DNA from: Eledone cirrhosa
Lineage: Eukaryota
Direction: 5' to 3'
Assembly (NCBI GenBank): GCA_964016885.1
Contig: OZ024742.1
Coordinates: 308,698,001 to 308,762,000 of the forward strand
Length of the DNA stretch: 64,000 nt
The notes below the pieces were generated by a model. That model did no database searches. It was not told where the DNA came from and was given only the letters and a program-made list of their open reading frames with translations. A program made the position numbers and the translations under genes. This document shows, piece after piece, positions 1 through 64,000 of the stretch. Numbering within the stretch: the stretch's first letter is position 1; every line of letters starts with the position of its first letter.

Positions 1-147
1 CCTCAACACACATATAATGGCTAAATTATTTCGAAGATTTCAATAAAATTTCATATGTTGATATGTATTCAATCGATATTTCTGATTAATATTGTGCGAT
101 TGCTCCGAAATTATTTGCTAAGAGAAAAGATCAAACAGAAGAATTGA

Positions 148-430
148 TAGGTTGAATAATAAGGGCCAGAAACAAGGAGTATGTTTTGGTTGAAGAATAG
201 GTTCTAGGAGCGAGCAGAGAAATTTATAAGTTGAATAATAAGGAATAGGTGATTTGAGTTTTTATTGGTTGAATAATAGGGAACAGGAACTAAGAATATT
301 TATTGTTTGGATAAAAGAGGACAGGAATTGATAGATGAATTTATTGGCTGAATAATAGGAGCGAGAAATTAAGAGTATTTGTTGGTTGAATGGTAGGTAC
401 CAGGAATAAGCAGAAAAATGTATTGGTTAA
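148..430 (+). repeat. Diverged ~58-bp tandem repeat
   Basis: Motif TT(A/G)TTGGTTGAATAATAGG..CAGGAA recurs about 5 times at ~55-60 bp spacing. Confidence 0.55.
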
Positions 431-433
431 ATA

Positions 434-1150
434 CAGTGTGTCAGAAAAGTAATAGGACTTAGTGTGTCGTGTGAGCTATGAGTGAGGCAGGGTTTAGTGG
501 GTTACGTCACCGTGTGACGTAATAACCGAGTATATAACTGTGATCTCAGCACTCTGCAGCCACCGAATGCTTTTTCACGTGCTTTTGTTAACAGCTTCTC
601 AATTTTAGGCCGTCGAGTGATGTGCACAGAGCAATGAACCAATCTGAAATTTCTGGTAGGGAAATCTCTGCCAAAAGTACTCGGAATACTGCAGCAAGTG
701 CACTGAAATGAGATGATGTCGCATTCCCGGGTTTTCGAGTGGCGCAAAAGATTCAAAGAGGGACGGGGCAGGAGGACGTAGATGACGACGTCAGGAACAG
801 AAGGCCTTCAACGAGCAGGACTGAGGTCAACGTTTAGCGCATGAGGCAGGTGGTGCGCGGCGACTGTTTGACTGATCACAAGTGAGCTGGGCATGAACCG
901 CGATAGTGTTTGGAAGATTATCTCAGAGGATTTGGGCATGCCAAAGATCTGCGGGAAGATGCTACCGAAGTTGCTGAACGACGACCAGATGGAGCGGCCA
1001 TGCAGGTCTGTCAGGACATCCTCGAGCGTCTTAAAACCGAACCAGACTTTTTCCTGGAGAGCTTGGAGACATGGCGGAGAAGGATGAGCAAGCGCATTTG
1101 ACTCGAGGGGAATTATTTCAAAGAGGAAAACTTGGATTTAGTAGTGTGGA
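434..1150 (+). mobile_element. Tc1/mariner DNA transposon relic (internally deleted, decayed transposase)
   Basis: TA followed by CAGTGTGTCAGAAAAGTAATAGGACT (mariner-like left end). Broken frames read SRVFEWRKRFKEGR, SVWKIISEDLGMPKICGKMLPKLLNDDQ, CQDILERL and WRRRMSKRI*LEGNYFK, matching mariner HTH, linker and C-terminus. DDD core missing, right TIR not seen. Confidence 0.75.
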
Positions 1151-1185
1151 TTTATATATATATATATATATAAACCGGACGTAAA

Positions 1186-1610
<425 letters not shown>

Positions 1611-2904
1611 CGTAAAATTATTGCAATAACAAATATATAAGTTTACTTTTTTTTTTGTTTTTCGTCTTTTATTTTTTCGTTTTTTATTTGAAAGATGTAT
1701 TCAAAGGGGTTTACATGTTGAGTATAGATTTTTATTTTAATGATTAAAACAGCGTTTCCCCCACAGGGTCCGTGTCGCCCTCTAAGTGAGAAGAGCATCG
1801 CTTAAAGTTACGAGAGAGCAGTGTATAGTATTATTTTACAGGGAGGCGTTTAAAGATTTGAGAGGGATAGAGAAAAGATCTGCATATCATAATTAGTGGA
1901 ATGAAGATAACGAAAGAACAACAGACAAGACTGTTAATTTAGACAGGATTTTAATAGATTTTTAAAAAGCATTATATTAAAACGTTTGGTTTAAAACTGT
2001 CTGGGTGTCCCAATGTGTTATCAGTACCAGAGTGCGTCCCATACACAATAAACACACGTGCTTTGCTTCAATCTGGACTTGATATCTTTCTCGGAATGGT
2101 GAGAATTAGACTTAAAATAAACGTAAACCAGTTTAGATTCATTTTAAGTTTAATTACAACCACTATGTTTAATATATAAGGGTAATGATTGGGAGATTGG
2201 GTGGTAAGTATTCAAGGGTTTTAAGTTGATAGGATGGGGAGGTCTTCGACAAAAAAGGTTGTCTAATGGATTACATAAGATTTAATTACATTCATTGTTT
2301 AGATTTCATATATAATTTCTTTCATATTTTAATAAATAACATTGATATATTTTCTATTTTTAATATATTACCTTTCATATTCCAAATAGATTTCATATTC
2401 TAGAGTATAGTAAAGTGGATATTTGTATTAAATAATAATGGCTTATCATAAAATATTCTGACTCTATAGTTATTTCAGTTATGCATAATAAGTTAGATGG
2501 AAAAAGAAAATTTATCGTTAAATTCATATGCCATTAATTCAAAAACTATTTGCCATTATATGAAATAAAATTCATGCGATAATGGCGCTATTAATATAAC
2601 ATGTTTCTCAGACTAGATACATTGTTTTGGATTCTGCATACTGAATATACTTATGTTAAACATAGCTTTTATAAAGACAATTATAGAGATAATAGATAAA
2701 AACTCTAAGACGAAAGAACTAAGTAAAAATATATAAATGTAGCATTGGTAAAAGTAAGTAAACGTAAGTACCTATTGTATGTAAGTGTGTGTATATAAGT
2801 GTGTGTATGAGTGTATGTGTGTGTGGAGTCGAGGGAGAAAGAGAATGGAAAGGCAGAAAGAAGTTATAGATTATAAATAAATGTTTCCTTAGTGATCTAC
2901 TGAT

Positions 2905-3200
2905 GGACCTCGGTCGGTTTCGACCATATCTGTTCCAGCTCGTGGATTAATGTGTAAGTGGCTGAGTATTCCACAGACACGTGGAGTCTTAACATAATTC
3001 TCGGGGAGATTCAGTGTGTCATTTTGCGTGACAAGACTAGCCTAGCCTTTTGAATTACAGACATAGTTCATATGTGAGGCTTCTAAATAGTATCTGTCTA
3101 CTGAATTTTAATCACAAGACATGGGTTGACTCAAGGTTATGATAAATGACACTTGCTCAAGATGCCACGCAATGGAATCGAACTCGGGACCTAATTCATT
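2905..3200 (-). mobile_element. tRNA-derived SINE (Octopus OR-like), decayed
   Basis: Minus strand has a B-box-like GAGTTCGATTCC head. Body is similar to copies at ~52200-52520 (+), 54330-54480 and 60675-61100 (-). Confidence 0.6.
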
Positions 3201-4375
3201 ACATTCGGCCAACTAACAACTCCTCAATTTCTATCACATTAGCTCCGGCTGGCTTATTGTTACCTGTTAAATTTGGTAATGCGTTTGATCCTCCTCCTTA
3301 CAATTAGGAAGAAAAAGGTGCAAATCAGAAAACCTGTAGGCACCAAGCCGTCCATTGTGGTGACATTAGGACATGTCTTGTAAGGGGTCTTCTGTTTCGT
3401 GGTTTTAAGGCCCTAGTGGGGGGGGACTCATTTGCCATGAGAGCACTACGTCACCATCCTCACTAATCAATAGTCAACATCTAAATCTCCCTAAAACGGA
3501 CAACCGACCAGCTAAAAAGAAAGCAGGATATTTATCACTGATTTCAGTTGTCGTTTATTAAGGGCCGATCTTTAGAAAATATACCCTATTTCAAAAAATA
3601 ACAATACAATTTCATGTTACATTTGAGTGTCAATATGACTCTTTATTGTAAAAAAATGCAAGTGTCTTTTGAGATTATGAAAGCCATAAAGGAAGGGAAA
3701 GGCTCTGGGGTCACAGAAGAATGGGAGAGGGAAATGGAGGGTGGTGGGAATTAGGCTTAGGGCGCGGCGGTATTGGGGCCGCGCTCCGCTGACAAGACGG
3801 CAAAAGTATTCCCGCGTACATATTGTACGTTTAGTTGTGAATACATATGTATGTAGATAACTATGAGTTGTCTAATACACATATCAAACAAAATGATAAC
3901 AATATTTCATATTCTACAAAATTTGTAATACTTCACAATCCTGTAATATGTTACAGGTGGTGGCTAACTTCGCACTCTACACCAGTAGATATATTGGTTA
4001 ATGACGTCCTAGGTATAACAGTGACAGGAACTGTTTTGATTAGATTCTTGTTCGATCTGACCCAATCAACAATATCAACAGCACGAGCACTATGGTCGAA
4101 AAATTGTTCATTAATTTGTAGCGTTGACTTTATGTACTACCGTGTTTCCAGGTTAGAAAGGGAGGCATTTTCCTGAAGTGAATAAGCGCTAATCACCTAT
4201 TGATGTTGACAACTGATTATGAAAGGTCAAGCAATTAGCTCTAACTATTGTATTTTACTTATAAACACACACACACACACACACACAGACACATACATAC
4301 ATACATATATACATGCATGCATGCATATATATGTGTGTGCGTGTGACTATATATATATATATATTTATTTATAAT

Positions 4376-4414
<39 letters not shown>

Positions 4415-4492
4415 ATATATATTTATATTTAAATATATATATATTTATATTTATATATATATATATACTTATATATTCATATTTATATATAC

Positions 4493-4605
<113 letters not shown>

Positions 4606-4792
4606 TTCATAAAAATTCGTTTTCATACAAGACACATAAATATAGGTAAAGATAGGATTCCAGTTCGAATGAGATTTATAACTATAAATCATTCAGACAG
4701 ATTAAATACAATTCAGGTTTGAGTTGTATGAAATCCATGTTTGAAAATATTTAAGTAACAATATAAACTCATAGAGCAAATATTATAATAAT

Positions 4793-4870
4793 ATAAAGGA
4801 CCAAAACAGTCAATTATATATCATTTTAAATAAAATGATATATATAATTAACTGTTTTGCTCCTTTATAA
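4793..4870. repeat. Foldback inverted repeat
   Basis: ATAAAGGACCAAAACAGTCAATTATATATCATTTTA / TAAAATGATATATATAATTAACTGTTTTGCTCCTTTAT, near-perfect arms. Confidence 0.75.
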
Positions 4871-5614
4871 TATTATAGGATAAGTTTTAGCAATGTCGTG
4901 TCTTCAACATGTTCGAAAGAACAGTCATACTCTATATTTATAACAATACGTGTGTATCTGTTAGACACGCAGTGACTAACAACAGAATGTTTTAAGTCTG
5001 TGTGTCTGATCTGTTTGACACGCAGTGATTAACAACAGAATCTTTTAAGTCTGTGTGTCTGTGATGTTGTGACATACATGCGTAGCTTGTGAATAAAAAT
5101 GTCAAGGGGTATCGCTGGCCGTGGTGATGCCTTCCAAACATCTTTTGTAATGTATCGTCTTATTGGCTAATCAACCAACGAGAGTAATTGTTGCTCAAAA
5201 GCATCCGTCACTTTGTTTCCATGTTTATTTATCGTTTCGCTTTCGAATCTTCCTCCAGTATTTCGTTGTTTTATCATCAAAATATTGTTCTCGTTTTGTT
5301 AAGTTATATTGTTAATTTATATATGATTTTTTTAACTTATATTAACTATTAAAAGTCTGAAAATATTTTTATACATCTTACAATAATATTTATAAGATCA
5401 TTTATAAAATAACAATTATATAATCTAATTACATTACAACGATAATTTATAATTAATATATATCATGTTTAACTAGAGTTATTACAAGCGTTGCCTTAAA
5501 AAAATATTAAACTAGACCTGAAAAATGCGCAAGCTCAAAAGAGCCACAGAATGTTATAATAAACCTTCAAAAGTGTGGGACTAGAGTTGTTACTCAAAAA
5601 TATTGTAATCATTA

Positions 5615-7790
5615 CACTGGTCTCCGATGTTTTCAAGGTCTAACATATAATACATGATTTTAGGCCAGTTTTTTGCACTGAATCCAAAAATCATGCTCAT
5701 TTTACTCAATCAGATCAGGTTAATGAAATATTAGCACATTAAAAATATCCTAAATTCCGATCTATTTGTAGGTGAATAAAACGCAATATTGAAAATATTA
5801 GACTGATTTATTCACAGAAGGCTAACAAAATATTTTGAATAGATAGCAAGAAGAGTATAATGAACTAAGGAAGCTACTCATGGATGAATGGTCTCTTCAG
5901 GGACTTCCGTTTGTGCTGAGCAGACTGCGCATCCCTCTTTAGGCACCAGCAGTAGTCGGCCAGAAAGTTGACATCCCATCGGCCTTGATAGCGTTCCTCC
6001 ATAACACTGATATCTTGGTGAAAGCGCTCACCATGTTCTTCACAATTCTCTGGAAAATAGTCCAGATGAGACCGGAGGAAGACATTTTCACTGACATGCG
6101 CGCACCAAGTTGGCGGAAATTCTCCATTAACTCATCAACCACCTTCTGATATTGGGAACTTCTGTGGTTGCCAAGGAAGTTTGCAATGACTGACTTAAGG
6201 GACAACCAGGCAGAGAGTTCAGCAGGATTCAGTGCATCATCAAAACTAGTATCCTTGATGAGTTCCCTTATTTGAGGACCATCAAATATACCTGCCTTAA
6301 TTTTCTCCATGCTTTTTCGTTGAAACTTCTGATGGAGGAAAGCAAATCCTCCACCTTCCCTGTCCAATGCCTTTACAAAGTTCTTCATGAGACCGAGTTT
6401 GATGTGGAGGGTTGGAAGCAATATCTTGCTCGGTTCAACCAGAGGGTGGGACAAAACGTTGTGTGATCCAGGTTTTAATCCTTGTCTTAATGGCCACTCT
6501 TGTCTGACATAATGCTGGTCATCAGCATGGCTATCCCATAAGCACAGAAAGCATGGATACTTGTGTCACCACCTTGAAGTCCTAGGATGAGTCCAACAAC
6601 TTTAAGATCTCCACAGATCAACCATTTATATTTCTGGTATTTCAGAGCAGACAACAGACGTTCCATGCTTTTGTGGGATTCTTTCATTTCAACTGAGTGC
6701 CCAACAGGGATCGATGAAAACTTGTTTCCGATATTCAGAAGAACTGCTTTGAGACTTCTGTTAGATGAGTGAATGAAAAGTCTCCATTCCATAGCATCAT
6801 ACTTCAGACCAAGTAATTCAATCAGGTCAGCAATATTGCTACAGTAGACCAGTGAAGATGCTTCATCAAACATGAAGAATTTTCTAAATTCTCTCTTGCG
6901 GTCCCGATACCAATAGAATGTTGTTCCTGGCGCCAGTAGACGTTTCTCTCGAAGATGAGAACCCAGTAGCTGGGCAGACTCCTTCGAAAGGTTCAGGTCT
7001 CGTGTCAGGTCATTGAGTTCGGCTTGGGTCAAAGGCACCAGTTGGTCGTCCTCTTCTGACCTGTATTCATAACACTTAGCTGTATCAATCATGTCACTAG
7101 ATTCGGAATCAGAACTAGATTCCATTGTGACATTTGGCTCAGGAACAGGAAGATCGGGGCCATGGGGGACTGGCTTTATGGCAGAAGGAACATCAGGGTA
7201 TTGAACATGGTGCTTGTTCTTGCGATTGATGCCTTTTAGATTTGTCATGCAAAAGTAGCAGTCGGTAACGTGATCTTTCCCTTCCCTCCACACCATTGGG
7301 GCACCAAATGGCATACTCTTCCTTTTCTTGTTCCTCCAATCCCGTAACTTCTCTACACATGTTTTGCAGCAGATATGGGGAGCGAATAGCTTATCCTGGT
7401 CCCCTAGTTTGACCCCAAAGTAAGCGTGATATGCCTTCTTCACAAAATCCGTGATTTTTGCTTGACGGTCTGGAAGAACCACATGTCCGCAGATGTAACA
7501 GAACCTATTAGGATGGTTTTTACACTTCCGATCCATTTTTCTAGACCTGAAAAGAGAAATAAAAATAATTATTAAATGTTACCCACGATCCGGTTTTGCA
7601 AAAGCAAAGCCCATAAACGCTTGGATTGCGATATTTTAGAAAAATATGCTGGAAAAGAAATAGACTATATCTTAGAAACCAGACCTGACCCAGAAAAATA
7701 AACTGTATTTTTGAATTCAGCATACAAAAAGGGTCCTAAATCATTTGGAAAACCCTTGACCTTTTTAAAAAAGTTTTGAAACGCAGAGTG
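5615..7790 (-). mobile_element. Chapaev-type (CMC/Chapaev3-like) DNA transposon, copy 1
   Basis: CACT...AGTG termini with ~105-bp imperfect TIRs sharing AAGGTC, ATGATT(T)TAGG and CTGAAT.CAAAAAT. TTA on the left flank; encloses a transposase pseudogene. Confidence 0.75.
5874..7536 (-). pseudogene. Chapaev3-like transposase, frameshifted
   Basis: N-terminal Zn motif CKNHPNRFCYICG...DQDK..APHICCKTC...WREGKDHVTDCYFC, then WRLFIHSS.RSLKAVLL, ICGDLKVV, PTLHIKLGLMKNFVKAL and EHGERFHQDI. Frameshifts near 6570 and 6085. Confidence 0.8.
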
Positions 7791-8434
7791 TACGATAGAT
7801 AATTATCTATCGTACACTCTGTGGCATCCTTTTATAAAAAAAGAGACTCATAACGAACTCAAGACGACACGATAATTATTTATAATATAGAATTCGGTTT
7901 AAATGCATTTCGTATTAATCATTACTAAACATCTAATATGAGATATTGAACATTAGCTTAAATAATTATCGTGTCGTCTTCAGTTCGTTATGAGTCTCTT
8001 TTTTATAAAAGGATGCCACAGAGCGTACGATAGATAATTATTATTTTTGAGCAACAACTCTAGTCCCACACTTTTGAAGGTCTATTATAACATTCTGTGG
8101 CTCTTTTGAGTTTGCGCATTTTTCAGGGCTAGTGTACGGATGCATGCATATTTGAATCTGTAAGTTAGAAGCATCGGCATTTTAAGTCTAATAAGTTGGA
8201 TACGGAAAAATTTGTATAACGCAGCCAATAGGACTCGAACCCACGCCACAAATATACTGTTTTTCCGAGCCAGCTGACTATGTTTTCCGTTATATGAAGA
8301 CTTATAAACCAGGTAATAGTAGGTCTGTAAACAAACTATTTTATCGAGCTTGAATTGTAAGTTAGATACATCAACTTTTTTCAACTATGAAAAGAAGTTG
8401 GGTATATAAAACTATTAGATTCTAACCCACACCT

Positions 8435-8562
<128 letters not shown>

Positions 8563-8574
8563 GCTCTATGATTA

Positions 8575-10553
8575 CACCGTGTAACAAAATAATTTTTTTT
8601 CTGTTTCTCGCTTGTAATCACTTTTTTTGTGTTGCTTAGGTCCCAAATAAATAAATAAAAAGTGCTGTTAAACAGTTAAAAGTTTGGGTTTGCAAAAGTT
8701 CTAAGCTACAATTATTTATATGCTGGATTTTACGTTGTATTTAAGTTTAATTTGCTTATGTTAAATGATTTTTTTATATATGTTTCAGGTTAAATTAAAA
8801 TTATAAAATAAAGCGTAATACCTAAAAAAATTAGAAAAGTGCAATAAAGTATAAAATTGTTAAAAAGTGGATTAAAGAGATTTATTGATACTGGATTGTC
8901 GCACCCTGAATAAAGGGTAAGTTGTGTTTTAAGCCCGAATTTTCATTAGTATGATTAGTGTTCTTTTATATTATTTAAATATGTATTTCCCTTTCCAATA
9001 TTTATTTTGTATTGCATATCAAATTTATTTTCCAAGACAAGTATTCTGATGAAGAGGAGGAGATGGATGTTGAGGACTTGGATTACCTGCCTGAGGTACC
9101 AGAAAAAGTTCCTCACTTCTCAAACCCAAAAGAAGTCAATGACTTGGTCAGGGATATGGGTCTGACCAAGTCCAATGCAGAGCTATTCGTCTCCAGGATG
9201 AAGCAGTGGAACTTGGTCAAGGAGGAAGTGCAGGTGACAAGTCAGAGAAGTCGACACGAACCCTTCTCAGGCTTTTACACTCTTAGGGATGGCCTCTGCT
9301 TCTGCCATGACGTGCCTGGACTGTTTGGCGTTATTGGGTGCCGTTTGTGCCCAATGAGTGGGGTCTATTTATAGACAGCTCCACCACAAGTTTGAAGGCT
9401 GTACTCCTCCACAATGGAAACAAGTTCCCGACGCTGCCCCTAGCTCATTCAATCTGTCTGAAGGAAGATTACTACAGTGTGAAAGTCCTCTTGGAAGCTC
9501 TGCAATACAACCAGTACAATTGGGAAATCATTGGAGACTTCAAGATGGTGGCTTTCCTGCTTGAACTCCAAGGAGGCTTTATCAAATTCCAATGCTTCCT
9601 CTGCCTTTAGGACAGCAGAGCCACTACAAAAGAAAGAACTGGGAGCAGGGAACAGAATTTGTAGTTGGGACCCGGAACGTCATGTGGGAGCCACTGGTTG
9701 ATCCCAGAATTGTGCTCATGCCGCCACTTCACATTAAGTTGGGGTTGATGAAGCAGTTTGTGAAGGCTCTCAACCAAGAATCAGCCGCTTTTAAGTACCT
9801 TCCTGAGTTCTTCCCCAAGTTATCTGAGGCCAAAATCAAAGGTGGAATTTTTGTTGGACCTCAGATAAAGAAGGTGTTTGAGTCTACCGAGTCCTCCAAT
9901 AAGCTTAATAGGATTGAGATGAGAGAACAGCATGGAACTGTTTCAAGGCAGTTGTTAAGGGCTTCCTGGGCAACTACAGAGCTGAAAACGACCAGCAACT
10001 GGTGCAGGATCTGATAAAAGGCTTTTGACGCCATGGGATGCAGGATGTCGCTTAAACTCCATATGCTGGACGCTCACCTGGAAACATTCAAGGACAATAC
10101 GGGCGCCTACTCAGAAGAACAAGGCGAACGATTCCACCAAGATGTGAAAGAGATACAGCGGGGGTACCAGGGCCACTACAACGAAAAAATGATCGGGGAC
10201 TATATCTGGGGGCTAGTGCGGGAATGCGACCTGGACTACAACCGCAAATCCAGGAAATCCAGTCATTTCTGACGTGTATAAGTTGCTTTATAAGTGTTAT
10301 TTATTTTTACTTGTTTGCTTTTGATAAGCTTGTGTAATAAAATAAATATATACTCTGTTGATTTAATTATATGAACTGATAAATTTTTTTTAAATGTGTT
10401 TTATCTTGAAAAATATGAAAATTTCGAAATATCAAACTCCTGACCACAAACCCAAACTTCTGATTAAATAATAGTGTTTTTTTATAATAATGGGATATAA
10501 CAAACCATGAAATGACACTTAGAACCGGGGAACAAAAAATATGTTACACGGTG
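8575..10553 (+). mobile_element. Chapaev3-like DNA transposon, copy 2 (different family), with TTA target-site duplication
   Basis: Perfect 12-bp terminal inverted repeat CACCGTGTAACA...TGTTACACGGTG inside longer imperfect TIRs. TTA at 8572-8574 and 10554-10556; empty site at 11133-11170. Confidence 0.9.
9036..10272 (+). pseudogene. Chapaev3-like transposase lacking the N-terminal Zn domain, frameshifted
   Basis: EVNDLVRDMGLTKSNAEL, EWGLFIDSSTTSLKAVLLHNGN, IIGDFKMV, PPLHIKLGLMKQFVKAL and YSEEQGERFHQD spread over four frames. Homologous to copy 1. Confidence 0.8.
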
Positions 10554-11487
10554 TTATGAGAGACAAGATAATCGGAATAATTAAATTGACTCTACATCAG
10601 AGCTATGTAATATATTATAAAGTAAGAAGAAATATTAGACATGAATTAAATACCCATTTTTTCTTCAAATTCCCGACTGTACAGTTTCGTGGCTACTATG
10701 CAAAAATCCTATATCATAGAGATGTAACATTTTTGTGAGGTAGGCCGACTTTTCAAGGGAACACCTCAGAGAAAAATTTCAAAACAGGTCTGCATCGCGC
10801 AAGAGAATCTTGAAAAGGCGGAGGGAAACACTATCACGTGATACAGTGGTCAAGAAATGGGGTTAAATCCCTTGTAGCAGTGGCAAATATCGCAGAAGGC
10901 GGAGGGGATATTAATATGATACAGAGGCTACAGAAGGGTGGTAAGGAAGACTAGAAATTTATATCGTATTAGCTTGAAAGCAGTCACTATACTTCCGTCG
11001 CTACTCTACCGTGAGGGAGTTATAGACAATAATGAGAGGTGCACAAATATATGTGTATACATACATATACATGCATATATACACATATATTTTTCACAAG
11101 TATGTGAGATTGTGTGTTGTCGACCTTAACCAGTGTTGCTCTATGATTATGAGAGACAAGATAATCGGAATAATCAAATTGACTCTATATCAAAGCTATG
11201 TAATATATTATAAAGTAAAAAGAAATATTAGACATAAATACCCATTTTTTCTTCAAATTCCCGAGTGTACAGTTTCGTGACTACTATGCAAAAATCCTAT
11301 ATCATAGAGATGTAACATTTTTGTGAGGTAATCTTTCCTTGATGTGTTTCGTTGAAAAGTCAGCCTACCTCACAAAAATGTTACATCTCTATGATGTAGG
11401 ATTTTTGCATAGTAGCCACGAAACTGTACAGTCGGGAATTTGAAGAAAAAATGGGTATTTATTTATGTCTAATATTTCTTCTTACTT
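10554..11487. repeat. PLE-terminal-repeat-like relic: direct duplicate (10554-10741 / 11147-11329) plus inverted copy (11362-11487)
   Basis: Direct and reverse-complement identity visible by eye. The direct-plus-inverted layout is the same as in other PLE relics in the window. Confidence 0.6.
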
Positions 11488-11489
11488 TA

Positions 11490-12003
11490 GCAGTCTCTCT
11501 CTCTCTGTTAGCCTCTTCCTCACCTTTCACTCACTCACTCTCTCTCACTACCTCTCCTCCTCCCCTTTCTTCCCGTTTGACCTGTCCGTAATCCTTTTCT
11601 CGCGGACACTTGGCCAAGCCGGTATGAATTTTTTTCTCTCTCTCTCTCGTCTGCGACTTCACAGAACTTTGTTTACCGAATTCGCAGACCAGACCCCTTC
11701 TTCCTCCCGTTAGACCTGTGCGAAATTCCTTCCTTGCTCACATTTCAACCAGGTTTGATGGTCTTTATTCTCTCGTTCACGATTCCACCGAACTTATATT
11801 CATAGAAATCTGGGACATGTTTCTTTCTTCTTCTTCATCACTTTCTGTTGCTTAAACCATTTTGTTTGTTTACCCTAGCGTCCCCCTTATTTACGTGTCC
11901 CAACGACTTTTTTTAGCCGTTGCTCGCACCAACCTGAGGTATATGGCCTTTAATGCGACGAAATGCCTACGACGGTTGGAAGGCCACTGATGAGGAAAAA
12001 CTT

Positions 12004-12010
<7 letters not shown>
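11490..12010 (+). repeat. Dispersed pyrimidine-rich repeat (copy at ~59020-59545 minus; relative at 13460-14100) ending in a truncated HHR-like CCACTGATGA
   Basis: High similarity to the reverse complement of 59060-59545; ends at (TA)n. Confidence 0.65.
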
Positions 12011-12047
<37 letters not shown>

Positions 12048-12334
12048 AAATAACGAAACGAAATTAAATTTCGTTTCGTTTGTAACTCACTTTTGTATGA
12101 CTGACGCTTAAACAATTAAGTTAAAAATGTACATCCACATATGTATACTGAAATACTAGTATGCATATGAATACACACACGTATACATATGTAGATGTAC
12201 CGAGTTTTTCACTGGTCACTTTACTGTGAGTGTCCAGCTATTCTGTATGTAAACACACAGACAAACCGGTTTTTAGAGTCATACTGGTTTTTGAGGAAAC
12301 ACCTTTCCTCTATTCTCCAGAAAGCCAGACAAGG

Positions 12335-12379
12335 AATATTGAACTAGTTTCGATGTTGTTACATCTCATCAGCAATATT
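12335..12379 (-). ncRNA. Minimal type I hammerhead ribozyme (array A unit 1)
   Basis: AAUAUUG CUGAUGA GAUGU aaca ACAUC GAAAC ua GUU CAAUAUU: 7-bp stem I, 5-bp stem II with G10.1-C11.1, palindromic ACUAGU stem III, GUU triplet. Confidence 0.9.
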
Positions 12380-12800
12380 TACCTATCTTCCGGCCTCTCT
12401 AGAGAATCGTAAAAGCACATATCGTTATATGCTTTTTCAATGAAAATTAGTAGTGGGCAGACTAATTTGCATAGAGCGTGAGTACGTACCGGTTCAACGG
12501 AGACGATAAAAACAAATAACGAAACGAAATTAAATTTCGTTTCGTTTGTAACTCACTTTTGTATGACTGACGCTTAAACAGTTAAGTTAAAAATGTACAT
12601 CCACATATGTATACTGAAATACTAGTATGCATATGAATACACACACGTATACATATGTAGATGTACCGAGTTTTTCACTGGTCACTTTACTGTGAGTGTC
12701 CAGCTATTCTGTATGTAAACACACAGACAAACCGGTTTTTAGAGTCATACTGGTTTTTGAGGAAACACCTTTCCTCTTTTCTCCAGAAAGCCAGACAAGG

Positions 12801-12845
12801 AATATTGAACTAGTTTCGATGTTGTTACATCTCATCAGCAATATT
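12801..12845 (-). ncRNA. Minimal type I hammerhead ribozyme (array A unit 2)
   Basis: Identical to unit 1, offset +466. Confidence 0.9.
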
Positions 12846-13266
12846 TACCTATCTTCCGGCCTCTCTAGAGAATCGTAAAAGCACATATCGTTATATGCTT
12901 TTTCTATGAAAATTAGTAGTGGGCAGACTAATTTGCATAGAGCGTGAGTACGTACCGGTTCAACGGAGACGATAAAAACAAATAACGAAACGAAATTAAA
13001 TTTCGTTTCGTTTGTAACTCACTTTTGTATGACTGACGCTTAAACAATTAAGTTAAAAATGTACATCCACATATGTATACTGAAATACTAGTATGCATAT
13101 GAATACACACACGTATACATATGTAGATGTACCGAGTTTTTCACTGGTCACTTTACTGTGAGTGTCCAGCTATTCTGTATGTAAACACACAGACAAACCG
13201 GTTTTTAGAGTCATACTGGTTTTTGAGGAAACACCTTTCCTCTATTCTCCAGAAAGCCAGACAAGG

Positions 13267-13311
13267 AATATTGAACTAGTTTCGATGTTGTTACATCTCA
13301 TCAGCAATATT
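13267..13311 (-). ncRNA. Minimal type I hammerhead ribozyme (array A unit 3)
   Basis: Identical to unit 1, offset +932. Confidence 0.9.
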
Positions 13312-14179
13312 TACCTATCTTCCGGCCTCTCTAGAGAATCGTAAAAGCACATATCGTTATATGCTTTTTCTATGAAAATTAGTAGTGGGCAGAATAATTT
13401 GCATAGAGCGTGAGTACGTACCGGTTCAACGGAGACGATAAAAACAAACGAAACGAAAGACCAGATACCTCAAGACAGTGCAAGCAATAACTAAAATAAG
13501 TTATTGGGGTAAAAAGAATTGGGACAAAAAGAAAGAGACATGTAAACAAACAGAATGGTAAGGCAACGCAAAGAGAGGAAGATGAGAAAGCAAGTCTGTG
13601 ATACATTGTGAACTTAAGTTCTAGCAAATCAATGACGAGAAGAACAGACGCGTCCAAACCTAGCGAAATGTGAGCGAGAAAAGGATTTCACACAGGTCAG
13701 ACGGGAGGAAGTGAGAGAGGGGGAGTAGCAGAGAGTGAGTGATTGAAATTGTGAGGAAGAGGCCAGCTGAGAGAGGGTGACCAGCAGAAGGGGGTGAATG
13801 AAAGTAAGAGATACAAGGAGAGAGAAGGGGGAGAGAGGAAGAGGATAGCAGTAAGGTAATAGAAACACACAGGTCACAGCGAAGGGAAAAATATATATGA
13901 ATGAAAACTCGTCATTGATTTGCTAGAACATAAGTTCACAATGTATCACTGACTTTCTTATCTTCCTCTCTTTACATTGCCTTACCATTCTGCACCCAAT
14001 TCTTTTTATCCCAATAACTTATTTTGGTTATTGCTCGCACTGTCTTGAGGTATTTGGTCTTTAATGCGAAGAAATACCGATGATAGCCAGAAGATCACTG
14101 ATAATGGATAGTCCTGGTTTCTTGCTCTATTTTTTTATTTTCACTTGTATCATATTCGCAACAACGCAGCACGCCATTT

Positions 14180-14220
<41 letters not shown>

Positions 14221-14223
<3 letters not shown>

Positions 14224-14390
14224 AAAACAGTCAGGACCCCAACGAGTTCGGATCAAGCTGTCGAAACGGCCGGAGCTCAGCTATCGTGGTCCTGATTATT
14301 TTCCTATTACCCACTACTACTCTAAGTATCGAGTACTCTGGTGCGTTATGGTCCACCTGGTATATCTTACCACACCTTCATTGTTATATA
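14221..14390 (+). repeat. Short foldback relic of the Naiad-like pLTR 3' end (family also at 24540-24730, 37586-37780, 37960-38055, 57915-58055, 58765-58900)
   Basis: Shared ...GTCGAAACGGC..GAGCTCAGC..TCG.GGTC...CCTATTACCCACT..TAAGTAT.GAGTACT.TGGTGCGTTATGGTCCA.CTGG, flanked by (TA)n. Confidence 0.7.
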
Positions 14391-14400
14391 TATATACATA

Positions 14401-17400
14401 TTGGGATGATTTTGGGCGGCACAAGTATCAATGTGTTCACTCAGTGGTATTTTCCTGTATTCCCGTATTTTAATTTGGGATCTATGGACAGTCATGCGTT
14501 GGTGGAGGCTGTTTTTAGTCTGGCCTATGTATTGTTCTAGACAACCGGCGCAAAATAAATTTTTTACATTCACATGACCTCTACCGACCAATCAAAATTG
14601 TTTTGACCACAAGAATTTTTGCAACACCAAAGTAGCGCTGGAGCCACTTTTTTAACATAAAAACAGGTAGAATTCCCAAAATTAATCAGATCAGAGCAAA
14701 CAACACGGACACTCTATCTCAAAATTATTTTTGAAAAGCATTTAGAAATGCGCAACCGGTAAAAACTTAAAAACTTAAAACCACAACTGAATACTAACCC
14801 ATACAATTACTAATACTCTTTTATTCCTAATTAAACTATTTTTTCAACTGTGAACAATTTGTCAGCATGTTCTATTCCGTTTACCAATATATAATAACTT
14901 GTGTGTTACACCTCTATTCTTTTAACTATCATATCCTCACACGAGATACAGAAAATGCCAACAAAAACGGATACAACCCTCATCAACAGAAATGAAGAGA
15001 TCCTACAGGAACTCAAGAAAATCAACACCAACCTATCTTTGCTGGTCGACAAACTTGACTCCACAAATAAGGAAACCGCCACCGGATACAAACCCTCCGA
15101 AATCGGCGACAAACTCCAAAACCTTTGCGATACTATCCAAACTATGTTCACTACTACCAACCCAGGAAAAACCAACGAAGAACCATGTGAGATTGATTCA
15201 TACAAAATGAAAATTCGAACAATTCCAAAATCGAACAAATCCCTCAGAGACAGAAAGTTCTCATTCTGGAAAATGATACCAAATCACAACAAAGCGGAGA
15301 TATATGAAAAATGGCTTAACTCAACCCCTCTAACTCTCCCCCGTAAACTACAAATAAAGTCCATTCCAAATGAACCCGAACCTCAAAGACACCTTAGGGA
15401 AAGAATGGCATTGGAAAAAATGAAGACAGAAATTGAACTTCTTAAATTGAGGGCCCAGACAAATGAGGAAAAAATCAAAACCGTCGATGAAGAGATCCTC
15501 CTGGAAATCAACAATAAAACTGAAGGCCCCAAGGTAGAGAAGATCTCCAAATTATGGAAAGGGGACTGCAACAGAGAAGAACTAAAATCCCTTCAACGCT
15601 GGGAAAAAAGTGCCGCTTGATTCCTACACTATGAATCGACTTTTCAAACGGATTACACCTCCAATAACCCGTTCATAAAAATAGGAAAACCCATAACTGA
15701 ACCGCACAAAAACTTCTCAAACCCCCAAGCCACTAACAAACGAAGAAGGAAGCACCACACCGAAGATGAACTTCCCAACCTCGCTACCATAAGAAGGAAC
15801 AAAAACCCAAGAAATCATCTCCCCCAGAATGACATTTACAACTTTCCCCCTTCAAGGAGACACCATACCAAATCACTCAACTACTACGCGGATGCCTCAT
15901 CGTCAAACATAGGGAAAAGATACCACCACCATGATAGATGTAACAACTTCCCCGCTTCAAGGGGACAGCAAGGTAATTACCATTTTCTCAACTCTCGCTT
16001 CCACAATACACAACAAACCCACACCACACGATACAACCAACAACGTAGGCCACTTATAACAACACAATACAACATGGCACATAGAAACACACACCCATAC
16101 TCGCAGTACAGGAACACCCCATTCAATCTACAACCACCAACCCGAACCACATTTTACAACAACAAGGAATATAACAAACACAGGAGACCACTTAACATCA
16201 GCAGACAACCCCTCTACCCCAACCATTTTTTAGACACAGCACACAGATACAGCCAAACAAAATAACACAAGACAGGGAGGCGAAACCGATAGTAATAAAA
16301 ATTATCAATCTTACTAGTGCAGAACCAACACCCAACCTTATCAACTTACTCTCCAAAGGTCTTAAATTCACCGTCCTAACTACTATGAAATGAAGGAAGA
16401 CATCACAGACTTCTGTAGAAAGTTACGACTTAGTGAACAACTATTCGACCAGTACAATGAGGATGAATCATTAGCCAGAAATAGAAGCAATTACACCCCT
16501 TCAAAAGGTAGAAATAAAATCCTGGACGAATTCTGTGAAGACATCACAAACTTCCCTTACCAACACTTGCACAGACAAAAACACAAGCCAAACCTCAACA
16601 AGAAAGAATGGGAAGAATTAAATAGATTAAAAACCGACAGAACCATTACAATTAAAGAGGATGATAAAGGGAGTACAGTAGTCCTAATGGAGACAGAATT
16701 CTATATCAACTTAGCGCTCTCCACTTTGGAAAACGAAACATACTACGAAAAGGCTGAACACTACAATCAACAGAAAATTATGAGAAACCTAAAAACTCTA
16801 ATCAACCAATACAAAGAAGGACTCACTAACAAGGAATTCAGCTTCATCACAGACTTCACAAGTAAATCCAGCCTTTTCTACGGTATCCCTAAAGTACATA
16901 AAAGCGAATTAATAAGTAAGGCATGCAAGGAAGCCACAGACATAGTCATCAATGTCCACTCACCCAATGATCTCAAATTAAGACCTATAATAGCAGGCCC
17001 CGCATGCGAAACCCACCGCCTTAGCAACTTCATTGATACCCTTCTCAAGCCCTTTCTCAAACACATCAAAAGCTATATAAGGGACGACCTAGATATGCTC
17101 AATCACCTCCCTAATATGCCACTTTCTGAACAAACCCTACTACTGACGTTCGATGTAGTCAACCTATACTCCAACATCCCCCACAACCTAGGAATAGAAG
17201 CTATCCAATTCTGGCTGGATAATTACCACAATGAACTCCCACAACGCATCAAAAAAGAATTCGTGATAGAGGGACTCAAATTTATCTTGGAGAACAATTA
17301 CTTCGTTTTCAATAACAAACCCTACAGGCAGAAATCTGGGACCGCTATGGGAATGAAAACAGCCCCCACTTATGCCAACCTAGTCATGGTATTCCTGGAA

Positions 17401-18656
17401 ATCACCCTCTACACTAAAGTCCTAAACAAATTTGGAAACACCCTCCACTTACACATTGAAAGGAACTGGAAGCGATATCTAGATGACTGCTTCATCCTTT
17501 GGCACGAAAACATCGAAAAACTTAAAGAATTTCACACCCTTATAAATGGGCTCAACACAAATATTAACTTCACGATGGAATACAGCCATCAACAACTCCC
17601 CTTCCTCGACATCCTCATTAAGATACATAACAACAAAATAGAAACAGACATATACTACAAGCCCACAGACTCCAAGCAATATCTTCCTTTCAACTCTTGC
17701 CACCCTAGACACGTTAAAATTAATATTCCCTACAACTTAGCCAAGAGAATCTGTACTATAGTCTCCAATAAAAACACCTGCTACTTACGGCTACAAGAAC
17801 TAAAGGACACACTTATAGGCAGGGACTACCCTGCATCACTAATTGACAATGGAATCCAACGTGCACTAAAACTCAGTACCCAGGACCTTAGACACCCTAA
17901 AGTAAATCAACCGAAACTAAAAGCTCTTCCATACATCTCCACACACAACCCCCTCAACAATGAGGCCTTTGACACCATCCTCCAGAACATCCCTGTGTTG
18001 AAAAAGGACCATAGAATGAACCAAATCCTACGAACACACGATATCATAAAGAGCAAAAGTCAATCCAAGTCAATGAAAAACATCCTAACACATGCCAAAG
18101 TACTGCCAACCACAACAACGAAACCCACAGTAAAAAAAATGCGATAGACCCAACTGTGGCATTTGCATCAACCTAATAGGGGGTTCGGAATTATATTTCA
18201 AAGAAGGACAACGTTTTATAGTAAAACACAATTTCACATGTGCATCGGAAAATCTAATATATGTATTAACTTGCTCAGGTTGTCGAGAACAATACATAGG
18301 CCAGACCAAAAACAGCCTCTGCCAACGCATGACTGTCCATAGATCCCAAATTAAAATACGGGAATACAGGAAAATACCACTGAGTGAACACATTGATACC
18401 TGTACCGCCCAAAATCATCCCAACTTCCGAATCTTTCCCCTCTACAAATTTAAAGATAATGCTACCCACACCCAGCGCATCAGCAAGGAATCTTACTTTA
18501 TTAACAAATACGGACCCCGTCTAAACACTTCTCCCTAAGACGAACCCACAACATACACACGTCAACATACATACCTACATCAGCACACATATCTACCCAC
18601 ATATAAACACAATGACATACGTAAACACACATGCTCTATGGTGCAACACAAAAAAA

Positions 18657-18706
<50 letters not shown>

Positions 18707-18900
18707 ATATATGTATATATATATATATATAGTGAATATCATTTCACACCTTTTATTGTTAAGAATTTTGATATTCTATTAAGAGAACCGATTTTACTGA
18801 AAATATCGAATAATGTACAGCATTTTACCAGGGGAAAAAAATACTGGTCCACCCACACACACACAAACACACACACACAATACACACACACACACACATT

Positions 18901-18972
<72 letters not shown>

Positions 18973-19152
18973 CACACACACACATACACACGCGTACATT
19001 AACATACAAAGAGACTTATACACACACACACACACACACACACTTCTCCGTATAAGACAAAAGCTGAAAAATATCTTTTGACATGCTAAAATACCCCCCA
19101 CTGCTTACAGACACATTCCTACTGACCATCCCGCTACCACGAATTACTCTGC

Positions 19153-19215
<63 letters not shown>

Positions 19216-19647
19216 TTGTTGTGAAAGAGTCATTTCTCAGTCTTGGCCACTTTTTTAACATAAACACAGTCTTGGCGCAAAATCAATTTTTTACATTTAC
19301 ATGACCTCTACCGACCAATCAAAATTGACCACAAGAATTTTTGCAACACCAAAGTAGCGCTGGAGCCACTTTTTTAACATACAAACAGGTAGAATTCCCA
19401 AAACTAATCAGATCAGAGCAAACAACACGGACACTCTATCTCAAAATTATTTTTGAAAAGCATTTAGAAATGCCAACCGGTAAAAACTTAAAAACTTAAA
19501 ACAACTGAATACTAACCCATACAATTACTAATACTCTTTTATTCCTAATTAAACTATTTTTCAACTGTGAACAATTTGTCAGCATTTTCTATTCCGTTTA
19601 CTAATATATAATAACTTGTGTGTTACACCTCTATTCTTTTAACTATA
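14401..19647 (+). mobile_element. Near full-length Penelope-like element (Neptune-like) with direct pseudo-LTRs and a 5' inverted segment
   Basis: pLTRs ~14547-14927 and ~19274-19647 are direct repeats; 14401-14546 is the reverse complement of 18278-18423. Long N-terminal frame, RT and GIY-YIG; (TA)n on both flanks. Confidence 0.9.
14956..18538 (+). pseudogene. PLE polyprotein: N-terminal region + reverse transcriptase (16390-18147) + GIY-YIG endonuclease, with stops/frameshifts
   Basis: LLSKGLKF, EDDKG, FYGIPKVHK, LRPII, TFDVVNLYSNIP, GTAMG, YLDD and LPFLD; then CDRPNCGIC linker and NLIYVLTCSGCREQYIGQT...RMTVH (GIY-YIG). Confidence 0.9.
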
Positions 19648-20504
19648 TATATATATATATAATTTCCAAAGCCGAAATACGATTCTCGCTAATTTATATT
19701 TGTATTAATCTCTAGAGTCTAGCTATTGACCAGTTAATTTTCTTGATTTTTTTTAGTTGATTCTATTGACGGATGAATAGCTTTTGATAACTTATAACCA
19801 CTCTGTTGAGTACTTAATTCGTTTTGTGATATTTTGCATATTTGCAATAATATACGCATACTGAATTCATCCGCCAAAAATAAGGGTTGCCTCACTTGTC
19901 GAGCCCACGTGGGTATTGGTAACGGTCATTCCTTAGCCTGGCACTTGAACTAAAACCTGTTGTTCTATCATCTTACCAGGAGCCTAACATTATTTGTCTA
20001 AGCGGACAGTACTTGATTTAGGAGTCGCAGAAACCCAAATGCTGGATTTTACCAAACATCCAGGGGTCCGGGTAAATTTTCAATCACATATTTTTTTATT
20101 TGGTCGTTTCTATGACTGTGCGGATGACGGTTTAACTATCATCTCAGTGTGTTTGGCCTTTAACGTATGTTGTAGCTCTGGTGCGCTTATGTTAGTAGAT
20201 ATATTAAATTATCTATATTTATCTCCAAATCACTGATTTGTCCAGCAAACCTGCCAAAACCACTTCTGAAAAAAAATTTGGGGGGGGGGTTTTAGTAGGT
20301 GTCAGTCATCTTACCATCCCATTCCTTCTGACTAGCCTCTGTGTCACGTGATTGTTTCTTTAGAATCGGCCATTTGACTAGAAGCAGTGAGGATTTCAGT
20401 ACATAGAATTCAGTCCTCGCCAGCTGTTCTATCTACCGAATTATTATTATTTTTATATGAGCCGCCAGTGTCCGCGCATTGCCTGGTGACTTAGCTGAGA
20501 ATAG

Positions 20505-20586
20505 ACTCCCTGATGACGCAATGAATTCTCGACAGTTGGATTACGTAACTGTCTTTATCCCATTGCAGAAACTAATTAGTTGGAGT
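20505..20586 (+). ncRNA. Type I hammerhead ribozyme with extended stem II
   Basis: ACUCC CUGAUGA c GCAAUG [..GACAGUU..AACUGUC..] CAUUGC a GAAAC uaauua GUU GGAGU, with palindromic ACUAAUUAGU. Lies in a ~558-bp partial tandem unit (20177-20212 repeated at 20736-20769). Confidence 0.8.
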
Positions 20587-20910
20587 GAAAATTTAAGTAA
20601 GTAAGTAAAAAATTTTTTTTTTAATTTTTTGAAAAAGATTTTCTTATCTTACGTCTTTTATATTATTGTTCTGCATCCTCCTGCATTGAACCACCTAGGT
20701 ACTATGACATAACCTGTGTATTTGCTGGCGTGCATCTGTGCGCTTATGTTAGTAGATATATTAAATTATGTATATATATATATATGTATATATATATATG
20801 TATATATATATGTGTGTATATGTATGTGTATATGTGTGTATGTGCATATATATATGTATATATATATATGTGTGTATGTATGTATGTATATATGTGTATA
20901 TATATGTGTG

Positions 20911-21009
<99 letters not shown>

Positions 21010-21078
21010 GTGTTTATATATATATATGTATGTTTGTATGTATATATATGTATGTTTGTATGTATATTTATGTGAGTA

Positions 21079-21121
<43 letters not shown>

Positions 21122-21124
21122 ATG

Positions 21125-21175
<51 letters not shown>

Positions 21176-21255
21176 ATGTATATATATATATATATATATT
21201 AAGAGAGTAAAACAAAGAATCCTTTAATCTGCCGATATTACCTCTTGTTGTTTTG

Positions 21256-21300
21256 ATTGCCCTGATGAGTCCTTAATAGGACGAAACATTGTCGGCTAAT
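21256..21300 (+). ncRNA. Minimal type I hammerhead ribozyme inside a 31-bp inverted repeat (21198-21228 / 21316-21346)
   Basis: auuGCC CUGAUGA GUCC uuaaua GGAC GAAAC auu GUC GGCuaau: canonical core, GUC triplet. Confidence 0.88.
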
Positions 21301-21653
21301 AAAAACTTTTGATGTATTAAAGGATTCTTTGTTTTACTCTCTTAATTTTTTGGCTCTGTTTAACTGCATTGAGCTATACCTTTTACTGTCATTTCTATAA
21401 TACGAAGAGGGTGTTTGACTCAAACACGCTCCAGTATTCTAATCCTTATATATATATATATATATATTTGTGTATGTGTTTATGTATTTTGTATATGTGT
21501 ATATATATGTGTGTATATATGTGTATATATATGTATATATGTGTATGTAGATGTGTTTGTATATGTTGTATATATGTGTATATTTATATGTATGTATGTT
21601 TGTATATATGTATATATATGTATGTGTATATATATGTATATGTGTATGTATGT

Positions 21654-21684
<31 letters not shown>

Positions 21685-21733
21685 ATGTGTATGTATGTGT
21701 ATATATATATATATATATGTATGTATATATATA

Positions 21734-21771
<38 letters not shown>

Positions 21772-21774
21772 GTG

Positions 21775-21805
<31 letters not shown>

Positions 21806-21886
21806 ATGTATGTATATGTATGTATATATGTGTTTATATGTATGTATATGTATGTGTGTATGTGTATATATGTGTATATATATATA

Positions 21887-22354
<468 letters not shown>

Positions 22355-22429
22355 GTGTGTATGTATATATGTATGTATATGTATGTGTATGTGTGTATGT
22401 GTGTGTATGTATGTGTATATAAGTATGTA

Positions 22430-22475
<46 letters not shown>

Positions 22476-22518
22476 TACCTACATATATACACATACATAC
22501 ACATATATATATATACAC

Positions 22519-22570
<52 letters not shown>

Positions 22571-22575
<5 letters not shown>

Positions 22576-23046
22576 ATATTAACAAATGGAAACTATATTT
22601 ATAAAACCATATTTATTTCATTATACATATTTCAAGGGCCACCTCAGCAAACTATAGTGCGCTTTCATCAGAAAACATTCCCTATTCCAACGGCTTAATT
22701 TAAATATACTATTTTTAAACCTTTCCAACACTAATTTACATAATAAACCAACAATAAATCTAATAACTCCACTATCCAGGAGATTCCAACCAGAATGGTT
22801 GCATTTTTTAAGGGTATGTCAATATTTATTTATAAAACTAACGTATATTATATTTTATCTGATGAAAGCGCACCATAGTTTGCTCAGGTGGCCCTTGAAA
22901 TATGTATAATGAAATAAATATGGTTTTATAAATATAGTTTCCATTTGTTTATATATTGTAAATTTACTCCAATAATTTATTGAGTGCTTTATATCAGTTA
23001 TAAAAATATTTTGCTTGTTGTATCCCAACAAATTAAATATAACCTC

Positions 23047-23050
<4 letters not shown>
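22571..23050 (+). mobile_element. PLE pLTR relic with inverted 5' arm (22571-22675 / 22855-22959)
   Basis: About 105-bp inverted arms, each with an HHR core; inserted between (TA)n tracts. Confidence 0.7.
22852..22915 (+). ncRNA. Type I hammerhead ribozyme (AUA triplet); truncated antisense copy at 22615-22678
   Basis: AUUUUAU CUGAUGA aagcgCACC..GGUGgcccuu GAAAU augu AUA AUGAAAU; 7-bp stem I. Homologue at 37343. Confidence 0.7.
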
Positions 23051-23126
<76 letters not shown>

Positions 23127-23299
23127 TGTGTGTGTATCTATGTGCATATATGTGTTATATATGTGTATGTGTATGTGTGTATGTTTATGTATGTATATGT
23201 ATGTATGTATATATATGTATATATATATATGTGTGTATATATATATGTGTATATATATATATATGTGTATGTATATGTGTATATGTATGTATATGTGTA

Positions 23300-23346
<47 letters not shown>

Positions 23347-23354
23347 TTGTATGC

Positions 23355-23386
<32 letters not shown>

Positions 23387-23850
23387 GTATGTATGTATGT
23401 GTATATATATATGTGTGCGTGTGTGTGTGTATGTGAATGTTTCTTAAGAGAAATATGACAATAATGATAGACATTCAATATTTTGAACTGGTTTATAGAA
23501 TTCTCTTGGCCTATGTCACTCTAAGTAGAGCTTTAAAGAATTAGCTTTTAAAGAATTTCTCTTTTCTTTAAATCCATCAACCATGACCGACCCACAACCA
23601 CCTTATAGACACCTGAAATATAGGCATTGTTAGCCTAAGAGAAACTTAAATATAAGGAGTGGCACCCCATTCCGAACCTGTTTATAGAATGCTTTCTGCC
23701 CTTGTCACTAAATATAAACTATAGACATAAAGAATTAGCTTTTAATGAATTCCCTTTTCTTTCAACCAATGACCTCCACCCATCCCACTCCCCACCCTCT
23801 CCTACCACCTGAAAAGATATAAATACCACTACATTTATTTTTGGAAAGCC

Positions 23851-23901
23851 AGATTCCTGATGATTTCTAAAGGATGAAACAGTTCTAGTCCTGTAGAATC
23901 T
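23851..23901 (+). ncRNA. Type I hammerhead ribozyme with weak stem II
   Basis: AGAUUC CUGAUGA uuuc uaaa ggau GAA ACAG uucuaguc CUGU A GAAUCU: 6-bp stem I, 4-bp stem III, GUA triplet, U-U at 10.1/11.1. Confidence 0.7.
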
Positions 23902-23982
23902 CATCTATATTAAAACTTTTATACTCTGCTATGTACTGAGTACTTTACTTACTGTGGTTAACTCCGACTCAACCCGGAATAA

Positions 23983-24128
<146 letters not shown>

Positions 24129-24405
24129 TGTGTGCAAGATCCTAGCTTATATATATTCTAATAGTAGTACTGATTTAATTACATCTACCATTGTTGAATT
24201 TTCTTCCCTACTCAGACGCGGGCACGCACATTAGATCTAAGGTACATACGACCTCAATCGAATAATATATACGACGCCACTCAGCGAAACATAGCTACTC
24301 CTACACATATCTATAGATCTGTTAGAATCAATATATAACAATATCGTTTTACTACTTTAAAAGAATCACATATCCATAGCTATAATATACATATATATAC
24401 ATATA

Positions 24406-24486
<81 letters not shown>

Positions 24487-24506
24487 GATATTAATAAATG
24501 AACTTT

Positions 24507-24543
<37 letters not shown>

Positions 24544-24893
24544 CGAGGGAAATGTGGTAAGGAACCAGGTGGACCATAACGCACCAAAGTACTCAATACT
24601 TAGGGTAGTAGAGTGGGTAATAGGAACGAGTAGGACCCCGACGGCTGAGCTCAAGCCGTTTCGACGGTAATTCAGAATTAGCCGTCGAATCGGCTTGAGC
24701 TCAGCCGTCGGGGTCTTACTTGTTCCTATATATATATATATATATGGAGACACAGAGAGGGATTTATTTATATATATAAACATTTTATATAAATATGTAC
24801 ATATATATATATTAAATATTCATTGTATATATACATACGCAAATATATATGTCTGTATGTGTTTATGTGTGTGCATACATATACATAGATGTG

Positions 24894-24924
<31 letters not shown>

Positions 24925-24935
24925 GTGTGTGTGCG

Positions 24936-25111
<176 letters not shown>

Positions 25112-25119
25112 CGTGTATG

Positions 25120-25162
<43 letters not shown>

Positions 25163-25248
25163 ATTTGTCAACTGTACTCATTCATAAAATATTTGTGCTT
25201 GTGTGCGGGTATATGTGAAGTTTACATTATATTTGTGTGTGTGTGTGT

Positions 25249-25354
<106 letters not shown>

Positions 25355-26514
25355 ATTTGTGTAGCTGTTTCCTTGCGCAAAAATCGAAAACCGCTTCTCT
25401 TTACCCCTTTTTCTCCTCCTCCACATTCTTTATCATACTCCATCTCCACCCTCCTCTCTCGCTTTTGATTCTCTTTCTCTCTCAGAACTTTTCACTTATT
25501 GTTGTTTGTTTGTTTTATTATTATTTATTATCGACTGTTTTCCACGTTCTATTTCCATACGAGGTGTATATTTGATATATATTTGTTTCTAACATTTACA
25601 CTGATTCCTCCTCTTACACATATGTTGTTATACGGCATGCCAATCTATGTAAAATTGTTTAGACAACAATTTAGTTACTAAATATATAATATTTATACAG
25701 TTATCGACAGAGCGGAAAATACTATATAATCAATGTAGTTGCCTGACTTTAGCGACATCAGTTCCTCATTGAAAGACGTAAATTCTTACGAAAATAAAAA
25801 ATAATAAACCTCGGGCCCCCATCATCGTCATTCTCTCCTTATCTTACTATATTTACATTATATGATCACACATCCCAGCCACCCTTCTATTAATTCATGC
25901 CTAAACCACCCACTCACCCTCACGCATGTATAATATTTCCTTAGTAATTAAATATCTATTGTGCTGAACAGTATTTCTTTTTTTTCAGTGTGTTTGTTAT
26001 TTTGTACATTACGGGGGGAAATTGCTTGCAGAAAGGGCCCTAAACACATAGTGGAATCGTAGGGGCACCGCTCTGAAACATGCTATGTTTGGGGTAGTTT
26101 TAAACCTAGACGATCCCATCCCTGACCAAGTCTGAACACAACCGATTTCTTCCAGGGAAAGAGAGAAAGCTAAAGAAAGTAATAGAGAACAAATTGAACC
26201 CAGTCCTTAACCTATTCTATTCAGTGGACCTTGAAATAATAGAAGGCAAAGGTGACCTTAGGGTGGGGTATGTATATATGTATATATATATATATATAAC
26301 ATTCGATTCGTTTGCAATTATACAAACAAGCCTCATTTTTTAACGCCATATCAATAGAATGAACCCTACATTCTAGCTCTTGTGCTGGCATGTAAACAGA
26401 ACTGCAGACACTAATGTTTCTGGGATTCACCCTTCATCAGTACAGCACACTGTTCACCTGCCAACTGTCAGAGCTAGTGAAAATATATGCTATTTTCGAA
26501 AATATACAGTGACT

Positions 26515-26613
26515 GATCGGCCTGATTTGCATATTAGCAGACTGGCTGGTCAGTCAGATCTGCATATTAGCAGATCCACTGATCAGCCAGATTTGCATAT
26601 CAGCAGACTGGCC
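26515..26613 (+). repeat. Three 33-bp tandem repeats carrying the octamer ATTTGCAT
   Basis: GATCGGCCTGATTTGCATATTAGCAGACTGGCT / GGTCAGTCAGATCTGCATATTAGCAGATCCACT / GATCAGCCAGATTTGCATATCAGCAGACTGGCC. Confidence 0.8.
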
Positions 26614-27714
26614 AGTCAGTTTCCTGTATACGAGCGATAAAATGGCCGGCTTTGCCACAACCAAATAATTTATTTTTTTTATATATATATATACATACAC
26701 ATATATATATGTATATATATATATATAAATATATAAAGAGAGAGTGAGACGGACAGAGATAAAACCATATGCAGATATAGTTTACTAGGGTTAACCCAGT
26801 GTCCTGTTTCCCTGGAGTTTCCACGGCCTGCTTCAGCGCTCAGCGTGCCTCCGAGTCCGCAAACAGTTGAAGATTCAACTTTGAAATGGCTGAAGAACCG
26901 GAGAAAGTACACACTGAAGAAAATCGAGAGTAACAGGTCACTGGATCAAACTTAAACTATTAATTTCTATTATGGTATAGTGTACTCATTCATGAGTTCG
27001 TCTATATTGAACATATATCATATATTTAGATGTTTGTGTATGTATGTGTATGTATGTGTATGTATGTGTATGTATGTGTATGTATGTGTGTGTATGTGTG
27101 TGTATGTATGAATGTACGTGTGTTTTGTATGTGTAATTATCCTGAGGGTTATCACGCACACACATGTATCATGTTCCGATAAATCTTGTTGATTTTCAAT
27201 GAAAACACGAAGAGGAAATCTGTGACGCACATGATGTTTCCCAAAGGTATGAGTAACATAGCCGTAGTTAGTTATATTTTTAGATGTTATCTTCCGAAAT
27301 GACAAACTCACAGAACTGTTCAATTAATGAGTGCAACATCCAGAAATCTTGTTCGCAGATCATCGATTCCTGTTAAATCGTCTCTAGCAGCTCGGTCGGT
27401 TTATAGAATGCTTATATATACGCATATATACACGAGGTCAGAGCACTAAAGAACCAAACTCTCACTGCCACTGCTTCGGTCTCTCTGGCTCGCCCCATCT
27501 CTCCTTGTTGTGACCAAATGGGGGCCCACGCAAATGGCGGACAGCATAGAGAAGGCTTTTCCCCGGGGGACGGTGAAGGAGACGCGCTGGAAGGGCCATT
27601 ACAGCTCGTGATACTAATGAGTATAGCCAATGACAATAATCAATCAAACCATCCATTAGAACTAGATAACATGCTACATCCGTCTCTTTGTTATAATATT
27701 TCAGACATGTCAAC

Positions 27715-28176
27715 ACTCCCCGTCCGACGAGGAGATCTCCCACCCACTTTGGGGTGGATGAAAGATGTCTTCAATTGTGAAAATGGCTATAGCTTTCATT
27801 ATATAAAATCTCCCCATTTTGCCTCATTTCTCTCCGTTTTGGGGCACTTTCTTTTCATGGTATTCCCCGTTTGGGCTTTTAGAGGTTGGCAGGTCTGATA
27901 TTTAGTATTATAACATTGGGTTTGTGAGTTATTTAACACCAGACTTTGTCATTAAAACCAAGGCGTTTCAAAATGTTACAAATACTAGGCCTTACAATCT
28001 CATATAAACCATTTTACATACTAAATACAGACCTGACAATTTCTAAAAACCCAAACGGGGAGTAACATGAAAAGTGCCCACAAGAGAAATGAGGTAAAAT
28101 GGGAAGATTTTACATAATGAAAGCTATACCCCTTTTTACAAGAGAAGGGGGTGGAAGATCTCCCAGTGACGAGGAG
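27715..28176. mobile_element. Old MITE-like inverted-repeat element
   Basis: ~190-bp diverged arms 27715-27905 and 28020-28176 (GGAGATCT.CCACCC..., TATAGCTTTCATTAT, CCCCGTTTGGG, CAGGTCTG). Confidence 0.6.
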
Positions 28177-28499
28177 AATTAACAGGTACGTAAATACCCG
28201 AACGAAATTGTATCTCAAACGTTTACACCGAAAACACTGGTCTTATATTTCTTCAACACTAAACACTCCAGTTTACACTACAGTACTAATTCTGTTTATT
28301 AGATGGAGCGTCCGATATACACACTAATAATCTTGCTTATAATCTCAAAACGGTCATCTGACTGATTGGCAAAATTACAATCACTAACACACCACAAACA
28401 TTATCACAACACTTTTCCCTTTCCGACCCTTTCCCGCCCACGCAGGTGCAACTATTGACACTCTACCATTCTCTGCCATTCCGAAAAACTAAGAGTATA

Positions 28500-28725
28500 A
28501 TTATCAGAGGCTGAGAATGAATTACTCACAAACTAAGAACGAGACTTTCACTGTCTAAGGACGAAGCCTCAGAGACGAAGCACGAGGGTTTTCACAGACT
28601 AAACACAAATCTCTCAGAGCCTAACAACGAAATTCTCGTGAATAAGTACGAAGCCTCAGAGACAAATACAAGGGTGTTCACAGACTAAACACGAAGCTCT
28701 CACAGCCTACGAACTAGATTCTCAT
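28500..28725 (+). repeat. Diverged ~22-bp minisatellite
   Basis: Recurring CA(C/G)AGACTAAACACGAAGC.TCT-like units. Confidence 0.55.
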
Positions 28726-29123
28726 GGATAAGGGCAATTCTTATAGACTACGGACGAAGCTTTCGCATGGAATGTCGAAAAAAAATAAAGTTCATTGAAA
28801 CCGGAGAAAGAATTTGTTCGAAACGAAGGAAACATTTTTACTAAGCTCATACGAAGGCAAGACACTTGAAATTTCACGACGCATATAAGTGTGCGTGTAT
28901 GGTTGTAAACACAGGCGTGTGTGTGTTTGTGTATGTACGCAAGCACGCACACCCACTCACTTATACACATGCAAAAACATACATATGTATAAATAAATAT
29001 GTATGCATATATAGACAAATACTGAAAAACTACATATAGATGCACGCACATAGATGTATCTATTCCTAGTATGTATGTTTATTCACGAAAGCACGAATAC
29101 ACGAATGCATTATCCCAGTGTGC

Positions 29124-29192
<69 letters not shown>

Positions 29193-29224
29193 GGGGAGAG
29201 AGAGAGGGAGAGAGAGAGAGGGGG

Positions 29225-29276
<52 letters not shown>

Positions 29277-29358
29277 CGATGCATACAAGAGAAACAGTTG
29301 CCTCAAGATTTACGTACTATTGATATAATCATCAGATCTTAAGAAGAAGAAGAAGAAG

Positions 29359-29412
<54 letters not shown>

Positions 29413-29574
29413 AACATGAAGAGGTGCTGGTGGTGGAGGAGGAGGCGGATTAAAATTGAAAGCCATAGAAAGCCGATGACGAGGAAGCGGAAGAAAGAAT
29501 ACGAACAACAGCTATAACTGTAACAAAAACAACAAAAAAACAACACCAGCAGCAACAACAACCACAATACCTTT

Positions 29575-31530
<1,956 letters not shown>

Positions 31531-31962
31531 ATATATATATATAGAGAGAGAGAGAGGTTATCACATACATAAAATTAAATTAAATTAAATCAAGGATACA
31601 TATATGTGTTGCAACTGTTCACTTTTAAGCTCAATGAAGAATTAATAAGTTAAAATCAAAAAATCAGAGCATTATATCATAAAACATGTCTATAGAATCA
31701 ATCAGATATTAAAATATATACTATTTCTTCTTCTAATCAGCATAATTAACCATATACATAATCAAATCTAGCAAGCTTTAAGAGTAAATTTTCTAACGGA
31801 GAAATCTCCGAAAAATAATTGATCGCAGCTAGTTCGCGTTAACTCCGTTCCATTATTTATCAAACACTTCGGCGGCATGCAGAATCCGATCAAATATATC
31901 GTCAACCGCACGTAATTAGTAGTAAAATTAAACTTAGAAGAAATGCGCACATACCGTAATTA

Positions 31963-32043
31963 TATCTCTACCGTGGTTTCTTCCTTGTTTAGGACATCCA
32001 AATAATATGGACTTGCCCTGAGTCAGGTTATCATCAGGAGATA
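31963..32043 (-). ncRNA. Type I hammerhead ribozyme with ~50-nt stem II (antisense arm copy)
   Basis: Reverse complement of 32635-32715; stem III reads ACCACGGU. Confidence 0.65.
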
Positions 32044-32634
32044 AACTCAGAAATAGACATTTAATTTCTCAGACCGACCGCGCCAAATTTATATTCAAAA
32101 ATGGCTAAGATCGCTATGTAGCTGTGTACCAGCCAGAGAGAAAGCGTGTGATTGGTCGCTTACGGCGGGTAGGCATGCTGCTAGAAAGCGCAGCCATATA
32201 TCGCCAAATTTAATCTCAACCGATAGGGAGATTATTAAATATAGAGGTTATCACATACATAAAATTAAATTAAATTAAATCAAGGATACATATATGTGTT
32301 GCAACTGTTCACTTTTAAGCTCAATGAAGAATTAATAAGTTAAAATCAAAATATCAGAGCATTATATCATAAAACATGCCTATAGAATCAATCAGATATT
32401 AAAATATATACTATTAAAATATATACTATTTCTTCTTCTAATCAGCATAATTAATCGGTTGAGATTAAATTTGGCGATATATGGCTGCGCTTTCTAGCAG
32501 CATGCCTACCCGCCGTAAGCGACCAATCACACGCTTTCTCTCTGGCTGGTACACAGCTACATAGCGATCTTAGCTATTTTTGAATCTAAATTTGGCGCGG
32601 TCGGTCTGAGAAATTAAATGTCTATTTCTGAGTT

Positions 32635-32715
32635 TATCTCCTGATGATAACCTGACTCAGGGCAAGTCCATATTATTTGGATGTCCTAAACAAGGAAGAA
32701 ACCATGGTAGAGATA
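32635..32715 (+). ncRNA. Type I hammerhead ribozyme with ~50-nt stem II
   Basis: UAUCUC CUGAUGA [uaaccugacuc AGGGC aa GUCCA uauuauu UGGAU GUCCU aaacaaggaa] GAAAC caug GUA GAGAUA; palindromic ACCAUGGU. Confidence 0.7.
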
Positions 32716-32998
32716 TAATTACGGTATGTGCGCATTTCTTCTAAGTTTAATTTTACTACTAATTACGTGCGGTTGACGATATATTTGATCGGATTCTGCA
32801 TGCTGCCGAAGTGTTTGATAAATAATGGAACGCAGTTAACGCGAACTAGCTGCGATCAATTATTTGTCGGAGATTTCCCCGTTAGAAAATTTACTCTTAA
32901 AGCTTGCTAGATTTGATTATGTATATGGTTAATTATGGTGATTAGAAGAAGAAATAGTATATATTTTAATATCTGATTGATTCTATAGACATGTTTTA

Positions 32999-33034
<36 letters not shown>

Positions 33035-33057
33035 TATATTTATATATATATATATAT

Positions 33058-35629
33058 CACAATTATAAAGAAACTCTTCCAGCTATCTGAAAAGCGCGCC
33101 AAAGCCGGCTGCCAAATAAACTTTCTAAAACGATGCCTGAATAACAACATCATCCCAAAAACTATCAAAAATGTGCACCTACCAACATGCTTCAAATCAC
33201 CAGGCCTCAAACGATCACTTAGTTACATACAAAAATTCTGCCTAAGAAAACTCATACAACACCTACACCGCACGCTACGACAACACATACGGACTATTTC
33301 CAACCTTGTACCACAACTCGCTGAAAACCCAAACCTCTGTCCAGAGTCATCTCCGCCGCTATAGACAGGTCATACCACCATCGCCGAGACTACGAGAAAA
33401 TACGTCTAACGCAAAAATTTCTCAAACTCAGGACGGCCAACTGTCTTAACAACATCCCAACTCTAAACATCAACAGAGGCGAACAAGACGGTACCAACAC
33501 CGAACCTAGCGGCGCCCCGATCAACAACACACCTGACGCAAAACACCTCGTCACAGATTTGACAGGATCCCTCTCCCGAGAGGAATTAGACCTCCTCAGC
33601 CTGGGTCCCAAGTTCATATTGAAACACAGACTGGACGACAAATTATGGCTCGACATAGAAACGAATTTCTGTCGGGCTGCCTACCAACTAAAATGGATAT
33701 CGACTCTCGGCAACAACACCACAGAATCTATCAAACCCAGATTCCCGATATACCAACTAGATCGCCCACTCTGTCCACCGCCTGCCAACCGCGAGCTTGA
33801 GGAAAAATTCTCGAGACTAAAACATTCCGTATTTAACATCTTACGGAAACAGAAGAAGATCGCCCCAAACCTCTTCAGGACACAACAACTCGCCCTGAAG
33901 AACCTACGGAATAAGGAACTTATATACTTACCATCCGACAAAGGTAAAGAGTTTTGCGTCATCTCTCAAGCCACGTACAACAACCTAGCCTTTGAACACC
34001 TAAGCGACAATGAATTATACACAGAGATCCCGGACATGACTGCAGCCCAGATCGAAAAACAGACCAACTCCATCTGGTTCGATATCTGTAGGAGAAGACA
34101 ACTCCCAAATAAAGTTAAGCTCAACTACACCACTAGAAATAGCAGACTTTCTACCACCTCACCAAGACCCACAAGAATAGTACTAAGACGCAAATAAGAC
34201 CCATCGTCTCTAGCATAGAAGGACCCCTATACAAAATTTCCTGGCTCCTCTCCCAGGTCCTCAAGCCTCTACTCTCCACCTTCCCCGGGCATGTCAGTAG
34301 CTCCGACGAAGTTATACGTAGACTACACCAACTCCAGCCAGAACAACTTAAACTAAATAAATACGCCTTTAGCCTCGACGTTGTCTCCCTCTACACTACA
34401 GTCCCCGCTCGTCCAGCTGTCGATTTATTGACGGACTGCGTGGTCGCAGAGGACATCCACTGCTACGGCCTCCACCCGACGGACATACACCAGCTTTTGT
34501 CCTTCACAGTAGACAACACGTACTTCACCTTCCACCACCACACATACAGACAGACAACAGGATTACCCATGGGATCCAGCCTATCGGGCCTCGTGGCCAT
34601 CATCTACATGAACCAGCTAGAATGCCGAGCCCTCAACACCTGCCATTCCCATACCTTCTTCACCCGATATGTAGATGACATACTCATCCTTACATCATCC
34701 CGTGAGGAGGCAGATAAAATATACACAACATTCTCCAGCATGTACGCCAGTATAAAGTTCAGCATGGAACACCCCGATGACCGCAAATCCCTATCCCTAC
34801 TTGACTTCCAACTCAGGGTAACAGAGAAAGGCAACATCCACACCTGCTTCTATAAAAAAGCCGCCAGCAGGGACCTGTTCGTACATTTCAGATCGGCCCT
34901 CCCACTCGGTGCCAAGTTCGCATACATAAGGAATGAACTGCCACGTATCCGGAACAAATGCACCGACGCTAGAGACCGAGACACACACACCACACATTTC
35001 CTGGAAGTACTCAAACTGAACGGATACACGACATCCACCACAAACCGTGCCAGAAAGAACAGAGGACACCGCACCCGAGGCACTAACACTTGCTTCCTGA
35101 AGCTCCCACACTTCAGTGAAGAAACAACAACAGCCATCCGCAGAGCTATCAGACGAGAGGGACTAGATATCCAACTGGCCCACTCAGGTCCTTCTCTACG
35201 CGGACAGCTAACCAAAAGACACTCCACCAGACATGACAACTGCTGCAGACTAGCCAACTGCCCCATTAACGACACAGACCTATGCCACCAGGCTTACGTC
35301 GTATACAGACTAGAATGTAACAAATGCAACAACTTCTACGTAGGTAGCACCACCAGACCACTCCACGTAAGAATAAAAGAACACCTCAATACTAACGCTT
35401 CCTCATTTAAGAAACAGCTAGTTAAATGCAAAAACACCGACAAAACCATAACAGTTAGGATAGAAACCAAGGAAAGAAACCTCGGCAATCTTAGAATTAA
35501 GGAAGCACTAATTATAGACAAAACACAACCACCAATCAATAATAGACTAGAACTCAACACCCAATTTATAACTTGATAGAGCTTCTAGCCCCATATTTAC
35601 ACACACACCCCGCACACACACGCACACAC

Positions 35630-35666
<37 letters not shown>

Positions 35667-36130
35667 TACACCTCCACTTATTCTCTCTCACACATACACA
35701 CACAAAACCAGTTCTAACACTATTCGAATAGACATATCTTCTCACACTCACACACACACACTCACATACTTACACCTTCATGCATTCTCCCACACACTTA
35801 AACATTCATGTATATAAAAAATATAAAAAAACAAAAACAAACCCCTTTTAAAGGGAGACTACTCTTTATCCACCTAATCTTAACTCTTTGACATTAGAGA
35901 TAGAACAGATACTCTATACCATTTCCTGTCAGCATGACTTGGCAAACTATTTAGAACACTGGTTGACAACTTTACTTCGCTCTGAAGAAGAGATATTATC
36001 ACGAAAATTAAGGACACTTAAATAAATCTAAGGTAAAAGACTAATTGTCAACAATATCTTTTGCATTTGCATTCTCTATTTTATGTCCATACCTGCATTG
36101 TGTTGGCTTTATTATACATATACAAACCTT
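33058..36130 (+). mobile_element. Penelope-like element (Poseidon-like; clade uncertain), 5'-truncated, in (TA)n
   Basis: Coding region followed by a CA-rich 3' region; (TA)n on both sides. Confidence 0.85.
33559..35576 (+). pseudogene. PLE RT + GIY-YIG endonuclease with a frameshift near 34148
   Basis: LLSLGPKF, PSDKG, FYHLTKTHK, IRPIVS, SLDVVSLYT, GLPMGSSLS, RYVDD, SLLD and YVVYRLECNKCNNFYVGSTTRPLHVRIKEH. Confidence 0.9.
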
Positions 36131-36133
36131 TAT

Positions 36134-36188
<55 letters not shown>

Positions 36189-36218
36189 AATATATATATA
36201 TAAATATATATATATATA

Positions 36219-36370
<152 letters not shown>

Positions 36371-36436
36371 AGATTGTTTTAAGACTGAAAAGTGGACGTT
36401 GGCATATATATATATATATATATATATAAATATATC

Positions 36437-36653
36437 ATTAAGTTAAAAATGTACATCCACATATGTATACTGAAATACTAGTATGCATATGAATACACAC
36501 ACGTGTACATATGTAGATGTACCGAGTTTTTCACTGGACACTTTACTGTGAGTGTTCAGCTATTCTGTATGTAAACACACAGACAAACCGGTTTTTAGAG
36601 TCAAAGTGAGTTACAAACGAAACGAAATTTAATTTCGTTTCGTTATTTGTTTT

Positions 36654-36656
<3 letters not shown>
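36437..36656. repeat. Fragment of the array-A family with an inverted end
   Basis: 36437-36602 matches ~12115-12280; 36603-36656 is the reverse complement of ~12044-12093. Confidence 0.8.
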
Positions 36657-36749
<93 letters not shown>

Positions 36750-36757
36750 GGGGGGGG

Positions 36758-37262
36758 TGTCAGGTCGCTCTCGGGTGCTACTGGTACAACCTGCCTCATG
36801 GTCGGCTCTTCGGCGACTAAACCGACAACCCCACAAAACTTGCTTGGTGTGGAGAGTGGACACCTTGGGGGATAAAAAGAAGACCCGGCAAAGGGCGGAG
36901 AAACTCGGTGGAGCCAACGGCCATCCAAATAGAACTTTGGTTTTTCACCTAGGAGAGAAAGAGCCCCAGTTGTTGTCAAAACACCTTTCTAAGAGAGGAA
37001 AACTCTGAAAAATAAACGTGCGGCTTCGGAAGCACCGATGATGATGACAAGTTCTCCTTTTCGGGTAGTTTTTTAGATTCTCAGAGAGTGGGATTGATCG
37101 AGTGCAAGGCCTTTCTCCACTTAAAAAACCTTCAAGGCACAGGCATTGCTTGTTCAGGATCTGTTACAGGTTCGTGTGCCTGTCCGTAGCCTAAAAACGC
37201 ATCATTTTCTGTAATCTGTCAAGCGACTGTAATACTCTTAGCAGAGTTTGCAGCCATCATAT
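36758..37262 (+). mobile_element. Bipartite non-autonomous RTE-derived element (related pieces at 50020-50307 and 63100-63200)
   Basis: Shares GAGAGTGGGA.TG...GTGCA..GCCTTT.CTC.ACT..AAAA..CTTCA.GGCACAGGCATTGCTT and the 3' end TACTC....GAGTT.GCAG.CA.CAT with the 50 kb copy; its 5' motif is shared with 63105-63178. Confidence 0.5.
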
Positions 37263-37342
37263 ATATATGACTATCCAAGAAAAACTTGAACCGTTAAGGT
37301 ATCTTTTCTTGCTTATGTCAACATTTATAAAACAAACTTTGT

Positions 37343-37401
37343 ATTTTATCTGATGAGCGCGTACCAAAGTGTTGGTACCCTTGAAATATATATAATAGAA
37401 T
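37343..37401 (+). ncRNA. Type I hammerhead ribozyme (AUA triplet), homologue of 22852
   Basis: AUUUUAU CUGAUGA gcgcGUACCA aagugu UGGUACccuu GAAAU auau AUA AUAGAAU; stem I stays fully paired with a shifted G-U. Confidence 0.65.
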
Positions 37402-37485
37402 AAATATGGTTTTATAAATATAGTTTCCATTTATTTAATATCATTGTATATATATATATATAGATATATAGATATATAGATATAG

Positions 37486-37590
<105 letters not shown>

Positions 37591-38142
37591 AAAGAAATTG
37601 TGGTAAGGAATCAGATGGACCATAACACACCAGATTACTCAATACTTAGGGGAGTAGAGTGGGTAATAGGAAAAAGTATGACTCCGACGGCAGAGCTCAA
37701 GCCTTTTCGACGGGTATTTCTAGAAATAGCCGTCGAAACGGCTTGAGCTCTGCCGTCGGGGTCATAATTTTTCCTATATATATATAGTAATAATAATAAA
37801 TTTGAAGACTAAAATCCAAAGAGGGCTCGATAAGGATAAATATATATCAAATATATAAGAACCCGAGAGCAAATATTTATTAAAATAACAGATTAAAGTT
37901 TAAGCAAAGAATCGCTGCTTTAAACACTTTAATCTGTTATTTTAATATATATATATATATAACAAAGGAAGTGTCGTAAGGAACCAGTTGGACCATAACG
38001 CACCAGAGTACTCAATACTCAGGATAGTAGAGTGGGTAATATACATTTTCCTATATATAGATGCATACATATATATATATATGTAAGTATGTATGTATAC
38101 GTACATACATATATGTATACAGACGTACAGTAGCATGCATAC

Positions 38143-38180
<38 letters not shown>

Positions 38181-38274
38181 ATACAGGTACACATACGTAT
38201 ATGCACGCATCAGTTTAGCGGCGTTATAATAAGCGTCCGCTAAACTGATGCGTGCATATTTGTATGTGTACCTG

Positions 38275-38322
<48 letters not shown>

Positions 38323-38559
38323 CATGCTACTGTACGTCTGTATACATATATGTATGTACGTATACATACATACTTACATTTAAGTAAGTGCCATACTAAG
38401 AGTGAGAAATGAAATTTCGTTTTCATTTTTTTTCAACTTATCGTTTTTGGTATGCCTGACCGATTTAACTCATTCAATATGCAAATTAGGCTGCTCAGCC
38501 GTTAATTTTCATAAGGAAAGTATATACTTTCGAACGTTCAACTATCTGGCAGATGGGTA

Positions 38560-38604
38560 AACGGTGCTGATGATAGCTAACAAGCTTGAAACTAGTACAT
38601 CGTT
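38560..38604 (+). ncRNA. Minimal type I hammerhead ribozyme (array B unit 1)
   Basis: AACGGUG CUGAUGA uAGCU aaca AGCUu GAAAC ua GUA CAUCGUU: 7-bp stem I, U-U at 10.1/11.1, palindromic ACUAGU. Confidence 0.85.
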
Positions 38605-38768
38605 CCTGTGTCAGTGTTGAACAAAAAGGTGACGTGGTTGCCTTAACACCGTATGGCATAAATTCAGGCTGTTCAGTTTGTTGACAAACGAACAAAGCGG
38701 CGTTATAATAAGCGTCCGCTAAACTGATGCGTGCATATGTGTATGTGTACCTGTATGTATATATATAT

Positions 38769-38835
<67 letters not shown>

Positions 38836-39070
38836 TGCTACTGTACGTCTGTATACATATATGTATGTACGTATACATACATACTTACATTTAAGTAAGT
38901 GCCATACTAAGAGTGAGAAATGAAATTTCGTTTTCATTTTTTTTCAACTTATCGTTTTCGGTATGCCTGACCGATTTAACTCATTCAATATGCAAATTAG
39001 GCTGCTCAGCCGTTAATTTTCATAAGGAAAGTATATACTTTCGAACGTTCAACTATCTGGCAGATGGGTA

Positions 39071-39115
39071 AACGGTGCTGATGATAGCTAACAAGCTTGA
39101 AACTAGTACATCGTT
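39071..39115 (+). ncRNA. Minimal type I hammerhead ribozyme (array B unit 2)
   Basis: Identical to unit 1. Confidence 0.85.
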
Positions 39116-39264
39116 CCTGTGTCAGTGTTGAACAAAAAGGTGACGTGGTTGCCTTAACACCGTATGGCATAAATTCAGGCTGTTCAGTTTGTTGACAAAC
39201 GAACAAAGCGGCGTTATAATAAGCGTCCGGTAAACTGATGCGTGCATATATGTATGTGTACCTG

Positions 39265-39316
<52 letters not shown>

Positions 39317-39553
39317 CATGCTACTGTACGTCTGTATACATATATGTATGTACGTATACATACATACTTACATTTAAGTAAGTGCCATACTAAGAGTGAG
39401 AAATGAAATTTCGTTTTCATTTTTTTTCAACTTATCGTTTTCGGTATGCCTGACCGATTTAACTCACTCAATATGCAAATTAGGCTGCTCAGCCGTTAAT
39501 TTTCATAAGGAAAGTATATACTTTCGAACGTTCAACTATCTGGCAGATGGGTA

Positions 39554-39598
39554 AACGGTGCTGATGATAGCTAACAAGCTTGAAACTAGTACATCGTT
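39554..39598 (+). ncRNA. Minimal type I hammerhead ribozyme (array B unit 3)
   Basis: Identical to unit 1. Confidence 0.85.
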
Positions 39599-39747
39599 CC
39601 TGTGTCAGTGTTGAACAAAAAGGTGACGTGGTTGCCTTAACACCGTATGGCATAAATTCAGGCTGTTCAGTTTGTTGACAAACGAACAAAGCGGCGTTAT
39701 AATAAGCGTCCGCTAAACTGATGCGTGCATATGTGTATGTGTACCTG

Positions 39748-39809
<62 letters not shown>

Positions 39810-40044
39810 TGCTACTGTACGTCTGTATACATATATGTATGTACGTATACATACATACTTACATTTAAGTAAGTGCCATACTAAGAGTGAGAAATGAAAT
39901 TTCGTTTTCATTTTTTTTCAACTTATCGTTTTCGGTATGCCTGACCGATTTAACTCATTCAATATGCAAATTAGGCTGCTCAGCCGTTAATTTTCATAAG
40001 GAAAGTATATACTTTCGAACGTTCAACTATCTGGCAGATGGGTA

Positions 40045-40089
40045 AACGGTGCTGATGATAGCTAACAAGCTTGAAACTAGTACATCGTT
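40045..40089 (+). ncRNA. Minimal type I hammerhead ribozyme (array B unit 4)
   Basis: Identical to unit 1. Confidence 0.85.
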
Positions 40090-40238
40090 CCTGTGTCAGT
40101 GTTGAACAAAAAGGTGACGTGGTTGCCTTAACACCGTATGGCATAAATTCAGGCTGTTCAGTTTGTTGACAAACGAACAAAGCGGCGTTATAATAAGCGT
40201 CCGGTAAACTGATGCGTGCATATATGTATGTGTACCTG

Positions 40239-40282
<44 letters not shown>

Positions 40283-40519
40283 CATGCTACTGTACGTCTG
40301 TATACATATATGTATGTACGTATACATACATACTTACATTTAAGTAAGTGCCATACTAAGAGTGAGAAATGAAATTTCGTTTTCATTTTTTTTCAACTTA
40401 TCGTTTTCGGTATGCCTGACCGATTTAACTCACTCAATATGCAAATTAGGCTGCTCAGCCGTTAATTTTCATAAGGAAAGTATATACTTTCGAACGTTCA
40501 ACTATCTGGCAGATGGGTA

Positions 40520-40564
40520 AACGGTGCTGATGATAGCTAACAAGCTTGAAACTAGTACATCGTT
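40520..40564 (+). ncRNA. Minimal type I hammerhead ribozyme (array B unit 5)
   Basis: Identical to unit 1. Confidence 0.85.
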
Positions 40565-40713
40565 CCTGTGTCAGTGTTGAACAAAAAGGTGATGTGGTTG
40601 CCTTAACACCGTATGGCATAAATTCAGGCTGTTCAGTTTGTTGACAAACGAACAAAACGGTGTTATAATAAGCGTCCGCTAAACTGATGCGTGCATATAT
40701 GTATGTGTACCTG

Positions 40714-40749
<36 letters not shown>

Positions 40750-40987
40750 CATGCTACTGTACGTCTGTATACATATATGTATGTACGTATAGATACATAC
40801 TTACATTTAAGTAAGTGCCATACTAAGAGTGAGAAATGAAATTTCGTTTTCATTTTTTTTTCAACTTATCGTTTTCGGTATGCCTGACCGATTTAACTCA
40901 CTCAATATGCAAATTAGGCTGCTCAGCCGTTAATTTTCATAAGGAAAGTATATACTTTCGAACGTTCAACTATCTGGCAGATGGGTA

Positions 40988-41032
40988 AACGGTGCTGATG
41001 ATAGCTAACAAGCTTGAAACTAGTACATCGTT
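40988..41032 (+). ncRNA. Minimal type I hammerhead ribozyme (array B unit 6)
   Basis: Identical to unit 1. Confidence 0.85.
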
Positions 41033-41178
41033 CCTGTGTCAGTGTTGAACAAAAAGGTGACGTGGTTGCCTTAACACCGTATGGCATAAATTCAGACTGT
41101 TCAGTTTGTTGACAAACGAACAAAGCGGCGTTATAGTAAGCGTCCGCTAAACTGATGTGTGCATATATGTATGTGTAC

Positions 41179-41273
<95 letters not shown>

Positions 41274-41385
41274 TGCTACTGTACGTCTGTATACATATAT
41301 GTATGTACGTATACATACATACTTACATTTAAGTAAGTGCCATACTAAGAGTGAGAAATGAAATTTCGTTTTCATTCTTTTTCAA

Positions 41386-41420
<35 letters not shown>

Positions 41421-41457
41421 ATCCATACATATATATACTTTTACATATATATACTTT

Positions 41458-41542
<85 letters not shown>

Positions 41543-42012
41543 AGTGGGTGTAACTAGGAGTTACTGCAGGTTCACCCGGGTGAGCACTCGGTGTTTAGGT
41601 TCACTTCTGTCATGATGTGTAGAGCTATACAGAGTGTAAAATATAGAAAGGATAAAAAGTACGATTTATTATTCCTTCATTGCATTTATTGATAGGTGAC
41701 GCGCCTTTCGCCACTGATCAGCTCAAGGTTCGATCTATATCGATCCTACCCGACTCAATAATCAATCGTCCTTTTTATCCTTTCTATATATATATATATA
41801 TATACATATACATAAATGTATATATAAATGTATATATATATATGCATATATATGCGTATATGCATATTTATACATCTATATGCATATATATGTATACATG
41901 TATGTGTTTTTGTATGTATACATATATATACGTGGACACATACATTTCCTAAACACATCCATGAATCCATGAACTTATATCTCTTCAATATTCTTTCGTT
42001 AAAAACATATAA

Positions 42013-43995
42013 ACTATATATATAAAACTGAGGATGTCTGTCTCTGTGTGTGTGAGTGAATTTGAATCCCTAAAACTCGAGAAGCACCCAACCGACTGTT
42101 TTCAAACTTTACACATGTAATACTTATGTTTCAGGGAGTGTTCTGAGCCAAAACAATTTGAAATTTCCAATGCCCCAGGCATCGCATTAGGCGATTTAGC
42201 GATCTTTCTCTATAATTATTAGTCTTTCTTTTTTTAGATTGATACATACATATAACGTCGCCCCCTTATAATATCTTTCTGTATGTTTGGTTGTGTGCAT
42301 TACGGCACTTCCCAAAATTCCCTCTGCGTGCAGATTTTCCACTTACGGCACACTGCCTTCGATTATTCCGCCACCCTTGCTCAAGACAAATCTCACACTC
42401 ATTCCCCAAACAGTTGGTAAGTGCACACAACTTCTTCCTCGCGTTTTAAGCCACAATGTTGCTTACTTACGTACCACCAGACCCTTACTTCTTTGCCAGC
42501 CGTGGTTGTGGCAATACTAAGCTTAGCTAAGGCGGTTATATATTTCACACAACACTAAAAATGAAAGCCGGTAACTATGTATTAGTCAGTCTCTTCTTCA
42601 TACCGTGAGCAAAGAAAATCCAACCTTTAGTGGAGCGAGTGAAATAAAGTCGATCCTGCTACGATTCAAAAATCAGGTTTTCAGGTTAAATATTTCACAC
42701 AACACTAAAAATTAAAGCCGGTAAAGAAAAGCATCGCTATAATAGCTTCAGTTTTCACAGTGTAGCTTACTTACGTGTCTTTACGAGAAAACTGAGGATG
42801 TCTGTATGTATGTGTGTATGTAAGTTTGAATCCCTCACCGACTGTTTTCAAACTTTTCACATGTAATACTTATGTTTCAGGGAATGTTCTGAGCCAAAAC
42901 AATTTGAAATGTTCAATGCCCTAGGGACCACATTAGGCGATTTAGCGATCTCTCTCTATAATTCTTAGTCTTTCTCTTTTTTGATAGATACATATTTATA
43001 ATGTCGCGCCCTTATAATATATGTATGTATGTCTGGCTGTCTACATTACGTCACTTCCCACACTGAAATGCGTTTTTTCTACGTTTTAAGGTGAACGCTT
43101 CAGCTAAGAACCTTCCCCTTGACAATTGGTGCGGCAATGTAAGGTCGTTAAGCGGATCGTTGTTCGTTGGGTGCTCTAGAGTTAGCATCTGGGAGAATCT
43201 TCTTGCATTTTCACAAGGACGAGGTAAGTTCGTTATCAACATTTCTTAAGGCAATTACCTGAAATACGTTTTCCCTCGGCTTTAGGTGACTACCTTCAGA
43301 GATGGACCTTCCGTTTCGCACTCGGCGCGTCAATGTATGGCTGTTAAACGGACCGCGAACGCATTCTGGTTCATTCTAAAGGCTACCAGTGGAAGCAACC
43401 GTAACACCCTCCTTCAAATGTCAGAGAACGCAGTCAAAGTCACTATTAAGGGCTACGAATGAACGCTCACATGGCCCTTTTTAGGGCCACCACTTGAAAT
43501 TGTTGATGGTGACCCCTCCTTAATGGGGTGTCAGTGAACGGCTTACACGGCCTTTTTAAGGGCCCTTGAAATAGCTTATGGCGACCCTTTCGTTTAGGGC
43601 TGCCAGTGAAGGCGCACATGCCTCGGGGCCCATTTTATTGCACCATTCTTCTTTAAATTTGTTAAATTATACCCACAGTTTGGTAAACGTTTGTCCAGTT
43701 GCGTTTACTTACTAAGGTGCGGTGAACTCCTTCGAGAAGGCTCCACATGCTGTCCGATTGCACGTCATGCCTTGCTCAAGCATTGCAGACTTCCCTCTGA
43801 CATAAGTGGTGACATCTCTCCTGCTGACTCATGCCACTTTAAAGTACAAAAGCACCAAGCCGATTTTCTGCATCAGAGCATTCGGTTTATTATCTTTACA
43901 TATTGTCGATGCATGCAGTTTTTCCATGATTAGGTCTGTTGGCGGCCCGCGTTCCAAAATACCTTATCCCGTGCAACGCCGGGTACCACTGCTAG
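42013..43995 (+). mobile_element. Non-autonomous Helitron
   Basis: 5' CTATATATATAAAACTGAGGATGTCTGT (the expected 5' TC reads AC). 3' hairpin CCCGTGCAACGCCGGG, then CTAG|T at 43992-43996. Internal duplication 42025-42330 / 42788-43070. Confidence 0.75.
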
Positions 43996-44155
43996 TATTA
44001 AATATATGTAAACCTGTTGCTGAGACATTAAAATTTAGAGTGCGAACTCGATGGAAAATGAAACACCAACTGATGATAACAATAATTTGTTTAATACATA
44101 TCCGGTATCGATATCATCATCATCATCATCATCATCATCATTTAACGTATATATA

Positions 44156-44258
<103 letters not shown>

Positions 44259-45428
44259 CTATGTGTTTGTCTTTTGTGTATGTATGTTTGTGTGTGAGTG
44301 TGAGTTTGTGTGTTCAACTTTCATTTTCCTTTCAGTTTTTTTCATTATTATTGGGGATCTCTTCGGTTTATGAATGAAATGGCTTCTTTTCTTATAAATA
44401 AACATTATAATAAACATTATAAAAGTCTTGTAGAATGTTTGGCGACATTCTTTCTGTGCACCTTTTCATCACTATGGTATTACTGCATCCATTATCGAAC
44501 CATTCACTTCCTTAGTATGGGAAGGGGGAGGGGTACAATTAGAAAGTGGTATAAAACTCGTGATATAAAATTGAACATACAATGTGAATATGGAGAAAAA
44601 AAAATCTGCTCAGTAAAAGTATGTATACGAGTAAATAAATAAATAAATATATATATTTCGTACGTATGTTGGGTGTGTGTATATGTGTACTTCATGTTTT
44701 GGTGACATACGTCTGCGAACATTTGTGTATTTACATGTAGGTATGTGTGTGCGCTTGTTATATACGTATTTATTTATTTATATACGTTTATTTAATTACT
44801 TATTTATTTGTATACACGCGCGCACACACACACACATATTTATATGTGCGTGGTTTTGTATACCTATGGCGAGTGTTTTCGCGTATGCTTGTGTATGTAC
44901 GTATTTGGATGCGTGTATGTATTTATTTAATATCAATTACCTCTGTATTGTATTTTATTTACTTTATTCTTAACTCTGAAGCGGAAAATCATTCGGTTTC
45001 CTAGTTAGAGTTTTAGTCTACGACTTCAGCTATACCATTTACGTGGTTTTGTCTTTGCGTGCAATTGTTCTCCACGCTCCACATATGACGTATTATCTTC
45101 GTTTTTTTCGTTCATTGCCAGAGAACGTCTCTATGAACCACCTAAGAGAACATTAGTCTACGACTTCTTTTATACCATAAACGTGGTTCTGTCTTTGCGT
45201 GTAATTGTTTTTCACCGCTCCTATTAATGACGTATTATATTCGTTTTTTCCCGTTCTTTGCCAGGGAACGTTTCCACGAACCAAAGTATCGTCTTCCTGT
45301 CTTCCTCCGGTTGCAACGTTTTTTGAAATATCAACTTCTGCGTTTACAGATTGACTTTGTTAGTTTCAGACAATCCCGTTAAGGGTGAAAGCAGCGATTA
45401 TTTGCTTAAACTTTAATCTGTTATTTTA

Positions 45429-45487
<59 letters not shown>

Positions 45488-45489
<2 letters not shown>

Positions 45490-46225
45490 TATGCATGTAT
45501 GTATACGTACATATATATATGTATACAGACGTACAGTATTATGTATATATATACATACATGCACACATATATATATGCACGTATCGGTTTACCGAACATT
45601 TATTATAATGCTCGATTTGTTTGTTTGTAAACAAACAAACAGCCCGAATTACGCCGTACAGTGTTTAGGCAACCACGTCACCTTTTTGTTCAACGCTGAC
45701 ACAGGAACGATGTACTAGTTTCAAGCTCATTAGCTAAGAGTGAGAAATGAAATTTCGTTTCATTCTATTCTATTTATCGTTTTCGGTGTGTCCGGCCGAC
45801 TGAACTCACACGATATGCAAATTAGGCTGCTCAGCCGTTAATATGCATAAGGAAAGTATATACTTTCAGACGTTCAACCATCTGGCAGGAAGGTATACGA
45901 TGCTGACGATAGCTAATAAGCTTGAAACTAGTACATCGTTCCTGTGTCATTGGTGAACAAAAAGGTGACGTGGTTGCCTAAACACTGTACGAGTATTTCG
46001 GGCTGTTTGTTTGTTTACAAACAAACAAACCGAGCATTATAATAAATGTTCAGTAAACCGATACGTGCATATATATTTATATATGTGTGCATGTATGTAT
46101 ATATATACATACTACTGTACGTATGTATACATATATGTATGTACGTATACATACATGCATACTTACATTTAAGAAAGTGCCGTACTAAGAGTGAGAAATG
46201 TAATTTCGTTTCATTCTATTCCATT
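45488..46225 (+). repeat. Diverged solo monomer of the array-B family with inverted 5' arm (45488-45737)
   Basis: Colinear with array-B units; flanked by (TA)n. Confidence 0.85.
45897..45939 (+). ncRNA. Minimal type I hammerhead ribozyme (array-B family solo copy)
   Basis: ACGAUG CUGACGA uAGCU aaua AGCUu GAAAC ua GUA CAUCGU; the G-U pair of array B is A-U here. Confidence 0.85.
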
Positions 46226-46319
<94 letters not shown>

Positions 46320-46342
46320 TGTATGTGTATATATATATATAT

Positions 46343-46454
<112 letters not shown>

Positions 46455-46455
46455 G

Positions 46456-46489
<34 letters not shown>

Positions 46490-46492
<3 letters not shown>

Positions 46493-47754
46493 CTTTACTT
46501 TTTACTAATGATAATATTTGGGTTAAAAAGTCAAACCCTGAAAACTCTTTCGATGTTGCAATGGGTTCTTATGACAGTGCGGATGTGTGCGACTTAGTAG
46601 GATTATTCCTTCTCCACACACTCAAAGAGAAATTTCCGTCCCATAAAATCGGTTTATACCGTGATGACGGATTAGCAGTTTCTCATACCACCAATGGCCA
46701 TAATCTTGATAAATTCCGTAAAGATTTAATTAGTACCTTTGCTAATCTTAACCTTAAAATTACTATAGATACGAACCTTACTAATGCTAACTTTCTTGAT
46801 ATTAATCTTGATCTACTTACTGCCTCTTTTAAACCCTATCATAAACCTAATGAAAATCTTAGGTATATACACAAAGAGTCTTGCCATCCCCCTATAGTTT
46901 TTAATAATCTTATTCCTAACATTAGCCGTAGGATTTCTACTTTATCTTCGTCTATAGACATTTTTAATAAAGCCGCCCCTTATTATAATAAAGCCCTTAA
47001 GAACAGCGGTTTTACAGAAAATATTTCTTATCTACCTACTCCCCCCCCTAAAACTAACCATAATAACAGGAAAAGGAAGATTATTTGGTTCACACCCCCC
47101 TTCTCTCTAAATGTCAAAACTAATGTAGGAAGGAAATTCCTTGAACTATTAGACAAACATTTTCCTCCTATTCATAGATATTATAAGATTTTTAATAGGA
47201 ATGTAGTTAAGATCAGCTACTCTTGTTGTCCATCCATGAAATCCAAAATCACCAGTTCAAACCGTACGAGGATAAATCCAGGATGCAGTTGCAGGAAGCC
47301 GGATGAATGCCCATTGCAGGGTAAATGTAACACAAAATCTGTCGTTTATGAGGCTAAAATAACGCCAGTTATCAACAACCAGCCAGCCAGAAGCGAGCGA
47401 TATGTCGGTATGACCCAGGACAGGTTTAAAACCAGATTTTACTCACATGTCGCTTCTTTTAAACACTCAGATAAACGAACATCAACGGCCCTCGCAAGTA
47501 AGGTATGGGATCTCAAGGATAGTAATATCCCGTACTCCATTGATTGGTCTATATTAGACCATTCGAGGGAGTACCAAAGGGGCACAAAGAATTGTTCTTT
47601 GTGTACCACAGAAAAGTATAGGATTTTGCTAAACTTGAGAGACACTTCCGCTTGCCTTAACTCTAAGACTGAGATCTTCAGATGCTGTCCTCATCTGAAA
47701 TCGCATCTGATCTGTAACTGGATTGACACTCCTACGATAAATCAACCGCCTTGA
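46490..47754 (+). pseudogene. 5'-truncated Naiad-like PLE ORF (RT C-terminal half + GIY-YIG), uninterrupted
   Basis: [82 protein letters not shown] and CPH. Begins at (TA)n, so the ORF track's 5' part is microsatellite. Confidence 0.88.
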
Positions 47755-48062
47755 ACTCCTTCTCTGCTCTTTACTTTTGCTACGGCTTTTATTTTGCTGC
47801 TTCTACCTTCTGTACTCTTGTATTTAAAAAAATTGTTTTCTCCCTTACCTCCCCTTATATTTTTACCTCCTCTTAGCCCCCCCCCCCATATATTCTTTTT
47901 GTTTTGCCCTTCACATACCTATGTGTATGTGTATGTATTTTTGTGTGTATATATGTATATGTGTACGTATATGTTTGTGTATGTATATGTATGTGTATGT
48001 ATGTATGTATATGTATGTATGTGTATATATGTGTATGTATATATGTCTGTATATATATATAT

Positions 48063-48123
<61 letters not shown>

Positions 48124-48199
48124 CGTGTCTGTATGTGTGTATATATTTGTATATTTGTGTGTGTATATGTATGTATATGTGGATAAACCAGGGCTTTCT

Positions 48200-48257
48200 T
48201 TCATTCTGAAGATTGAAGGAAACTTTTTTTGCTTTTAAGAAACCTCTGGTGAATGGA
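48200..48257 (+). ncRNA. Decayed hammerhead (GUG at the cleavage site, probably inactive) in the pLTR of the 46.5-kb PLE
   Basis: UUCAUU CUGAAGA ... GAAACC ucu GGUG AAUGGA; paralogue of 49624. Confidence 0.6.
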
Positions 48258-48710
48258 TTAATTGCCTTGTATGGCTTTATTACTTTACTACTATATATAC
48301 GTTTATGTAAGGTTCATTTGTCTTATCTAATACTGAGCTTTACACATACACACATGTATATGTGTGTGTGTATGTGTATGCATGTGTGTATGTGTACGTG
48401 TATGTGTGTATGTATATATATATATATTTATATGTATATATGTGTATATATATATGTGAATATGTATGTATGTATATATGTATATGTATGTGTATGTATG
48501 TATATGTTGCGTGTGTTTTTATTTATTTTTATGTATGTGTGGGTTTGTGTGTGGGTGTGTGTGTGTGTATATATATGTGTGTGTGTTTGTATTTGGTTGT
48601 GCGTTCTTTTGATATATACGTATTTGCATGTGTATAATTGTTTAGCTATGTATGTATATGTGTGTTTACGTATTTATATGTGTGTGTGCGTTTATATTTT
48701 TATATTTTTG

Positions 48711-48761
<51 letters not shown>

Positions 48762-49210
48762 GTGTGTGTGTGCGTATATAATTACATATACATGTGTGTG
48801 TTTATATTGTATACGTGTACGTGTTTGCGTATGTATGTGTATGTACGTGTTTATGTATTTGTATATGTATATTTATGTGTGAGAGTGTGTGTATGTGTTT
48901 ACTATTTCGAACGTATGTATATGTGCTTATGTGTGTATTACTTACCACGCGTGTCTGTCCTGTTAGCTGGGGCATGTATCGCTGTCAAATATTTGTTAAT
49001 ATTATTTATATATTTTTTTCTTATATTTATTTGCGTGTGTTAATATGTAGTGGAGTGCATTCATGTATGTGTATGTATGTACGTTGTATGTTTGTGTGAA
49101 TGTATGTATATGTGTGTGTATATATATGTGTGTGTGTATGTGTAGGCTTGTACACACACATGTGTGTGTGTGTGTGTGTGTGTATGTATATGTGTATATG
49201 TGTGTATATG

Positions 49211-49286
<76 letters not shown>

Positions 49287-49343
49287 AATATATGTATGTG
49301 TATATGTGTGTATATATGTGTATGTGTGTGTAGGTGTACGCTC

Positions 49344-49408
<65 letters not shown>

Positions 49409-49623
49409 GTATATGTGTGTATGTGTATATGTGTATGCGTGCAAATTATATGTGTATATATGTGTGTGTGTGTAAGTATGCTTTTGTGTTTTTTTTGTGT
49501 GTGTTTGCATGTGTAGTTTTATTTTATTTTATTTTTCCTTTCCTTCTCCCTTTTCCAGCCTCACTTTCATATAGATTGCATTTTTGTTTTTAGAATCCAT
49601 ATTCAATAAACAAACCAGGATTT

Positions 49624-49681
49624 TTCATTCTGAGGATTGAAAGCAAAACCTTTTGCTTTTAAGAAACCACTGGTAAATGGA
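49624..49681 (+). ncRNA. Type I hammerhead ribozyme
   Basis: UUCAUU CUGAGGA UUGAAAGCAAA accu UUUGCUUUUAA GAAACC acu GGUA AAUGGA: 11-bp stem II, GUA triplet. Confidence 0.82.
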
Positions 49682-49711
49682 ATAATTGCCTTATGTTGTT
49701 TATTACATAAT

Positions 49712-49779
<68 letters not shown>

Positions 49780-50019
49780 AGATAGATAAATATACACGGG
49801 TGTGTATGATTGTGTATAGAAGATTATATTAATAAGAGGAATTCCAACTTTGTCTGATTTACTCGTTTTATTTACAATCCTTTAAAATTTATAATGGTAT
49901 TATAATGAAATAGTATGATAGAATATTAAATGTTAAGTGTTAATTGAACAAGTACTTTCATGCTTTCTCAATCTTCAGGTTCACAATGTGTGGTGACAGT
50001 CAAGTTTTTGGTAAATATC

Positions 50020-50307
50020 ATCTTGGTTAAGAGAGTGGGACTGGCTTTGTGCAGTGCCTTTTCTCACTATAAAAGCTTCACGGCACAGGCATTGCTTTAT
50101 ATCTGGAGATCTCTCTGGACTTGTCGTCACATGGTACCATGGGCCCAGCACTATGTGTCAATAATTGTCACAAGTGTAGTGTTTGTACCAGAGTTTTCAA
50201 GTCGCTGGCTGGACTAAAATGTCACACTCGTTCAGCGCATCGGTAGGGGTTCTCCTACATGGATATAAAGTAGAGGCCGTACTCGAAAACGAGTTGGCAG
50301 TCACCAT
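50020..50307 (+). mobile_element. RTE-derived fragment ending in a C2H2 zinc-finger coding remnant
   Basis: 50169-50246 translates [25 protein letters not shown]; joined to a 5'-UTR-like piece shared with 37085-37150. Confidence 0.5.
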
Positions 50308-50354
50308 ATGTATATATATGTATGTATATGTATATATATGTACGTATATATATG

Positions 50355-50385
<31 letters not shown>

Positions 50386-50539
50386 GTATAGATATATGTA
50401 TGTATATATATATATGTATGTATATATATATGTATATATATATGTGTATGTATATATAAACATATATATATATATGTATGTATATATATATATGTATGTA
50501 TATATATATGTATATATATATGTGTATGTATATATAAAC

Positions 50540-50618
<79 letters not shown>

Positions 50619-50647
50619 TGTGTGTGTGCGCGTGTGTGTGTGTGTGC

Positions 50648-50824
<177 letters not shown>

Positions 50825-51689
50825 CGTGTGTGTGCGTGTGTGTGTATAATTATGGAGTGAATGTTTGACTTTATAAAAATAAATATCGGTGAAATACTAA
50901 GCTACTTTCAGTTCAAGGTAATAAGATTGTTAGTCCGATCATGTTGTGTTGATGTACATGTGTACACATAGAAAAGCAACGAGAAAATACATGTTTAGTA
51001 GTTGTTTATGTAAGCTAACGTGTTGTTTTGATGTTTTCAGCTGTCCGTGTGACATAATAATGGTAACCAAAGCTGGTAATATAACCAGCTATGATTAATG
51101 AGATTGAGTGTTATTAATGTCAAATAGATGAGAGATGATATTTCAAACTGAGATTTACCTTCTATATACTTCATAGTGGATGCAACATAGTCGAATTGCT
51201 AAGACGTTTTGAAGTCTTGTATCGCATCTAGGTTATGTGTCATTTATCATAGCCTCGTGTCTACCCATGAATTATGAGTGAAATCGAGTAGTTTGAAACT
51301 GTTTGGACGTCCGTCAGATGGATTGTACCTATAATTCAAAGCGTCATTAATATGAATATATTACTGATATCGGTATTATGTTCCTTGGATAACAAAAACT
51401 AAGACATTTTCCACCAATTTCCATTGATTCAATATAAAACAGTTTAGAGATTTGAGGCTGTTTGGAATTCTTATCTTTATGGGAGAATTAAAATTTAATT
51501 AAGATTATACAATGAACAAAGATCAAATTAAGATGGCAGTTTCTGCTCTCCCGAATCTTATCTGTTTTAGGGAAATGAAAGAGATTGTCAAACCCAGTTG
51601 GATTTGAACTCAGAAGGTCAACAAACTAAACAAAGAACTGGACGACATCTTGTTCACCACCCATCCCAGTAGAATTGATGCTTTCTAAT

Positions 51690-51870
51690 TTTGACACAAG
51701 GCTATCAATTTTGAGTGAGGTGTGGTATGATTATATCGACCCAATACTTGACTAGTAATTTATATGATTAATCCCAAAAGGATGAAGGCAAAGTGACCAG
51801 CGGAATTTGAAATCAGAACGTAAAGAACCGGTAGAAATACTGCTAAGCATTTGTCCGACGTTCTAACAAC
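51690..51870 (-). mobile_element. Octopus OK-like tRNA-derived SINE (other copies 52900-53005 +, 54115-54300 -, 60800-60915 -)
   Basis: Reverse complement of the GAGTTCAAAT.CCGCCGAGGT..ACTTTGCCTTTCATCCTT..GGGGTCGATAAAATAA.GTACCAG core. Confidence 0.65.
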
Positions 51871-53027
51871 TCAACCAAACCACTACCCTCCCAGTGAATT
51901 AATGAATGTAGTTTCTTTACAGGGAGTAAGTTATTGAATTTTAACTTAATAGCTCATAAAATCAATTAAAAGTTCACAATCTTTCATCTTAATTATTCCT
52001 TTATTCACGAAATCTGAGTCTTAAAAGACACAATACTCCCCTTTACCAACCACCAATGCAAGCCACGAGAACATATCTTGTTAAATCGACCGGATTCATT
52101 AGTTTGCTAAATCAGTTAAAATGGCCGCTCTTATGGCAGATATTCTGTTTAATAATTAATTAAAACTCTTTAGTCAAAAGTACATTTTCCACACTGTGGA
52201 CGCAGCTTGGTTGAATGGTAAAGAAGTTGGCTTCACAATCATTAGCTCTCGGGTTCGCTCCCACTAAATGGCATCGTAAGCAAGTGCCATATACCGTAGC
52301 CTTGAGTCAGCCCATGCTTCGTGAGTGAAACTGAATAAACAAAAACTGTTTGGAAGCCCATCAGACGAAATATACCTACAATTCAGAGGATCAGCCTTAT
52401 CACACACTGTGTTACTCCGAATTAATTTTTTTAAGAATTATGTTCAGGGTAGACATATCCATTGAAAGTTCAGCCTCTTACAGGTTAATTTTGAAACAGA
52501 CTGAAATCTGCTCAAGTTCCAATATCTGATTTATGTCGGTACAGGATGAACATCAGCGAAAATTCTAAATGAACTTGATGAAAAATGCTTGAAATAGTTG
52601 TTCTGCAGCACCTTACAAATACACCTTTGTCATTCTCACCGTCAGAAATTCGGTAAACCAATGACTAATATGTTAGACACTTCTAACCAACGTTGTGATT
52701 CACAAGTTGGAATATAAGATATATGAAAACTAAATACAGAAGTATTACAGTTTTGAAACATTACAGTTTTTCGCGGCCGGATTGTGTGGTTATTGTTTCT
52801 AATTCAGTGTAGTAGTGTTAGGGATGATTTCAGAAGTCATATTATTTCCATAAGGGGCGAATTAGCAGAGTTGATAAAATGCCAGCCAGAATGCTTTGTG
52901 GGATTCGGTCCTGCTCTCTGCGCTCTCGAAGTTCAATTCCCGCCAAAGTCAAATTTATTTTTCGTCCTTTCGAGGTCGATTAAAAAGTATCAGTCCAGTA
53001 TTGATATCAATTCTTCCTCTATATCAC

Positions 53028-53117
<90 letters not shown>

Positions 53118-54751
53118 CTCTCTGGAAATAATCTACAGTTTCAGGCCTAGATAGTGAATGGGCTCCGTCAGCTTTAAAGTGCCTTACGCTCACCGTATGT
53201 CACAACGGCGACACCTCGACTCCATCAAAACTTAACGGTAAAAAGAAATATTTGTTTATGCTTTAAGTGAACGTTATGTCAAATCTCAATGTTATATAAT
53301 ATCCACAAATATTCCATTTCAATATTAATTCTTTGATTCCTTTCATAACTGTTAGACATGATTCCTCATTTAGAAAGATTCAACAATTTATTTCTCTTGC
53401 TACAGCTAGCAAGTGGTGTTGTTACTATTGTTTTGTTTTTATCTTATATTGTATGAGAAATATAAAAGATAATGAATGCTATGTCAGTGTTGCTGGGAAT
53501 TGGCGTTATCGCACACAATGTGATATTTTTGTACGTTTTTAATTGTTTTCATGCTTTTTAGGTCTTTTGTTTTTTTTTATAGTTTTTTTTTTATTCATTT
53601 ATGTATTTATTTATCCGTTTATTTCATGTTTTCTTTTATTTTCATCACAAAAAAATTAAGAAGGATCGGTTGTTATTTCGAAGAATTAATTTGTCAAAAT
53701 GTCAGCTGTAAATACGAAGCCTTTGGCGGTTTCTTCTAACTACTGTGGTTTCTTTTTATTCTCCCTTGGGAAGAATTCTATCCACAGCTAAGACGTTCAC
53801 AAAATTATTTCATAAATTGAAAGTGACGAGAGATGTCAACGAGAATACACTCGTCATATCTAATTGCATTCAGTTTGTCCTTTACCATCTTTTAATACGA
53901 TAAATATAAAACAATAATAAGAACTGTACATTTGTATAATAGGAGCTATTCTTTGTATAACGGTTTTATTCTGCTTTGTTTATTAAACGTAAATTAAAAC
54001 AGTAGATTCAATTTCGGAATTGCGTTATAACTACAAGATAATTATTTGAGAATAATGTGAGCGAAAATGAATAGAAAGTGATATTGTTTCAAATGTGAAA
54101 GGATTCTGTATATAATTGTTTCTATTTTTGGCACAAGGCCACAATTAACCAGTGCATTACTGGTACTTTATTTTATCGACCCCATAAGGATGAAAGGCAA
54201 AGTTAACCTCGGCGGGATTTGAACTCAGATCATAAAGGGACGTAACTATGCTTCAAAGCATGGCGTCCGACCCTCTACCGATACTGCCAATCCACCGCCC
54301 TTCTGTATATAATGTGTAATACTGCGCCTAGTTTCTTTTAGCTATCACAATTAAGGTTATTCTGTTAAACGTATCTGTGGAATGCTCAGCCACTAACACG
54401 TTACATTGATGAGCAGGCTGTTCCGTTGGTCAAACAACTGAAGCACTCATCGTCGATATTGATGGAGTTCCATTCCATTTTATTCAGAGCATAAAAACAA
54501 CTAACAATATACTGCTGTCTCTAAGCAAGAGGAAGCATTGTCCTGTTAAGAACCATTAAGTTCGAAGTGCATAGACAATTATCCTCCGCTGCCTCTACTG
54601 GATTCCGTTAGACGGCGCTTCTATTCATAGCTGGGCTTTCAAAATATTTAATTATTAAACATACCATATATATTTAGATATACGAAATTCACATATATGT
54701 ATATAAACAGCTATGTCGAAGCTAAATTTTAATTATATATATATATATATA

Positions 54752-55175
54752 AATGGAAAAAATGAAATTTCATTTCTCGCTCTTAGTACGGCTCATACTT
54801 AAATATAAGTATGTCTACGTACATACATATATGGATACAGACGCACAGTAGTATGTATATACATACATACATGCACACATATATATATGTACGTATAGGT
54901 TTACCGAACATTTATTATAATGCTCGGTTTGTTTGTAAACAAACAGCCCGAATTATTAGCCGTACAGTGTTCGGCAACCATCGTTGCCATTTTGTTCAAT
55001 ACTGACAAAGGAACGATGAACTAGTTTCTAGCTTATTAGCTGTCATCAGCACCGTATACCTTCCTGCCAGTTGATTGAACGTTTGAAAGTATATACTTTC
55101 CTTATGCATATTAACGCATGAGCAGCCGAATTTGCATATCGAGTGAGTTAGTCGGCCGGGCGTACCGAAATATAC
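54752..55175 (-). repeat. Diverged solo monomer of the array-B family (minus strand)
   Basis: Reverse complement colinear with the array-B unit, including ATGCAAAT and the HHR. Confidence 0.8.
55013..55055 (-). ncRNA. Minimal type I hammerhead ribozyme (array-B family solo copy)
   Basis: ACGGUG CUGAUGA cAGCU aaua AGCUa GAAAC ua GUU CAUCGU; C-A at 10.1/11.1. Confidence 0.8.
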
Positions 55176-55263
55176 ATATATATGCATATACATATACATA
55201 TACATACATATATATATATATATTTATATATATATATATATACATACATATATATATATATAC

Positions 55264-55338
<75 letters not shown>

Positions 55339-56051
55339 AACAAGTAGGACCCCGCCGGCTGAGCTCAAGCCGTTTCGACGGCTAATTCTGGACTAAATGA
55401 ACATTTTTATCCTGGTATATGAATAGCCGAGCTTCTCAGGGGGTAATTCCATATATGGTAAAAGTGATTGTCACAAGGATTGGTCAAAAGTTTGTTGTTG
55501 AGACACATAATTCTATCATGGCAATTTGTGGAGGGAAAGGGTAGCTGAACCTGCCAGTAGAAGAAAGAGGGAGAGGGGTGGAGAAAACCCAGTCGTGCGT
55601 TGATAGTGACAGCTACAGCTGGGCAGGAGGTAAAAGAAGTATACTAGGGAGGGGGAGGGGGAGGATGTCGAAACAATAAGTAAAGCAATATGGGGTAAAT
55701 ATATAGAAAAATACCGAGAATGTTAAAAAACAATTAAATGTAAAAAAAAAAAATTCTGGTTACTATAACCTAAGGACAGCTATCAAGTCTCTCACTGGTA
55801 CTGCTAGACTAAAGAAAGGTTTACTAGGTGGGACCGAATTATAATGAGACCCTTTTAAGAGGTAGAAGTAATCAACCGAGTATATCTTACGGTGACGGGT
55901 CAACAAGTGGGGGGCCAAAATACTAAAGAAACTACCACGAAATAATAATTCAGAGTCCCGAGACCAATACGAAATAAAGGTTTCTACCCCAGGCACAAGG
56001 CCAGCAACCACCCAGTGCAAAAATAAATAAACTAATACGAAATAATAATTC

Positions 56052-56740
56052 AGAATCCCATGGTTCAATCTTCCCCACAACGCCGAGGTGACAACTCCTA
56101 TCGGGAAAATATTCTTTAGGCTCATCGAAAAACACTTCCCACTACAACACCTCTACCACAACATAATTAACAAAAATACCATCAAACTCTCCTACAGCAC
56201 CACACCAAACTTTGCACAAAACATCGTCTCCTCTAACAACAAAAACTCAACCCCTATGGAAGAAATAACCTACATAGCAGTGGAGAGCCGACCAGGAGGT
56301 GCAACTGTCCTGATAGATCCAGTTGCCCCCTCGACAACAGATGCAGAGATCGTAATGTGATCTACCAGTGCAACGTGAGGACGGACACCTCCAACAAAGC
56401 TTATATAGGATTAACCGCATGTGACTTCAAGACCCGGCTATACCAACACAGACATACCTTCCGAAACCCGGCCCGGCGTCACGCCACTACACTTTCGGGC
56501 CACATATGGGACCTCAAGCATAACAATATTACCTATGATCTCACTTGGAGCTTACTGTCCAGAGCCAACTCTTACACGGGAGGACGCCGTCTGTGCAATT
56601 TATGCTCAGAGGAAACTTTACAAATGCTGTTTTCGACGGACCAACTCCTAAACAAGAAAGATGAACTGGTTACTGCATGTAAACACGGATTGCGTAGGAC
56701 TTACCTCGCCCTCAAACCCCATAATGACCCGGGGGGGTAG
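56052..56740 (+). pseudogene. Naiad-like PLE C-terminal fragment (GIY-YIG), one frameshift near 56270
   Basis: RIPWFNLPH..TPIGKIFFRLIEKHFP..IINKNTIKLSYS / RRCNCPDRSSCPLDNRC..NVIYQC..YIGLT..FKTRLYQH..CNLCSEE..CKH; homologous to 46490-47754. Confidence 0.85.
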
Positions 56741-57863
56741 ACTAGGGCTATAACACCCCACTTGCCGATTTTGTAATGGGTAAGCCCTGCTTGCAAAGGT
56801 AGACGTAAGATCTTCTTTTATATCTTTTTATCGCTTCCTCTATATTTCCTTCTTCACCCCAGTCCTCTTTCTTTGTCGTCGTCCTTTTCACTTTCTCGCC
56901 CACCCGAGGCAGCCCCTCGGTTCTTTGTGGCCTCAGTACCCCCACCCCCTTCACCTATTCTATGATAGAATTGGCCGACTCCGCTTTTTATAGCAGATGT
57001 GTTAGGCCCCGGATACTTGCCTTCTTATCCGATGGCTGCCCCTTTTCCGTGCTTTCTATATTTCTTAGTGGTATCTTTGCTTTAATTTCTCGTATATCAG
57101 TATTTATTTTTTTTTGGGGGGGGGGGTGATTCTGAATTAATTTTCCGTATCTAATTTTTCATATACTTCGTACGAGCATTTATGTAGTTTGCACTAGAAT
57201 TTTTGTATCGTGGCGGCACCCTTAGAGATAGTATTAGTATTCTTTTTCGGGATTCTGAATTATTATTTCGTATTAGTTTATTTATTTTTGCACTGGTTGG
57301 TTGCTGGCCTTGTGCCTGGGGTAGAAACCTTTATTTCGTATTGGTCTCGGGACTCTGAATTATTATTTCGTGGTAGTTTCTTTAGTATTTTGGCCCCCCA
57401 CTTGTTGACCCGTCACCGTAAGATATACTCGGTTGATTACTTATACCTCTTAAAAGGGTCTGATTATAATTCGGTCCCACCTAGTAAACCTTTCTTTAGT
57501 CTAGCAGTACCAGTGAAAGACTTGATAGCTGTCCTTAGGTTATAGTAACCAGAATTTTTTTTTTTTACATTTAATTGTTTTTTAACATTCTCGGTATTTT
57601 TCTATATATTTACCCCATATTGCTTTACTTATTGTTTCGACATCCTCCCCCTCCCCCTCCCTAGTATACTTCTTTTACCTCCTGCCCAGCTGTAGCTGTC
57701 ACTATCAACGCACAACTGGGTTTTCTCCACCCCTCTCCCTCTTTCTTCTACTGGCAGGTTCAGCTACCCTTTCCCTCCACAAATTGCCATGATAGAATTA
57801 TGTGTCTCAACAACAAACTTTTGACCAATCCTTGTGACAATCACTTTTACCATATATGGAATT

Positions 57864-57959
57864 ACCCCCTGAGAAGCTCGGCTATTCATATACCAGGATA
57901 AAAATGTTCATTTAGTCCAGAATTAGCCGTCGAAACGGCTTGAGCTCAGCCGTCGGGGT
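57864..57959 (+). ncRNA. Hammerhead-like motif with variant core CUGAGAAG (mutated antisense copy at 55349-55444)
   Basis: ACCCC CUGAGAAG cu CGGCUA..long..UAGCCG uc GAA ACGGC uUGAGCUCA GCCGU C GGGGU: stems I and III well paired, palindromic loop, GUC triplet. Confidence 0.6.
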
Positions 57960-58050
57960 CCTACTCGTTCCTATTACCTACTGTACTACCCTAAGTATTG
58001 AGTACTTTGGTGCGTTATGGTCCACCTGGTTCCTTACCATATTGCCCTCG

Positions 58051-58117
<67 letters not shown>

Positions 58118-58189
58118 CATATATATTTATATATATATACATACATACATATATATATTATTATTGGTGCTCTGAAATAGCGATGTATA

Positions 58190-58747
<558 letters not shown>

Positions 58748-59562
58748 TTGTACATATATATATATAACGAAGGAAGTGTGGTTAAGAATCTGGTGGACCA
58801 TAACAGACCAGAGTACTCGATACTTTGGGTAGTAGAGTGGGTAATAAGAAAAGAGTCAGAACCCCGACGGCAGAGTACTTTACCACACTTCCTTTGTTAT
58901 ATATATATATATGGGATAATAAATTATTGTTCGTATATATATATATATACCTTCCATATACTGTACCGATTGTGTTGTTATTTCTGTTTACCTTTTACAT
59001 ACATATATATATATATATGATAATAATGGAGCTGCGGCGTTGCAAATGGGCTACATATGAAAAAGTAAGTCCTTCATCAGTGGCGCTCCAACCGTCCCAG
59101 GCATTTCATCGCTTTAAGGGCCATATACCTCAGGTTGATGCGAACAACGGCTAAAAAAAGTCGTTGGGACACGTAAATAAAGGGGACGCTAGGGTGAACA
59201 AACAAAATGGTTTAAGCAACAGAAAGTGAGAAGAAAGAGACAAGTCCCAGATTTCTATGAATATAAACTCGGTGAAATCGTGAACGAGAGAATAAAGACC
59301 ATCAAACCTGGTTGAAATGTGAGCAAGGAAGGAATTTCGCACAGGTCTAACGGGGGGAAGAAGGGGTCTGGTCTGCGAATTCGGTAAACATAAGTTCTGT
59401 GAAGTCGCAGACGAGAGAGAGAGAGAGAGAGAAAAAAAAATTCATACCGGCTTGGCCAAGAACGCGCGAGAAAAGAAATCGGACAGGTCAAACGGGAAGA
59501 AAGAGGAGGAGGAGGAGGAGAGGTAGTGACAGAGAATGAGTGAGTGAAATACATACATACAC

Positions 59563-59651
<89 letters not shown>

Positions 59652-59666
59652 CACACACACACACAG

Positions 59667-59736
<70 letters not shown>

Positions 59737-59876
59737 ATATGTATATATACATGAGAGAGAGAGATACATATATATGTATGTATATGTAAATATATATATA
59801 ATTATATAAATGAGGGAGAGAGATACATATATATATATATATGTATGTATGTATATGTATATATAATTATATACAT

Positions 59877-59952
<76 letters not shown>

Positions 59953-60189
59953 TATGTATGTATGAATATATGTATGTATACAGGTTTGTGTATGTAATTA
60001 CGTGTTTGCATGTATACATTTGGATAAAATAAAAACGACATGCATGTATGTATGTATTTGAATAAAAATATATATTGTAGATTTTTCTTTCATATGTGTA
60101 AAAGTTCTTAATTTGCAAGAGACACTATTGTTATTAATCGATGTCCTGTAACCTAGATTCGGAGATCATTATTGTAATTAAAGTCACAG

Positions 60190-60500
60190 CAGATAATAAT
60201 TGTTTCTACTTTTTGACACAAGGCTAGCAATTACCCAGTACATTACTGGTACTTTATTTTATCAACCCCGTAAGGATGAAAGGCAAAGTTCACCTCGGCG
60301 GAATTTGAACTCAGATCATAAAGGGACATAACTATGCTAGAAAGCATGGCGTCATACCCTCTACCGATACTGCCAATCCACCGCAGATAATAATTGTTTC
60401 TACTTTTGGCACAAGGCCAGCAATTACCCAATGCATTACTGGTACTTTATTCTATCGACCCCCAGAAGGATGAAAGGCAAAGTTAACCTCGGCGGGATCC
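60190..60500 (-). mobile_element. Tandem OK-like SINE-derived units (~193-bp period)
   Basis: CAGATAATAATTGTTTCTACTTTT.GCACAAGGC.AGCAATT... repeated at ~60190 and ~60384. Confidence 0.7.
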
Positions 60501-63500
60501 ACAACAATGACTTCACTTCATAATTAATATTTGCTAAATAATGAGTTTCTCAATTCTCCGACGGTCAACCATTTCTTTCATGATTAATCATCCCATCTAT
60601 GCCGACTGCTGCAAGCTACATTACTGTCCAAAGTAAAGTAATATTTAATTTTTTACTTGCCTGAAGGAATGGACTACCGTCGGTTTCGACGATGAGTGTT
60701 CCGTTTGTTAGATCAATAGAACAGCCTGCTCATGAAATCAATGTGCAAATGGTTGAGAATTTTTACAGACATATGCTCCCTTAATATAATTTTTTCTATA
60801 TCTGGCACAAGGCCAGCAATTATTCCAGTGTATTACTGGTGCTTTATTTTATCGACCCCGTAAGGATGAAAGGCAAAGTTAACCTCAGAGGAATTTGAAC
60901 ACAGAACGTAAAGGACCATGCTCCCTTAATATAATGTTCAGGAAGATTCTGCGTAACACAGTGTGTGAGAAGGCTGGCCTTTCGAGTTATAACTACAATA
61001 TATCCGATGGGTATCGCAGTAGTTTCCGTCTATCCATTTTCACTCACAATACATGGATCGACTCGGGGCTATGATAAATAACACTTGCTCATGAAATCGA
61101 TGTGTTTGCGGTCGAGCCCGTAACAGTGGAGACTTCTGGTGTCCTTGGCCATCTCTCTGCTTACCACTATCGGCACAGAGTTGGCTTCCTGCAGGTGAGC
61201 CTCGCAAGCTAGGGTAGCTCTTCCAGCGCGTCTCCCTCACCATCCTCCGCGGAAACGCCTTCTCTATTCTGTCCGCCGGAGCTGCGGGGTGGCCAGCACG
61301 TAGGCCCCATTTGCTCACAATAGTGAGAGACGAGGAGAGCGGGAGAGACAGAGGAGGTGGTAGTGGGAGTTTGGTTCTGGTGTATATAGGTGTACATGGG
61401 AGAGAATGAGTATTTGGCAGTTTCTACATGTTCTTTCACTGTATGTCTAGTTAAGTTAAACAGACATTAAATGAAGATGATTAAATAAATATGCAGTATG
61501 TACAAATGATATACAAAATAATATCGGAATAAAATTAGTTATGTCCCTTACAATTTATTTTACCCAGAATGCAATAACGGAAATTGGCTAGAATTCTCTG
61601 CCTCTTTCTGTTGAAACTGGCTGTAACTGGTCGCTCAAACTGATATTAAGGTATTGTTCTCAAAATAAATACTTTCAAAATCTCATAGATTCGGTATTAT
61701 GTGAGATAATTATGCGAGGTAAAGCCTTTACCATGAAAATATAATAGTATATATAGAGTAATGTGAATGCTAAAGGGTTAACTTAATTCTTAGGAAGTTT
61801 CTACGTGACGCAATGGGTTCGAGCCCTAAACTTAATGACTGTAAAACGAACTTCTTAGTCATTCGGTCCTGCTGAGTTCATTTATTTGTTTGCAATCAAT
61901 GTGACAGTACTAGCTTCTGTCCTGTTTGTGACTACAGCAGCTGCTGCTACTGTGCTGTTGTTGTTGTTTCTGCTGTTGTTGATGATGATGCTACTATTGC
62001 TGAAGCTAGTATTGTTACGGACAGTGTCAGTTGTAAATGTTAAATATATTTATGAAAGAAGTCAACCTTCTGAAGTTATTAAGGTGTTTTGAGGATTCAT
62101 CATTTTAAGTAACTGCACCAAACAGCAATCCATTGCCCACAATGTTCACCTCAGATAATGTGTAAATAGCAACACACCACTCTCAATTTGCATCTGCATT
62201 TGTATTAAGTCGGATTAAGTGGTGTCAAGCACGGGATTTGCTTTTCGGGGTCATGAGTCAAGCGAACAAACTCTGTCATATCAATAATTGATACGTTAAT
62301 GAACAGAAATCCTCTTAAAGTTAATCTATTTCTCTTCTGTATTTCTCGTTGTTTCTCTCTGGTCAGCATATTTCACTCTTTCTCTCTTTCTCTCCTTCTC
62401 TTTCTCTTTCTCTCTCTTTCTTCCCCTCTACCTCCCTCTCTCTATCTATCTATCTATCTCTCCATCTCTTTCGTTCACTCGTTCTTTCTCTTTCAATCTC
62501 TCACATACACACTTCTCAAGAAAAACGGTAATTGTAGCTGTAATCAATGTCATTATGTTCCCTTTTACCCAACAACAACACCGAAAATCAGATATATTCA
62601 AACATCACAGTAAAGACACATCTGGGGAAGGCACTGTGATTTGCCTAAAACATGATTCACACTACACAAAAAACAAAGCATTACTCGATATTTCAGTATA
62701 CATTGGTTACACAGTTCTTCTTACCAATGAAGCATTGGTTGCAATCATAGCTGCGCTCTCCGAATCATTGATAACCATTAGGATTTAAGTTATGGAGTTT
62801 AGCTCTTTTGGCACGAAGCCGTCTAAAACCACCTCTAGATTTATGATACGAAAGTGTTTATTTTAAAGTGCTTACATTTATCTAAAAACCTTCCATCCTA
62901 GTTTTCAATGAAAGCATGTATAAAGGAATATTCCAAACACCAATGTAATAATTAGATAGTTAGCTACTTTAGGAAATCTCCCCAAATTCTTGATTAGTTT
63001 CAAAATGATTTAAGAATTATACACTGTGTCTTTCATTCGAAATATGGTAAGGTTAAATAAAAGATTTAGGCCTTTTAGAAACAATATTATAAGTCAGGTC
63101 AAGCTTCTCCCTGCTACTGGTACCATGTAATCCAGTACAACATGCCTCATGGTCGAGTGATCGGCGACTAAACCAGTTCCTCCACCAGACTCTGTTCCGG
63201 TGAGGACGGTAAGTGGAACCCCAGCAGCACAAAAGATAAAAGCTATTAAAAGGGTAGATCAATTCCTCAGAGTCAACATCTATTCACCCCAACTTAAGGT
63301 TAAATAGCCTCACCAACCCGTAATTGACCAAGCATGGAGAGTACGACTACACACCTTACATGACCAAAACCAAATAGAAAGCGGTGGAGGTGAACAAGGC
63401 AGGGGTTCCTCCAACAGGGATGAGAAAGCCCTGGATTGAATAATAATAATATTTAAATTGAATGTTGTAGAAAATATTTAAAAAGAACACTGAGTGAAAA

Positions 63501-63537
63501 GATAGGTTATTGCGTTACTTTTATTTTATTTATAATA

Positions 63538-64000
63538 ATAATAATTGTTTTTGATTTAGGCACAAGGCCAGCAATTTAAAGGGGAGGGGGAAGTCGATTA
63601 AATCGACTCCGGTGCATTACTGGTGCTTTATTTTATCGACCCCGTAGGAATGAAAGGCAAAGCTAACCTCAGCGGGATTTGAACTCACAACGTAAAGGGA
63701 TGTAACTCTATGCTACAAAACAGGGTGTCCGGCGCTCTACCAATACTGGCAATCCACCGCCCTATTTATAATATTAATAATTGTTTCTACTTTTGGCACA
63801 AGGCCAGCAATTACGCCAGTGCATTACTGGTGTTTTATTTTATCGACCCGGTAAGGTTGAAAGGCAAAGTTAACCTCGGCGGATTTGAACTCAGACCGTA
63901 AAGGGCCGTAACTCTATGCTGCAAAACATAGCATATAATAATTGTTTCTACTTTTGGCACAAGGCCAGCAATTATCCCAGGATTTGAACTCAGACCGTAA
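63538..64000 (-). mobile_element. Tandem OK-like SINE-derived units running off the window end
   Basis: Units start at ~63538, ~63776 and ~63937 with ATAATTGTTT...GGCACAAGGCCAGCAATT and the SINE core. Confidence 0.7.

Follow-up and report, generated by a model that had tools for sequence, protein, structure and literature searches.

In a 64,000-nucleotide stretch of the Eledone cirrhosa genome (the window), a 466-bp sequence is repeated three times head to tail, with a hammerhead ribozyme motif on the minus strand of each repeat. The question raised by this locus is what kind of element it represents, which machinery inserted it and from what form of RNA it was copied. The reading that we consider best, with moderate confidence, is that of a young non-coding hammerhead family whose RNA is copied by the reverse transcriptase and endonuclease of PLEs, the template most often probably being a 466-nt circle.

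The tandem array

The original prediction of three near-identical units was borne out: the array spans positions 12044–13441 with a 466-bp period, 3.0 copies and 99% matches, and four private sites (12439, 12581, 12778 and 13394) separate the units from their majority, which is also the majority sequence of a 31-unit array on contig C1. Units are numbered along the ribozyme strand, so that unit position 1 is 12509, position 466 is 12044 and the cut falls at 168/169. On this minus strand the 3'-most unit occupies 12044–12509 and ends at the family's "long" 3' end, the middle unit occupies 12510–12975 and the 5'-most full unit 12976–13441, and the copy as a whole constitutes one long-ended arm of 3.0 units. 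Its 3' end runs into a (TA)n target tract at 12008–12043, and just inside the long end lies a 13-bp terminal hairpin (12052–12080, minus strand), both features as originally noted. The family's second, "short" 3' end (unit 396–401) corresponds to 12109–12114 on the minus strand, within a small hairpin, and is not used as an end by the copy at 12044–13458. The motif ATGCAAAT (12465–12472, minus strand) is common to a sister family and altered in some loci; it is octamer-like, and we take it to be a putative promoter element. The 60-aa reading frame seen on the plus strand is present as one stop-to-stop frame of 60 codons per unit, the longest ATG-started ORF being 50 aa. With pure tandem units, no coding capacity, apparently no LTR/PBS/PPT organisation and a GC content of 36%, below the 50% mark, the array has the make-up of a non-LTR retrozyme.

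The 5' joint at 13442–13458 consists of an arm stub and a probable 15-bp stump of a lost opposite arm (13444–13458, plus strand). It has the same sequence as the central joints of L085 and L188, in which the opposite arm follows in full, and for this reason a second-arm stump is more likely than a 5' stub with a 3-nt deletion. A 3-nt microhomology (13456–13458) is found between the joint and a neighbouring older repeat at 13456–14181, and the second arm was probably lost along with the end of this repeat. The window holds another, small insertion of the 466-bp family at 36437–36652, which is two-armed, with the short end at 36437 and the long end at 36652, both in TA tracts.

The hammerhead ribozyme

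A minus-strand hammerhead was confirmed in each unit, with C3 at 12372, 12838 and 13304. The cores lie at 12335–12379, 12801–12845 and 13267–13311, and cleavage is predicted at 12342/12341, 12808/12807 and 13274/13273; the first of these, at a GUU site, was the cut originally proposed and agrees with hammerhead numbering. Helices I, II and III comprise 7 bp, 4–5 bp and 2 bp, the last closed by a palindrome, around a consensus core. The Rfam model Hammerhead_HH9 matches 12319–12390 full-length with 36.5 bits (E 7.3e-8; gathering score 52), and no Rfam match at gathering level was found anywhere in the 64-kb window. In this match helix I goes on beyond an internal loop, and for this reason the label "minimal" attached to the motif at first names the wrong class. 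By the descriptions in PMC4209133, the ribozyme is a canonical metazoan type I hammerhead, here with an extended helix I and a weak helix III, and not a min-HHR. It shares with the min-HHR of PLE pLTRs, as portrayed there, a predicted action as dimers, a palindromic 15.2–16.2 region and a G10.1–C11.1 pair, but it lacks the additional base of the min-HHR between positions 9 and 10.1, and in place of a long helix II and a short helix I it has a helix II of 4–5 bp and a helix I of 6–7 bp that continues past the internal loop.

Compared with shuffled sequences, the 45-nt core folds no better (z −1.5), the 101-nt context reaches z −5.3 and the whole unit z −8.2; in the fold of a circular monomer, helices I and II form with pair probabilities of 0.63–1.0. 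When 28 units are aligned, pairing in the predicted structure amounts to 99.2%, and 44 cells are doubly changed, a number reached in 0 of 500 shuffles. Six pairs show compensatory change, which is no excess over shuffles (228 of 500 reach six), and the structure was itself derived from this alignment. The core hardly varies, its changes being restricted to single loci, and a compensatory A-U/U-A swap in helix II occurs in 29 loci. Of 64 locus majorities, 37 have U and 27 have C at position 17, which makes the site GUU or GUC. GUU is named as cleavable and most natural hammerhead sites are GUC (PMC1636495, PMC3138052).

U17 lengthens the palindrome from 6 to 8 bases, with a computed self-duplex energy of −6.6 vs −4.8 kcal/mol, and in the fold computation the lengthened palindrome would pair A14 and U17; cofolding yielded an intermolecular duplex spanning the helix III palindrome. 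We infer that U17 would slow cleavage. Owing to the 2-bp palindromic helix III, the window hammerhead is expected to need dimers, in line with the account of such helices in PMC4209133. The release of a 466-nt RNA by the window copy, which formed part of the original prediction, is in doubt because helix III would be too short to support folding of a monomer (PMC4209133), because U17 lengthens the competing self-duplex and because just one of nine Xenopus retrozyme dimers cleaved in vitro (10.64898/2026.07.22.740005).

Family size and 3' ends

An exact search with the 31-nt core returned 2,600 matches genome-wide, whereas the reversed control returned 0, which argues that the hammerhead is not a chance occurrence. 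A search motif relaxed to take in the sister family, represented in the window by an array at 38.4–41.4 kb, gave 40,074 matches. The window's own 3' junction with (TA)n has 254 exact matches genome-wide and a form two bases longer has 1,792, making over 2,000 exact long-end junctions in both forms; the short junction at unit 396–401 has 900. The family is dispersed and multicopy, ranges from monomers to multimers and carries a type I hammerhead in every unit of a short tandem repeat, as retrozymes do. Two sequencing runs assigned by their codes to other organisms also contain near-identical pieces, one of 343 nt (3 differences) and one of 495 nt (7 differences).

The two fixed 3' ends, at unit ~466–468 (long) and ~396–401 (short), are about 67 nt apart and lie in (TA)n, the AT-rich kind of target that marks PLE-mobilised elements. 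Since both insertion ends lie in (TA)n, no target-site duplication can be read. In the predicted structure a small hairpin contains the short end, and the long end falls within a helix that pairs unit 420–425 with 27–32 of the next unit, and both strands of this helix are kept in the sister family. Such a helix across the unit border would fit a start inside a longer or circular RNA.

Two-armed insertions

A total of 115 loci were examined: 16 came from a DNA search, 20 were all those to which the first 100 core matches belong, and 79 were drawn from the opening section of the long-end list. A locus was counted as two-armed and complete when its arms were joined 5' to 5' and both 3' ends lay in (TA)n, and 72 of the 115 loci have this architecture. 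Seven others are cut by the edge of the retrieved sequence and 36 fall outside the strict rule, several of them having a short-end stub a few bases long. L079, L081, L135, L136 and L151 are incomplete, and L130, a duplicate of L129, was dropped from the counts; these two represent one two-armed insertion found twice, ~17.6 kb apart, as a segmental or assembly duplicate.

In 70 of the 72 two-armed loci a long end is paired with a short end; there are no long/long and no short/short pairs, and two loci have another end. The same pairing was found in 12/12 loci of a set picked by the ribozyme word alone. The short-end list contains two possible short/short pairs, at G000:C1:141066903-141067663 and 270269358-270279463. 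The arms are 5'-truncated and head-to-head with scattered 5' ends, and the central joints are mostly abutting or overlap by a few bases. Mirrored flank similarity was detected in 1/70 loci, and this lack of mirrored flanks argues against a fold-back assembly artefact. An ORF-bearing hammerhead PLE family in the same genome has long and short head-to-head ends 45–55 nt apart in 5/5 two-armed loci listed.

An inverted, 5'-truncated copy with a one-sided tail is the described footprint of PLEs (PMC8557442, PMC3846280), and the two-end pattern of a PLE has been traced in vitro to two internal reverse transcription start sites, used after AT-rich nicks on both strands (PMC11167929). The 466-bp family has the inverted, 5'-truncated head-to-head copy and the longer 3' end on one side, and because arms and tail match this footprint (PMC8557442, PMC3846280) we attribute its mobilisation to PLEs. 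We hold with high confidence that the window array is a real, young non-LTR retrozyme mobilised by a PLE; the original view of it as a young multimeric retrozyme, with ends of Penelope type, is backed by the copies, ends and arms of the family as a whole.

The RNA template

Among 144 arms, 113 cross at least one cut site and 85 are longer than one unit, and 5' ends show no enrichment at the cut site (6 vs 3.4 expected; uniformity p=0.23). These figures rule out linear monomers as the template. Of the variants in 40 informative short loci, 201 are confined to single units, 11 are shared within an arm and 9 between arms; 13 of the loci carry, between them, 23 locus-private alleles fixed in every unit of both arms. 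One locus of about 17 units has one private difference. By these comparisons short arrays were uniform at birth. Fixation of private alleles in every unit of both arms requires a one-unit bottleneck, which a monomer circle would supply.

The same PLE enzymes and start sites could instead have copied the uncut linear multimeric transcript of a source array that was itself very young; the hammerhead would then be a rare cutter or passenger, and no circle would be needed. This would explain why seven of the nine between-arm variants are in register from the 3' ends in both arms (L040, L063 and L166), a pattern that by sequence fits a heterogeneous linear multimer template, and it would accommodate the weak helix III, the GUU site, the eight of nine Xenopus dimers left uncleaved (10.64898/2026.07.22.740005) and the anole PLE, which used mainly uncut RNA and for which the hammerhead was dispensable in vitro (PMC11167929). 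However, just 4 of the 40 informative loci share variants between arms, as against 13 with private alleles fixed in all units, the ~0.5–1.5% unit divergence of arrays should pass to daughters in register, and the core and helix II are conserved. We consider this explanation rather unlikely.

A further scenario, raised in 10.64898/2026.07.22.740005, has PLEs make insertions of one or two units that become multimers later, by unequal crossing-over or slippage like satellites. Blocks of variant units do repeat in arrays of 15–51 units, which indicates local DNA-level expansion of long arrays; at G000:C1:81846800-81871800 (L070–L072) an arm of at least 51 units has higher-order repeat blocks and resembles a retrozyme turning into a satellite. 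As the origin of multimers in general this scenario is very improbable, since hardly any variants of short arrays go beyond one unit (201 single-unit, against 11 shared within an arm), and since the two arms of a locus often both have several units, which resemble one another as closely between arms as within them.

Stops after whole rounds at an arm's own start number 16 vs 8, which is not significant (Fisher p=0.22) in windows chosen post hoc. More 5' ends than expected fall at unit 1–14 (12 vs 4.2), an excess for which the hairpin could be sufficient cause. Judged from sequence, a circular monomer is fairly likely to have been the main template.

Edit-like scars

Substitutions were polarised on a tree of 84 loci and divided into those on terminal and those on internal branches. 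Terminal, locus-fixed changes on the ribozyme strand include 32 A>G vs 12 T>C (p=0.002), with 11 C>T and 10 G>A, whereas internal branches show no bias (26 A>G vs 21 T>C) and neither do single-unit changes that arose after insertion (22 vs 29). With ADAR site preferences as the yardstick, the 32 terminal A>G changes fall at 22 sites in 21 loci, 24 of them at paired positions and two after G. A-to-I editing of the RNA template would be the simplest reading of the A>G excess.

Neighbouring elements and the search for a partner PLE

The original prediction called for a genome search for multimers and for a PLE carrying the unit; the multimers were found, and in the loci examined no PLE sharing sequence with the 466-bp unit was. 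In these loci no ORF with reverse transcriptase and GIY-YIG domains is contiguous with the repeat, and the PLE 3' regions carry other hammerheads. The "pLTR" label given to the array at first is accordingly not retained, no autonomous PLE with the 466-bp unit as its pLTR having been found among the loci examined. That the unit is the pLTR of an unsampled autonomous PLE, and the arrays its 5'-truncated by-products, would agree with the PLE-type ends and with the occurrence of hammerheads in PLE pLTRs (PMC4209133). Yet arms longer than one unit enter another unit and never an ORF (115 loci), and PLE coding sequence adjoins none of the 33 free 5' ends, of which five lie at the edge of the retrieved sequence and are cut there, which leaves this explanation very improbable.

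A young PLE beside the array (14401–18655), considered as the partner, has RVT_1 (Pfam) and GIY-YIG matches, a CX4CxxC linker, stops and a frameshift, and an inverted piece at 14401–14570; in two tandem loci its 14898–18538 region, of which the genome has many intact 784-aa frames, lacked a hammerhead of the 466-bp family's type and was not significantly similar to the unit. A motif that kept helix III and varied the length of helix II gave few matches (201 and 109), mostly indel variants among the first 100 of each. What looks like a chimera of PLE and unit in L174 is explained by a nested insertion, a TA tract separating the two. PLE-like ORF fragments of other families lie at 33002–35700 (RVT_1 and GIY-YIG), 46492–47754 and 55763–56740, the latter two without a Pfam match.

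The sister hammerhead family is found on the plus strand at 38400–41385 and 45490–46226, the latter copy being two-armed. Its unit is ~430 bp plus a variable TA tract, with a GUA site and a U-U at the base of helix II, and it has in common with the 466-bp family the helix III palindrome, the helix I loop flanks, the octamer-like motif and the long-end position. Other hammerhead-like motifs, with a long helix II, occur at 22859–22900 and 49630–49666 (both plus strand), and their relatives recur in the loci examined. The older non-coding repeat family flanks the array at 11493–12007 and 13456–14181, with a further copy at 59020–59549; the family ends in (TA)n, has CTGATGA-like words near its end and is two-armed at 13456–14181. 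A 280-bp near-palindrome in 11147–11489 duplicates 10554–10778. Related broken ORFs at 5939–7578 (minus strand) and 8979–10270 (plus strand) have a Cys-rich N-terminal part and no Pfam match (one tested), and probably belong to a DNA-transposon family.

Proposed mechanism

Transcription of tandem copies would yield RNA of the hammerhead strand, in which hammerheads would fold in pairs via the helix III palindrome and excise monomers, and a host ligase would circularise these. ADAR would edit the paired RNA. The PLE protein would nick both strands of a TA tract and prime two cDNAs at two internal sites, each cDNA would circle the template over a variable distance, and the two cDNA ends would meet by microhomology. 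In the window copy the second arm probably went together with the end of the neighbouring repeat, and very long arrays would have been enlarged afterwards by DNA-level duplication.

We tentatively propose, at somewhat less than even probability for the scheme as a whole, that the arrays are records of rolling-circle target-primed reverse transcription, in which a PLE enzyme pair uses the two ends of a cut TA tract as primers at two fixed positions on a single 466-nt circle edited by ADAR, and each edit is stamped in all units of both arms. In this rolling-circle reading, edits in every unit of both arms follow from running round one circular template. The slower-looking GUU lineage may have spread by sparing its template.

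Comparison with known systems

Neither the element class nor the PLE footprint is new, and the added value lies in their joining. Mobilisation of retrozymes by PLEs via circular RNA was proposed in 2014–2020 (PMC4209133, PMC7229834) and a link between the two was argued in 2026 from co-occurrence and phylogeny (10.64898/2026.07.22.740005), these papers leaving the mechanism open. Searches of the largely open-access literature listed no paper that describes two-armed retrozyme insertions or editing scars in them; the supplements of the retrozyme papers may show insertion ends. The 466-bp family offers footprints at sequence level, namely two exact start sites, paired arms and edit-like scars that are fixed within each insertion, together with a substrate of defined length (466 nt), and these make the question of circle versus linear template directly testable.

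Like the metazoan non-LTR retrozymes (PMC7229834; 10.64898/2026.07.22.740005), the 466-bp family has non-coding tandem units with GC below 50%, one type I hammerhead each, a helix III that is weak and palindromic like that of the axolotl motifs, a strong tendency to self-pairing by prediction, and PLEs in the genome. Its unit length of 466 nt compares with 150–450 (PMC7229834) and 51–972 (10.64898/2026.07.22.740005). For retrozymes, inverted arms, a tail or TA targeting are not described in these two sources, in which circles and cleavage are experimentally proven, whereas the 466-bp family is known from genome sequence alone.

The EN+ PLEs (PMC8557442, PMC3846280) and the anole Poseidon PAc (PMC11167929) resemble the family in their head-to-head inverted copy, one-sided tail, AT-rich or (TA)n targets, microhomology joints, a hammerhead upstream of the ends, and ends in or beside stem-loops. 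Unlike them, the 466-bp family has no ORF, both of its arms are multimeric, its tail is ~67 nt as against 30–40, and its long/short pairing is nearly strict. The Chlamys elements such as MRC1 (PMC8557442) are likewise non-autonomous PLE derivatives with multicopy head-to-tail insertions.
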